58,102 bases of DNA from Candidatus Heimdallarchaeota archaeon (GTDB lineage: Archaea; Asgardarchaeota; Heimdallarchaeia; Heimdallarchaeales; Heimdallarchaeaceae). Shown here piece by piece: positions 1-58,102 of the stretch (its first letter is position 1; every line of letters starts with the position of its first letter). The stretch is from contig JAAFKI010000092.1 in assembly GCA_021399345.1 (NCBI GenBank), positions 1 to 58,102 on the forward strand, given 5' to 3'. The position numbers and the translations under genes are program-made. The notes below the pieces were generated by a model. That model was not told the origin of the DNA, ran no database searches, and saw nothing but the letters and a program-made list of their open reading frames with translations.

Positions 1-656
1 CATCTGTTCTTATTACAGGAGCTCTTAAGGGAGTTGCAAAACAGCAAGCAAAATACGAACAAATAATGCCAGATGTTGAATATAACAAATTAGCAATTGC
101 GCTAGCTCTTGGAGCTCAACAGTATATCAAAGATGAATTCAGTAGTGTACCTCGGTATATAAGATTAGGAAAGAAAATAGGAATTTCTCTTATTGCACCT
201 TTTATGCCATTTGGAATGCTTTTATACATTTTCTATAAATTTATCAGACATTTAATTATTTCTTCATTTAGAGCAATTATTTCTATAGGCACAAGAAAAA
301 TAATCAGATTCTTCTCTCAAAGATTTAAGGAAATATCTGAAACATTAACCACAACCTACGATAATGTTCAAAAACGAGGAAAAACATTTAATTGGAAAAG
401 AGATTTAAATATTGACTTTGCTGAAATCTTTAAAAAAGGTTTAAAATTTTTGATTAAGCTTCTACCAATGATTATTTGGCTATTTTTGAAGGGAATTTAT
501 AGGTTTATCAGTCGAATATGGACAAGAAGAAGCATTGAGGAAAGACAAAGAAGAGACTTTGAAAGAGAATTAACTACAGAATCTTTAATAGCAATGTATG
601 AAGAAATCTATGAAAAGCTGCTTATAACAGATTTACTTCTTTCAAAACCAGCATAA
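1..656 (+). CDS. 5'-truncated membrane protein of unknown function, paralog of the next gene
   Basis: Frame open from nt 3 (SVLITGALKGVAKQQAKYEQIMPDVEYNKLAIALALG), matching SVLITGALKGINQQEEKYNQIMADIESNKLAISLALG in 716..2446; shared C-terminal FE(R/K)ELTTESL..MY.EIYEKL. Confidence 0.85.
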   Translation, partial: SVLITGALKGVAKQQAKYEQIMPDVEYNKLAIALALGAQQYIKDEFSSVPRYIRLGKKIGISLIAPFMPFGMLLYIFYKFIRHLIISSFRAIISIGTRKIIRFFSQRFKEISETLTTTYDNVQKRGKTFNWKRDLNIDFAEIFKKGLKFLIKLLPMIIWLFLKGIYRFISRIWTRRSIEERQRRDFERELTTESLIAMYEEIYEKLLITDLLLSKPA

Positions 657-715
657 AACATTTTTCAATTGATAGTTACACAACTTTAAAATTTGTATAT
701 GCGATTATATTAGTA

Positions 716-2446
716 ATGGCTTCTTCAGAAAATGAAGGTGAATCTAAGGAATTTTTGGAAGAACAAGAAGAAGATGTCAAAGGAGAAGTAGTAGATAAAG
801 AGGATGTGAAAGAAGAATCTAAAGACAGAAAGATTTCATTTTCAATTGTTGCATTCCTTATTACAGTGATTTCTGTTGGTGCAAAGTTTGCCTTAATAAT
901 TTTTGATATTTTTGTACCAAGAGCTTTACGTGAATATGTTCCATTCTTTAATATGACAAGAAAAATCACTCTTCCGATATCTGAAATAATGGCAGGCAAG
1001 AAATCAAAAGAAATTTCTGAAGTTGCCAATGAGCTTGATGAACTTGATTTAAGGGGCCAGAAAGTTATGAAAGCTTATCCTTTACGTAGAACAATTGGTC
1101 AAGCTATGAGTATGGGAATATCTCCTATAATATTAGTTCTAATACCATCTATTATCTGGGGAGAAGGACTTGTAAATATGATTAAGGATAAATGGCCGTC
1201 TTTGCCGACTGCTGTAATAATTATTGGGTTAGGAACTATCATGTTGATAATCTCATGGATAGCAACTTTGTTTGGACCAATCTATGTTGTTTTTCACAAT
1301 TCAAGCAAGTATTTATTAAAAATGGGAGCTTACCGATGGGCTTCAATCTATCAGGATCTAGAAAATTTCTTTGCGATTCCTTATTATGCTGCGAAATCCT
1401 CCTTTTCGTTTTTTGATGCTCCACCAATTTCTAGTGAAACCTTAGATGAATTCAAGCTTGATATTAGAGAAGAGCTAGATGAGGTAAAGGAAAAAGTTGA
1501 AAGTTTGTTATCCCTTGATAATAAACATGTTCCTGAAAGATCTAAAAAAGAGCTCGAGAAACTTCTCAATAAAATCGATATACCTTTAACAGAATTTGAT
1601 TTAGCGAAAGTAAAAGATTCTACATCCAGAACCTTCGCATTACTAATTTGGGCAAAGGAAGTGTCAATTCTGCCATGGAGAAGAAATGAAGCTTTGGAAA
1701 GATTTGCAATAAGAAATAGATTAACTATTGAGGAAGCTGAAGAAGTATTCTATGCCCTAAATAGAAAAAGAAAGGCAGAGGGACTTAAAGAAGAAACCAT
1801 AAAATCAGTTCTGATAACAGGAGCATTAAAAGGAATTAATCAGCAAGAAGAAAAATATAATCAAATTATGGCAGATATAGAATCCAATAAACTTGCTATT
1901 TCTTTAGCTCTAGGAACTGAACAATATCTTGAAGATATCTACAGACCCCTTCCAAAATTCGTCGTTATCTTAAAAGCGATTGGAGTGTCTCTACTGGCAA
2001 TTTTAATGCCATTTCTACTTATTATACTAGCAGTTTTATTATACATCAAACACTTGCTTTTTACTTTGGTAAAGACAATTTTCTCTAAAGGCACTTTTCG
2101 AATCCATAAGTACATTGGTAAAAGGTATTCTGAAATTAAGGAGAATCTTATAGAAACATACCAATCAGTAAAACAAAAAGGTAAAGAATTTAGTTTCAAA
2201 GAAGATATAAATTTTAGTTTCAAGAAGTTCTTTTTATCATTTGGCAAACTTTTCCTAAAATTCCTATTGTTCTTGATTAAACTGGTTACACTTTGGCCAT
2301 TCTGGAAATCTCTTTACGTTAGAATTATTAAATTAATCCAAAGAAGAAAACCTGAAAATAGAATGCGAAGAATGTTTGAAAAGGAACTCACAACAGAATC
2401 ATTGGTTTTTATGTATCAGGAAATATATGAAAAATTGGTAGTTTAA
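716..2446 (+). CDS. Large multi-pass membrane protein of unknown function
   Basis: 576-aa ORF, acidic N-terminus, several hydrophobic segments separated by charged helical regions. Confidence 0.85.
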   Translation: MASSENEGESKEFLEEQEEDVKGEVVDKEDVKEESKDRKISFSIVAFLITVISVGAKFALIIFDIFVPRALREYVPFFNMTRKITLPISEIMAGKKSKEISEVANELDELDLRGQKVMKAYPLRRTIGQAMSMGISPIILVLIPSIIWGEGLVNMIKDKWPSLPTAVIIIGLGTIMLIISWIATLFGPIYVVFHNSSKYLLKMGAYRWASIYQDLENFFAIPYYAAKSSFSFFDAPPISSETLDEFKLDIREELDEVKEKVESLLSLDNKHVPERSKKELEKLLNKIDIPLTEFDLAKVKDSTSRTFALLIWAKEVSILPWRRNEALERFAIRNRLTIEEAEEVFYALNRKRKAEGLKEETIKSVLITGALKGINQQEEKYNQIMADIESNKLAISLALGTEQYLEDIYRPLPKFVVILKAIGVSLLAILMPFLLIILAVLLYIKHLLFTLVKTIFSKGTFRIHKYIGKRYSEIKENLIETYQSVKQKGKEFSFKEDINFSFKKFFLSFGKLFLKFLLFLIKLVTLWPFWKSLYVRIIKLIQRRKPENRMRRMFEKELTTESLVFMYQEIYEKLVV

Positions 2447-2559
2447 TTGGAATTAATATAATTACACTACCCATATATGGAAAACAAAACTTAAAAACGA
2501 GGTACTAGTTTCTTTTTTTGTCTTAAAGATACATGATGTAGTAATTGAGCTGTATTCAA

Positions 2560-3621
2560 ATGTCAAAAACTGATGAACCAGTATTGAAAAAATTTGGACC
2601 CGCGGTGATATCCTTAGCTAATTCAGCTAGAGCTTTTGATGCACCAGTAAGATATCCTGTTCTCTTTAGAGCTCCTTTCTTAGGAACTGCAGGATTAAAA
2701 GGCACAATGGCATTTCCAAGAATGTCATCATTTGTTACGCTTATAGAGCACTTCTTTGGATTGGTTATTCTTTTTCCAATACTTTTCTTCACAAGAGGGT
2801 TTGGAAAACTGAAAGAAGCAATGAAGAGTTTTACTAAACTTGAATGGTTTTCAGTTATTTTCATTTCAGTTGGAGGATCAGCGCTTGGCTTATTTTTCTT
2901 CTTAATTTCATTCGCTTTAGGCAATCCAACAATTGCTATATTATTACAAAAAGCTCAGCCTTTGATTACTTTTATTTTTGCATACTTTATACTAAAAGAA
3001 AGACCAACCAAATGGTTTTGGGGAGCTTTAGTCTTATCTTTAGTTGGAATAGGACTAATTGTAACTCCAGACATAATCAAAAGTACACAAACCTTCGATT
3101 ATACAGGTTTAATAGCCATTTTGTGTTCCTTAATAGCAGCAATCCTTTGGGGAGGTTCAACAGTTTTTGGAAGAATCTTGACAAAGAAAGTAGATTTTTG
3201 GGATCTGACCTTGCTCCGATATATCGGGGGATTTCTATTTCTAGTAATATTCAATGTAGTTCTATTTACTTATAACAAAGACTACTATGGTATGCTTGGT
3301 CAAACTGTGAGTGTTTTTGGACCATGGAGCTGGCAATGGCCTATGATTGTATGTATCCTTTTTTCAACTATATTTACAGGAGGAATATTACCTTTGAGCT
3401 TATATTACTTCGGTCTTAAAAGAACAAAAGCAACCATTGCTGGTTTAGCAGAATTAGCTTTTCCTTTGTTGGCTATATTGGTGAATTTTATCTTCCTAGG
3501 AGCAATTCTTGATTGGTATCAAGGCGCAGGAGCTATTATTTTACTAGTTACGGTATCGGCATTATCATTCATCAACGCTAAAGAAACGGAAAAAAAACCC
3601 AAGAATTTCATGGAAACGTAA
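2560..3621 (+). CDS. DMT/EamA family transporter
   Basis: About 10 TM segments in two repeats; motifs ILLQKAQPLIT..AYFILKE and LAELAFPLLA; ATG at 2560 preferred over TTG at 2545. Confidence 0.85.
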   Translation: MSKTDEPVLKKFGPAVISLANSARAFDAPVRYPVLFRAPFLGTAGLKGTMAFPRMSSFVTLIEHFFGLVILFPILFFTRGFGKLKEAMKSFTKLEWFSVIFISVGGSALGLFFFLISFALGNPTIAILLQKAQPLITFIFAYFILKERPTKWFWGALVLSLVGIGLIVTPDIIKSTQTFDYTGLIAILCSLIAAILWGGSTVFGRILTKKVDFWDLTLLRYIGGFLFLVIFNVVLFTYNKDYYGMLGQTVSVFGPWSWQWPMIVCILFSTIFTGGILPLSLYYFGLKRTKATIAGLAELAFPLLAILVNFIFLGAILDWYQGAGAIILLVTVSALSFINAKETEKKPKNFMET

Positions 3622-3626
3622 GCTAA

Positions 3627-4190
3627 TTACCAATCAATTCCAAAAGTTATCTCCAGAATATTAGGACCTAGAGCTTTACCATGATTGAAATTCAATAAGG
3701 TTATTCTGTTTTTTAGATAAGAACGAACATCATTCAGAAGAATTTCATAGCTGCTGCTATCAATTTCCTTCTCAAGATGAAGGGTTGCATTGAATATTTT
3801 CATCGCACTATCGTACTCAATGTCAACTTCTGTAAATGAATGTTTGAAGAATTTTGATGAAAACATTTCTTGAATTTCATTATATCTTTCAGTTAAGAAC
3901 CATTGAGGTACCAGCTCTTCTTCTTCCTCTGCTACATCTTTGTATGACTCTTTCATCTTTGCATGGTAGTCTCCCAACAGTTTGAATATTAGCTCATTAA
4001 CCCTGAGTAAGAGATAATCGTTGAAACTATCACTTGTCAGTAGTTTCCTCTTAACTTGTTCATAATAATCGCTAAACATTTCGTCACTATAATGGATCAT
4101 CTTAGATTCAAACCATTTTCCTACAATATCTAAAATACTAGTGGTATCAAACTGAAAAACAAGCTTGTTTGGTTTATCTTCATCACTCAT
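3627..4190 (-). CDS. Hypothetical soluble protein
   Basis: 187-aa ORF filling the gap; no recognised motif. Confidence 0.7.
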   Translation of the reverse strand: MSDEDKPNKLVFQFDTTSILDIVGKWFESKMIHYSDEMFSDYYEQVKRKLLTSDSFNDYLLLRVNELIFKLLGDYHAKMKESYKDVAEEEEELVPQWFLTERYNEIQEMFSSKFFKHSFTEVDIEYDSAMKIFNATLHLEKEIDSSSYEILLNDVRSYLKNRITLLNFNHGKALGPNILEITFGIDW

Positions 4191-4202
4191 TTAATCCAAC
4201 TC

Positions 4203-4412
4203 TTATGAATGCAGTAGTGTATACATAGGATTTCCTTGCTTATATATTATTCTGAAAACCAAAATAACAATCCATCTATGAATTTTTGATACTTGATACT
4301 GATTCTTGAACCAGTTTTGAGTCTGACCATATCCTGTAATTATTGTTCCAAAGAAAGAAGCAACCAAAAACCAGGATATATATCTATGTATTCTTACCCT
4401 CAGAGAAGCCAT
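4203..4412 (-). CDS. Small membrane protein, possibly a truncated cytochrome b-like or DUF4405-like remnant
   Basis: 69 aa; HR..SWFLV..GTIITGY TM helix and a second His (KIHRW), then an abrupt end. Confidence 0.4.
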   Translation of the reverse strand: MASLRVRIHRYISWFLVASFFGTIITGYGQTQNWFKNQYQVSKIHRWIVILVFRIIYKQGNPMYTLLHS

Positions 4413-4540
4413 TTTAGTAAGTAAACTTACGTTTTTCGTATTTTAAAGCTTAACATGTTACCAAAAAATGGAGAACCATTTCCAACGCTCTTAATAAAAA
4501 GTTTTGTTTTCGGAAGAAATTAGAAATAATATGTTTAGTA

Positions 4541-5356
4541 TTAATCAATGTGATAGAAAATATTTTTATTCTTCTTCAAATACCCATGTCGCCAAAGTCG
4601 TTCAAGAACATCAATAATAGCAGAATAGAAATTTTTAATCTCAGGTTTAATATTCAACCTAATTGGAATATCATGTGCTTCAGCATAGTAATTGAAATAC
4701 TGATAATCAAAAAATGTGAGCTCTGGTCTTGAAAATTCCCAATCTAGAAGTTTGATTTTCCCTTCATTTACAATAAAATTAGGAGGTATTAGATCTCCAT
4801 GAACGTGAGTTAAATGTTCAGAATATTCTTCTAAAATCTCTACTTGTCCATGGGTTAACTTCTTCAGTTTTTCAATTAACTTTGGAGGATAGTCATCACT
4901 TGAAGACTCAAAAAGTTGAGCAATATTTGTATAATATTTTATTACATCTTCTTTGATTGCTTTCCTTTTTTGTTTAGATTTGCGGTGAATTTTCTCAATA
5001 ATGCTCGTTATTTCCGAAGGGTCTAATAGGTTATAGTCGACTAAATGCAACTCTTGTCCCAACAAATATTCATAAACTAAAATTCCAGATTTATTCTCCC
5101 AGATTATCTTTGGAGCAATATCCCCACCAAAGAGTTCTAAGGCATGTTTTTCTCGTTCAAATCTTAATTCAAACTGATAAATTTCGTTTTTAGAGAATAT
5201 TTTGCAGACAGCTAAAGGTGCTCGTTCATTCCCTGAAATTAGATACTTTTCATTCGTATAACCTTTATCAATAGGTTGCCAACTGAATTGTTGATAATTC
5301 TTAGTCTGTTCAATGATTGCTATTTCAATATCATTTTTCAAGTTTTCAGGAATCAA
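4541..5356 (-). CDS. APH/choline-kinase-family phosphotransferase, candidate thiamine kinase
   Basis: GYTN loop, HGDLIPPNF Brenner motif, LLDWEFS; overlaps the ABC ATPase stop by 4 nt. Confidence 0.75.
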   Translation of the reverse strand: MIPENLKNDIEIAIIEQTKNYQQFSWQPIDKGYTNEKYLISGNERAPLAVCKIFSKNEIYQFELRFEREKHALELFGGDIAPKIIWENKSGILVYEYLLGQELHLVDYNLLDPSEITSIIEKIHRKSKQKRKAIKEDVIKYYTNIAQLFESSSDDYPPKLIEKLKKLTHGQVEILEEYSEHLTHVHGDLIPPNFIVNEGKIKLLDWEFSRPELTFFDYQYFNYYAEAHDIPIRLNIKPEIKNFYSAIIDVLERLWRHGYLKKNKNIFYHID

Positions 5357-6423
5357 ATTAAAATGACCTCGGATGGAAGAACATGTAGTTGTAGTTCTTT
5401 ATTTGCTGCAGAGCCTATATTAAGCATTTCCTTCTTGCAATCAACTTTGAAGTATTCAAGATGAGCATCCTTAAGATCAACTACAATCCTGAAATTTTCA
5501 TCATCCTTTTCTATAACAGATTTAATCCTTCCAATAAATTCTATCATTTTGTCATCTTCAGAAAGATCATGTACTATTTTAAAAGAAGAAGGCGGGATTT
5601 TTATTCCAGTTATTTTTCTTTTAATTTCATAAGGAAGGGTGATTAAGCCAATTGGAGTTGAAACCAAAGAATTACCATCTTCAGTTTCTAGATACTCAAC
5701 TGGCCAAACATTTGAAGAGCCCATAATCTTGGCTATTAGATAATTTCTAGGGGTTCTATCTACCTCTATTACACTTCCTATTTGTTGAATCTTTCCATCA
5801 TACATTAGAGCCACTCTATCACTAATTAATCTACTTTCTTCCTGGTTATGAGTAACATAGAGTGTCGTAATCCCTGTCTCCTTTTGAATTCTTCTTATCG
5901 TTAAAGCTAAGGATTCCCTACCAGAGGCATCAATACTTGATAATGGTTCATCAAGTAGCAATAAATTTGGTTTAATAGCTAATGCTCGGGCTAAAGCTAC
6001 TCTTTGTTTTTGTCCTCCACTAATTTCACTTGGAAATCTGTCCAATAAATCTTGAATCTGTGTGATCTCTGCAATCCATTTGATTCTTTCCTTTATCTCT
6101 TCTTTAGACAATTTATGAGCTTCTAAACCAAAGGAGATATTCTGCTCAACCTTCATATGTGGAAAAAGAACTTGTGCTTGGGGAACATACCCTACTTTTC
6201 TCTTTTGAGGTGTGTAGTTTGTAATATCTTTTTCATCAAAAATAATTGTTCCTTCTTCAGGTTCAATTATACCTGCAATAATCTTCAACAAACTCGTCTT
6301 TCCACATCCGCTCGCTCCTAAAAGAACTAGCAATTCTCCATCTATAATTTCGAGTTCAAAATCATCTATTATTAGTTTTTTTTCGTATTTCATAGATAAA
6401 TTATTTATTTTTACTTTAACCAT
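5353..6423 (-). CDS. thiQ: ABC transporter ATPase (thiamine uptake, ThiQ role)
   Basis: Walker A GASGCGKT, signature ISGGQKQR, Walker B LLLLDEP, H-loop YVTH; operon with thiB/thiP. Confidence 0.8.
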   Translation of the reverse strand: MVKVKINNLSMKYEKKLIIDDFELEIIDGELLVLLGASGCGKTSLLKIIAGIIEPEEGTIIFDEKDITNYTPQKRKVGYVPQAQVLFPHMKVEQNISFGLEAHKLSKEEIKERIKWIAEITQIQDLLDRFPSEISGGQKQRVALARALAIKPNLLLLDEPLSSIDASGRESLALTIRRIQKETGITTLYVTHNQEESRLISDRVALMYDGKIQQIGSVIEVDRTPRNYLIAKIMGSSNVWPVEYLETEDGNSLVSTPIGLITLPYEIKRKITGIKIPPSSFKIVHDLSEDDKMIEFIGRIKSVIEKDDENFRIVVDLKDAHLEYFKVDCKKEMLNIGSAANKELQLHVLPSEVILI

Positions 6424-6425
6424 TT

Positions 6426-8171
6426 CTACACCTTCAATTCAATATCTCCAAATTTGTTTATCAAATAGAAACATAAAGCTGTTATCAATATTAGAACACT
6501 TGCCATTGCGGTTGAAATTTGTAGTGTTTGAGAACCTAAGAGATTGTATATACCAATTGATAATGTTTCATAATTAGCTCTTGCTAGAAGAAAAGTTGCA
6601 CCAAATTCGCCTAAACTGATCGCGAAAGAAAAAATCCCTCCCACTATAATTCCCCTTTTTATCAATGGAAACTCAATTTTTCTAAAAACCATCACTCTAG
6701 AAGCCCCTAAAGATGATGCAACATTCAATAACTCAACATCAATTCGATTATATGCAACTAAAATTGATCTCGTTACGAACGGTATGCTGATTAGAACATG
6801 AGACATTATAATGAAAATCCAGACGGAATTATAATATGAACCCAACCCGCTATAACTAAGATAAAGTCCTAAACCCAAAGTTATCGATGATGTTGCCATT
6901 GGGAGGATTATGAGATAAGAAACAAAGCTTTCTGAAACTGATCTTTGGTATTTTTTGATACTTTGATATCTATTTCTAAGCACAAATACTATCAACACAG
7001 AGAGTATCAAACTAATTACAGCTGCTACAGTAGCAAACAGTAAGGTATTTCCAAAAAGCCTAATCGTGTTCGTATTGAGAGGAGTGATTTTCTGCTGAGT
7101 AAAAATTTGTGAGTACCCCCAAAATGGGGAATCTCCAGGAGATTTTGGAATAAATGATTTCACAATTATAGCTATAATTGGCGCAAATGAAAAGAGAATC
7201 ACAATAAAAACAAAAAATATGGAAAGAGATAAACTAACTATACTTTTCCAGTCTTTTCCTCTAAAAGAGAGTCTTTCTGTTTTAAGACCCTTTTCTTTAC
7301 CTTCTGCCATCTTTCTTGACTTACGTTCAACAACCAAATAAAGAATAATTACTAAACTGTTAATGACTAATTGGATCACAGCAAGAGAAGCTCCTTCTGA
7401 AAATTTTAACAAATCAAATGATTCATATATTAATACTTCAAGCGTATAAAAGTTGAAATTTCCCAGCTTCATTACGATTGCAAAACTATTGAATGTATAA
7501 ATGAATACTAATAATGATGAGGATATAATTGCGTTTTTTACTTGTGGAAAAACTATCTTCTGGAAAGTTTTACCTTTCCCGACACCAAGAGTTGATGAAA
7601 CTTCAATTTGCTCATTATCTATATTTTGCCAAGCAGGAATTGTTAATCTTATAATTACAGAAAGATTGTAAAAAACATGTGCGAGAATAATCCCTTGTAC
7701 CGTTCCATCTATAGTAATTAGAACATTGCTAGAACGTGTTATACTCTGCCAGAGCAGGTTTACCCATCCTCCTTGACCATATGTAACTGTAAATCCAATT
7801 AATACAATAACTGGTGGTAAAACGAAAGGTATAGTGAGTAAATTGATAATTAGTTTTTTTCCCTTGAATTCATATTTTGCAAAGAAATAACCAATAGGTA
7901 ATCCAATTAATAAACACAAAACGGTTGATAAAAACGCTTGGAGTAATGTAAAACCCAGGAATTTTAGATTAAAGGGATCACTCAGGGTTTCCCAAAAAAC
8001 CTTAAGACCACTTCCAGAATCTGAACTTAATGCTGTCTGGAAAATTCTAACTATTGGAATATAAAAGAAAGCTAAAAGAAAGGATATTAAAGCTATAATT
8101 GACAAGCTAATAATAAATTTATTTGATAATCCTTCAAAATTTCTAGATTTCTTTTGAATAGATCTATGCAT
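6426..8171 (-). CDS. thiP: ABC permease, ThiP/FbpB type (duplicated TM domain)
   Basis: 581 aa, two EAA-like loops (EVSSTLGV, NVASSLGAS), FTLLQAFLST and SLGEFGAT motifs. Confidence 0.8.
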   Translation of the reverse strand: MHRSIQKKSRNFEGLSNKFIISLSIIALISFLLAFFYIPIVRIFQTALSSDSGSGLKVFWETLSDPFNLKFLGFTLLQAFLSTVLCLLIGLPIGYFFAKYEFKGKKLIINLLTIPFVLPPVIVLIGFTVTYGQGGWVNLLWQSITRSSNVLITIDGTVQGIILAHVFYNLSVIIRLTIPAWQNIDNEQIEVSSTLGVGKGKTFQKIVFPQVKNAIISSSLLVFIYTFNSFAIVMKLGNFNFYTLEVLIYESFDLLKFSEGASLAVIQLVINSLVIILYLVVERKSRKMAEGKEKGLKTERLSFRGKDWKSIVSLSLSIFFVFIVILFSFAPIIAIIVKSFIPKSPGDSPFWGYSQIFTQQKITPLNTNTIRLFGNTLLFATVAAVISLILSVLIVFVLRNRYQSIKKYQRSVSESFVSYLIILPMATSSITLGLGLYLSYSGLGSYYNSVWIFIIMSHVLISIPFVTRSILVAYNRIDVELLNVASSLGASRVMVFRKIEFPLIKRGIIVGGIFSFAISLGEFGATFLLARANYETLSIGIYNLLGSQTLQISTAMASVLILITALCFYLINKFGDIELKV

Positions 8172-8186
8172 ATGTATGCTGCCTTC

Positions 8187-9404
8187 TCAATTTCTATGTT
8201 TTTTAATTATAACATAAGCAATTGAAGCGGTTAATATTGATAGAACAATTCCAAGGAAATTACTGAAAGAGGCTACTTCAGTCTTCCAATCACGCTTCCA
8301 CATCTCCAGATTATCTTTTAGAAGTTCTGAAGATATCAGATTATTAAGAATATCAACTTCATTTGGATTAATTGAATTATCTATAAAACAGCTTGATATT
8401 GTTGCATTATCATGAACAGGATACATCCAGTTGTTTAACGGAATATTATCTTGCAATTCCTTACTCAAGAACCAGTCAATAAATTGTTTACCAGCATCAG
8501 GATGGGGAGAATTATTCACTAACCCTATTCCTTCAATTTGTAGCCAAGCATTTTCAAGATTCTGTTCATGAGAAAGAATTGCTGCTGAAGGTGGGGGGTT
8601 GCCTTCACCAACTCCATAGATTGGGTGACAAACATCATAAGCTGGACTAGTTCCATAAGAAACCATCATTGGACGATTTTCTTCTTCGGTATAATAAATA
8701 CTAAATGCATCTCCCCAACTTGAGACTATTCTAAGATCCTTTTTAGCTTCTTTCCACCAATCTCTCCAATTTTGACCTAATAATCCTTCAAAACCTATAC
8801 TAGCATCGCCATAAACAGCTATTGTCCATAATAAAAAACCGAGTCCTGGGGAACTAAAATTAGGATTCTGAACAACCAGTTTCTTATCCAAATCATAATC
8901 TAATATATCTTGTAATGTTAGATTAGCTAACTCTGGATTAGTTGTTGTATTAATTCTGGTTACTGAATGCCATAAGGCTATTACTCCCATATCATAAGGC
9001 AAGACATATTTCTCAGAATCAAGATTATCTATAATGATCTGAGATATGTTTGACAGAGCTGGTGAATCATAAGGTTGGAGAATCTCTTCTTCTTTTGCAG
9101 TATATATTAGAACATTATCTATTCCAATCAAAACATCTGCTACAGGATTATCCTTTTCTAGAGCAGCTTGAGTGACTATTGAATTTGCATCAGATAACAG
9201 TATAACTTGTATATCCTCTTCAGGAATTCCGCTATAGTTTGAGAATCCAGAAATGAAATCATATCCAGGATCAGCAAGAAGAGAATCATAAGTATAAATA
9301 ACTAAGGAGTAATCTTCAACAGCATGATTCAAAGCTTTGGATTCGCTACAAACAGAAGTTGAAAGCATAATAAGGACTAAACAAAGTGTGAAGATCTTTC
9401 TCAT
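8187..9404 (-). CDS. thiB: Thiamine ABC substrate-binding protein with C-terminal membrane anchor
   Basis: YTYDS, GIDN, SSPGLGFL, SYGTSPAY, QIEG and NWMYP motifs typical of TbpA/ThiB; signal peptide and C-terminal TM. Confidence 0.85.
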   Translation of the reverse strand: MRKIFTLCLVLIMLSTSVCSESKALNHAVEDYSLVIYTYDSLLADPGYDFISGFSNYSGIPEEDIQVILLSDANSIVTQAALEKDNPVADVLIGIDNVLIYTAKEEEILQPYDSPALSNISQIIIDNLDSEKYVLPYDMGVIALWHSVTRINTTTNPELANLTLQDILDYDLDKKLVVQNPNFSSPGLGFLLWTIAVYGDASIGFEGLLGQNWRDWWKEAKKDLRIVSSWGDAFSIYYTEEENRPMMVSYGTSPAYDVCHPIYGVGEGNPPPSAAILSHEQNLENAWLQIEGIGLVNNSPHPDAGKQFIDWFLSKELQDNIPLNNWMYPVHDNATISSCFIDNSINPNEVDILNNLISSELLKDNLEMWKRDWKTEVASFSNFLGIVLSILTASIAYVIIKKHRN

Positions 9405-9468
9405 ATTATCACACTAATATATGTGAGAGAGATTTTAAATATTAGGGTCGCTATATAGGCGGGCTATA

Positions 9469-10380
9469 TTATTTCGGTAGAATGCTGATTAAGTTAAATA
9501 ACTCCCTCTTATCTTTGGCAAACAAATATGAGATTGATTCAAATCCTGGACTTGCTTTATCAACTAAAACTTGTACATCAATTATTCTATTGTTTTTTTC
9601 TATTTCTGAAAGAACCTGCTTTTTTGCTATATCTAGATGTTCTGTTTCAATAAATTTGATCTCCTTTACAAGAAAGATTTCTTTTAATTCTTCTTTAGTT
9701 TTAACACTCAGAATCCATTGAACATCTTGACGATATTTTTTCATCCAAAGGAGTAAAAGAGATGAAGTTTTAGAACACCCAAACTCAGGAGGACTAACAT
9801 TTGTAATCTGTTCCTTCACCTTAACTATTCTTCCTGGAAAGCTAGCTACATCATCCAAATCAGTTGCATCATTTTCACAATGAGCTAATTGAGCTCCTAT
9901 TTCAGGTATCCATTGATATAGGTCTTTAACACTTTTCATTTCTTCTAGAGTATCATTTAGATTCTGGAGGATTATTGATCTTGAGGCAATAGTTGGAAGA
10001 GTATCAAATCCAAAACATATGTTGCAATTCTGAATGTTATTGATTTCTGGTAGCATTTGCTTGTGAATAGAGCAAATAGGACCACTAACCCTTAGAGATT
10101 TGCACTTTGTACAAATTGTTCTCATCACATAATCTAGTGACTGTTTTGAAAAAAGCATCTCTGAAACAGCTACTGAAAGAGTTTCTAGATGAGGGTTGAC
10201 TCTTTTATCGCCTATTTCTGAAATATCCTTTTGTAAATAGGAAACAATTACGGGTTGTTTAACACCTAATATTTCTGCTATTCTATTTTGAGATAATCCT
10301 CTATCTCTCAACTCATGTGCCACTCTTATTCTTAAACTTGGTAAAAATGATGATGCAATAAACTCACAAGGAAATCTCAT
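9469..10380 (-). CDS. thiR: ThiR-type transcription regulator (HTH plus ThiN-like thiamine-phosphate-binding domain)
   Basis: N-terminal PCE..LPSLR..GLSQNRIAEILGVKQP HTH, C..C..C..H cluster, IPEIG..DVASFPGRI..PEFG.S ThiN-like domain; directly upstream of thiBPQ. Confidence 0.75.
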   Translation of the reverse strand: MRFPCEFIASSFLPSLRIRVAHELRDRGLSQNRIAEILGVKQPVIVSYLQKDISEIGDKRVNPHLETLSVAVSEMLFSKQSLDYVMRTICTKCKSLRVSGPICSIHKQMLPEINNIQNCNICFGFDTLPTIASRSIILQNLNDTLEEMKSVKDLYQWIPEIGAQLAHCENDATDLDDVASFPGRIVKVKEQITNVSPPEFGCSKTSSLLLLWMKKYRQDVQWILSVKTKEELKEIFLVKEIKFIETEHLDIAKKQVLSEIEKNNRIIDVQVLVDKASPGFESISYLFAKDKRELFNLISILPK

Positions 10381-10497
10381 TTAATCACTTATATGAGTAC
10401 TATAAAGGGGCCCTATTTAAAGTTTCCAAGAAACACGAAATATTACTAAACTACATAACAGATATAAACAACTACTGCTTTTGTTGCTTGAAATAGA

Positions 10498-10641
10498 ATG
10501 GTTAATGTCTTAGATGCTGTCCTAGGAACAATTGTATTTCTCATTGTGAGTGTAGTACTTTCTTACATAGTCTTTTGGATGTTCAAGTATACAGCTAAAG
10601 AACCAAAAGACGATATTAAAAAAGAGTCGATTGAGAATTAA
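10498..10641 (+). CDS. Unannotated 47-aa single-TM protein
   Basis: Hand-translated MVNVLDAVLGTIVFLIVSVVLSYIVFWMFKYTAKEPKDDIKKESIEN*; below the ORF-track cutoff. Confidence 0.6.
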   Translation: MVNVLDAVLGTIVFLIVSVVLSYIVFWMFKYTAKEPKDDIKKESIEN

Positions 10642-10770
10642 TCATGAGATGAACATAGAATTAAGGATGAAAAACAGTTTGAAGCAAATTTAATAAGGGT
10701 ATCAACATAAAATAAATAGACTAGTCAGTTATTATAAAGACATATACTTCAAAATAAGGGAAGAAAAATA

Positions 10771-11679
10771 ATGAAAAATGAGGAGAACTCAATATCAACT
10801 GGGACAATCTATCTAGAGCAGATATTCAAGATAGCCCAAGACAGGAGATATTCAACAGCTATAGATGTCTGGTCCATTATCCTTGATTCAGAGTTCTCAA
10901 ACAGAAAATATGACAGTTTAGATGGAAAGTCTATTGTGGGAATTACTGCAGCTGATATAGCTACTAGTTTGAATATGCATCTTAGCTCTGTTTATCATAA
11001 TCTCAAAATTCTTCAATCTGATGAATTTGACTTACTCGAAACAGATGAATTAATCATCTACAATGAGAAAGGAAGAAGAGTTAAACAAAAAGTATACAAG
11101 TTACCGAGAATCTATTACGAAGAATTCAGACAAATTCTTAACGAACTTCATCATGAAGGGTTTAGGCCACCTCATAAGAAGTTTACTTTCTTCAACATAC
11201 TTAAAATTAGAGGAATGCTTTCCCATTATGCAGCTTTATTGCACAAAGATAGAGTACTTGTAACAAACGAAGTTGACGAAACTAAGGATTGGTATCTCGA
11301 TTGGATGAACCCTCTTAGATTACGTAACAATATTGTAACTCCTGGAGTTATTTACAAGTTTACACAAGAAGATATGGAAAAAATTCTAGATCAAATTGTT
11401 ACTCTTTTAGAAGATTACACAGATAGTTATAGTGATGAACATGAAGAAAGAGGAATATTACCTGTTTCTTTTACATACTTAGTCTTCGTTCCTTATACCG
11501 AACTAATGAGAAAAGGTGAATGGCTTAATAGAGAAGAGTACGATGAACGGATCGCAGAATCTTCAGCAAAAACCCCCAAAGAGGACTTATTAGAATGTCA
11601 AAAAGACCATGAAACTTTCTTCAGATATGGTTTAGCTTGTCCCGTTTGTGGGAAGAAACCAAAAAATTACAAGCGTTAG
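10771..11679 (+). CDS. Putative winged-HTH regulator with C-terminal Zn ribbon
   Basis: TAADIATSLNMHLSSVYHNLKIL HTH plus wing GRRVKQKVYKL; C-terminal CQKDH...CPVC. Confidence 0.6.
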   Translation: MKNEENSISTGTIYLEQIFKIAQDRRYSTAIDVWSIILDSEFSNRKYDSLDGKSIVGITAADIATSLNMHLSSVYHNLKILQSDEFDLLETDELIIYNEKGRRVKQKVYKLPRIYYEEFRQILNELHHEGFRPPHKKFTFFNILKIRGMLSHYAALLHKDRVLVTNEVDETKDWYLDWMNPLRLRNNIVTPGVIYKFTQEDMEKILDQIVTLLEDYTDSYSDEHEERGILPVSFTYLVFVPYTELMRKGEWLNREEYDERIAESSAKTPKEDLLECQKDHETFFRYGLACPVCGKKPKNYKR

Positions 11680-11682
11680 GTT

Positions 11683-12468
11683 TTAACCCAAAGTCTGACC
11701 AGAATCTATTCTAATTACTTGACCCTGAATATGGTTTGTAGTTAAGAGCAATTTGATGAGAGGGTATATTTCTTCAGGTTTTAGTAATTGGTTCATAGGA
11801 TTTTTATTTTCGATCTTAAGTAAAATATCCTCAAATGAATCACCAGATTCTAGCGCTTTATTTTGGAGCTCATCAATGTGTCTGTCAGTCATAACATATC
11901 CTGGAGCAATTGCGTTTGTGACTATCTTATGTTCTGCTCCTTCTTGAGCAAACGATAAGGTTAAGTTGTGAACAGCAGCTTTCGCAACTCCATAAGGCAT
12001 TTTCTTTTTGGAAGGTTTTAAACCCGTGGTTGAACCAAAAAAGAGTATATTTCCTCCACCTTGCTCTTGCATCCACATATAACCCTCTTTACCCATTAGA
12101 AAGGTTGAATCTAGATTAACAGCTAAAACTTTTCTGAAGTCACTATAACTTACATCTTCAATTGGTTTACTAATCAAACTTCCTCCTACGAAAATGATTA
12201 AGCCATCAATTTTTGGAGTAAGAATTTTTACTTCATTAAAAGCTTCAATAACACTACTTTCAGAGGTGTAATCACACTCTACAAAGTCTATAGAATAACC
12301 ATTTTGATTAAGAATTTCAATGAAATCTTTGCTATTCTTACCACCGATACCTATTACTCGAAAGTAATCCTTAACTAGTTTTTCAGTTACAATTTTGCCA
12401 ATTCCACTTCCTGGTGCTGCAATTAAAATTGTTTTTTGATGATCTTTGGACATTATCTTCAAATACAT
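11683..12468 (-). CDS. SDR family NAD(P)-dependent oxidoreductase
   Basis: GSGIG Rossmann loop, YGVAK (YxxxK), NAIAPG; true start may be a few codons downstream. Confidence 0.85.
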   Translation of the reverse strand: MYLKIMSKDHQKTILIAAPGSGIGKIVTEKLVKDYFRVIGIGGKNSKDFIEILNQNGYSIDFVECDYTSESSVIEAFNEVKILTPKIDGLIIFVGGSLISKPIEDVSYSDFRKVLAVNLDSTFLMGKEGYMWMQEQGGGNILFFGSTTGLKPSKKKMPYGVAKAAVHNLTLSFAQEGAEHKIVTNAIAPGYVMTDRHIDELQNKALESGDSFEDILLKIENKNPMNQLLKPEEIYPLIKLLLTTNHIQGQVIRIDSGQTLG

Positions 12469-12567
12469 TTATTTTACAAGATGTTAAATTTTTTTGTGAA
12501 TCAAATTTAAGGAAAATACTTAAGGAGAAGAAAATAAATGTAAACACACAATCTAATGTGGTTAACC

Positions 12568-13218
12568 ATGGAAACAGAAGTTTTTACTGTAAATATTGAT
12601 CAATTAAACTTGAACAAAATCAGGGATGTAGCTAGTGCAATTACAGATGGTCAAATTGTTGCTTTTCCAACAGATACAATTTATGGGATGGGATGCGATG
12701 TTTTCAACGAGGAAGCGGTTAAGGAATTGTACAAAATAAAAGGACGATCAGCAAATAAACCAATCAATGTTTTGATATCGAGTATTGATCAAGTATATGA
12801 TCTAGCAAAAAATGTTAAACCTTTGTTTTTCACTCTAGCAGAAAAGTTCTGGCCAGGAGCTTTAACAATAATAGTTGAAAAGAATTCAACAGTAAATGAC
12901 GTTGTAACTTCTGGACAAAGTACTGTAGGAGTTCGTTTTCCAGATAACTTAATCGTACAAGAGTTAATTAACATCGCACATACTCCATTAGCTACAACTA
13001 GTGCAAACATATCTGAGGAACCAAGCGCAACTAAGGCTAAAGAGGTTTTAAACTATTTCAATGGTAAAATACCTTACATTATTGATGGAGGAAAAGTAGA
13101 CATTGGTCAGTCTTCAACAATTGTAGACATTTCATCAAAGCCGCCTAGAATTGTTAGACATGGAGCTATACCTTTTGCAGAATTAAAGCCAAATATCAGA
13201 GGATTAAGAAAGGAATAG
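12568..13218 (+). CDS. tsaC: Threonylcarbamoyl-AMP synthase, YrdC/TsaC domain only
   Basis: FPTDTIYG, KGRSANKP, FWPGALT, TSANIS and STIVD motifs; no C-terminal SUA5 domain. Confidence 0.9.
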   Translation: METEVFTVNIDQLNLNKIRDVASAITDGQIVAFPTDTIYGMGCDVFNEEAVKELYKIKGRSANKPINVLISSIDQVYDLAKNVKPLFFTLAEKFWPGALTIIVEKNSTVNDVVTSGQSTVGVRFPDNLIVQELINIAHTPLATTSANISEEPSATKAKEVLNYFNGKIPYIIDGGKVDIGQSSTIVDISSKPPRIVRHGAIPFAELKPNIRGLRKE

Positions 13219-13271
13219 AAGATAAACTGAGTATGTAAAATCTTTTTAAATGACCAAATAAATAGTTAAAG

Positions 13272-13925
13272 TTGATAAAAATGACAATGGAAGTCATATT
13301 CTGGGATGTATGCACTCAGAGAGATTTTATGGAAAAAGATGGGAAGCTTTACGTTCCAGGCGCAGAAAATCTCAAAGAAAACTTGGAAAAACTCACTCAA
13401 TATGCAAGATTAAGCAATATTAGAATTCTTGGATCAGTTGATTTTCATTCAGATACAGACCCTGAAATAGATAAGGAAAACCCTGATTTTTCCAAATCAT
13501 TTCCACCTCACTGTATGCAAAATGATCCGGGTCAAGAAAAGATAATCGAAACCAGATCAGATCTAACCAACTGGATTGACCCTATAGCATATCCTGAGAA
13601 GAAATTAGTTGAAGCTCTAGAAGCCAAAGGTCCTATCATGTTTAGAAAATCAGAATTTAGTGCTTTTTCAAACCCTAATTTAATGCCTTTATTAGGAATA
13701 ATTAAGCCAAAGAAGGTGATCATTTATGGAGTTGCTATAGATTTCGGTTTACGAACAGCTATTGAAGGGTTCTTAAATTTTGGAAATCTCGAAATCTATT
13801 TGGTGATTGATGCAATAGAAGGGGTCGACGAGGAAAAATCATTAAAATTGATTGAAGATTGGATTCAAGAAGGGGTTTATACAACTTCAACTTTAGCTAT
13901 CTTACAAGGTCATCTCTACGACTGA
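13272..13925 (+). CDS. Isochorismatase/nicotinamidase (PncA-like) family protein
   Basis: DVCTQRDF, DFH, FPPHC, RKSEFSAF; nucleophile region reads GVAIDFGL (no Cys). Confidence 0.8.
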   Translation: MIKMTMEVIFWDVCTQRDFMEKDGKLYVPGAENLKENLEKLTQYARLSNIRILGSVDFHSDTDPEIDKENPDFSKSFPPHCMQNDPGQEKIIETRSDLTNWIDPIAYPEKKLVEALEAKGPIMFRKSEFSAFSNPNLMPLLGIIKPKKVIIYGVAIDFGLRTAIEGFLNFGNLEIYLVIDAIEGVDEEKSLKLIEDWIQEGVYTTSTLAILQGHLYD

Positions 13926-13928
13926 AAA

Positions 13929-14270
13929 TCAGAAAGTGAGTTGATACCAACCATCCTTTAGCATTTCAGTTACATAGGTCCCCACATATCGGACATCTAT
14001 GCCTATTTTCTCTAGTTCATCACTTACGCCAAAATTATCACTACAAGCTTTGCAAGCTATTACTTCTACTCCTGCTACCAGTAATAACATGACTTGTTCT
14101 TGAAATTCTTTATCCTCAACAACCATTTTTTCAGTTGGACCCCAGAGAACTACTCTAACTTCATCCATCCATCCTTGTTTCTTTGAGTTGAATGCATATG
14201 GAAAACTTAATTCTCTATGAACAACATTATCAGCACTACTCAATATCATAAATACTCTATGCATAAACAT
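13929..14270 (-). CDS. DsrE-family protein
   Basis: VRVVLWGP and VIACKACSD motifs, 113 aa. Confidence 0.7.
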   Translation of the reverse strand: MFMHRVFMILSSADNVVHRELSFPYAFNSKKQGWMDEVRVVLWGPTEKMVVEDKEFQEQVMLLLVAGVEVIACKACSDNFGVSDELEKIGIDVRYVGTYVTEMLKDGWYQLTF

Positions 14271-14395
14271 TATTCAAAACCTCTGAGTTATAATTGTTGA
14301 CATGTAGCAAAAGACTAATTCGTCACAAAAAAAATTAATCCACCAATTAGTTCAACTTCAAGTTCACAAGTAAAACTGAACATTAATTTCTTCGT

Positions 14396-14578
14396 TTATA
14401 CCCTTTTTTTTATATCAAAAGAATATTTTTCTTTATCTATCCAAGGGCAAGCAACACAATCATCACAAGAACCACTGCAACTCCCTTGAGACAAAAAAAA
14501 TCTAGTAAGACGTCTTCTAATCTTTATCCAAAATGAAACCTTCACAACATTCTGTTCTTGAGTACTCATACAAATCAT
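14396..14578 (-). CDS. FeoB-associated small Cys-rich protein
   Basis: SCSGSCDDCVACP; starts 1 nt after the feoB stop. Confidence 0.6.
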   Translation of the reverse strand: MICMSTQEQNVVKVSFWIKIRRRLTRFFLSQGSCSGSCDDCVACPWIDKEKYSFDIKKRV

Positions 14579-14579
14579 C

Positions 14580-16760
14580 CTACATAATTGCTGAAAATAT
14601 TTGAAATACGATTATTGTTAAAATCGACGTAACAATCAAAGGATAGAAGAAACCAACTGCAGTTAGTTTCCAACTTTTAGTTTCAGATTTTATTACAGCA
14701 ATAGTTGCAAAACAAGGAGCATAAGTTAGTTGGAACAACAAGAAGGATATAACCTGGGGTATGGTCCATAATACTTTAGTTATTCCGCCTGGATAAAGGA
14801 TACTCAAAGCTGATATAATTACTTCTTTTGCTGGAATACCGAATATTAATGGTACAACCATCTTCCAACTAAATCCAAAGAGTGGAATTGTTATTGCTTC
14901 TAGTCCCCTTCCAAGGAATTCAGCTATGGAAACTTTAGTAACTATCACAGGACTCATTCCAACATAAAGTAAAACAGTATTCTCCGTTGGTTTAACATAA
15001 GGAACATTACTAAGGAACCAGATTACTAAGGAAGCGACAAAGATGAATGTACCTGCTTTTTTTAGGAATATTCCAGTTCTTTCCCAAGTAAGATTCATTA
15101 CACTTCTAAATCTTGGGCGACGGTATTCAGGAAGTTCAAGAATTAAAGGAAGTGGATCATCACTTTCATAGAACAATTTGAATATGAGACCAGTTAACAG
15201 AACTAACAAAATACTAACACCATACAATAGAAGCATGATAATTGCTGCTAGCCAAGGTTGAAAGAATATTCCAGTTAGAAATGCAATCACACCTAGTCTT
15301 GCAGCACATGGAATGAATGAATTAGCGATAATCATCGTTGTTCTTTCTCTTTTGTTTTTAATAGTTCTAGTAGCCATCACTCCAGCAACATTGCAACCAA
15401 AACCCATGATGAGACTAAGAAAAGCTGAACCTTGCATGCCAAATTTTCCCATTACTTTATCCATCAAATATGCAGATCGTGCCAGGTAGCCTGAATCCTC
15501 TAGTATTGCTATTAGAGCATAGAAAATAGCAATTATTGGTAAGAACAATAAAACAGCAGCAATACCTGCAATTACTCCATTAACTAATAAACTGTTAAGA
15601 AAAGCAGGACTGTTAATACTCTCTAAGGATGTCAATACCCAAGAAGAAAATTGTACAAATACCCAATCAATTCCAGTGATTATTGGCGATGAAGCGTAAA
15701 AGGTTATTAAGAAAAATGCCGCAAAAATAACAATAAGGATTAGATATCCCCAGGATTTATGTAGAAGAGTTTTGTCTATTCTATCACTTGTAGTCTCTTT
15801 GAAATCTTCATATCCAGAAACAGCAGAATAGACGATTTGATGTAAAGCACCATATTTTCTCTTAGAGATTTCAACAGCTGGATCAAATTGCTCTTCTTTG
15901 GCTAGTTTCTCAATCTTGTTTTCAATATCAGCTAAGTCATATTCTTTAGCTAATTCATCTTTAACAATCCGATCACCTTCAAGAATTCTAAATGCTACCC
16001 ATCGTGTAGGATATTCACTAAGTAATTTCCTATCGGCAATTTGAATGGAAATGTTCTGTATCATATACTCAATTTTTTGCGAATACATCATAATTGCAGG
16101 AGTAAAGGTGTATTTCTTGGTGTGTAAAGAATCATAAATGAATTTCTTGATTCTTATGATACTCTCATCCTCATAAGCACAAACATATAGAACTGGAACA
16201 CCAAGTTTTTCTTCAAGAAGTCCAACATCTAAATTTATACATTCCTTTTCTGCAATATCTTTCATATTAATGATAATGGCAACATTATTGGTTAGTTCCA
16301 TCGCTTGAAGAGCTATGAAAAGAGTTCGTTCCAGCCGAGTAGCATCAGCTATAACACATATAAGATCAGGTTGTTCGTCAACAATGAAATGACGAGTAAC
16401 CAATTCTTCTTCAGACCGAGCAGAAAGAGAATATGCACCGGGTAGATCAACTAAAGAGAAGTATTCATCAGATAGAATAAAATGACCTTCTTTCTTCTCT
16501 ACTGTTTTTCCAGGCCAATTTCCTACGTGAACATGTGACCCACTTAAGATATTAAAAAGAGAAGATTTTCCAACATTGGGATTACCCAAAAAAGCAATCT
16601 TATGTTCTATAGAGTGGTCATTAAAATCTTTTTTAAAACCTCTTCCATAACGTTTGGAATATTTAGTTTCATTTGTTAATCCCAATTTAGGTTTCATAGC
16701 CCTACTTCTGTGTCTATGAAAGCGGCTTCTCTTTCCACAATGAGGACATTGTTTAGGCAT
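14580..16760 (-). CDS. feoB: Ferrous iron transporter FeoB
   Basis: GNPNVGKS, VGNWPGKTV, DLPGAYSL GTPase motifs; LEDSGYLAR, GFGCNV and IPCAAR in the membrane domain. Confidence 0.97.
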   Translation of the reverse strand: MPKQCPHCGKRSRFHRHRSRAMKPKLGLTNETKYSKRYGRGFKKDFNDHSIEHKIAFLGNPNVGKSSLFNILSGSHVHVGNWPGKTVEKKEGHFILSDEYFSLVDLPGAYSLSARSEEELVTRHFIVDEQPDLICVIADATRLERTLFIALQAMELTNNVAIIINMKDIAEKECINLDVGLLEEKLGVPVLYVCAYEDESIIRIKKFIYDSLHTKKYTFTPAIMMYSQKIEYMIQNISIQIADRKLLSEYPTRWVAFRILEGDRIVKDELAKEYDLADIENKIEKLAKEEQFDPAVEISKRKYGALHQIVYSAVSGYEDFKETTSDRIDKTLLHKSWGYLILIVIFAAFFLITFYASSPIITGIDWVFVQFSSWVLTSLESINSPAFLNSLLVNGVIAGIAAVLLFLPIIAIFYALIAILEDSGYLARSAYLMDKVMGKFGMQGSAFLSLIMGFGCNVAGVMATRTIKNKRERTTMIIANSFIPCAARLGVIAFLTGIFFQPWLAAIIMLLLYGVSILLVLLTGLIFKLFYESDDPLPLILELPEYRRPRFRSVMNLTWERTGIFLKKAGTFIFVASLVIWFLSNVPYVKPTENTVLLYVGMSPVIVTKVSIAEFLGRGLEAITIPLFGFSWKMVVPLIFGIPAKEVIISALSILYPGGITKVLWTIPQVISFLLFQLTYAPCFATIAVIKSETKSWKLTAVGFFYPLIVTSILTIIVFQIFSAIM

Positions 16761-16765
16761 AATAC

Positions 16766-16987
16766 TCAGACTTCTATTTTTCCAGCTAATCCTCTTCCTA
16801 TAGCGACACGAGTCCCTTTTACTTCTACAATTACTGGACCTATATCATTTTTAACTATTCGGATTTTTTCTCCCTCATGAATTCCAAGATCAGCTAAGAA
16901 TCGAATAGCTTTGAATCCCGCTTTGATGACTTTAACAGTCGCTACAGCATTTTCGGGTTTATCAATCAAGGAATCATTTTGCGACAA
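16766..16987 (-). CDS. feoA: FeoA
   Basis: 73 aa, FLADLGI..G..I..GPVIVEVKGTRVAIGRG; TTG start with GAGGT RBS. Confidence 0.92.
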   Translation of the reverse strand: MSQNDSLIDKPENAVATVKVIKAGFKAIRFLADLGIHEGEKIRIVKNDIGPVIVEVKGTRVAIGRGLAGKIEV

Positions 16988-17015
16988 TGCAATACCTCAT
17001 TTTTTGAAAGAAAAT

Positions 17016-17033
17016 TTTTGGACACGTCCAAAA
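17016..17033. promoter_or_regulatory. Palindromic operator upstream of feoAB (candidate DtxR/MDR1-type site)
   Basis: TTTTGGAC-AC-GTCCAAAA, a perfect 8-bp inverted repeat between the TATA-like TTTTATAAAA (17064-17073) and the feoA start. Confidence 0.6.
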
Positions 17034-17156
17034 TTTTAAGTTAGTGGTTTTTCTGTGAAAGGATTTTATAAAACTATCGTTTGAGACTGTAAATTTTGGA
17101 TGTAGAAAAGTTTTATCCAAATCTAATGAAAAAGAGAATAAAAAGAAAAGAGGAAA

Positions 17157-17861
17157 TTAGAAAATAGGATTCGCAAGAGGATGAAGATCAATTGAACCAG
17201 CAGTACCGTCTATGATGTAGGTTGAATTTAACCCTAAATCAGTCCACCAATTACCACTAGCTGTTACTACGTTGTACCAATTATTCGAATTTCCATTATC
17301 GATTGCTTGAGTTCCTCCACCTACATTATTATCTATGAAATCATTAGAATATACAGATATATCAGTAGCTGTAGAACTTAGAACAATACTATAATCTTGG
17401 CCTAAACTGAATTGATTATCTGTAATTGTACAGTTATTTGTTTCTATGATTCGAATAGCAACTGTATTGTTAATAAAAATATTACCTTGAATTAAGCCTG
17501 TTCCTTGAGTTACATTTTCAAGAAGAATGCCAACATTAACAGTGTTAGAAATATTGCAAGCGCTAATATTGAAATATTTGGAAGTGTTTTTAATCACAAT
17601 GCCTTTATCTACGCCTGTATCGAGAGTTAAACCCTCTATAATGTATGGATTAAGAGCAGTACCTTCTCCAGCTAAATCATATAAAGCAAAATCTTCATCT
17701 GATTCTATTAATATATTAATTATTGGTTCGCCTGGACCAGCACCACGGAAACTAAGTACCAAAATTGTGGCAAAAAGACCAATAAGAACGAAACCATAGA
17801 AAACTTTGACATAGTTCATGTTTTTAAAATCTATTTTAAATCTCTTACTCATACTTCTCAC
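17157..17861 (-). CDS. Membrane-anchored right-handed beta-helix (NosD/CASH-like) protein
   Basis: G.GT..NPYIIE N-cap, Asn-rich GI.L..N repeats, GNWW..D.HPL C-cap. Confidence 0.8.
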   Translation of the reverse strand: MRSMSKRFKIDFKNMNYVKVFYGFVLIGLFATILVLSFRGAGPGEPIINILIESDEDFALYDLAGEGTALNPYIIEGLTLDTGVDKGIVIKNTSKYFNISACNISNTVNVGILLENVTQGTGLIQGNIFINNTVAIRIIETNNCTITDNQFSLGQDYSIVLSSTATDISVYSNDFIDNNVGGGTQAIDNGNSNNWYNVVTASGNWWTDLGLNSTYIIDGTAGSIDLHPLANPIF

Positions 17862-18235
17862 ATTTCACTGCTTAATGAAGTAAACTCGTCAATTTACTGA
17901 AAATAAGTTTTAATGTATCTCTTAAAAACATATCTAGTTTAGTTAAGATTTCCAAGTTAAATCATTACCTTCCCTTTGTATGGTTTAGATTTCCATGGGG
18001 TTCTTTTCATAACTTTTTTAACAATTGTTTCCTCATGAGTAGTGGGTTACAAGTAGTGTTCATAGTTAATCACATACCATAATAGCCACTTTTATTATAG
18101 TGTTAACAATGTGGGGTTAATTAAAATTGAGAGATTAATGCAAAACATTTTTATTTTAAACAGCTACTGTACATGGTTCAAGAAATTTTGTTTAGAATTG
18201 AATAAAATAAAAGATTAACAAAATAGGTTGTTATT

Positions 18236-20008
18236 ATGAAAAAGAAAAAAAAGAAACTATCTATTAGCTTAAGTGTTCTCATTATTGGTTTTTTAATAAG
18301 CACTTCTTCGCTAAATGTTCTTAGCACAAAAGCTCTACTAGAGGAAAAACAAAATCAATACAAAATGAATTCCTTTGATGGAATTACTTGGAAATGGAAT
18401 ATAACTGAGGTGGTTTCCACCGAAAGTATAGCAGATTCTCACATTCCTTCTCTTGCATTAGATTCTGCAAGCAACTTGCATATAGTGTGGTGTGATGTAA
18501 CTAACTATGCTGGGAGTGGAACAGATATAGATATTTTCTATAAGCGATGTGATGCATCTACCGCCTTATGGACAACAACAGAGGTCGTTTCTACAGAGAG
18601 TACCGCTGATTCTTGGAACCCCTCTCTTGCGGTGGATTTTGCAGGTAATCTTCATGTAGCTTGGTATGATTATACTGATTATGCTGGGAGTGGAACAGAT
18701 ATAGATATTTTCTACAAATGCTGGAACGCTTCTTCCTCCTCGTGGACAACAACAAAAGTTGTCTCCACCGAAAGTACAGGTGTTTCTTACGCTCCTTCTC
18801 TTGCTGTAGACAATTTAGGGGATGTTCACATATCGTGGCATGATACTACTGATTATACTGGAGCTGGAACGGATGCAGATATTTTCTACAAGCTTTGGGA
18901 CGCTTCTATTTCCAATTGGACCATTACAGAAGTCATTTCCACAGAAAGTACAGGCAAATCTTACCACCCTTCTCTTGCTGCAGACAATATAGGGAATGTG
19001 CACATAACATGGAATGATCAAACTAATTATGCTGGTGCTGGAACAGATTGGGATATTTTTTACAAACATTGGAACGCTTCTACATCATTATGGACCACGA
19101 CAGAGGTTGTTTCAACTGAAAGTACAGATCTGTCTGATTTTCCTTCTCTTGCTGTAGACAATTTAGGGAATACGCATATAGCGTGGAGTGATGAAACTAA
19201 TTATGCTAGCAGTGGTATATATCCTGATATTTTCTACAAACGCTGGGACGCTTCTAACTCTTCATGGACCATTACAGAAGTCATTTCCACAGAAAGAACT
19301 GGAGCGAACAAATCTTACACCCCTTCTCTTGCATTAGATTCTGCAAGCAATGTGCATATAGTGTGGCGCGATGACACTAATTATGCTGGCTGTGGACCAT
19401 ATTGGGATATTTTCTACAAACGATGGGACGCTTCTTCCTCCTCATGGACCATTACAGAAGTCGTTTCCACAGAAAGTACAATTGATTCTTATAATCCTTC
19501 TCTTGCTGTAGATTCTGCTGATAATTTACATATAGCTTGGTATGATCATACTAATTATGCTGGATCAGGATCTGATTGGGATATTTTCTATAAACTTTTC
19601 GCAGGTCCTTCTGTTGCTCCTGCCACTGCTCCTAAATTAGCCTTCATTGTCCCTAATCCAACTGAACTCAATACGATTTATCTCGATTGGAATAATATAC
19701 TAAGAGCAACGACTTACTCTGTTTATCGTTCCACTTCTTGCATCTGTTCTGTGGAAGGATTCAGTCCCATTATCACTGTTTCCTCCAGTGAATATATGGA
19801 TACTGTCCCTTCTGAAGGACTCTACTTCTATGTTGTTGTTGCTGAAAACTTTGCTGGGAACAGCTCTCCCTCTAATTGTCAATATGTCTACTTTGAACCA
19901 TTAGCTCTAACTCCAACTGAAGAAACAAGTATAGGAATTAAGGTAATAGGAATAATGATAGTTTTCGGATTTGTTTCTCTAATCTTTAAGAAAAAGAAAA
20001 TAATTTGA
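18236..20008 (+). CDS. Secreted 7-repeat (likely beta-propeller) protein with FN3-like domain and C-terminal TM anchor
   Basis: Signal peptide, 7 x ~58-aa repeats, LDW..Y.VYRS..Y.D..G.YFYVVVAEN FN3 pattern, hydrophobic tail plus KKKK. Confidence 0.85.
   Translation: MKKKKKKLSISLSVLIIGFLISTSSLNVLSTKALLEEKQNQYKMNSFDGITWKWNITEVVSTESIADSHIPSLALDSASNLHIVWCDVTNYAGSGTDIDIFYKRCDASTALWTTTEVVSTESTADSWNPSLAVDFAGNLHVAWYDYTDYAGSGTDIDIFYKCWNASSSSWTTTKVVSTESTGVSYAPSLAVDNLGDVHISWHDTTDYTGAGTDADIFYKLWDASISNWTITEVISTESTGKSYHPSLAADNIGNVHITWNDQTNYAGAGTDWDIFYKHWNASTSLWTTTEVVSTESTDLSDFPSLAVDNLGNTHIAWSDETNYASSGIYPDIFYKRWDASNSSWTITEVISTERTGANKSYTPSLALDSASNVHIVWRDDTNYAGCGPYWDIFYKRWDASSSSWTITEVVSTESTIDSYNPSLAVDSADNLHIAWYDHTNYAGSGSDWDIFYKLFAGPSVAPATAPKLAFIVPNPTELNTIYLDWNNILRATTYSVYRSTSCICSVEGFSPIITVSSSEYMDTVPSEGLYFYVVVAENFAGNSSPSNCQYVYFEPLALTPTEETSIGIKVIGIMIVFGFVSLIFKKKKII
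18395..19594 (+). repeat. Intragenic tandem repeat, 7 units of ~174 bp
   Basis: Unit consensus WTxTEVVSTESxxxSxxPSLAxDxxxNxHIxWxDxTNYAGxGxDxDIFYKxWxAS; unit 6 has a 2-aa insertion. Confidence 0.95.
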
Positions 20009-20111
20009 ATCTGGCTTATTGCTAGATTTTTTTTATTTCTTACAAGGATATTGTCTTGAAAAGGTTTATAACATCTAATTACTCATTATCTATACATATC
20101 GAGGGAAAAAA

Positions 20112-21461
20112 ATGGTTAAGAGCAAAATCCTCAGAGTCTTCTTAACTCTTTTTTTCGTTCTTTTCATCAGCTCAATTCTTGTTGCTGGTACTAACTTTCA
20201 AGATTTAGAAGTGGATAATCAAGAAGACTCATTTTATTCTGCTAGCAATGCATCAATCCGACCTTTCAATCTTAATTATGTTTCATTCGATCCAATAAAG
20301 ATTATCAATGATTCAAATTTCACAGATTATGGATTTCCAGGTTATGGTAATATAACTCATCCATACATTATAGAAAATTATCTTATAAATGAAACTGATG
20401 AAAATGGCATTTCAATAGTTGCAACAACTAAACATTTTCTGATACGAAATTGTTTTCTGCAAAATCTTTATCGTGGGATTTATATTTATAACATCGCTAA
20501 TGGGACTGCTTTAGTTGAACAAAATTACTGTACTGAGAATACTTGGGGAATATACATCAGAAATGCTACTAGCGCTAAAGTTGAGGATAATGTGTGTACA
20601 AATAATGTCTATGGAATTCAAGTACGATATTCAGAGCAGGTTTTATTAAGGAATAACACCTGCAACTTTAATGTTTATCCAGGACTAGTAGTGGAAAACT
20701 GCTCTTCTAACACAGTAACTAACAACAATTGTTCTTTTAACGAAGACTATGGTATAGCTGTAAGTGAGTCTCAATTGTCTCATATCACAAATAACTTCTG
20801 CTACTCCAATAAATATGGTATGATTTCTAAAGGTAGTGATTCATCAGTTGTTAATGGAAACATTTGTAATAATAATGAGAGAGGGATAATAATCTGGTAT
20901 TCTCCTGAAAGTATTGTTTTTAACAACACAGTCAAGTTCAGTACTGGTGGTCGATTCCACGATGGAGAAGGGATACTCTTAGGTTATTATTCTTCCAATA
21001 GTTTTGTCTCCAATAATACATGCTATGGGAATATTTATGGAATTAGTGTTTTCTGTAATAATAGTATATTGAAACATAATCTTTTGCAAGAAAATCAGTT
21101 TTTTGGAATCCGTATTGAAGAAATCGAGTCTAAAGAGTTCTCATTTAACAACATCATCTACCATAATTATTTCATTGATAACAATATAAATGGACATGAA
21201 GATGGAAGAACTCAAGCTTTTGATTTTAGTAAGACCAATTTATGGTATGATTCAAACACTAAAACTGGGAACTGGTGGTCAGATATTGGATTAAAATGTA
21301 AATACAAAATAAGTAAAGTAGCAGGAATTGTAGATTTGTATCCTTTAAATAAGGTAAACTTCTGTTTGAAAAAACTATTACCTACAATTATTGTTCCACT
21401 AGTTTTTATTGCTGCGATTGTCGTCCTGATAAAGTATCCTTTACCATATTTCTGTAAATAA
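20112..21461 (+). CDS. Secreted NosD/CASH-like beta-helix protein, C-terminal TM
   Basis: GFPGYG...PYIIEN N-cap, NN.C..N..GI repeats, GNWWSD..DLYPL. Confidence 0.85.
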   Translation: MVKSKILRVFLTLFFVLFISSILVAGTNFQDLEVDNQEDSFYSASNASIRPFNLNYVSFDPIKIINDSNFTDYGFPGYGNITHPYIIENYLINETDENGISIVATTKHFLIRNCFLQNLYRGIYIYNIANGTALVEQNYCTENTWGIYIRNATSAKVEDNVCTNNVYGIQVRYSEQVLLRNNTCNFNVYPGLVVENCSSNTVTNNNCSFNEDYGIAVSESQLSHITNNFCYSNKYGMISKGSDSSVVNGNICNNNERGIIIWYSPESIVFNNTVKFSTGGRFHDGEGILLGYYSSNSFVSNNTCYGNIYGISVFCNNSILKHNLLQENQFFGIRIEEIESKEFSFNNIIYHNYFIDNNINGHEDGRTQAFDFSKTNLWYDSNTKTGNWWSDIGLKCKYKISKVAGIVDLYPLNKVNFCLKKLLPTIIVPLVFIAAIVVLIKYPLPYFCK

Positions 21462-21609
21462 AACCTCTGCCTTACATCTTCTCTAACCTACCTTATTGTA
21501 AACCTTCTTTTCAGATGGGGTTCTTATTGAGAAGGGAGTGGGTTTGTTTCTACTGGAAACTTTTCTCAAAGTTTAAAAATAACTTAAATCAACTTCAAAG
21601 AAACAAGGC

Positions 21610-22668
21610 TTGTTGATTTTTATGAATTGGAAGTACTGGAAGAAAATAGCAATACGATTTGCAATACTAAATATTATTTTTTGGGGGATAATTGCAATAT
21701 CCATCTCTCTTACGATCAAAACACCAAGTAAGTACAAATACACAGATTCAGATTGGGATGATTTTTCATATTCTCCCAACTATAATAAGACAGAATGGAA
21801 TATTCTGTTTGACGGACATTCTCATACATATTATTCAGATGGAAGTCTTTCACCTAGGCAAAACATACTTTGGCATTTAGCGATGGGATTCAATGCTATG
21901 GTGTTGACAGATCACAATACATTTGATGGAATAGAAGAAATTAGAGAGATTGCTCGAAACGAGTTTAATGACTCGATAAAAGTTCTAATAGGAATTGAAT
22001 GGACAACTGATAGATGCCACTTGAACATTATTCTCCCCCCTAATACCACTGCAGAAGATTATGAGGAATTGTTAACTTTCAGCAGCTACGCTTATACACC
22101 AACCGATTTAGAAATTCAGGAATTAATAATTAATACTCACAACCTTGGAGGAATTATACAGATAAATCATATTCCTTGGTCACTGGATTATTGCAGAGAT
22201 CATCCTACAAGACAACAATTTCTAGATTGGGGGATAGATTATATTGAGATAATAAATTATGAAACTTTTGATAATGAGTCATATTATTTCTGTCTAGATA
22301 ATGGTTTAGGGATGATAACAGGAACAGATATGCATAACCCTGAGCCTGTTTATGCTTATACTACAATTAATGCATCTGAATTCACTGAACAAGCTATCTT
22401 CGATGAATTGAAAGCTAAACGTACAGGTTTTCTCTATAACGGAATATCCTCACCCTATACAATAGAACATGGGATAAATCCTGTATATATTCTGATTTAT
22501 CCTTTAATCAAAATTGGTGAGATGTTTGAAGGAATGTACTCAAGTGCATCTTTTGGTCCAATGCTAGCTGTTTTCTTTGCTTATGTATATGGCTTATATA
22601 TCTTACTTGAAACTTTGAAATTTGCAGTTCCCTATGGTATTAAGAAGATAAAAAACAGAAAAACATAG
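21610..22668 (+). CDS. Membrane-anchored PHP-domain metallophosphoesterase
   Basis: DGHSHT..SDG, LTDHN, GIEWT, NH and GTDMH motifs; N- and C-terminal TM segments. Confidence 0.85.
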   Translation: MLIFMNWKYWKKIAIRFAILNIIFWGIIAISISLTIKTPSKYKYTDSDWDDFSYSPNYNKTEWNILFDGHSHTYYSDGSLSPRQNILWHLAMGFNAMVLTDHNTFDGIEEIREIARNEFNDSIKVLIGIEWTTDRCHLNIILPPNTTAEDYEELLTFSSYAYTPTDLEIQELIINTHNLGGIIQINHIPWSLDYCRDHPTRQQFLDWGIDYIEIINYETFDNESYYFCLDNGLGMITGTDMHNPEPVYAYTTINASEFTEQAIFDELKAKRTGFLYNGISSPYTIEHGINPVYILIYPLIKIGEMFEGMYSSASFGPMLAVFFAYVYGLYILLETLKFAVPYGIKKIKNRKT

Positions 22669-22679
22669 TCAAAGGAGAA

Positions 22680-23759
22680 TTACTTTTTCTTATTTTGTTT
22701 TTCTTCTGCATCAATTTTTTCCCATTCAATATTTGGAAAAGTTATATTCATTCTAGTTCCAACTGTTTCTCCTAAACGTTTCACATTCTCAATATTGAGA
22801 GTTAAACCATAACGTTCTAGCATATTTTGTGTGACTGCAACATCCAGCTTCTTTGTATCAAGGTCAGTTATTTCTAGAATTTCAGATTTAGCATCTTGTG
22901 ATAATAATATTCCCTCAAAATGTAACTTGATGTTAATCCTATCTTGTTTTGGTTTAGTCACATAAATTTCCACTTCTACCTTGTCATCAGTATACTCTAT
23001 CATTCTGACTATAAGGTTAACAATTATTCTGTGTAAATATTCATCCCCTAGAACCACAAGATCTTCCATATGGGTTACTTCTGTCCTAATCTGTTTAGCA
23101 AAGAAATTGTTAAGGTATCTTATAGCATGACTGATTACATTTGCTATTTTCTGATTTGACAAAGGCCTCTCTTCTTGTAAAAGGAGATTGATGTTTGCAT
23201 TTTGAATGAGATAAATGGATCTGATTGTGATATCTCTCATCTTGTTGAGTAATTGTTCAGCTGTCTCTTGAGCAACTTTTTCTTTGCTAAAGATTCTTCG
23301 AAAGAAATCAATATAGCCTAGTTCTGCATGAAGGTTATTTAGCAAATCGTGTTGAAATAACTCAAAGAGGAACTTTCTTTGCATTGCTGAATCAATTATG
23401 TCAGTGATGTCTCTACACATCAGAACGATGAAATTTTGCTCAAGTGATTTTATTACGCTTGATGAAATATGAAAGGGAATTTCAACTTTATTTTTTGTAA
23501 TGAAATTTAATCTTTTAGATTGACTTCCTTTTTCTTTAGTATCTTTTAGTAGCTCTTGAAAAATTCTCTTTTCCTTAACAAACTTATTTAATTCAGTCTT
23601 TTTCACTTCTTGAAGAGTTTTACCAAGATATCTACAAGCTTGGATATTAGCATCGTGAATTATCCCTTCTACATCTACCAAAAATATCATATCCATACTG
23701 TTTTGGAAAATGATATCAAACGTTTCTTGAATTAGGGTAGCATTCTCTTCAGGATTCAT
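22680..23759 (-). CDS. PAS-domain protein with histidine-kinase-like C-terminus (degenerate ATPase boxes)
   Basis: PAS/PAC (DMIFLVDVEG..DAN..CRDIT), H-box-like QHDLLNNL; no D/G1 or G2 glycine motifs. Confidence 0.7.
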   Translation of the reverse strand: MNPEENATLIQETFDIIFQNSMDMIFLVDVEGIIHDANIQACRYLGKTLQEVKKTELNKFVKEKRIFQELLKDTKEKGSQSKRLNFITKNKVEIPFHISSSVIKSLEQNFIVLMCRDITDIIDSAMQRKFLFELFQHDLLNNLHAELGYIDFFRRIFSKEKVAQETAEQLLNKMRDITIRSIYLIQNANINLLLQEERPLSNQKIANVISHAIRYLNNFFAKQIRTEVTHMEDLVVLGDEYLHRIIVNLIVRMIEYTDDKVEVEIYVTKPKQDRINIKLHFEGILLSQDAKSEILEITDLDTKKLDVAVTQNMLERYGLTLNIENVKRLGETVGTRMNITFPNIEWEKIDAEEKQNKKK

Positions 23760-23844
23760 AATTCACAATCACTTATGTACAATAGTGCTGTATTCTTACA
23801 CCGGATAAAATAGTTTCGATGTATAATATATAAAAGTTGGTAAT

Positions 23845-24444
23845 TCAGTACCAAACATCTTTTAACCTTAGGAAATATGCAGCAATATTTGTTACGAAAT
23901 GCAAAGCTGGTGTTACAACTATCACGGCAATGACATAAAACCATAAGTGGCTTACTCCCCAAACAAATGGTAAGGCAAACAAAAGACCAGTAACCGCCCA
24001 AGAACCTTGATCATAAAGTGGCAATGCTCCCCCTGATGGAATGTTTATCCTTCTTTTAATAAAGGATCCTAGCAAATCTGCGAAGTGATCACCTATACTC
24101 ATAAAGAAACCGATGTACCAAGGAAACACCGGATAAGCAGATTTTGTTGGAGAAAAAGAAGCAGTGTACTTATCAGCTAGAACAAAGACATCCCATTTGA
24201 TGTAGCACAAGTACCAAACAACAACACCGGTTATAGTTCCAAAGATAATTCCAAAGATTATCCCTCTCCAAGTTTTATGATCACCAAAAATCCTTCTACC
24301 ATCTTTCCAATTTTTTCCTCCGTCTACAGGAACACCTAGGAAAGGAATGAATTTACTAAGACTAGCGAAAGAATTACAAGCATATATAGGAGCTCCAAAA
24401 ACAATAGCATACCAAACTAAAAGGAAAAAAGTTCCAGCATCCAT
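23845..24444 (-). CDS. carS: CDP-archaeol synthase
   Basis: PVDGG..DGRRIFGDHKTWRG, DLLGSFIKRR, DQ and HF.TN..AY...LKDVWY motifs. Confidence 0.92.
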   Translation of the reverse strand: MDAGTFFLLVWYAIVFGAPIYACNSFASLSKFIPFLGVPVDGGKNWKDGRRIFGDHKTWRGIIFGIIFGTITGVVVWYLCYIKWDVFVLADKYTASFSPTKSAYPVFPWYIGFFMSIGDHFADLLGSFIKRRINIPSGGALPLYDQGSWAVTGLLFALPFVWGVSHLWFYVIAVIVVTPALHFVTNIAAYFLRLKDVWY

Positions 24445-24581
24445 ACAAAATGCAATTATTTCATCGGTTAAAAGATTTTTGCATCTTTTTCTTAGATTTT
24501 GCAGATTTTACAACGTAATAAAGAAAAATTAATATGGCATATTGTATTACTCCTTATAGAAGCATTTAAGAGGTCTTAAGA

Positions 24582-25487
24582 TTGAGCAATAAAACTGGAC
24601 GTCGTAAAATAGATTACGAGTGCAATATCTGTAAACGAACAAGAATCATCTATATTTTACCTTCATTGCATCAAAGTGTGGATGAGAAAGGATATGTTGA
24701 ATATGTTGATATTCATCCTTGTGCAGACGACAGATTAAATGCTAATATTCTCTATGTGGATAAGAACATGGTTGTAAGATCACAAGTACCAGTTAGAGTT
24801 GGAGATGATGTATCAACTCAAGAAATCTCTGCAATGCAAATACCTGTTCCCAAAAAAGTTGACTTCAAAATAGCTAAAATCGAACCAGTAAAGAGTTACA
24901 AATATAAGAATATTAAATCCTTTAATATCGTTGATAGACTAAGGCAGACCCATTTTCAACTGAAAGAAAAGGGAGATGGGAAGTTGCTCAAAGTTACTTC
25001 CGAGTTAGATTTTATTGATATTGAAGCAAAAATATCTAAGAATACTGATATTGACATAGCTGAAGACTGGTTAAAACAACTAGCTTCTATATTAGAGGCG
25101 ATTGTTTTGCTAGATGAAGAAATGCTTTCTTTCATGATTCTTTATCTTGATCCTAAAATTTCAGAACCACCTGCAGGAGAGAGTATCATTGAGTTAGATA
25201 TGATTCTCCATGCTAAAAGCTCTTTTCCAATTGCTTCTTTGAAATCCTATGCAACTTTTAGAAGACAATGGCCAAAGATACAAAGCGAAAGAAAAGGAAC
25301 AGATTTTGAATCTTATGAAAAACTCCTTACATATTGTATAGGTAACCAATATAAGACCCTTCTAGATATTTTCTTCAAAGCAGAATCAGCTATGAATTTC
25401 CTCCATTTCATTGATATGATAGAAGATATGTCTATGCTTGGTTTAATCAATATTAGAAAAACACAGTTTTTTACAGTGGATGATTAG
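24582..25487 (+). CDS. Hypothetical protein with N-terminal putative Zn-binding motif
   Basis: CNIC...HPC near the N-terminus; 301 aa; TTG start. Confidence 0.65.
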   Translation: MSNKTGRRKIDYECNICKRTRIIYILPSLHQSVDEKGYVEYVDIHPCADDRLNANILYVDKNMVVRSQVPVRVGDDVSTQEISAMQIPVPKKVDFKIAKIEPVKSYKYKNIKSFNIVDRLRQTHFQLKEKGDGKLLKVTSELDFIDIEAKISKNTDIDIAEDWLKQLASILEAIVLLDEEMLSFMILYLDPKISEPPAGESIIELDMILHAKSSFPIASLKSYATFRRQWPKIQSERKGTDFESYEKLLTYCIGNQYKTLLDIFFKAESAMNFLHFIDMIEDMSMLGLINIRKTQFFTVDD

Positions 25488-25543
25488 CTTTTTCTAGAAA
25501 AAAATAATAAGCTGTGAATTTAGCAGATATTATGATCAATCTA

Positions 25544-26704
25544 GCTGACAGGCTTTCATATTTTCAAGAGTCAGTTATTAGAGAAATGACTCGAAAGGCA
25601 ATTGAACATGATGCTATTAATCTCTCTCAAGGAATGCCAGATTATTCTCCTCCAGAAGAACTCACAGAAGGGATTATAGACGCGATTAGTCACAATGAGC
25701 ATCAATATACTGTAACATATGGCAGAAATGATCTTAGAGAAAAAATCGCAGGTAAATATGAAACCTACAATAAAATTCAATATGATCCAGAAGATGAAAT
25801 AACTATTACTTGCGGTGCAAGCGAAGCAATTGCTAGTAGTATTCTCTCTCTACTTAATCCATCAGATGAGATACTTATATTAGAACCATGGTATGAAAAT
25901 TATGTCCCTATTACATATTTAGCTAATGGAAAACCTGTTTTTGTGAAATTGTCTAAGAAAGATTTTGGAATTGATGAGGAGAGTTTCAAAAATAAAATTG
26001 GTGATAAGACAAAAGCTGTTATTATAAATACACCTCACAATCCTTCAGGAAAAGTTTTTTCAAAAGAAGAATTGAACTTTCTTAGCGACATATGTAATGA
26101 TAATAATCTCATTGCTATAACTGATGAAATTTATGAGCACATAATCTATGATGATGCTGTTCATATCAGTCCTGCAAGTCTAAATAACATGTTCGAGAGA
26201 ACAATTACTATTTCTGGTTTCAGTAAAACATTCTCTATCACAGGATGGAGAGTTGGTTATGTTGCTGCAGAAAAAGAATTAATGACAGGAATAAGAAAGG
26301 TTCATGATTATCTGACAATTTGTGCTCCCTCCATCATGCAATTTGCAGCCTTGAAAGCATATAATTTACAACAAGACTATTTTGAGTCACTCAAAAACCG
26401 TTATCAGACAAATAGAGATTATTTAGTGAAGAATTTAACTTCTTTAGGATTAAAGCCAGTTAAACCAAAAGGAGCTTATTACCTTCTTGCAGACATTTCT
26501 GACTTTAGTGTATGTGATCAAGAATTTGCAGACTTTTTGGTTAAGAATCAAGGAGTGGCAACAGTTCCTGGATCAAGTTTTTACCAGAAAGAAAATCCAA
26601 ATCCTGATGCACACAGATTTATAAGATTCTCCTTTTCTCATAAGCTTGAAACCTTGAAAGAAGCAGTCTCGAGAATTAAGAATAGAATAAACGAAAAATA
26701 TTAA
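25544..26704 (+). CDS. PLP-dependent aminotransferase class I/II
   Basis: INLSQGMPD, NTPHNPSG, DEIY, SKTFSITGWRVG; start uncertain (25514 or 25544). Confidence 0.92.
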   Translation, partial: ADRLSYFQESVIREMTRKAIEHDAINLSQGMPDYSPPEELTEGIIDAISHNEHQYTVTYGRNDLREKIAGKYETYNKIQYDPEDEITITCGASEAIASSILSLLNPSDEILILEPWYENYVPITYLANGKPVFVKLSKKDFGIDEESFKNKIGDKTKAVIINTPHNPSGKVFSKEELNFLSDICNDNNLIAITDEIYEHIIYDDAVHISPASLNNMFERTITISGFSKTFSITGWRVGYVAAEKELMTGIRKVHDYLTICAPSIMQFAALKAYNLQQDYFESLKNRYQTNRDYLVKNLTSLGLKPVKPKGAYYLLADISDFSVCDQEFADFLVKNQGVATVPGSSFYQKENPNPDAHRFIRFSFSHKLETLKEAVSRIKNRINEKY

Positions 26705-26747
26705 TAAAATTATTTCTTTCTTATTTGGATTATTAGGAGAATGATCT

Positions 26748-28466
26748 ATGCTGGTAATGCACTTTGGCCACCTATCTATGTATATCAAGAAGCACAAAAA
26801 TCTGACAACGTTTATATTACTTGGTTCTAGTAAGGAATTGGTTATACTATTGAACAACAAATCTAGAACCATTTTCTTCTTTTTCTTGTTAACTTTGTTA
26901 CTTTTTGTAACACCTAATCTTGGAGAAAGTCAACAGAAACAGAACATCTGTGAACTAAACTTTTCTAATCTAGATTACAGTCATTTTGACTTTAGGAGAA
27001 TCAAACTCGATATGTATAACTATGAACTAGATAGCGATACCCCAATGTTAATAGATTCTGATAGTGATTTTATTTCTTTTGGATTTCCTGGGAATGGTTC
27101 AGAACAGAATCCATATCTAATCCAGAATCTAGAAATTAATACTCCAAATAATTTCGGGTTAGTGATTGTTAACACAACAAAGAATTTTATTGTTCAAAAC
27201 TGTAACATATCTGCTATAATAACTGGTATACATTTGCAAAACAATTCAGGAATTATTACAGAGGTGTTCAATAGTATTCTGTTTGGTGGTGATTATTATG
27301 GTATTTACTCTTACATGTGTCCAAATATCTCAATCATAAACAATACTTGTTACAATAATGAAGCAGGGATAGGTGTTTTCTTTTCTAACAATGGTCTAAT
27401 ATCTGAGAATTACTGTTATGTGAATGAAATAGGAATATTAGCTCAATTTATGATTGATACTGCTTTTGTGGCAAATATTTGTGACAACAATACATATAAT
27501 ATTGATTGTTCTTATGCAGAATTTCTTAATATTTCAAACAACATTTGTTCCAATAGTAGAGTGGGAATAGGAGGTTATGCTATAGATTATTCATTTTTCT
27601 ACAATAACACTATAAACCTTACAGATGGAGGATTAATTTTCTATGGATGTGATAATACTGAAATTATAGAAAACTGTCTTACATTCAACGATATTGGCAT
27701 TGTTCACGAAAATGGGGATAACACTAACATAACTGGAAATGAGTGTTTAGAAAGCACGAGAGGGATTTACATTCGTGATTGCCATTCAACCCTAGTACAA
27801 GAGAACGTATGTAATAAGAATTCTTTAGATGGGATTTACATCAAGAAAGGCAGTTCTGCTCTTATTGTGAATAATACTTGTAATGACAATTTAGAGAATG
27901 GTATTTATGATTCTTATTGGGGAATGTATATTGCTGAACCTCATGAAATTATAGGAAATAGTTGTAACAATAATACGTATGGTATTCAGTTGGATATAAC
28001 ACAAAGAATAGAGGTTTTTAATAATACTTGTACAAGAAATTTACAAGGAATTATCCTCAAAGATTCTGATTCCACAGACATCATTTTCAATGTTCTTCAA
28101 GATAATATTGAGTACGGAGTTTATCTTGATTCAAAATCAACTAACAATGAAATTCATCATAATGATTTTATCAATAACAACAGAAAAGGAACAGAATTTG
28201 GAAAAGCTCAAGGATATGACGACGGGTTTAGCAATAGATGGTACGATAAAATTAATGAGGAAGGCAATTATTGGTCTAATCTCAGAAATAAAGAAGAGTA
28301 TTTGTTAGATGGACTCAGGAATTCAATAGATCCTTACCCACTGAATAGTCCTGTCAACAATGATATACCTCATAAGACTAACTTCAATTTAGCTATTTCT
28401 GTAATATCACTTATTGTAGTCACTCTCTGCACTTTAAGTTTGTATCGAAAAAAGAGAAGAGGGTAA
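26748..28466 (+). CDS. Secreted NosD/CASH-like beta-helix protein, C-terminal TM
   Basis: GFPGNGS..NPYLIQN, many NNTC..N..GI repeats, GNYWS..DPYPL; true start probably ~100 nt downstream. Confidence 0.85.
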   Translation: MLVMHFGHLSMYIKKHKNLTTFILLGSSKELVILLNNKSRTIFFFFLLTLLLFVTPNLGESQQKQNICELNFSNLDYSHFDFRRIKLDMYNYELDSDTPMLIDSDSDFISFGFPGNGSEQNPYLIQNLEINTPNNFGLVIVNTTKNFIVQNCNISAIITGIHLQNNSGIITEVFNSILFGGDYYGIYSYMCPNISIINNTCYNNEAGIGVFFSNNGLISENYCYVNEIGILAQFMIDTAFVANICDNNTYNIDCSYAEFLNISNNICSNSRVGIGGYAIDYSFFYNNTINLTDGGLIFYGCDNTEIIENCLTFNDIGIVHENGDNTNITGNECLESTRGIYIRDCHSTLVQENVCNKNSLDGIYIKKGSSALIVNNTCNDNLENGIYDSYWGMYIAEPHEIIGNSCNNNTYGIQLDITQRIEVFNNTCTRNLQGIILKDSDSTDIIFNVLQDNIEYGVYLDSKSTNNEIHHNDFINNNRKGTEFGKAQGYDDGFSNRWYDKINEEGNYWSNLRNKEEYLLDGLRNSIDPYPLNSPVNNDIPHKTNFNLAISVISLIVVTLCTLSLYRKKRRG

Positions 28467-28525
28467 CTATAATTCAAGAGCAAAGATTACGAAATATTTA
28501 TCTTGGTTTCAGTAAACGAATTCTC

Positions 28526-29014
28526 ATGGAAATTAATGATGAGGATATAGTTGAGGTTCCAAAAAGCAAAATATCTCAAATGCATTTGTTATTCTTTCTT
28601 ATAAATCTAGTAATCCCAATTATTCTAGATCATTTTGTTGTAGTTAGAGACATAATGTATACTAGCCCTATTCTTGTAGCAGTAAATCCAGATACATTTG
28701 ATCTTAATCCATTGTTTAATTACAAAGCTTCTATGATCATCTCGATAGTTCTTGTAAGTGTTTACATAATTGTAGCAATTGTTGCTTCAATAATAAAATC
28801 CTTTGACAGAAGTTTCCTAAATGTAACAGCACTTCTTGCAGCTGGAGTATATCTTCTATTCTTTGTAATATTCCTGTTCCCACCATTAGGAGGTTGGCAG
28901 CTTTATCTCTTGTTTATAGCATATATAGGAAGATATTTTCTAGCTATTGGAGGAATCTTATATCTCATTTTGCTACTATCTCAAACTAAACGTGCTGTTC
29001 AGGAATTGATGTAA
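28526..29014 (+). CDS. Hypothetical 4-TM membrane protein
   Basis: 162 aa, four hydrophobic segments. Confidence 0.7.
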   Translation: MEINDEDIVEVPKSKISQMHLLFFLINLVIPIILDHFVVVRDIMYTSPILVAVNPDTFDLNPLFNYKASMIISIVLVSVYIIVAIVASIIKSFDRSFLNVTALLAAGVYLLFFVIFLFPPLGGWQLYLLFIAYIGRYFLAIGGILYLILLLSQTKRAVQELM

Positions 29015-29092
29015 GAAATGGAATGGACATGAATTAATAGGGGTTTTACTTGTGTTTCAAAAAAGAGAGTAAACTTACTAAACTCCATTCGT

Positions 29093-30103
29093 CTATTTAA
29101 CGTATTTTTTCTCTAATTCTTCAAATAAACTTAAGGAAATATCTGAGAACAAAGATAATTTTTCTCTATCCAGTTTAGCAGCTTTATTGTATAGTTCATA
29201 GAATTTAAATGGATTGCCTACAGTTCTAATCAGCTCATCAAAATGTGCGTTTTTTATTATGAAATTTGCCATATAATACCCTAAAGGATGACCAGCCAGG
29301 GGAACTATTTTCTTGATTTCTAGACCTAATTCCTTATTTGATAATTTATTACTGATACTATTTTCAATAAGAGTATTAATTTCTTTTATTATTTCAGGGG
29401 CACGCTTAACAGATTCTTTGAAATATTTCACATATGCCTTAGGAAAAGCCGTTTCAATACCACCATAAATAAAAAGACCCTTGTCAATGTGATCAGCAAT
29501 TCCTTCTGCATGGATTTGATTAATTACCCAGATTAGATCCTTGTCTTCTTCTTCTATATCATCTTTATCATACTCTAGCAATAGATTACGATAGAAATGA
29601 TGAGCTTCATGAGCAGCTAGTGAAACAAAATCTTCTAATCTATTAGCAAATATTGCATCTATTATTATTGTATCATAACCTCTTGCATCTGTATCAAATA
29701 TAAGAACTGAGACTGTAGGATTTTCCTCTGATTCCCCATAAGGTAGAAAAGCGGAAGCTCTTGCATAGATGCTTTCATGGATATTCTTCCACTTTTCCTC
29801 AATTAACTTTACATTTTTTTCATATGTTTTCTTATCTTTTTTTACTTGGGAATAATATTTTAGATATCGGCTTGTTTTACCCTCTAGCAACTTTTCTAAT
29901 GTTTCTTCTTTTTCAGGGTCAAAAGCTGCAATAAAACTTTGTTTGAAAAAGTCCTTATTAAATTCTGAAGCAATAAGTGCTTTATAACCTGGTGTATCGA
30001 ATAATTTGTTCCAATCATCTTCTGAAGGATTAGATGAACTCTCTAAAATTCCAACAATATGCCAAAACTGTTCGAAACTTGATAGATCAAGCTTAATCCT
30101 CAT
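29093..30103 (-). CDS. Putative Zn-dependent metalloprotease (DUF5700-like)
   Basis: AHEAHH (HExxH) and downstream EGIAD; GHPLGYYMA. Confidence 0.7.
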
Positions 30104-32174
30104 TAATAGTCAATTCCTTAATCATTGTTTCTGGATCGTTTGTAGGTTGCTTACAAACGAAATCTTTGCAAACATATGCTGTTACTTTATTATTAACAAG
30201 CTTGTATTCCTTTAAGATTTCTATATTCTCTAGCAGTGAGTCATCTTCCAGATATTTTAGAATAACTACTTTGTTGGGAATATATTGGTCTTCTAGTTTC
30301 TCCAGAAACGCTTTGACTGAACTATCTCCTTTATTCGCTACAATTATAATCTCAAATGAAGGTCCTATTGCGAAATCAAGAGCTGTGAGAATAAAAGTAA
30401 AAGCTGAAGGCATCTTATTTATTTGATTGGCGAAGGTTTTCAGTAATTCATCAGCTTTTTTCTCTAAACTTACTTTTGATGTTATCTTGGATAATCTAAG
30501 CAGATTATACATTGAAACTGAATTTCCTGATGGTATTGCACCATCATAGACATTCTTTTCTCTAACTAGAAGCTCTTCACTATCATCAGCTGTAAAGAAG
30601 AAAGCACCAGTGTCTTCATCCCAGAAGTGCTTGAGGAGAATTTCATTTAGATTAATTGCTTTTTCAAGATATTCAGGATTGTAACTAGTTTCATAAAGTT
30701 CAAGCAATCCCCAGATCATAAAAGCATAATCATCTAAATTAGCTGAAATAGCAGATTGTCCATTTCTATATCTATGTAGTAATCTTCCATTCTTTTGGTA
30801 CAATTTGCTGAAAATGAAGTCTGCAGCTTTTTCAGCTACTTTTTGGTATTTTTTTTCTCCTAAAACTTGAGATGCTTTTGAAAAAGCAGCTATCATTATT
30901 CCATTCCAGTTAGTCAGGATTTTGTCATCCTTCAAAGGGTGTATTCTTTTCTTTCTTTCTGTGAAGATTTTTGTACGAATAAGTTCTATCTTTTCTATAA
31001 TTTCCTCACTATATTCAAGTATGGGTTTCTTCAAATGTGGAATATTAGAGGAAGATTTCTGTTGAGTTGCCTCATCTAGAAAGTTACCAGTAGGAGATAT
31101 ATTGAATATTTGGGCGGCTAACTCAACTTCCTTTTCATCAAGTATTTCTGTTATTTCTTTGTGTGACCAGATATAGAATTTACCTTCTTCTCCTTCACTA
31201 TCAGCATCTTCTGCTGAATAAAAACCCCCCTCTTTTGAGGTCATATCTCTCATAACATATTCCAGAATTTCTTCTACAGTCTGTTTATATTCTTCCTTTT
31301 TTGTTATCTGATAAGCTTCAGCGTAAGCCAATGTCAGCATCGCTTGATCATATAGCATCTTTTCAAAATGCGGAACTAACCAATGTCTATCGGTGGAATA
31401 TCGATGGAAACCAAAACCAACTTGATCAAATATTCCTCCCAATCTCATTTTCTGTAAGGTTGTTTCAACCATTTGTAATGCTATAGGATCATTGAATCTC
31501 TTCCAATATCTAAGAAGAAAGAGAAGATTGTGAGGTGAGGGAAACTTTGGTTGAGAACCAAATCCCCCTAATATTTCATCGAATCTATTATCTAACTCAT
31601 CAAATCCGCGGATGAGCAATTCTTCACCATTGTAGTCAGATTGAGATAAAATTGTTGATTCATGAAGATGAGTTGTAATTTCTTCAGCTGTTTTGAGAAT
31701 ATCATTTCTTTTTGATTTCCAAATCTCAACTATCTGAGTGAGTAGGTCAATCAGACCCGACATGCCAAATCTACTGTTTTTAGGAATGTATGTTCCAGCG
31801 AAAAATGGCTTCTTCTCAGGGGTCATTATAATAGTCATAGGCCAACCTCCTCTACCTGTCATCATTTGAGTTACAGTCATATAGATACTGTCGATATCCG
31901 GACGTTCTTCTCTATCTACCTTAATTGAAATAAAATTATCATTTAGAATTTTAGCTACTTCTTGGTCCTCAAAAGATTCATGTTCCATAACGTGACACCA
32001 GTGGCAAGTTGCGTAACCAACAGATAGAAAAATTGGTTTATCTTCTTCAGCAGCTTTTTTGAAGGCTTCTTCTCCCCAAGGATACCAGTCTACTGGATTG
32101 TAAGCATGCTGGAGCAAATATGGACTCTGTTCATTTATCAGATGATTTGGCTTAGACATTTTCTTCAAGTACAA
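30093..32174 (-). CDS. YyaL/SSP411 family thioredoxin-domain protein (DUF255 plus glycosidase-like barrel)
   Basis: [45 protein letters not shown]. Confidence 0.92.
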
Positions 32175-32334
32175 GATAGAAATTTCGTTTTAAATAGTAT
32201 CCAAAGAACAAAAATTCTAAGGTTTTTAGAATTATTTGTCACTTCAACAAAACAAAGCAAATATTTGATAAAGAACATAAGGTACAGACACTAAGAAAAC
32301 TATTTAACTTCTAAGGAAAGGGAAGAATTACAAA

Positions 32335-33942
32335 ATGTTCCTCAACACATCTATCAAGTCTAAAGCACTTTTTGTAATTCTAATCATTTTTTTAAACTTC
32401 ATCCCAAATTATAGATTTTTAGACTCCGATATTTCTTCAGATGAATTGTTTGAATATTCTATTCTCAAGAATGTTGGTTCAGATCGTTTTGAAGGATATA
32501 ATTTATTTGTTGTGGAAAGACACAGCACTTCTGGGTGGGAGATACTAAATCGAACCATGTTTATCACAGATATGGATGGAAGAATCTACTTTGAACGAGA
32601 GATGCTTACAGATGGAGCTTTAGCCGATAATGCTGCTGAATTCATTAATTCAACAACAATCCTTTACGCAGAACTTGGACAAGCTAAGCTATGGAATATT
32701 GAAACAAATACGACAACTAATTTGAATTTTTCAGGACATCATGATATAGAAAGGAATTATGCAAATGATACTTACTTTGTTCTAAAAGGATACGTTATTG
32801 AAATCGGTGGAGAGGAATATCTCTATGATAAGATTCAAGAATACACTCCAGAGGGAGATCTCGTTTGGGAAGTGGATACTATTGATTTTGTAAATGAATC
32901 ACAATGGTGTCCCTTTGAAGATATGGAGTCAAGCCTAAGGGATATTACACACTCCAATTCAGTAATCTATGACGAAAAAGAAGATGCGGTTTATCTAAAT
33001 TCCAGAAATCTGAATACGTTCTACAAAATTGACCATAAAACAGGAGACGTAGTCTGGGGATTAGGAGAATACGGAAATTTCACTATGTACGACATCAATG
33101 GCATTCAGCAAGAGATCATGTTTTATCACGGACATGATTTGGAAAAAATCAGTGATAACAAGTTTACTTATTTTGATAATGATTATCATAATCAGACTGA
33201 CGCAAGTAATTTCCATTCCAGATTAATTGAAATAACAATTAGTGAAACATCCAAAACTGCAAATATTACATGGGAGTGGATATCACCTCAAGATTATTTC
33301 AGTGGTTGGTGGGGGGACTGTGATGTTTTACCCAACAATAATATGCTAGGTGTTTTTGGATCAACTGATCACATTAATACAGATTTGGGTGCAAGGTTAG
33401 TTGAGGTTAACCGTGAGCATGAAATTGTTTGGGAGTTTGCTTTTCCAAAAGTTGGAGATGATATTTTTGGTGTTTATAATATGGAGAGAGTTCGATTTGC
33501 ACCAATTGTTTCAGACCCCCGATTTATTGAAACTATAAATTCCACTTATTTAGAATGGGATATTTGGTATAATTTCAAATCAAAAACTGATTTCACTGGA
33601 ACTTACTACATAAATATTGATGAAGTCACCGTAGAAACAGGTCAAATTATACTTCCACGTTTTTGGCAATCAGTGCAAATCCAGTACTCTGTTGATGAAA
33701 TCACTGCTGGAACTCACAACATCTCATTAATTGTATCAGATGAAGCTGGACATCTATCGAATGAATCGGAAAAATTTAGTTCTACAGGTTCTTTGATTTT
33801 CAAAGATATCAATAACAAAGCTTTAGTCTTAGGATTATCGCTGGGTATAAGTGGTTTTATTCTTGCGTCTGGTGGAATATTTGTTTGGTTTAAATTTTTG
33901 AAGAAGAAACAGATTTTCAAGAAGTTATTACAAAAAACATAA
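32335..33942 (+). CDS. Arylsulfotransferase (ASST)-like secreted propeller protein, C-terminal TM
   Basis: GHHD, DITHSNS, YHGHD, FDN, G..VWE repeats. Confidence 0.7.
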   Translation: MFLNTSIKSKALFVILIIFLNFIPNYRFLDSDISSDELFEYSILKNVGSDRFEGYNLFVVERHSTSGWEILNRTMFITDMDGRIYFEREMLTDGALADNAAEFINSTTILYAELGQAKLWNIETNTTTNLNFSGHHDIERNYANDTYFVLKGYVIEIGGEEYLYDKIQEYTPEGDLVWEVDTIDFVNESQWCPFEDMESSLRDITHSNSVIYDEKEDAVYLNSRNLNTFYKIDHKTGDVVWGLGEYGNFTMYDINGIQQEIMFYHGHDLEKISDNKFTYFDNDYHNQTDASNFHSRLIEITISETSKTANITWEWISPQDYFSGWWGDCDVLPNNNMLGVFGSTDHINTDLGARLVEVNREHEIVWEFAFPKVGDDIFGVYNMERVRFAPIVSDPRFIETINSTYLEWDIWYNFKSKTDFTGTYYINIDEVTVETGQIILPRFWQSVQIQYSVDEITAGTHNISLIVSDEAGHLSNESEKFSSTGSLIFKDINNKALVLGLSLGISGFILASGGIFVWFKFLKKKQIFKKLLQKT

Positions 33943-33969
33943 ATTAAGTTAAAATAACCAGATGCTGGG

Positions 33970-35556
33970 ATGAGAATCAACAAATCATTAAACTTGTCTA
34001 ATTATTCAAAATTAGTGGCTGTATTTGTAATTCTTATTCTATTGCAAACACAAATAATGGGAACAAATGCTTACATCTCAAGTTCAACTGTTCTTCAAAT
34101 TCAGAATTCTCAAGATGAAACTTCGTCTAATCGATTTGAGGGATATAATCTGTTAGTACTTGAACAAAATAATTTTTCAACAGGAGGATTTCTAAGCCGT
34201 AAAATAGTGATTGCTGATTTAGATGGTAATATTATTATTGAAAGAGGGATTAGTTCTGAGCCTTTATTAGCTGACCAACCTATTGAGTTCATTAATTCTA
34301 CAACTTTAATCTATGGTGACTACGGAGGAGCCAAGTTATGGAATATAGAAACAAATGTTACTGTGAATCTGTATTTTGAAGGACATCATGAGATAGAGAT
34401 GGATCATCTTCGAGATACATATTTTACTTTAGATTCGTATGAAGTTGATATTAATGAGAAAACGTATCTTTTTGATCTTATCAATGAATATAATTCCACT
34501 GGCCATCTTATTCGATCTATAGACACAAGGAATTATGTTGAATTATGGCAAACATGTCCTTTCGAAGACGAGCTAGCAATTTTGGATATAACTCATGCCA
34601 ACTCCCTTGTTTTTGATGAAGATAAAGATATGATGTATCTGAATTGTAGAAGCACAAATACTTTTTACAAAATAGATCATCAGACTGGGGACCTGATATG
34701 GGGATTGGGGGAGTATGGAAATTTCACTATGTATGATATTTATGGAAACCAGAGAGATTATCTCTTCTTTCATAGCCACAGTCTAGAAAAAATTGGTGAT
34801 GATAGGTTTCTACTTTTCGATAATGATTTCCATAACCAAACTGATGCAATGAATCGACATTCAAGATTGGTTGAAATTACAATCGACGAGGATAAAATGC
34901 AAGCCAATGTGACGTGGGAGTGGTCTGCACCTACAGATTATTGGAGCATTATCTGGGGAGATTGTGACTTGCTTCCTAATAATAACAAATTAGGTGTATT
35001 TGGTCATACAACTTATCTAGGGGAGAGTCAAGGATCAAAAGCAATTGAAGTAAGTAATGAAGGAGAAATAGTTTGGAAACTATTCTCACCCATAGAAGAA
35101 GACGAGTTATATGAGTATTATAGAATGGAAAGGATCAGATTTTCACCGATAACATCAGCTCCCATTTTTGTTGATTTAGAAGACAATCAATATTTTGAGT
35201 GGAATGTGTGGTATAATTTCAGATCTAAAACAAATTTCACAGGAGAATACTTCATCTACTTAGATGATCAATTAGTAGAAAATAAGAACATCACTTTTCC
35301 CAAATATTGGGAACCTCTTAAAGTTAAATTTTATCTAGGAGAAATAACCAATGGTATGCATCAAATATCGATTGTTGTAGCTGATGAAGGAGGTCATCTA
35401 TCAATTGATTCAGAGTTTTATGAGAATATAGGTTCTATCAAATTTAGAATTGGGCAAAAAATTGAACTCATTCTCGGATTATCTTTAGGAATAGGATTAC
35501 CAGTTCTCCTTGTTTCATTTTTCACATGGGTGAAGTATTTGAGAAAGAAAATTTAA
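33970..35556 (+). CDS. Arylsulfotransferase-like protein, tandem paralog
   Basis: GHHE, DITHANS, FHSHS, FDNDFHNQTDA; collinear with the previous ORF. Confidence 0.7.
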   Translation: MRINKSLNLSNYSKLVAVFVILILLQTQIMGTNAYISSSTVLQIQNSQDETSSNRFEGYNLLVLEQNNFSTGGFLSRKIVIADLDGNIIIERGISSEPLLADQPIEFINSTTLIYGDYGGAKLWNIETNVTVNLYFEGHHEIEMDHLRDTYFTLDSYEVDINEKTYLFDLINEYNSTGHLIRSIDTRNYVELWQTCPFEDELAILDITHANSLVFDEDKDMMYLNCRSTNTFYKIDHQTGDLIWGLGEYGNFTMYDIYGNQRDYLFFHSHSLEKIGDDRFLLFDNDFHNQTDAMNRHSRLVEITIDEDKMQANVTWEWSAPTDYWSIIWGDCDLLPNNNKLGVFGHTTYLGESQGSKAIEVSNEGEIVWKLFSPIEEDELYEYYRMERIRFSPITSAPIFVDLEDNQYFEWNVWYNFRSKTNFTGEYFIYLDDQLVENKNITFPKYWEPLKVKFYLGEITNGMHQISIVVADEGGHLSIDSEFYENIGSIKFRIGQKIELILGLSLGIGLPVLLVSFFTWVKYLRKKI

Positions 35557-35606
35557 TAGAAAAAATTACTACAAAAAACACTAATGAGCTTCTTAACCTA
35601 GATGTC

Positions 35607-36527
35607 TTACTCACTATTTTCATCAAATTCTGATGCTGGAGGAGAAGGAATTTTGGCAACTTTTATTTCTCCAGTCGAATTAATTACTGGTCTTGGAGGA
35701 GGGGCGCTAGGTGCTGGTACTGAAGGAGGAGGAGGGGTGTCTCTCATTGTTGGTGCAACGAATAAAATATGATTTTTCATGTTGTTAAACGCGAAATAAT
35801 AGAAAATATATCCCACTATGATTCCTGGAAGATAAAAGATATCAATGAAAAGTAATAATGAGAAAACAATAGTTATGAAACTTCCAGCAAGTATGTGATA
35901 AGCTGAATTCTTTAAGACAGTTGGTTTGAGACCATAACGGCTCAAGATAACATTGAAGTTGTAGAAACTAACATTCAAACAAGCATTTGCAATCATGATA
36001 GCTATAATCCAACCAAAACTTGGGAGAAAGAATGCTAATGATGAAAGAGAAACATAAACGATAAACCATTTCTGTATTTTTGAAGCTTGTATCAGAGTCT
36101 TCTCTTCTTCTTCAAGTTGTTTGAAAGTTCTACTTAACCTGAAAATTAGAGAAAACAATAAAATATTTATTGTAAAGTATAGAAGTGAAAATATTATAGT
36201 GATAAATGCTAGTACTTTGAAACCTAAACTAGCACTAAAGAACATTAAAGCTATTCCTGCTACAAATGAATAAACATCAATTGTTATGAAATTTGAAACT
36301 ATTGCAGAAACATCACCAGCAAAAAATAAATAATAAGCTAGTGCAAATAAAATCATTAGGATCAAACCTAAAATTACTTGTATAAGAATAAAATATGACC
36401 CATCTCTAGATGTTTTGGAAATAATGTTTTTGATATCCTTTAATGTCTTTTTATCACTAGTAGATTCCATAAATGTCATTATAAAGTATGAATTTCTTCT
36501 TAAAAGATTATGGCTAATCCTAGTCAT
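35607..36527 (-). CDS. Multi-pass membrane protein with Pro-rich C-terminal tail
   Basis: About 6-7 TM segments; tail TPPPPSVPAPSAPPPRP. Confidence 0.7.
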   Translation of the reverse strand: MTRISHNLLRRNSYFIMTFMESTSDKKTLKDIKNIISKTSRDGSYFILIQVILGLILMILFALAYYLFFAGDVSAIVSNFITIDVYSFVAGIALMFFSASLGFKVLAFITIIFSLLYFTINILLFSLIFRLSRTFKQLEEEEKTLIQASKIQKWFIVYVSLSSLAFFLPSFGWIIAIMIANACLNVSFYNFNVILSRYGLKPTVLKNSAYHILAGSFITIVFSLLLFIDIFYLPGIIVGYIFYYFAFNNMKNHILFVAPTMRDTPPPPSVPAPSAPPPRPVINSTGEIKVAKIPSPPASEFDENSE

Positions 36528-36542
36528 TCTAAAAGAAAGTAA

Positions 36543-37103
36543 TTACTCATATCGATCAATATGAGCATATTCTTCAAATTTATTCCTTAAAGACCTGGTT
36601 ATTTCATCTTCCTGATGTTTTTCACCTAGTTTACTTAAATCATCACTTCTTTTACCAACAGCAAGTAATGCAATCAGTCTATTTTCTTCAGGAATTTTAA
36701 GAATTTCTTTAGCTAAACCTTCTTTAAAGCCAGCCATAGCATGAGCCACTAGACCTTTGTCAACAATTGAAAGCATTAAATGAGCGGTAGCCATCCCTGT
36801 CCCAAAGAGATAATATTCTCTAGGACCGATTAAACATCCTATATCAGGATGAGAATGAACAGCTATTATCATTGAAGCTTCTTTTGCCCAATAATTACCT
36901 CCACTAAGAGCCTCATGAAGTTCAGATAAAACAGCTTTATCTTGAACAAAGACAAATCTCCAAGGCTGCTTATTACCACAGGATGGTGCTCTAGAAGCTA
37001 GATATGCTATCTCCTTAACAAAATCATCTGTTATTTCAACAGGTTCAAAAGCTCTAAAAGCTCGTCTCTCTTCAATAACTTGTTTCAACTCCATTTTTAT
37101 CAC
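36543..37103 (-). CDS. Nitroreductase family protein
   Basis: RRAFRAF, APSCGNKQPWRF. Confidence 0.9.
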   Translation of the reverse strand: MIKMELKQVIEERRAFRAFEPVEITDDFVKEIAYLASRAPSCGNKQPWRFVFVQDKAVLSELHEALSGGNYWAKEASMIIAVHSHPDIGCLIGPREYYLFGTGMATAHLMLSIVDKGLVAHAMAGFKEGLAKEILKIPEENRLIALLAVGKRSDDLSKLGEKHQEDEITRSLRNKFEEYAHIDRYE

Positions 37104-37107
37104 AGTC

Positions 37108-37572
37108 CTATTTTAAAGATTTGAGAACATCTCTGACTTCACTAACATGACCTTTAACCTTAACTTTGGGCCAAACCTTAGCTATAACTCCTTGAGGATT
37201 AATAAGATAGGTACTTCGAATAACTCCAAAGAGCTCTTTTCCATACAGTAGTTTCTTTCTCCATGCATCATAAAGCTCAAGAACCTTATGATCTTCATCA
37301 CTCAACAAAATGTGTTTCAAGTCATGTTTAGCTATGAACTTAGCATGCCTTTCAGGAGAATCAGGACTGATTCCAATCACTACAGCATCAATATCAACAA
37401 AATCAGTGATATTGGCACTAAAATCGCAAGCCTCAGTTGTACATCCTGGAGTATTATCTCTAGGATAAAAATAGATAACTACCCATTTATCTTTGAATTG
37501 GTCCAAACAAATATTCTCATTCTTATCGTTTGGTAAACAAAATAGGGGGGCTTTTTCACCTTCATTTAACAT
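37108..37572 (-). CDS. bcp: Peroxiredoxin Bcp/PrxQ
   Basis: YFYPRDNTPGCTTEAC. Confidence 0.93.
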   Translation of the reverse strand: MLNEGEKAPLFCLPNDKNENICLDQFKDKWVVIYFYPRDNTPGCTTEACDFSANITDFVDIDAVVIGISPDSPERHAKFIAKHDLKHILLSDEDHKVLELYDAWRKKLLYGKELFGVIRSTYLINPQGVIAKVWPKVKVKGHVSEVRDVLKSLK

Positions 37573-37586
37573 TTAATTCACCTTTA

Positions 37587-38069
37587 TTATAATTTTCTTC
37601 CTTTTTTACGTTCCTTTTTGATGAAACTTGTTATCTCATCAAAGTCAGGAACTGTAGACATTTCATAAATCTTCATAAAAACTATTTCCTTGTTTTTACC
37701 AACAAGAATATTAGCTCGATTTGAAATACCTTTATCTTCATTAAATAAACCTAAAGATTCAGCTAAAGCACCATGAGACCAAAAATCTGCAAGAAGCTTA
37801 GTCTCTTTAATGCCAAGATTCTCAGCCCAAGCTTTCTTAGAGGGAATAGAATCAACACTAACTCCAACAGCTATAACATCTAAATCATCGAATTCAGATT
37901 TAGAAGATTCAAGAGATTGCATTTGTTTAGCACAAACTCCAGTCCAAGCAAGAGGATGGAAAGATAGTAAAACAAGCTTATCTTTAATATCATAAAGATT
38001 GAAATCTTCATTATTTTGATCTTTTAGAGTAAAATCAGGAACAATATCACTTAATTGCATTTTAATCAC
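37587..38069 (-). CDS. 1-Cys peroxiredoxin (AhpE-like)
   Basis: FHPLAWTGVC, SVDS, LLADFW.HG, RA. Confidence 0.85.
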   Translation of the reverse strand: MIKMQLSDIVPDFTLKDQNNEDFNLYDIKDKLVLLSFHPLAWTGVCAKQMQSLESSKSEFDDLDVIAVGVSVDSIPSKKAWAENLGIKETKLLADFWSHGALAESLGLFNEDKGISNRANILVGKNKEIVFMKIYEMSTVPDFDEITSFIKKERKKGRKL

Positions 38070-38253
38070 AAGAGAAGATAATCTAGAAAACTTTTAAAGG
38101 GTAGTTTGTAGCAAAAATAAAAAAATATGTCCAGAAAAAATAAATAGTAAAAGAACATATAATTGTGTATAGACATTACTATGCAATAACTTTGCAAACT
38201 TGGAACATAAGAAGATTTAAATTACATCAAAATATAATGAGGTAGAATCTCAA

Positions 38254-38814
38254 ATGTCGGGTGACCTAGGAAGAATTTTTAAAGTGGTTTTGATCGGTGA
38301 TGGGGCCGTAGGTAAAACAAGTTTAAGAAGAAATTATCTAGGAAAGAGTTTTCGAGAAAACTATCTAATGACCATAGGCGCTGACTTCAGCGTGAAGCAG
38401 GTTCCTTATGAAGATTATATTGTCAGCCTACAAATTTGGGATTTAGCAGGGCAACCTAGGTTTTCAGAAGTAAGAGGAGCTTATTATGCAAACACTTACG
38501 GAGCTATGGTTGTTTTTGACGTGACACGTCCAAATACTTTTACAAATATCGATTTTTGGATTAATGAGATGATCAAATACAATGATAATAAACTCATACC
38601 CTTAGTGATCATAGGAAACAAAACTGATCTTAGAGGAGAGCTTCCGGAAGAAGTACAAGTAAACAAAACCTCTGCAATGACCTATGCACAAATACTCTCA
38701 GAATGGGGAGGAATAAAAGTAGAATATGTGGAAACATCTGCTAAGTCAGGACAAAATGTTAGTTCTGCATTTGAAAGACTGATTGACAGAATCTACTTCC
38801 AGATGGGTTTGTAA
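38254..38814 (+). CDS. Rab-like Ras-superfamily small GTPase
   Basis: G1 GDGAVGKTS, G2 TIGADF, G3 WDLAGQ, G4 NKTD, G5 ETSAK; no C-terminal Cys. Confidence 0.93.
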   Translation: MSGDLGRIFKVVLIGDGAVGKTSLRRNYLGKSFRENYLMTIGADFSVKQVPYEDYIVSLQIWDLAGQPRFSEVRGAYYANTYGAMVVFDVTRPNTFTNIDFWINEMIKYNDNKLIPLVIIGNKTDLRGELPEEVQVNKTSAMTYAQILSEWGGIKVEYVETSAKSGQNVSSAFERLIDRIYFQMGL

Positions 38815-38963
38815 TAATCATTCTTGACTTGATATACAGGTGTTTTTGCTGATTTACTCCTTTTATATCAGAATAAAATGAAGGAAAAATCTATTTTCTT
38901 CTTTTTCTGAATACAATGCAAGAATGTCTTCTTCAGAACTATTTACGAAATCAACAATTAATC

Positions 38964-39923
38964 TTAGTCGAAAGAATTTTTGACTTTGATTATTTCAGCT
39001 GCAATACTGACGGCTATTTCTTCAGGAGTATCGCTTTTGATACTAACACCTATTGGTGAGTATACCTTTTTAAGTAGAGTTTTTGAAATGCCTTTTTCTT
39101 TAAGATTATCAAATATTTGTTTCTTCTTTGCTGTACTAGCCATCATACCCAAGTAGGCATATTTTCTACTCAACATTTTTTCTAGTACACGTTCATCTGA
39201 TATATGAGCAAAAGTCATTATTATAACATAAATATTATTTCCTTCAGGAATATACTCCTCAATGTTTTCATAAGAGATAATTCTCTTTTCATTCGCATAA
39301 GAATTAGAGAGCATAGTAGGGAGGTTATCTCTATCATCAAAAACAGTTATATGAAAATCTAGTGTTTCCATAATCCTAGATAAAGAAAGAGAAACATGTC
39401 CTCCCCCGATCACAAAAAGTTTGTTCTGCATTCCAACATTTTCTCGATAAAACCATTTACCATTTTCTTCGACATAGATTTTATCTTTTGATAATATTCT
39501 GTTAAAATCAATGCTGATTCCATCTTCATTCAATGTTAGATTACCAGGTTTTGTCTTTGAATAAGCTTCAACTATTTGTTCAAGTACATTCTTGTCCTTA
39601 ACAGTAAGAGGAATTAATGCGAAAGTTTGTGAACCTGAACAAATCATGCCAGACCTATTTTCTGAAGCTTTGTCATTGTGTTCCAAGTGGATTGTTTCTG
39701 AGGTAAATTTCTCTTCTTCAATCAAAGCTCTTGCATCTTCTACTAGTTTGTGTTCAGAAATGCCTCCTCCTATAGTCCCACATAAGTTATCAAGAGTAAC
39801 AAACATTTTTGCTCCAGGCACATTTGGAGCAGATCCTTCTCGACGAATTATAATGGCTAATACTACAGTATTATCTGCTTCAATCTCTAGTAGAAGTTTT
39901 TTCCAGAATTGTTCTTCATTCAT
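38964..39923 (-). CDS. xdhC: XdhC/CoxI molybdenum-cofactor chaperone
   Basis: GSAP..PGAKM, GTIGGG..E, GMICSG, GGGHVS, PIG..TPEEIAVSIAAE. Confidence 0.9.
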   Translation of the reverse strand: MNEEQFWKKLLLEIEADNTVVLAIIIRREGSAPNVPGAKMFVTLDNLCGTIGGGISEHKLVEDARALIEEEKFTSETIHLEHNDKASENRSGMICSGSQTFALIPLTVKDKNVLEQIVEAYSKTKPGNLTLNEDGISIDFNRILSKDKIYVEENGKWFYRENVGMQNKLFVIGGGHVSLSLSRIMETLDFHITVFDDRDNLPTMLSNSYANEKRIISYENIEEYIPEGNNIYVIIMTFAHISDERVLEKMLSRKYAYLGMMASTAKKKQIFDNLKEKGISKTLLKKVYSPIGVSIKSDTPEEIAVSIAAEIIKVKNSFD

Positions 39924-39952
39924 ATTAGCATCTCACCTGATTTCATTTCCTT

Positions 39953-42193
39953 TCAATCCAGATCATATAAGAATAAAAGCAACTTCTCAGGTGTAAGAGG
40001 TGCTGAATACTCCCATTCTTTATCTTTTCTGAAAGCTTGAGCTGCATTTTTTAAAGCTAAGTAAGTACCTATTCCATACATGAAGGGTGGTTCTCCAATA
40101 GCTTTTGATTTCAAAACAGCTTCTGGATTATCAGCATCTTCTAGAAAAGTAACTTCAATCTTAGGAGTGAAATAAAGGTTAGGTATTTTATATGTTGATA
40201 AGGAATCTGTGAAGTTTCTTCCTTTTTCAAAGACTAATTCTTCTACAGTCATCCAGCCGATTCCTTGAATTAATCCTCCTTCTGCTTGTCCTAAATCTAC
40301 AAGATAGTTTAGACTTTTTCCTGCATCGTGTACCATTTGAACTTTATCAATTGTATATGTCCCTCTTAAGCAATCAACCGTTACTTCTGTAACAGCTGTT
40401 CCATAAGCATGGTAAGCAAAAGGTCTTCCCTTCTCTTTTTTAGTATCAAAATGAATTCTAGGGGTTGCATAAAATGCTTGAGCAGAAAGATTAACTCTTT
40501 GCAAATAAGCTAAATTGACAAGTTTCTTCCAAGAAATCCCTGTTCTTTTTCCGTCTTGATAAACATACTCAGATTCTATTGAAATTGCATTTGCACTTAA
40601 TTCCTCTGCTGCAGCATTTTTCAATCGATCTATAATCTTGTTGCAAGCTATCTCTACTGCTTTTCCATTGAGGTCAGCCCCAGTGCTTGCAGCAGTTGGT
40701 GAAGTATTTATTACACGGCTAGTACTTGTGCTTTCTATCCGAATCCTTTCAGGATTAATAGAAAGGGTTTTTGCTGCGATGTGTCTGAGTTTAATGTTAA
40801 CCCCTTGACCCATTTCAATTGCGCCAGTGCTAATACTTACACTGCCATCCTTGTAAACATTAACAAGTGCTCCAGCTTGATTAAGAAAAGAAGAAGTGAA
40901 TGAAATCCCAAAACAAATGGGCATTATGGAAATTCCTTTTTTTGTAAATCGATTATTTGTATTAAAATCTTCTATCTCCTTTTTTCTTTTGTCAAAATTA
41001 GTATCTTTAACAACTTGAGAAAAACTTCGTTGTGCGTTACAATTCTCAACTTGCTGTCCATAATGAAATTGATCTCCTTCCTGGAGTAAGTTTTTCTCTT
41101 GTAAAACTGAAACTGGGATGCCTGTTACTTCAGCAGCATGTGCAATAGCACACTCTATAACAAACATTCCTTGAGGACCACCGAAGCCTCTGAAAGCAGT
41201 GAAAGGAACGATATTTGTTTTACATGGATAACCAGTTACACGGACATTGGGGATATAGTATGCATTAGTTGCATGAAATAGCGCTCGTCCAAGAACAGCT
41301 GTCGAAAGGTCAGCTGCTGCACCTGAATTTTGATAAAATTCAGCATAAAAAGCAAGTATCTTACCTTCTTCATCTAAACCTATTTTATAATCAGTTGAAT
41401 AGGGATGACGTTTACCCGTCATTTGAATATCTTCACGTCTTGTAAGAACTAGTTTAACTGGTCGGTCTGTATGGTAAACTCCGAGTGCACAGATAGCAGC
41501 CCATGGTGTAGCCTGGTCTTCTTTCCCACCAAAAGCTCCGCCAAGTCGTTTTACATCAACCTCAATTAGGTTCATATCACAGCCAAGAATTATTGAAGTT
41601 GTACCTTGAACTGTTGTAGGTGCTTGAGTACTAGAATAAATGATTATTCTGCTATTTTCATCTGGTATAGCTAGCGAAGCTTGTGTTTCAAGATATACAT
41701 GTTCTTGACCCCCCGACTCAGCTATTCCCTCAATTACAGTTGCACATTTTTCCCAAGTTGATTCAATATTTCCAATTGTTAATGTGCGTGAAGAAGAAAT
41801 CAGTAATCCTTTTTTTGCTGCCTTACGGGAGTCGAATACAGAAGGAAGTTTTTCATATTCTATGTCAATTAATTTAGTTGCCTGTTTGGCTTGCTCTTTT
41901 GTTTCAGCTAAAACTACTGCAATGGGTTGCCCAATAAATAGAACTTCTTTCTCTGCAAGGAGTTCTTCATCCTGAATAAGACGTCCTATCTGATTGTCTC
42001 CTGGAATATCTTTAGCGATAAGTACTTTGCATACACCTTCACTTTTTTCCGCTTTCTTTATATCAAGGGAGATGATTTTTCCGTGTGGTATATTTGATGT
42101 AAAGACTACTGCATATAGTAGGTTAACTGGTTCAGGTATATCATCAATATAAATCGATTCACCACGAGTGTGAGGAGAAATTAGATCCTTCAT
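39953..42193 (-). CDS. xdhB: Xanthine dehydrogenase molybdopterin subunit
   Basis: QEHVYLE, RLGGAFGGKE, AFRGFGGPQG, EMGQG, SKAIGEPP (xanthine-oxidoreductase-type catalytic Glu residues present). Confidence 0.92.
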   Translation of the reverse strand: MKDLISPHTRGESIYIDDIPEPVNLLYAVVFTSNIPHGKIISLDIKKAEKSEGVCKVLIAKDIPGDNQIGRLIQDEELLAEKEVLFIGQPIAVVLAETKEQAKQATKLIDIEYEKLPSVFDSRKAAKKGLLISSSRTLTIGNIESTWEKCATVIEGIAESGGQEHVYLETQASLAIPDENSRIIIYSSTQAPTTVQGTTSIILGCDMNLIEVDVKRLGGAFGGKEDQATPWAAICALGVYHTDRPVKLVLTRREDIQMTGKRHPYSTDYKIGLDEEGKILAFYAEFYQNSGAAADLSTAVLGRALFHATNAYYIPNVRVTGYPCKTNIVPFTAFRGFGGPQGMFVIECAIAHAAEVTGIPVSVLQEKNLLQEGDQFHYGQQVENCNAQRSFSQVVKDTNFDKRKKEIEDFNTNNRFTKKGISIMPICFGISFTSSFLNQAGALVNVYKDGSVSISTGAIEMGQGVNIKLRHIAAKTLSINPERIRIESTSTSRVINTSPTAASTGADLNGKAVEIACNKIIDRLKNAAAEELSANAISIESEYVYQDGKRTGISWKKLVNLAYLQRVNLSAQAFYATPRIHFDTKKEKGRPFAYHAYGTAVTEVTVDCLRGTYTIDKVQMVHDAGKSLNYLVDLGQAEGGLIQGIGWMTVEELVFEKGRNFTDSLSTYKIPNLYFTPKIEVTFLEDADNPEAVLKSKAIGEPPFMYGIGTYLALKNAAQAFRKDKEWEYSAPLTPEKLLLFLYDLD

Positions 42194-43563
42194 ATTGATA
42201 CCTCCAAATCAGGAAATAGTGTTAAGAAGTGAGCATAAATTAACTGTCTAAGGAGTAATCTCTTGTAACGAGCTGATCCTCGAACATCATCTATTGGACT
42301 AACCTCAGAATCGGCAATTTTTACAGCTTCTTTTATAATATCTTCTGAGATTTTCTTGTTCTCAAGATAATTAGAAGTTTTTCCCAGATACTTAGGAACA
42401 GGAGCTACTCCTCCAGCAGATAAATGAGCGTTTTGTATTTTATCATTGTTTAAATCAAATGAAATAGCACTGTTGACACTAGCAATGTCCATATATTTCC
42501 TTCGCGCTACTTTTTCAAAGTTAAACAACCTCTCTTTTTTATTGATTCTAAGCCACTCAATTATCTCCCCCGTCTTAATATCCATTATTTTATAATCTTT
42601 GTAAAAATCTCTAAGTTTGATAATTCTCCCATCTCTTTCATTCTTAAGACTTATTTCTGCGTCTAGAGCAAGAAAATAGATAATAAGATCCCCAATAGGA
42701 GAAGCATTAACGAGATTTCCTCCTAAAGTAGCTTGTAACCTAATAGGATAAGCGGAAACTAGAGATATGTCTTGTTTAGTATTAAAAAGAGCATTTAGCT
42801 CTTCTGAAACACGTATATCTTCCATCGATGTCGTTGCACCAATATAGATGTAATTTCCATCTAAATGTATTCCTGAGAGCTCTTTTTCTGATAAAAAGAT
42901 TGGGTCAGATAGACTTTCCTGCTGAACTAGCAAATCTGTTGCTCCAGCAACAATAGTCCCTTCTTTTAGCAGTTTTGTACTACTCGATTCTTTTAGTTTA
43001 TCTAGCTTATCTGGTATATCTGAAAAATAATCTGGTAGAATACCAATTTCAATGAGTTTTTGGATTCTTTCTTGTGATTTTTTGTCTTCAACTGAGATTT
43101 CCTTTGCTAACTTCTCTGCTGATCTAATAATTGCAGCATAGGCACCACATCGACATAAATTCCCTTCAATAGATGTCAGAATATCCTTTTTCTCAAGTTT
43201 TTCATTTAGGAAAAAACCAGTCAAACTAACGACGAACCCTGGTGTACAAAAACCGCACTGACTTGCTCCCTCGTCTACCAACGCTTGTTGAATGGGACTT
43301 AATTTCTCCTGATTTAAGCCTTCAATTGTTACAACATGTTTGCCAACAATTTCACCAAGAGGGAGAATACAGGATGTAGCAGCTTTATATTCAACATTTT
43401 TATCCTTTAACTCTCCAAGAAGAATCATACAAACACCACATTCACCTTCGTGGCATGCTTCCTTGACTCCTTTCATACCTTTATTTCGCAGGAAATCAAG
43501 AGTGGAGTTACCTAATGGTTCATCTATTTTTACTATTTCTTGGTTGAGAATAAATTTCATCAT
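42190..43563 (-). CDS. xdhA: Xanthine dehydrogenase 2Fe-2S/FAD subunit
   Basis: CHEGECGVC, SQCGFCTPG, GNLCRC, AGATDL, GGNLVNASPIGD. Confidence 0.92.
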   Translation of the reverse strand: MMKFILNQEIVKIDEPLGNSTLDFLRNKGMKGVKEACHEGECGVCMILLGELKDKNVEYKAATSCILPLGEIVGKHVVTIEGLNQEKLSPIQQALVDEGASQCGFCTPGFVVSLTGFFLNEKLEKKDILTSIEGNLCRCGAYAAIIRSAEKLAKEISVEDKKSQERIQKLIEIGILPDYFSDIPDKLDKLKESSSTKLLKEGTIVAGATDLLVQQESLSDPIFLSEKELSGIHLDGNYIYIGATTSMEDIRVSEELNALFNTKQDISLVSAYPIRLQATLGGNLVNASPIGDLIIYFLALDAEISLKNERDGRIIKLRDFYKDYKIMDIKTGEIIEWLRINKKERLFNFEKVARRKYMDIASVNSAISFDLNNDKIQNAHLSAGGVAPVPKYLGKTSNYLENKKISEDIIKEAVKIADSEVSPIDDVRGSARYKRLLLRQLIYAHFLTLFPDLEVSI

Positions 43564-44771
43564 TCAAACCTTTTTTCTAAATCCTTAATTGATATAGATT
43601 CTGTGTTGATTACACCTTCAACTGCATTGATATCTTTAAGTCCATTACCAGTGATAACAAGACAAACAGTATCTGATTCAGTTATTTTTTCTTCATAAAT
43701 AAGTTTTTTCAGCCCACCATAAGGTACTGCTCCAGCTGGTTCTGCGAATAAACCAGTTTCTTTTCCTAATTCGACTATAGCATCTAGAATTTCTTCATCT
43801 GTGAGTGAGATGAAATAACCATCGCAAGCTTCAATATAGGTACAAGCTTTAATGACATCACGTGGCTTACCAACAGAGATACTATCCGCGATAGTCTTAC
43901 CTATGATCGCTATAGGCGTATATGGTTTTCCTTTATCAAATACTTCCTTTATCGCGGGTATACCTTCAGCTTGAACACCAATAATACGGGGAATCTTGTC
44001 TGTTAAACCAACTTCTTTGAATTCCCAAAATCCTTTGTAAAGAGAGCTAATTACTGTTCCATCACCCACTCCTACAAGAACATAATCAGGTACAACAAAA
44101 TCATTCTGAATTATTATCTCAAATGCTCCAGTTTTCTTTCCTTCAAGAAGATAGGGATTAATTGCAGCATGTCTACAGTACCATCCTTTTTTGAGTCCAA
44201 TATCTAGAGACACATCATAAACCTCATCATATGTTCCTTCAACAGCCATTACCTCTGCTCCTGAAATTTCAAGCTGAGCTCTTTTCCCAGCGGGAATTGA
44301 AGCTGGAACAAAAATATACGTTCTCATCCCAGTAGGTGCGTTGAGAATAGCTAAAGACGATGCAGCATTACCTGTTGATGCACAGAATAAAATATCAGCT
44401 CCTTCATCAATTGCTCTGTTGATTGCAATAGAACTCGCACGATCTTTATAAGAACTAGAGGGGTTGGAGCCATCATATTTTACAAGAACATCTTTGATTC
44501 CAAGAAGATTGAATTTGTACAATGGTGTTCCACCAACATAATCATCAAATTTCCCCTTTGGTTTTGTAGGAAGTAGAAAATCAAACTGGTACATTGAAGC
44601 CTTATTATCAAACTTCTTCTCAGTTACTGACGAGCTTTTCTTAATTGTTTTGTAATCATAAATTACTTCCAAAGTACCCATAATATATCCACAAGATTCG
44701 CAATAATAGAGACCGGGTTTAGGATCAAATTCTTTTTTGCAACTAATACATTTCAATATGTGATTGCTCAT
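43560..44771 (-). CDS. Threonine-synthase-like fold-type II PLP enzyme
   Basis: N-terminal CxxC..CxxC, SYKDR PLP lysine, ASTGNAA, EGKKT, TGNGLKD; stop overlaps the xdhA start. Confidence 0.85.
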   Translation of the reverse strand: MSNHILKCISCKKEFDPKPGLYYCESCGYIMGTLEVIYDYKTIKKSSSVTEKKFDNKASMYQFDFLLPTKPKGKFDDYVGGTPLYKFNLLGIKDVLVKYDGSNPSSSYKDRASSIAINRAIDEGADILFCASTGNAASSLAILNAPTGMRTYIFVPASIPAGKRAQLEISGAEVMAVEGTYDEVYDVSLDIGLKKGWYCRHAAINPYLLEGKKTGAFEIIIQNDFVVPDYVLVGVGDGTVISSLYKGFWEFKEVGLTDKIPRIIGVQAEGIPAIKEVFDKGKPYTPIAIIGKTIADSISVGKPRDVIKACTYIEACDGYFISLTDEEILDAIVELGKETGLFAEPAGAVPYGGLKKLIYEEKITESDTVCLVITGNGLKDINAVEGVINTESISIKDLEKRFE

Positions 44772-44901
44772 TAAATAACACCGTATATGCTAATAAGAAT
44801 TGTCCATTTCTTAAGAATTTTCGTTGAATTAATACAAATTCTCCTTTTCTTGGTGTATTTTCCAAAAACTTGAATAGTTTAAAGGAGTATATCTAATCGA
44901 A

Positions 44902-45840
44902 ATGAAATATGTATTCGGACCTGTACCTTCTCGAAGGTTAGGAAGATCACTCGGTATTAGTCCAATTCCTCCTAAAACATGTAATTATTCTTGTATTTAT
45001 TGTCAACTAGGAAGAACATCTGTTTTAACAAATGATAGAAAGATGTTTTTTCCAGTACAAGACATTGTTCAAGAAGTCAAACAAGCGCTTGAGAAAGAGC
45101 ATGTAATAGATTATATCACAATTGTTGGAGATGGTGAGCCTACTCTTTACTTGGGTTTAGGAGAACTGATAGAAGAGATTAAGAAAGTCACGAATATTCC
45201 TGTTGCTGTTATAACTAACGGAGCTCTTCTTTACAAACAAGAAGTGAGAAAGGATTTACTCTTATCAGACGTGGTTCTGCCAACATTAGATGCTGTTGAC
45301 GAAAGAACATTTCGAATAATAAATCGTCCTCATAAGGATTTGAGACTAGATCTAATCAAAGAGGGAATGAAGAAATTTCGAGAAGAGTTTTCTAATCAAA
45401 TTTGGATGGAAGTAATGCTAGTTAAAGATAAAAATGATTCAAAGGAAACCACATTAGCAATAAAAGAGTTTCTTGATGAGTTGAAAGTCGACAAAACCTT
45501 CATTAATGTGCCAATTCGCCCTCCCGCTGAATCTTGGGTAAAAATCCCAACTAATGAAGTTCTAGCGGAAGCACAAAGAAGTCTCAACGCCGAAAGTATA
45601 GCCCATTTTGAGAACCTACTTATTGAAAGCGTTGATAGAGATGCATCACCAGAAGATCAGATATTAAGTATAACAAAAAGACATCCTTTACGAGAAGATC
45701 AGATAATGACTCTTTTCCCTGATCTAAGCGAAGAAGAAATCAAAAAAATGCTTGATGGAATGAGTAAGAAAAGATTGATCAAAATAGAAAAATACATGAA
45801 TCATCTTTTCTGGACTGCCAAAGAAGAAAAAAAGACATAA
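44902..45840 (+). CDS. Radical SAM protein (GPVPSRRLG family)
   Basis: CNYSCIYC, GEPTL, TNG. Confidence 0.88.
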   Translation: MKYVFGPVPSRRLGRSLGISPIPPKTCNYSCIYCQLGRTSVLTNDRKMFFPVQDIVQEVKQALEKEHVIDYITIVGDGEPTLYLGLGELIEEIKKVTNIPVAVITNGALLYKQEVRKDLLLSDVVLPTLDAVDERTFRIINRPHKDLRLDLIKEGMKKFREEFSNQIWMEVMLVKDKNDSKETTLAIKEFLDELKVDKTFINVPIRPPAESWVKIPTNEVLAEAQRSLNAESIAHFENLLIESVDRDASPEDQILSITKRHPLREDQIMTLFPDLSEEEIKKMLDGMSKKRLIKIEKYMNHLFWTAKEEKKT

Positions 45841-45910
45841 AACTGCTATTTTCTTCTTTCCCTTGATGATTTTAAGACTAATCCTGTCAATAATTCAGAG
45901 AAACAATTCT

Positions 45911-46987
45911 TTATTTTCGTAAGACCCCATATATAGCATCTTGTGGGCAACGAGATTCACACAAACCACAGTGTATGCATTTCTCTTTATCAACGATGAT
46001 GGTTTCTTCTGCAGTTAAAGCTCCAGCTGGACAGATACGAACACATAGCATACACATGTTACATTTTTCATTGAAAGATGGATAGTTATCTACAGATGTA
46101 TCTACATCCTTGAAAACGGTCTCTTTTCTAATTTGCCTAATCTCTTCAATTGATGAAAAACCATATTTTTCAAGAGCTGCTGGAAGATCTTTTATTATTT
46201 TATCATATAAACGTCTTCCTTTAATTAGAGCAGAAGAAAGCATTTGCACAAGATCAGATCCAGCAAGAATGAATTCAATTACATCTTCAGCCTTTCCTAT
46301 CCCTCCTACACCGATAATTGGTATATCTGGATATGCTTTCCTAATGTTGTAAATTCTATGAATTGCAATAGGCTTGATAGAAGGACCACTCATCCATATT
46401 TGCTCTGCTAGAAGAACTGAGCGTTTTTTCAAATCTATCGCAGTTCCTGGTCCTAGTGAATTTATGGCAACAATCCCTGTTGCTCCAGCATCAATTACTG
46501 TTTTAACAAATCCTAGAAAATCATCTACATGAGGACTGAGTTTCATAAAAACTGGTTTGTCAGTATTTTCTCGAATACTCTTTACTATACCAGCAAGATT
46601 TTCTTTAACATAGTGAGTTGAAATCTCAAACATATCTGCAAAAGGATCAAGTTTAGGTATAAGATATCTAAAATCCTCTTCTTGATAACCAGCACTTATG
46701 ATTATTGGTTTTTTCTTCTCTTTGAGTATTGTAGGAAGAATTTCATTTATCCATTCATCTGAGTGCAGTTCAGACCATAGTTCACAATTGTAAATAGTTG
46801 TAGTTGTTCCAGCTATGCAAGGTTTCGGAACTATTGCTCCTTCAACTGAAATTGTCTTTGCAACATTATAACCACACAAATTATTATTGAAAAATTGCAT
46901 GTTTTCTAGACCTTCAACAATTGGTCCTGCTGCAGGTCCTAGAGGATTTTCGAAATGTAGTCCTAGAAGTTTTACTGATAGATCCAT
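45911..46987 (-). CDS. DHODH/PreA-like FMN enzyme with C-terminal 2x[4Fe-4S] ferredoxin
   Basis: NPLGPAAGP, AKTIS, MKLSP, AINS, SGPSIKP, GVGGI; CNMCMLCVRICP and CIHCGLCESRCP. Confidence 0.8.
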   Translation of the reverse strand: MDLSVKLLGLHFENPLGPAAGPIVEGLENMQFFNNNLCGYNVAKTISVEGAIVPKPCIAGTTTTIYNCELWSELHSDEWINEILPTILKEKKKPIIISAGYQEEDFRYLIPKLDPFADMFEISTHYVKENLAGIVKSIRENTDKPVFMKLSPHVDDFLGFVKTVIDAGATGIVAINSLGPGTAIDLKKRSVLLAEQIWMSGPSIKPIAIHRIYNIRKAYPDIPIIGVGGIGKAEDVIEFILAGSDLVQMLSSALIKGRRLYDKIIKDLPAALEKYGFSSIEEIRQIRKETVFKDVDTSVDNYPSFNEKCNMCMLCVRICPAGALTAEETIIVDKEKCIHCGLCESRCPQDAIYGVLRK

Positions 46988-48280
46988 TTAAGCATCACCT
47001 AACCTTTTCCATAAGGCTTTAGATGCCTTATGAGCGTCCTTATATAATTTTTCCTCATCAAAAATACTTTTGTAATTTTCAATGAGTGTTTTTCCTTTAA
47101 CTATCACACATGATGGTTTGAAGTTATCAAATAACCCAAAGAAGACATGACCAAAAGCGTTATTTCTATCCATATCTGTAGGATTAAGATAAGGAACGAG
47201 AACAAAATCAGCAACATAGCCCTCCTTAATCTTACCAATTTTTATTCCCATTTGACGACCAAAGTAATCATATGAACCATTAATGTATTTTAGTAACTCG
47301 TCAAACCCAATACCAGCTGCATCGTTTATCCCTGCTTTACCAGCAAAAAAGAAATAAGTCCATTCTTTTGCAATGTTTGTACCAAGACCATCATTACCAA
47401 TGAGTATCTGAATATCGTTATTGCGAAACATATCAATGTTAAAAGCACCAACGGCATTGTTCATATTAGATGTTGGATTGAGAGCAATAACGGCTTTATT
47501 CTGGCTTATGTATTTAGCTTCATCTTCATCAATGTGAACACAATGAGCGAGAATAGAATCTTTATTCAAAAGACCGTAGTTTAGATAACGATTAACAACT
47601 CTCATTCTATATTTTTCAATTGAATCTTCTTCATCCTCTATACTTTCAGCAACATGAACATGAATGGGAGCACCTTTTAGAACCCTTGAAACTTTATCGA
47701 GAGTTTCTTCTGAAAGACTCATAGAAGCATGCAAGCCGAACATTCCTTTAGAGTCAAAAGAATCATATTTCAAACCAGCTAAGTTTTCTTCAATACATTC
47801 TTCAACATTAAATCGATCACTGGTTTCAAAACAGAAAATTCCACGCATACCAAGCTTATCAACAATAGCTTTCTTTAGTGCCTCAAGACTACCTATAATG
47901 TCTATTCCACTTGCATGATGATCTATTAATGAAGTTACACCATTTTTCAACGATTCCAAACCATAAACCATTGCACTATGGAAAGTAGAGGTATTATCTA
48001 GCTTGCTATCGAACTTCCACCAGAGCTGTTCTAGAATGTCTCTGAAACTCTTAGGATTAAAAGGAATGGAAGCTCCTCGAACAAGTGTAGAATAGATATG
48101 GGTGTGAGAATTGATAAGTCCTGGAAGGAGAATTTTGTTCTTACCGTCAATAATTTCACCATCAAAATCAGGAAAATTCTTCATATTTCCGACTGCGTTG
48201 ATTTCTTTACCGTAAATACAAAAACCGTTTTCAATATAGGATTCATAATCATAAATTTTAACATTGATTATAGCCTTCAT
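46988..48280 (-). CDS. ssnA: SsnA-like amidohydrolase
   Basis: NSHTHIYS, LEQLWWK.D, DHHASG, GLHASMSLS, HVAES, HCVH, SNMNNAVG; start 48280 or 48304. Confidence 0.8.
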   Translation of the reverse strand: MKAIINVKIYDYESYIENGFCIYGKEINAVGNMKNFPDFDGEIIDGKNKILLPGLINSHTHIYSTLVRGASIPFNPKSFRDILEQLWWKFDSKLDNTSTFHSAMVYGLESLKNGVTSLIDHHASGIDIIGSLEALKKAIVDKLGMRGIFCFETSDRFNVEECIEENLAGLKYDSFDSKGMFGLHASMSLSEETLDKVSRVLKGAPIHVHVAESIEDEEDSIEKYRMRVVNRYLNYGLLNKDSILAHCVHIDEDEAKYISQNKAVIALNPTSNMNNAVGAFNIDMFRNNDIQILIGNDGLGTNIAKEWTYFFFAGKAGINDAAGIGFDELLKYINGSYDYFGRQMGIKIGKIKEGYVADFVLVPYLNPTDMDRNNAFGHVFFGLFDNFKPSCVIVKGKTLIENYKSIFDEEKLYKDAHKASKALWKRLGDA

Positions 48281-48583
48281 GGTTTTACAATACTTTACTT
48301 TCATATGAATTTTGTCTTTAGAAACTATTTTAGAAAAAAAGAGAAGAGAATGAAGACTCTATTTCTTTCGTCTTAAAAATATACCTATAAAATTTGAAAA
48401 AAGAGAAAGATAAACCTGTAATAATTTCTGAAGGGATGGAAATTACACATTTAATGGGAAGCTATAAGGCAAATAATTATTTGCAAAAAGATCTGATTAA
48501 TTTACAAGAACAGCCTTTTAACTTAAGTCTCCCAGCAAATCAAGATAAATAGTTGTTAAAAAAGAAAACGAGTGGAAGCATGT

Positions 48584-50428
48584 TTATCTAAACTTCTTCC
48601 TTTTTAATATACTACTAATTGATATAATTGAGATAATGCTCAAGAATATTAACAAAATACTCAATTGTTGAAATTCTGGCACAACTGCAATTACAGTAAC
48701 GACTATGGTACTAGCAATAGAATTACCAGCAATGTCATAGAAAACAGTTGTATAGTTATGTACCCCTGTAATTAATCCATCAACATTCAGATTGATTATA
48801 TCAAAGCTTCTCCAAACTGTAGATCTAAAAATTGAACCATTTAGCATCATTTGGTAGAACCTTGGATATTGTTCAGATGCTTGCCAATGAATAGCATTCC
48901 CTGTTTCACCTTCAGTATAATCTAGGTCAGCAGCTTTTACTACAATAACAGGACTTATTGAATCTACAATTACATATGGATCAACAGAACCTGCTGAACC
49001 TTCTATAATATAATCTCCAGAACCCGAATAATCAGAATAATAATTACCTGTCTGAGTACTTTCATCAAACCATGTATTATTGAATCCTTCATCTAGAGCT
49101 TCAGAAATACCTCCAGGATTATTATTCAGGAAGAAATTATTGTGTATAGTGTTATTATTACATCCTGAATCAAAATTTATACCATAAAATCCAGAAGGAC
49201 TATTTTCAAAGATATTGTATGCAATTGTAGTTAAATCAAATGAATGGAACCTTAAACCTTGTCCTGAATTGATTATTGTATTATTGTATACATATCCTAC
49301 TGCATTGCTTTGATATCTAATTCCATATCCAGAATTATTTTCTATAGTGTTATTGAAACAAGTAATATTTGGAGAATTAACGGCTATTACTCCAAAATCA
49401 CTGTCGTGCAGGTAACAGTTGCGTATCATTGTATTAACGCTCGTACTAACATCAATTGCACCATAAGCACTAACAAATCCCACCTCACAATCCTCAATAA
49501 GAGTGTTCCAACCTATAACTTTGATTCCATTGAACTGATTATTGAGGCATGTATTGTTAATCAGATTTAATCCGTTAACTTCTACACAATTTATCGATAT
49601 TGCAGTATTTCCAATTACTTGATCTCTTATGGTAACGTTATCACCATCACCGATGATTATTTGTCCATAAATATTATCAGAAATTACTAAGTCTTGAGGA
49701 TTAGCAAAGAAGCCTAATGGTTTTCCATTGACGTAGTTATTTGTAACTATATGATCATGGAACCAAGCACCATTTGTATAAATATTAAAACCTGTATCAA
49801 TACAAGTATTATTCTCAATTATTGCAGATTGAGCATTTGCTAGATAGACTACTTGACTACCAATGAAGGTGTTATTTATTATTTTCATTCCATCACTAAA
49901 GTAAATTCTAGCTGAATATTGACCACAATTTTGTATAGTATTATTGACAACTTCGAGATCATCTAGATTATTGATGTATATTCCGTGGTTTGTATTTACA
50001 AGTGTATTATTCTCAATTTGAACTTGACCTGCAACTGGACCTTCAATATTAATTGCATATTGTTCTGCATCAATATAGCAATCTTCAATAGTAAAATATG
50101 ATGAAACGCCTGAAATTTGAATGCCATAAGAGTTTGAGGTTTCTATTTTCAACTCTTCTATTTTGTACGGATCGCCATTTATACCAGAACCTGAGAAACC
50201 TAGATTAGTAAAATCACTTTCTTCATCTATCAATATTGGACCACTAATTGTGTAGTCCAAATCATCAATATTTCCACTTTCAATGTCTGTTATTGCTTGA
50301 ATCTGGAAACTAGCATTAGGGTTAAAACCTAGACTCAAAACTATACTCAAAGATATTATTGTACAAATTATATGTATGCGTTTATTCAATATTGTCTCAC
50401 TTCTATTTATTGTATTTATGATGAGCAT
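48584..50428 (-). CDS. Secreted NosD/CASH-like beta-helix protein with Ig-like domain and C-terminal TM
   Basis: GFSGSG..DPYKIE, NNT repeats, GNYYSDY..DPY, then G.HNYT..D.AGN Ig-like segment and VPEF plus TM tail. Confidence 0.85.
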   Translation of the reverse strand: MLIINTINRSETILNKRIHIICTIISLSIVLSLGFNPNASFQIQAITDIESGNIDDLDYTISGPILIDEESDFTNLGFSGSGINGDPYKIEELKIETSNSYGIQISGVSSYFTIEDCYIDAEQYAINIEGPVAGQVQIENNTLVNTNHGIYINNLDDLEVVNNTIQNCGQYSARIYFSDGMKIINNTFIGSQVVYLANAQSAIIENNTCIDTGFNIYTNGAWFHDHIVTNNYVNGKPLGFFANPQDLVISDNIYGQIIIGDGDNVTIRDQVIGNTAISINCVEVNGLNLINNTCLNNQFNGIKVIGWNTLIEDCEVGFVSAYGAIDVSTSVNTMIRNCYLHDSDFGVIAVNSPNITCFNNTIENNSGYGIRYQSNAVGYVYNNTIINSGQGLRFHSFDLTTIAYNIFENSPSGFYGINFDSGCNNNTIHNNFFLNNNPGGISEALDEGFNNTWFDESTQTGNYYSDYSGSGDYIIEGSAGSVDPYVIVDSISPVIVVKAADLDYTEGETGNAIHWQASEQYPRFYQMMLNGSIFRSTVWRSFDIINLNVDGLITGVHNYTTVFYDIAGNSIASTIVVTVIAVVPEFQQLSILLIFLSIISIISISSILKRKKFR

Positions 50429-50545
50429 ATATCGATAAATGTAGTTTATAATTGTTTTGCATAATTTTTACAAAGTTTGACTTCCCAATCTAAATGTCAT
50501 CATGATACTGAAAATAATATATATTAGATTTGTATTTGAAGAACA

Positions 50546-51571
50546 ATGAAAACTGTTCAGCTTATTGAAATTAACCAAGATCTAGAAAATAGAGAAATAC
50601 TCACTCCAAAACCTAAGGATGACGAGGTTTTAATTAGAATAAAAGCTGCAGGTATTTGTCATTCTGATGTTCACTATCGAGATGGCGTCTCTTCAGTTGG
50701 TTGTCTGCCAATTTCCTTGGGACATGAGATTGCAGGAGAGATTGAAAAGGTAGGAAAAAATGTAGATGACTTTCAGAAGGGCGATAGAGTTTGTCTCAAT
50801 TATATGATCACTTGTGGGAAGTGTAAATACTGCACTCAAGGAACTGAACAATTCTGTATACAGGGTAAAATGATTGGCAAGGATATTGATGGAGGATATG
50901 CAGAGTATATCGCTGTTCCTACAAGAGGAGTATTCAAACTACCTGAATCAATTTCATTTGAACATGCTTCTGTTATGATGTGTTCATCAGCTACTTCACT
51001 CCATGCTCTCCGAAAAACTCGATTCAAATCTGGAGAAACTATAGCTATTTTCGGATTAGGTGGGTTGGGTATATCTGCTCTACAATTAGCTAAAGAATTG
51101 GGAGCTAGAGAAATTTATGCAGTGGATATTGATTCAAAGAAACTTGTATCTGCTGAAGAAATGGGATCTATTCCAATAGATGCTAAGAACAATGATCCTG
51201 TAGAGAAAATAATGGAATTAACAGATGGAGAGGGTGTTAATGTTGCTTTGGAGCTTATTGGACTTTCGTTAACAATGGATCAAGGAGTTAGATCACTAGC
51301 CCGATTTGGTCGGCTAGGATTAGTTGGTATCACAGCAAACACATTCGATATTAGTTCATACGAAGTAATCTGCAGAGAAAAGGAGATTATTGGAGTTTCT
51401 GACCATTTGTTATCTGAATTACCGTTTCTTCTAGATCTTGCTGAACAAGGAAAATTAGATTTAAGCAAAATTGTTACAAATGAAGTACCTCTAGATGCTG
51501 AAGCTATTAATGATGTACAAAGACAATTAAGAGTGTTTAAAGCTCATTTTAGAACCGTAATAAAGCCTTAA
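50546..51571 (+). CDS. Zn-dependent alcohol dehydrogenase (MDR family)
   Basis: CHSD, GHE, CGKCKYC..C, GLGGLG. Confidence 0.92.
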   Translation: MKTVQLIEINQDLENREILTPKPKDDEVLIRIKAAGICHSDVHYRDGVSSVGCLPISLGHEIAGEIEKVGKNVDDFQKGDRVCLNYMITCGKCKYCTQGTEQFCIQGKMIGKDIDGGYAEYIAVPTRGVFKLPESISFEHASVMMCSSATSLHALRKTRFKSGETIAIFGLGGLGISALQLAKELGAREIYAVDIDSKKLVSAEEMGSIPIDAKNNDPVEKIMELTDGEGVNVALELIGLSLTMDQGVRSLARFGRLGLVGITANTFDISSYEVICREKEIIGVSDHLLSELPFLLDLAEQGKLDLSKIVTNEVPLDAEAINDVQRQLRVFKAHFRTVIKP

Positions 51572-51625
51572 CTAGTTTACACAATTTTTATAATTGTTCA
51601 AGTCAACTATCTACTAGTGTAATAA

Positions 51626-53341
51626 GTGAAAAAGAGTATATTTGTGTCAATTGTTGTTTGTTTGTTGATATTTCTATCTGGAATAATACAGACTCAATCA
51701 AATTTTCTAAATGAAAATAACCATTTTTCAATTGAAGAGTCAAGTACCAATTTTACATCTCATGAAGCAATAATGATCACACAAGACGTTAATTTTACTG
51801 ATTATGCATTTCCAGGAAATGGATCTTCTATAAATCCATATATTATTGAAAACTACAATATCACAACGAATGATGTGATTGGTATTAATGTTGAATTTAC
51901 AACCAAACACTTTGTTATCCGTAACTGCTACATTAATGCTAGTCAAAGAGGAATCAATATTGAAGAAGTGACAGTTGGAACAGCTAATATTGTAAATAAC
52001 ACTTGCATTGACAATTATTTTAGTGGAATCAGAGTATATCTATCTCCTTTAACCACTATAATAAATAATACTTGTATAGGTAGTAGAGATGGTATTCATG
52101 TTCATTCTTCATCTGGTGTAACGATATCAAATAATACTTGTACAGATAACTACTATCATGGGATCAAACTAGAACACTCCTACGGTGCTGTAATAACTAA
52201 GAACATGTGTACCGATGATGGAACTGCTGTTTTTCTTGATATGTCATCTGGAGTAATTTTATCAGATAATCTATTTTTCAGCAACTATGGAGGTATATCA
52301 GTTTATTTATCCTCAGATTCAACTATAATCAATAATACCTGTACTTTTCATAATTATGGTATCGGTCTTATGCGTTCTACTGGAACAACATTGATGAATA
52401 ATACTTTTGCAAATAACGAAAGAATTGATATTAATCTAGTCAATTCAGGAAATTCAAGAATAGAGAATAATACCTTATCTGGTAAAGGCATAAACCTAGT
52501 AGCTGATAGTATTGAAGAGTACAGATCGTATGCCATAAAAAATAACACAGTGGATACCAAAACTTTAGGGTATTTTTTGGATCTTCAAAATATTACTCTT
52601 ACTGATTCAAAGTATGGTCAGTTGATTTTCATAAATTGCTCAGACATAAGTGTTTCAAACCAAGACATGTCTGAAGCTTACAAAGGTTTGTTACTAAGAT
52701 GGTGTAGAAATGCTACCATCTCAAATATAATTTGTAATGATAACTTTCATTATGGTATCTTTTTATGGAATTGTTCTCAGATAACTTTAGAAAATAATAT
52801 TTGTTCTAACAGCAACCATGGTATCCGACTTGACACTTCATCTGAAATTACTTTGAAATCTAATTATTGTACTAACAACGACTACGGGATTCAAATGTAT
52901 GCAACAGCAGCTTTTGTTACTAAAAATACCTTAAGCTACAACGAAAAAGGCATTAGAGTGTATTTGTCTAATTCAAGTCTTTTTACTTTTAACCAATTCA
53001 AGAATAATGAAGGATATGGTATCTATTTAGACAATGGTAGTAATAATAATGCTATTCATCACAATTCCTTCATTGACAATAATCAGAATGGTACTTCTCA
53101 AGCTTTTGATTCTGGAGAAAACAATACTTGGTGGGATGTTAATACAAAAAGAGGGAATCACTGGTCAGGATGGACAAAGGGAGTACCATATTCTATCGCT
53201 GGTAATGCCAACTCTATAGATCCTTATCCTCTAAATGAAAATCTAAAAAGGATAAATTATAGTTTTGTAATCTTTATCCCAGTAATTGTTATTCTAACCA
53301 TTTTACAAAAGTACAGAAGAAAAAAAGAAAGAATAAAATAG
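51626..53341 (+). CDS. Secreted NosD/CASH-like beta-helix protein, C-terminal TM
   Basis: FPGNGS..NPYIIEN, NNTC repeats, GNHWS..DPYPL. Confidence 0.85.
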   Translation: MKKSIFVSIVVCLLIFLSGIIQTQSNFLNENNHFSIEESSTNFTSHEAIMITQDVNFTDYAFPGNGSSINPYIIENYNITTNDVIGINVEFTTKHFVIRNCYINASQRGINIEEVTVGTANIVNNTCIDNYFSGIRVYLSPLTTIINNTCIGSRDGIHVHSSSGVTISNNTCTDNYYHGIKLEHSYGAVITKNMCTDDGTAVFLDMSSGVILSDNLFFSNYGGISVYLSSDSTIINNTCTFHNYGIGLMRSTGTTLMNNTFANNERIDINLVNSGNSRIENNTLSGKGINLVADSIEEYRSYAIKNNTVDTKTLGYFLDLQNITLTDSKYGQLIFINCSDISVSNQDMSEAYKGLLLRWCRNATISNIICNDNFHYGIFLWNCSQITLENNICSNSNHGIRLDTSSEITLKSNYCTNNDYGIQMYATAAFVTKNTLSYNEKGIRVYLSNSSLFTFNQFKNNEGYGIYLDNGSNNNAIHHNSFIDNNQNGTSQAFDSGENNTWWDVNTKRGNHWSGWTKGVPYSIAGNANSIDPYPLNENLKRINYSFVIFIPVIVILTILQKYRRKKERIK

Positions 53342-53382
53342 TTTTTCCATTTTTTTTCATTTCTTCACAATAAATGAAACTT

Positions 53383-54714
53383 TCATTCTCTTTTGATGAA
53401 ATGTCCTTTCCCTTTTGCTACGAATTTTCTATCTTTAACTATAAATTCCCCTCTCAAAATGGTTGATTCAACCATTCCAGTTGTTATCATATTTTCATAA
53501 GGGTTATTATCTGATTGAGAATGACTTGAATCGATATACAACACCTTTACAGGATCAAATATAACAAAATCTGCATCAGACCCAACTTGTATTATCCCTT
53601 TCTTTGGAAAGAGTTTATGAATCTTCGCTGGATTTAGTGTGAATTTATCTATGATTTTGTTACCAAATAGATGATGCATAAGAGAAAAGCTAAACTCTAA
53701 ACTTCCTAGCCCTTTTGGTATTTTGCTGGCTTCTTTATAGCGCATTTTTTCTTCTTTAGTAAACGGACAATGATCAGTTCCAATAGTATGTATAACTGAA
53801 ATATTCTCTTTGAGTTTTTCCTGTTCTTTTGATGAACGCAGAGGTGGAGCAAGAAGGAAAAGGCTGCCATTTTCATTATCATACAAATTTTTTGTTAGAT
53901 GGAAATATTGAGGGCAGCTTTCTATGAAAATGTTCTTCCCTAGAAGTTCTTTGTATTTATTATTCAGAAGCTCAACGGATGAACCACAGGTGACATGTAC
54001 AATATAGAGCCTTCCTTTTAATTCTGCTACCATTCCAGCTATTTTCTCTATCTCTTCTATTTCTGAAGCTGCTGGTCTAGAACTTTCATAGCTCTCAATT
54101 GTGTCTTCGACATTTGCATTGATTATCATCTCATCATTCTCAGCATGAACCAAAATCAGTGTATTTGTTTTTCCGGAATTCTTCAAAAACTCTTGAAATT
54201 TGGCATAAGAAATTTTGCGATTAGATTCAGAATATGTGGTAAATAATTTAACAGAAGGGATACCACTTTCGCGTGAAATCTTGATGAGTTCGTCCACATC
54301 ATCATTAAAATTGCCAACTGCTGTATGAAATGCATAATCAACATAGGATGCTTTTGCTTCACGTTTTTTCTTCTTTAACATTGCATCAAATTCATTAACA
54401 TAATTGATTGGGTCAAGAAAGTCTATGAACGTTGTAATGCCGCCAAAAGCTGCAGCTTTTGAAGCACCTTCGTAATCATCGCTTGATTTGAATTCACCCA
54501 AGTCAAGGTTGATGTGTACATGTGGATCAATGAAACCAGGGAGGACTAGTTTATTTGTACAGTCTACAACTTCTTTGCATGGTAGGATTTCTCCAGAAGG
54601 AACAATTTTTGTAATTTTTTGATCAGACATATAAATGTCTTCTAGATAAAATTTTCCATTACGGTATACAGAACCATTTACAAGGCTCATGCTATAACTA
54701 AAATCCTTTTTCAC
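53383..54714 (-). CDS. Dihydropyrimidinase/hydantoinase-family cyclic amidohydrolase (HyuA-like)
   Basis: DPHVH, AAFGGITT, carbamylated-Lys region SVKLFTTY, HAEN, HV, GTDHCPF. Confidence 0.85.
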   Translation of the reverse strand: MKKDFSYSMSLVNGSVYRNGKFYLEDIYMSDQKITKIVPSGEILPCKEVVDCTNKLVLPGFIDPHVHINLDLGEFKSSDDYEGASKAAAFGGITTFIDFLDPINYVNEFDAMLKKKKREAKASYVDYAFHTAVGNFNDDVDELIKISRESGIPSVKLFTTYSESNRKISYAKFQEFLKNSGKTNTLILVHAENDEMIINANVEDTIESYESSRPAASEIEEIEKIAGMVAELKGRLYIVHVTCGSSVELLNNKYKELLGKNIFIESCPQYFHLTKNLYDNENGSLFLLAPPLRSSKEQEKLKENISVIHTIGTDHCPFTKEEKMRYKEASKIPKGLGSLEFSFSLMHHLFGNKIIDKFTLNPAKIHKLFPKKGIIQVGSDADFVIFDPVKVLYIDSSHSQSDNNPYENMITTGMVESTILRGEFIVKDRKFVAKGKGHFIKRE

Positions 54715-54977
54715 GAACTAATACTATCATACTCTCATATTAATATTGTCTTTTTAGAAAAGAAATAAATTAAATATTTTTTGAGAATATACTTATTAAC
54801 ACAAAAGAAGAGGATTCATAATGAATGAAATGGATAATTCTGATAAAGAAATTGTTTCAGGTAAGAAGGGGATTCTATCTTTACCAGGTTTTCCTATTGT
54901 TATAGGGTGTATTGGTAAAAATCCTATAACTATAGCTGCAATTAGTATGGTTTCATTTGATAATCCTCCTTTAATTA

Positions 54978-56408
54978 TGAACTAGATTTGTCATGTAGTC
55001 ATATTAAATTGACAGTTAATCACATTGAAAGACAGGAAGGAGGAGAATATTACGGGGGCTTTTATAGGGAATTATAGGAGAAAAAGTGATGACAAAAGTA
55101 CTGAGAGTAGAATGTATAGAAGTAGACTATCATCAAGCTTTGAGCACGCTTTGTCATCAAGTGAAAAACCTCTATAATCAAGCGAATTATCTGGTAAAAC
55201 AATCCTTGAACAAAGAGAATAAGCTACTAGTCTATTATGACCTTAACTCTTTACTCAAAGATGAGGAATACTATAAAGTGCTTCCTGTACATACTGCACA
55301 ACATACTCTCAAACTCCTCTGTAGGAACTGGAAGGGGTATTTTCAAGCGAAGAAGGAGTGGGAGAAGTATCCTGAAAAGTTCTTCAACATACCCAGACCT
55401 CCGAAATATAAAGCTAGGGATGGGGAAATGGTGGCAATCTTCACCAACCAACAAGCTAAGATAAAGAATGGGTGGCTAGTTTTACCAAAAAAAGTGGGAT
55501 ATTATTACAAAACTCGACTGACAGCTCGAACGAAGCTTAAGGAAGTGAGAATTATTCCTAGAAGAGTAGGTTATACCCTCGAGTTAGTATATGAAAAAGT
55601 TCTTCCTAAGCTGAGAAAACGATTTATCAGAAAAGGAGCGATCGATTTAGGGGCCATCAACCTTGTGACCTTTGTGGATAACCTTGGGTCTCAACCAATT
55701 GTTATCAAGGATCACGGGAAAGGAATTAAAAGTATTATCCTTTATTATTTGAAATTCCAGACAAAATTACGAGAACAATATGTTCAGCAGCAGAAGAAAC
55801 AATTGAAACAGCAGAGGAAATTGATTTATGGACCTACTTATTATCATCTTCGAGATAAGTTTAGGAAGAAACTGAAAGATGCCATTCACAAATTAACGAG
55901 ATATCTAGTAAACTTGTGGATTGAACGCGATCTACATGAGGTGATCATCGGATATAACCCATTGTGGAAACAAGGAGTGCGTTTAAGAAAGAAAATCACC
56001 CAAATGTTTGTTGCCATCCCCTTCATGAAAATCATCAATCAACTACAGTACAAAGCTGCTGAGCATGGAATCCATGTTGATCTTATTCCTGAAGACTACA
56101 CATCCAAAAGCAGTTTCTTAGATAATGAGTTTCCACAAAAAAGAACTACTTATGCAGGTAGAAGAACCACTCGAGGATTGTTCAAATCTTCTCAAGGTCA
56201 TCTCATCAATGCTGATGTGAATGCTGCTTATAATATTTTAGTCAAAAGCGATCCGAAAGCACTTCCTAAACGCAGTGTGAACGGGGTAGGAGGATACGTG
56301 ATGTATCCACTTAGAGTTTGTGTTGACCCACAAGGAATGATACCCAAGTCCTCTACAAAAGATGTTCAACTATCTTGACTAATATGCCAAGATGACAAAA
56401 ACTCATCA
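54978..56408 (+). mobile_element. Non-autonomous TnpB-only insertion element with imperfect terminal inverted repeats
   Basis: Removing it restores TTA ATT ATG ATC GGA ATT; ATGA occurs at both junctions (54977-80, 56408-11), so the boundary can slide by up to 4 nt; 29-bp ends match 20/29 in inverted orientation. Confidence 0.88.
55086..56378 (+). CDS. tnpB: TnpB RNA-guided nuclease, rearranged-RuvC type
   Basis: KNLYNQANY, PRPPKYK, RuvC-I IDLG, RuvC-II position IIGYN, alternative E in PEDYTSK, RuvC-III NADVNAAYNI. Confidence 0.92.
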   Translation: MMTKVLRVECIEVDYHQALSTLCHQVKNLYNQANYLVKQSLNKENKLLVYYDLNSLLKDEEYYKVLPVHTAQHTLKLLCRNWKGYFQAKKEWEKYPEKFFNIPRPPKYKARDGEMVAIFTNQQAKIKNGWLVLPKKVGYYYKTRLTARTKLKEVRIIPRRVGYTLELVYEKVLPKLRKRFIRKGAIDLGAINLVTFVDNLGSQPIVIKDHGKGIKSIILYYLKFQTKLREQYVQQQKKQLKQQRKLIYGPTYYHLRDKFRKKLKDAIHKLTRYLVNLWIERDLHEVIIGYNPLWKQGVRLRKKITQMFVAIPFMKIINQLQYKAAEHGIHVDLIPEDYTSKSSFLDNEFPQKRTTYAGRRTTRGLFKSSQGHLINADVNAAYNILVKSDPKALPKRSVNGVGGYVMYPLRVCVDPQGMIPKSSTKDVQLS

Positions 56409-56431
56409 TGATCGGAATTGTTCCCAAAAGA
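56250..56431 (+). ncRNA. Predicted omega/reRNA overlapping the tnpB 3' end and right end, with guide from the flank
   Basis: Hairpins GCACT..AGTGT (56259-78) and GGATAC-GTGAT-GTATCC (56292-308) downstream of RuvC-III; position matches known TnpB RNAs; limits approximate. Confidence 0.45.
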
Positions 56432-56886
56432 AAGAAGTAAAGGATTATTCAATAGTATATCGGAAAAATTTCAGGTAGAGATGTTGAAGATAAATTTAAA
56501 GCAATAGGTCTTACACCTGTAAAAGCTTCAAAAATAAGTTCATATCTAATAAAAGAATGCCTTGTTAATCTAGAATGTAAGGTTGTTCATACTCTTGATT
56601 TAGGGGGGACGCATACGTGGTTTGTTGGTGAAGTAGTAGCTGCTCATTTAGCCAAAGATTATGATCGGTCTAAAGCATTCTTTTTCTGGCCTGGACAATT
56701 TAGATATGTTGGTGATGTAATCGAAACCTGAAAGGATCTTTTTGAGTCGTTCAATGTGTTCCATTACAGGTCGTGATTGTTCATCTAAAGTGGTTAAAAA
56801 GAAGGTTTATAAAGAAAAATTAGTATTGGCAAAACAATAAGATTAGTTTAAAAAAAAGCTAGTCTAAAAGATAAAGGAGAATTATT

Positions 56887-57840
56887 ATGAGAAGTTTTGT
56901 AGGGCGTGACATCATATCATTAAAGGATTTTGAACGCCATGAATTTGAGCGAATATTTGAGGTTGCAGATAAATTAGCCCCGATAGCTCGCAATAGAAAG
57001 AATGTAGATTTATTGAAAGAGAAAATAATGGTAACTGCTTTTTACCAGCCTTCAACCAGGACTCGTTTAGCCCACGAATCAGCCATGCTTCGATTGGGTG
57101 GTAAGGTGACAGGATTTTCTGACGCTAAAATGACCCGCGCAGGCGACTTTTATATGGAATCCATCAAGGATACTTTTAAAATGCTCGAAAATTATGGAGA
57201 CGTCATCGTTATGAGGCATTTCCTGAAAGGCGCTCCCGAAGAAGCTGCTAAATGGGTAAGTGTCCCTATTATAAATGGCGGTGATGGTTGGGGAGAACAT
57301 CCTACACAGATCCTAACTGATCTCTATACTATTTATAAAGAAAAAGGTCGCTTAGACGGATTAAGGTGGGTAGCTGTAGGTGATATGAGAATGCGTACCA
57401 TGCACTCCCTTGGTCATGCTTTAACACAGTTCGACTGTCCGATCACTTTCATATCACCAAAAGATATGGAACTACCTGATGAATACCGTGAGGATTTCAA
57501 AAGGAATGGTCTGAACTTTACCGAAGGTAATGATGTTCGCACAGTTATCGCAGATGCTGATGTGATCCTTGTTGAGCCAGTAGTTCAGCCTGATTACACC
57601 AAATCCCGTGATGAAAGAGATGGTGACGTTGCACTAACTCCCCCTGAATTTCAAATCACAAAAGAACTTTTGGAAACCAAAGCAAAATCTGATGCAATAT
57701 TACTCCACTCTTTGCCCCGTATGGATGAAATTCCTCCAGATGTGGATCAAACCCGATGGGCTCGATACTGGAAGGAAGGCTTTAACGGTGTTGTAATGCG
57801 TATGGCTCTTATAGCCTTGGTTTTAGGTGCAGAGGAATAA
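56887..57840 (+). CDS. Aspartate-carbamoyltransferase-like transcarbamylase, non-canonical substrate site
   Basis: PSTRT, MRH, EHPTQ and HSLP carbamoyl-phosphate motifs; lacks KGE and TRxQxER; AGGAG RBS. Confidence 0.8.
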   Translation: MRSFVGRDIISLKDFERHEFERIFEVADKLAPIARNRKNVDLLKEKIMVTAFYQPSTRTRLAHESAMLRLGGKVTGFSDAKMTRAGDFYMESIKDTFKMLENYGDVIVMRHFLKGAPEEAAKWVSVPIINGGDGWGEHPTQILTDLYTIYKEKGRLDGLRWVAVGDMRMRTMHSLGHALTQFDCPITFISPKDMELPDEYREDFKRNGLNFTEGNDVRTVIADADVILVEPVVQPDYTKSRDERDGDVALTPPEFQITKELLETKAKSDAILLHSLPRMDEIPPDVDQTRWARYWKEGFNGVVMRMALIALVLGAEE

Positions 57841-57842
57841 TA

Positions 57843-58102
57843 ATGATATCTAATTTGCGAGGTCGTGACTTAATCGGTGACCTAGATTTTACAAAAGAAG
57901 AAGTGGAAACAGTCCTTGAAGTAGCTTGGGATCTTAAGAAAAAGCGAGCTCTGGGTGAACGACATGCATTGCTTCTGGATAAAACTCTCTGTATGCTTTT
58001 CTTCTTCTCCAGCACACGCACCCGTGCTTCTTTTGAGTCAGGAATGGCTCAGCTGGGAGGACAAGCCACATTTTTGGAGAGTCGTACAACTCAGGTTTCT
58101 CA
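57843..58102 (+). CDS. 3'-truncated ornithine-carbamoyltransferase-like (ArgF/YgeW-type) protein
   Basis: Hand-translated MISNLRGRDLIGDLDFTKEEVETVLEVAWDLK...LCMLFFFSSTRTRASFESGMAQLGG; not in the ORF track. Confidence 0.85.
   Translation, partial: MISNLRGRDLIGDLDFTKEEVETVLEVAWDLKKKRALGERHALLLDKTLCMLFFFSSTRTRASFESGMAQLGGQATFLESRTTQVS

Follow-up and report, generated by a model that had tools for sequence, protein, structure and literature searches.

A 58,102-nt stretch of Heimdallarchaeaceae DNA (contig JAAFKI010000092.1; hereafter, the window) carries a 1.43-kb TnpB element that is real, well bounded, and recurrently inserted. We consider it probable that this is a non-autonomous, IS607-derived TnpB/omega-RNA element moved by a serine recombinase acting in trans, with crossover at an AT dinucleotide. 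A serine recombinase in trans was among the possibilities raised by an earlier sequence-only reading of the locus, and it stands as the best mechanism in light of AT-only sharing at the junctions, symmetric ends that co-vary, and IS607-linked TnpB ancestry.

The element and its empty site

The element interrupts a flavin-reductase gene, to which it adds exactly 1,431 bp net. Its gene content is a single open reading frame (ORF), encoding a 430–amino acid TnpB, plus a guide RNA region; as had been noted from the sequence, there is no tnpA inside or beside it. The features of the locus, in window coordinates, are as follows.

54821 to 54976, + strand: 5′ part of the host flavin-reductase gene, near-identical to an intact 177–amino acid ortholog in L069 (Pfam Flavin_Reduct on the ortholog)
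54975 to 54978, + strand: predicted TAM, TTAT (host TT plus the AT core), suggested by T counts in left flanks
54977 to 54978, no strand: left AT core copy, single copy in empty alleles
54979 to 55006, + strand: left end, composed of an 8-nt variable spacer, motif repeats at 54987 to 54994 and 54995 to 55002, and then ATTA; no conserved hairpin
55086 to 56378, + strand: tnpB, 430 amino acids (NF040570, 136.5 bits; Pfam; residues read from the sequence)
56292 to 56308, + strand: predicted omega-RNA hairpin, with loop 56298 to 56302 pairing with the terminal pentamer 56405 to 56409 (pseudoknot)
56374 to 56391, + strand: right-end hairpin or inverted motif pair, present in the predicted lowest-energy structure of just about 36 of 92 right ends
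56380 to 56407, − strand: right end, mirror image of the left, with inner motif 56392 to 56399 and 8-nt spacer 56400 to 56407
56408 to 56409, no strand: right AT core copy and last bases of the predicted RNA scaffold, placed by junction statistics and the flanks in run X3
56410 to 56425, + strand: predicted guide (host sequence), from the layout of TnpB omega-RNAs; it matches the empty site just 3′ of TTAT, and its length is a guess
56410 to 56734, + strand: remaining 3′ portion of the flavin-reductase pseudogene, missing 19 bp and 35 bp relative to empty alleles

Empty alleles are seen in the genome of a relative, whose uninterrupted ortholog has one ATGA at the insertion site, and in contigs of four sequencing runs from three studies, which skip 1,431 bp at the site with 4 ambiguous letters. 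The AT core is single copy in both sources; in run X3, other flanks start after 56409. Excision had been predicted to restore the host codons. This holds locally, where the ortholog and the run contigs read PPLIM-IGIVP, but the gene would not be restored because the window allele is also short of 19 bp after 56430 and of 35 bp after 56453, both of which are present in all empty alleles. The 19-bp deletion begins about 21 nt from the TAM, near where TnpB would cut; the two losses could be a repair scar or ordinary decay. A resident IS607 element adjoins the same flavin-reductase gene in L069 (G001). Elsewhere in the window, positions 18394 to 19599 have many similar stretches in the rest of the genome (self-comparison depth of 22), probably a repeated protein domain.

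The genome contains over 15 related copies, along with three that carry internal deletions. The family is large and tnpB-only, with relatives in 26 of the 31 genomes of the host family (Heimdallarchaeaceae) and up to about 30 TnpB matches per genome in Heimdall genomes. No copy seen carries a tnpA, in agreement with the proposal that the family is non-autonomous, and no autonomous copy was found among more than 150 loci drawn from the element's own genome, 17 right-end matches in relatives, genome, metagenome, and viral collections, and 60 further copies. The recombinase gene that had been anticipated in longer copies with the same ends was likewise absent from the loci examined. Miniature copies with both ends and the omega-RNA region occur at G000 C40:886-1270, C41:179273-179639, and C88:73833-74180. 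A second, apparently non-coding miniature family is present at G000 C3, C4, C5, C28, C132, C136, C161, C171, and C192; it seems to have AT junctions with the inner motif TTTTGTAC 8 nt inside, and several of its copies are cut by contig ends. No description of the TnpB family was found in the literature searched; its clade may be listed in the supplements of a 2023 TnpB survey.

AT is the only sequence shared by both junctions

Comparison of the left end (54978 to 55006) with the reverse complement of 56380 to 56408 reproduced the reported identity of 20 of 29 positions, and 17 of 20 over positions 10 to 29. These terminal inverted repeats are imperfect and bipartite, and the 20-nt end pair was also picked up as an inverted repeat (I2) of the window. 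By chance, matches of at least 17/20 arose twice in 6.5 million positions of the reversed genome, while an end matrix matched the genome 28 times and the reversed control 0 times. The GTCAT/GGCAT repeats spaced 8 bp apart at each end, as well as the predicted dyad of the joined ends, read as previously written.

To avoid circularity, the ends of about 90 copies were located by the inner 20-nt motif alone. AT lies exactly 8 nt outside this motif in 93 of 94 right ends and 7 to 9 nt outside it in 78 of 82 left ends; the copies have fixed ends with inverted motifs rather than differing endpoints. Beyond AT, 42 of 66 full copies share no junction base, 7 share one, and 9 share two, and in none of the 66 is a base shared to the left of AT. 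Therefore, ATGA is not a duplication, and AT is the shared unit. The ATGA that had been described as common to both junctions is so in the window copy, where the extra GA is a property of this copy's target, but family-wide only AT is common; the expectation of a non-GG core was correct. The proposed TCATGA center, in turn, is not a conserved unit: left ends start with GA or AA, the left spacer is 7 to 9 nt, and TC is plausibly constrained by the omega-RNA. Overall, the first bases of the left end vary (GA, AA, GG), and the right end is more constant over its first eight bases.

Left flanks read W-T-T, with T at −1 in 78 of 78 and at −2 in 68 of 78, while right flanks favor A at +2 (57 of 94; P = 2e-7) and also at +3 (P = 1.5e-4). 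All four half-sites, right flanks included, lean to AT-R-A-W, a pattern that a symmetric recombinase would be expected to produce. The flanks of target sites are similar to the first bases of the element. Independent insertions by different elements occurred at three host sites, and at two of these the elements lie in opposite orientations. The motifs at the left and right ends co-vary (16.1, compared with 15.6 ± 0.12 after shuffling within host and subfamily), with kinship between copies only partly controlled in this and the junction tests. In at least three lineages, the motifs at both ends shift together, and the closest relative of the window copy has a changed motif at both ends and a still similar right-end interior.

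TnpB, its omega-RNA, and its ancestry

TnpB has a rearranged RuvC-II (D187, E336, and D377, with G289 at the canonical Glu position), which is a described TnpB variant (PMC10711439), and, as read from the sequence, no CxxC zinc finger. The RuvC triad and the omega-RNA predicted at the right end are features of an RNA-guided nuclease. An Rfam search gave no match, and a single-sequence AlphaFold model of TnpB (pLDDT of 33) was not used. The loop of a hairpin within the end of tnpB pairs with the terminal pentamer at 5 of 5 positions in 92 of 92 elements, and loop and element end change together in sister clades. By analogy with ISXfa1, in which the RNA scaffold has a pseudoknot and terminates in the core (PMC10711439), we interpret this pairing as an omega-RNA pseudoknot whose scaffold would end with the core. 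In view of this invariant pairing, the TC of TCATGA probably reflects an RNA constraint; on the left, GA or AA follows.

In a tree with weakly supported deep branches, the TnpB family nests among IS607-linked TnpBs. The nearest TnpBs with a partner adjoin a serine TnpA (L239, 46%; L266 to L282; an element of an H. pylori plasmid); identity is 36% to an H. pylori IS607 TnpB and 39 to 46% to other IS607-linked TnpBs. Loki-type IS607 copies whose serine tnpA is recognizable but mostly broken also show AT at each junction; the core is preceded by T on the left and by C in the right end, the left junctions being read by eye from ten or so copies. The AT core therefore has a serine-recombinase precedent in the same clade.

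Related TnpBs of other Asgards (L163, L165, L167, L170, and L147, the last being the closest sister lineage) have inverted ends and 8-bp duplications that start with T, and this T completes the pseudoknot; the automatic inverted-repeat search is unreliable below about 19/24 matching bases. The 8-bp duplications of sister lineages imply that this TnpB clade switches end types and transposases. Two TnpBs of the clade (L175:4001-5626 and L174:4001-5539) have N-terminal extensions of 100 to 120 amino acids, with a faint MazE-like match in the former and, judged by eye, possibly a winged helix in the latter.

Proposed mechanism and candidate recombinases

We propose that a serine recombinase encoded elsewhere would bind the repeated TTGTCA-type motifs at both ends and cut with a 2-bp stagger at AT. 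The element would be excised as a circle (right end–AT–left end), leaving a scarless empty site, and the AT of the circle would then be crossed with the AT of a target, preferably one of the approximate form WTT-AT-RAW. TnpB and the omega-RNA, with the scaffold extending to the right-hand AT and the guide starting at 56410, would cut empty sites preceded by TTAT and spare the element's own TCAT end; such homing would retain copies at TTAT sites. No right end–left end circle junction was present in the 31 genomes or in the run contigs, and contigs drop rare forms.

Within this explanation, we lean toward a TnpA of IS607 type that has been lost, has escaped sampling, or is part of another element, and regard the host's chromosomal short serine recombinase as a substantial, if lesser, prospect. 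Cognate IS607-type tnpA was found in 0 of the 31 host-family genomes and in 26 other Asgard genomes, whereas genes for short chromosomal serine recombinases occur in 29 of the 31 versus 0 of 369 others. Two complete genomes contain several AT-core copies of a related TnpB lineage, 89 to 97% alike, plus an unrelated TnpB family whose ends follow the same design except for C instead of T at −1, so the base at −1 follows the nuclease. Neither genome has an IS607 TnpA, and the resolvase family is represented in them solely by two short chromosomal serine recombinases. These proteins of 243 to 249 amino acids, catalytic domain first, are proposed to be vertically inherited, and their best solved-structure match is the catalytic domain of ISC1926 TnpA. 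The chromosomal short serine recombinase is thus a candidate, unproven mobilizer. The broader idea that several Heimdallarchaeaceae TnpB elements of unrelated origin have lost their own transposases and are moved by this family-only chromosomal enzyme, a hijacked host recombinase, is possible but tentative.

Co-distribution of recombinase and elements in one clade counts as a single event. Conserved ACCTT/AAGGT palindromes lie directly upstream of both short serine recombinase genes (L001:1489-2220 and L002:1207-1956), at L001:1430-1490 and upstream of the ORF in L002; they are unlike the element ends and unchanged between genera while the end motifs change, a mismatch that counts against the host enzyme if the palindromes are the recombinase's binding sites. 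Its C-terminal region is likewise conserved while element end motifs vary, and an element whose ends are similar in part exists in one genome from outside the family; both points also speak against this candidate. Tyrosine recombinases occur in only 2 of 5 element-rich genomes.

The resident IS607 of the family (TnpA of 196 to 204 amino acids), mostly associated with a TnpB-like gene of 620 to 650 amino acids, is considered an unlikely mobilizer: it has other ends, scores below the end matrix, and is absent from both complete genomes. At L003 and at G000 C4, C88, C89, and C129, a different IS607 family with TnpB-like genes of 620 to 650 amino acids has no evident common core dinucleotide between its apparent ends.

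Alternative transposition routes

Junctions identical to those seen here would also be produced by a DDE enzyme acting in trans on the bipartite terminal inverted repeats (GA/AA...TC) with a 2-bp AT duplication, and this counts against the serine-recombinase explanation. Sister Asgard lineages of this TnpB do combine inverted ends with 8-bp duplications, and IS630/Tc1 enzymes duplicate TA. At the same time, the variable tips (GA, AA, GG) and the 7- to 9-nt left spacer are unlike the tips of DDE elements in general, and the target flanks resemble the element's first bases. IS6, IS630, and IS110 gave no match in five element-rich genomes and IS4-type enzymes none in G000 or G016, and the ends of the principal IS4-type family in the complete genomes are different; among these four DDE groups, no transposase with matching ends emerged. 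TnpB branches associated with DDE enzymes, and solo TnpBs whose ends match, have been described, and symmetric ends are typical of DDE-linked TnpBs (Altae-Tran et al. 2023, PMC10691335). We consider this route improbable.

The NCBIfam protein name is IS200/IS605-related, and an IS1341-type member of that group, moved by a Y1 (HUH) TnpA, would have TTAT as its left and TCAT as its right cleavage site. The tetranucleotides fit the general IS200/IS605 pattern, insertion 3′ of TTAT without duplication is formally compatible with IS1341, and a right-end hairpin is found in about 40% of copies. The same T/C pattern, however, occurs in serine-TnpA elements, and subterminal hairpins at both ends with guide tetranucleotides are not what we observe: left ends are no better folded than shuffled sequences, 7 of 69 contain the AAAA guide word that would be expected, and the ends are mirror images that co-vary. 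No Y1 match was found in any of 25 genus genomes (assemblies 72 to 92% complete) or in complete G005. Hence, the Y1 reading, which the first description of the locus had already disfavored, is largely refuted and very unlikely.

Equally doubtful is movement by an Asgard Cas1 homolog (aCas1) or another unrecognized integrase. TnpBs linked to aCas1 with a GTTCACTCA motif have been described in Asgards (PMC10691335), and one related lineage ends in CACTCAT. On the other hand, a Pfam model, which a divergent aCas1 could escape, gave no Cas1 match in G000, and Cas1 matches in the family are mostly CRISPR-associated, with none adjoining this TnpB family and none having these ends. Last, a DDE enzyme duplicating 4 bp, suggested earlier from the ATGA flanking the window copy, is refuted by the 42 of 66 full copies that share no base beyond AT and the lack of any shared base to its left, and is given practically no weight.

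Significance and comparison with known systems

The family is among the most abundant mobile elements of these Heimdall genomes, which are close relatives of eukaryotes, and its ends contradict its annotation as IS200/IS605. It offers a natural TnpB series with predictable TAMs (TTAT, ATAT, CAT), guide boundary, and empty sites, in which one TnpB clade has passed among end types (IS607, 8-bp duplication, and AT core), much as Fanzors did among transposons. The present analysis adds junction statistics free of circularity, a common half-site consensus, target sites used more than once and in either orientation, IS607 relatives that combine an AT core with a tnpA, and the observation that cognate tnpA and the host recombinase exclude each other in distribution. 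Should the host enzyme prove to be the mobilizer, this would be a new transposition route and would provide a function for a pair of Heimdall genes that is conserved but unexplained; should the mobilizer instead be an IS607 TnpA that was lost or not sampled, it would be a modest extension of IS607 to an AT core.

Integrative mobile elements exploiting Xer (IMEX) have no recombinase of their own and borrow the host enzyme, with tyrosine recombinases acting at one dif site. The likeness is one of concept only, a recombinase-less element borrowing a host enzyme: the present family uses many AT sites, and the candidate enzyme, a serine recombinase, is unproven in this role. The IS1341 group is similar in carrying tnpB only and in having TTAT upstream and TCAT at the right end, and differs from this family, which has no left hairpin or guide word, symmetric ends, and no Y1 found in the genus. 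Like DDE-associated TnpBs (PMC10691335), the element has tnpB between inverted ends and would be mobilized in trans; it differs in that no DDE partner was found, only 2 bp are common, and the tips vary. The sister Asgard lineages, with their 8-bp duplication, fit that class, and the present family does not obviously do so.

The closest resemblance is to IS607, IS1535, ISC1926 (PMC6188088), ISXfa1 (PMC10711439), and CboIStron (10.1101/2023.11.20.567912). As in these elements, the same 2-bp core is found in both ends and the target with no net duplication, short repeated motifs (here with a period of 8 bp) are inverted between the ends, and the TnpB is homologous, its descent from IS607-linked TnpBs depending on weakly supported deep branches. 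The predicted TAM and the right end differ at the base before the core, and a pseudoknot with the core ending the RNA scaffold is predicted here, too. In CboIStron, the TAM is TGGG and the end TCGG around a GG core (10.1101/2023.11.20.567912), the same T/C contrast before the core as in TTAT/TCAT. Differences are that the core is AT instead of GG, as in Loki-type IS607 elements, that tnpA (MerR-type helix-turn-helix plus serine recombinase) is missing from all copies seen, that the ends are nearly symmetric with an 8-bp period, unlike characterized IS607 ends, and that this end design is common to unrelated TnpB lineages in one host. Most likely, the element works like an IS607 element with an AT core, yet by gene content it is not an IS607 member.
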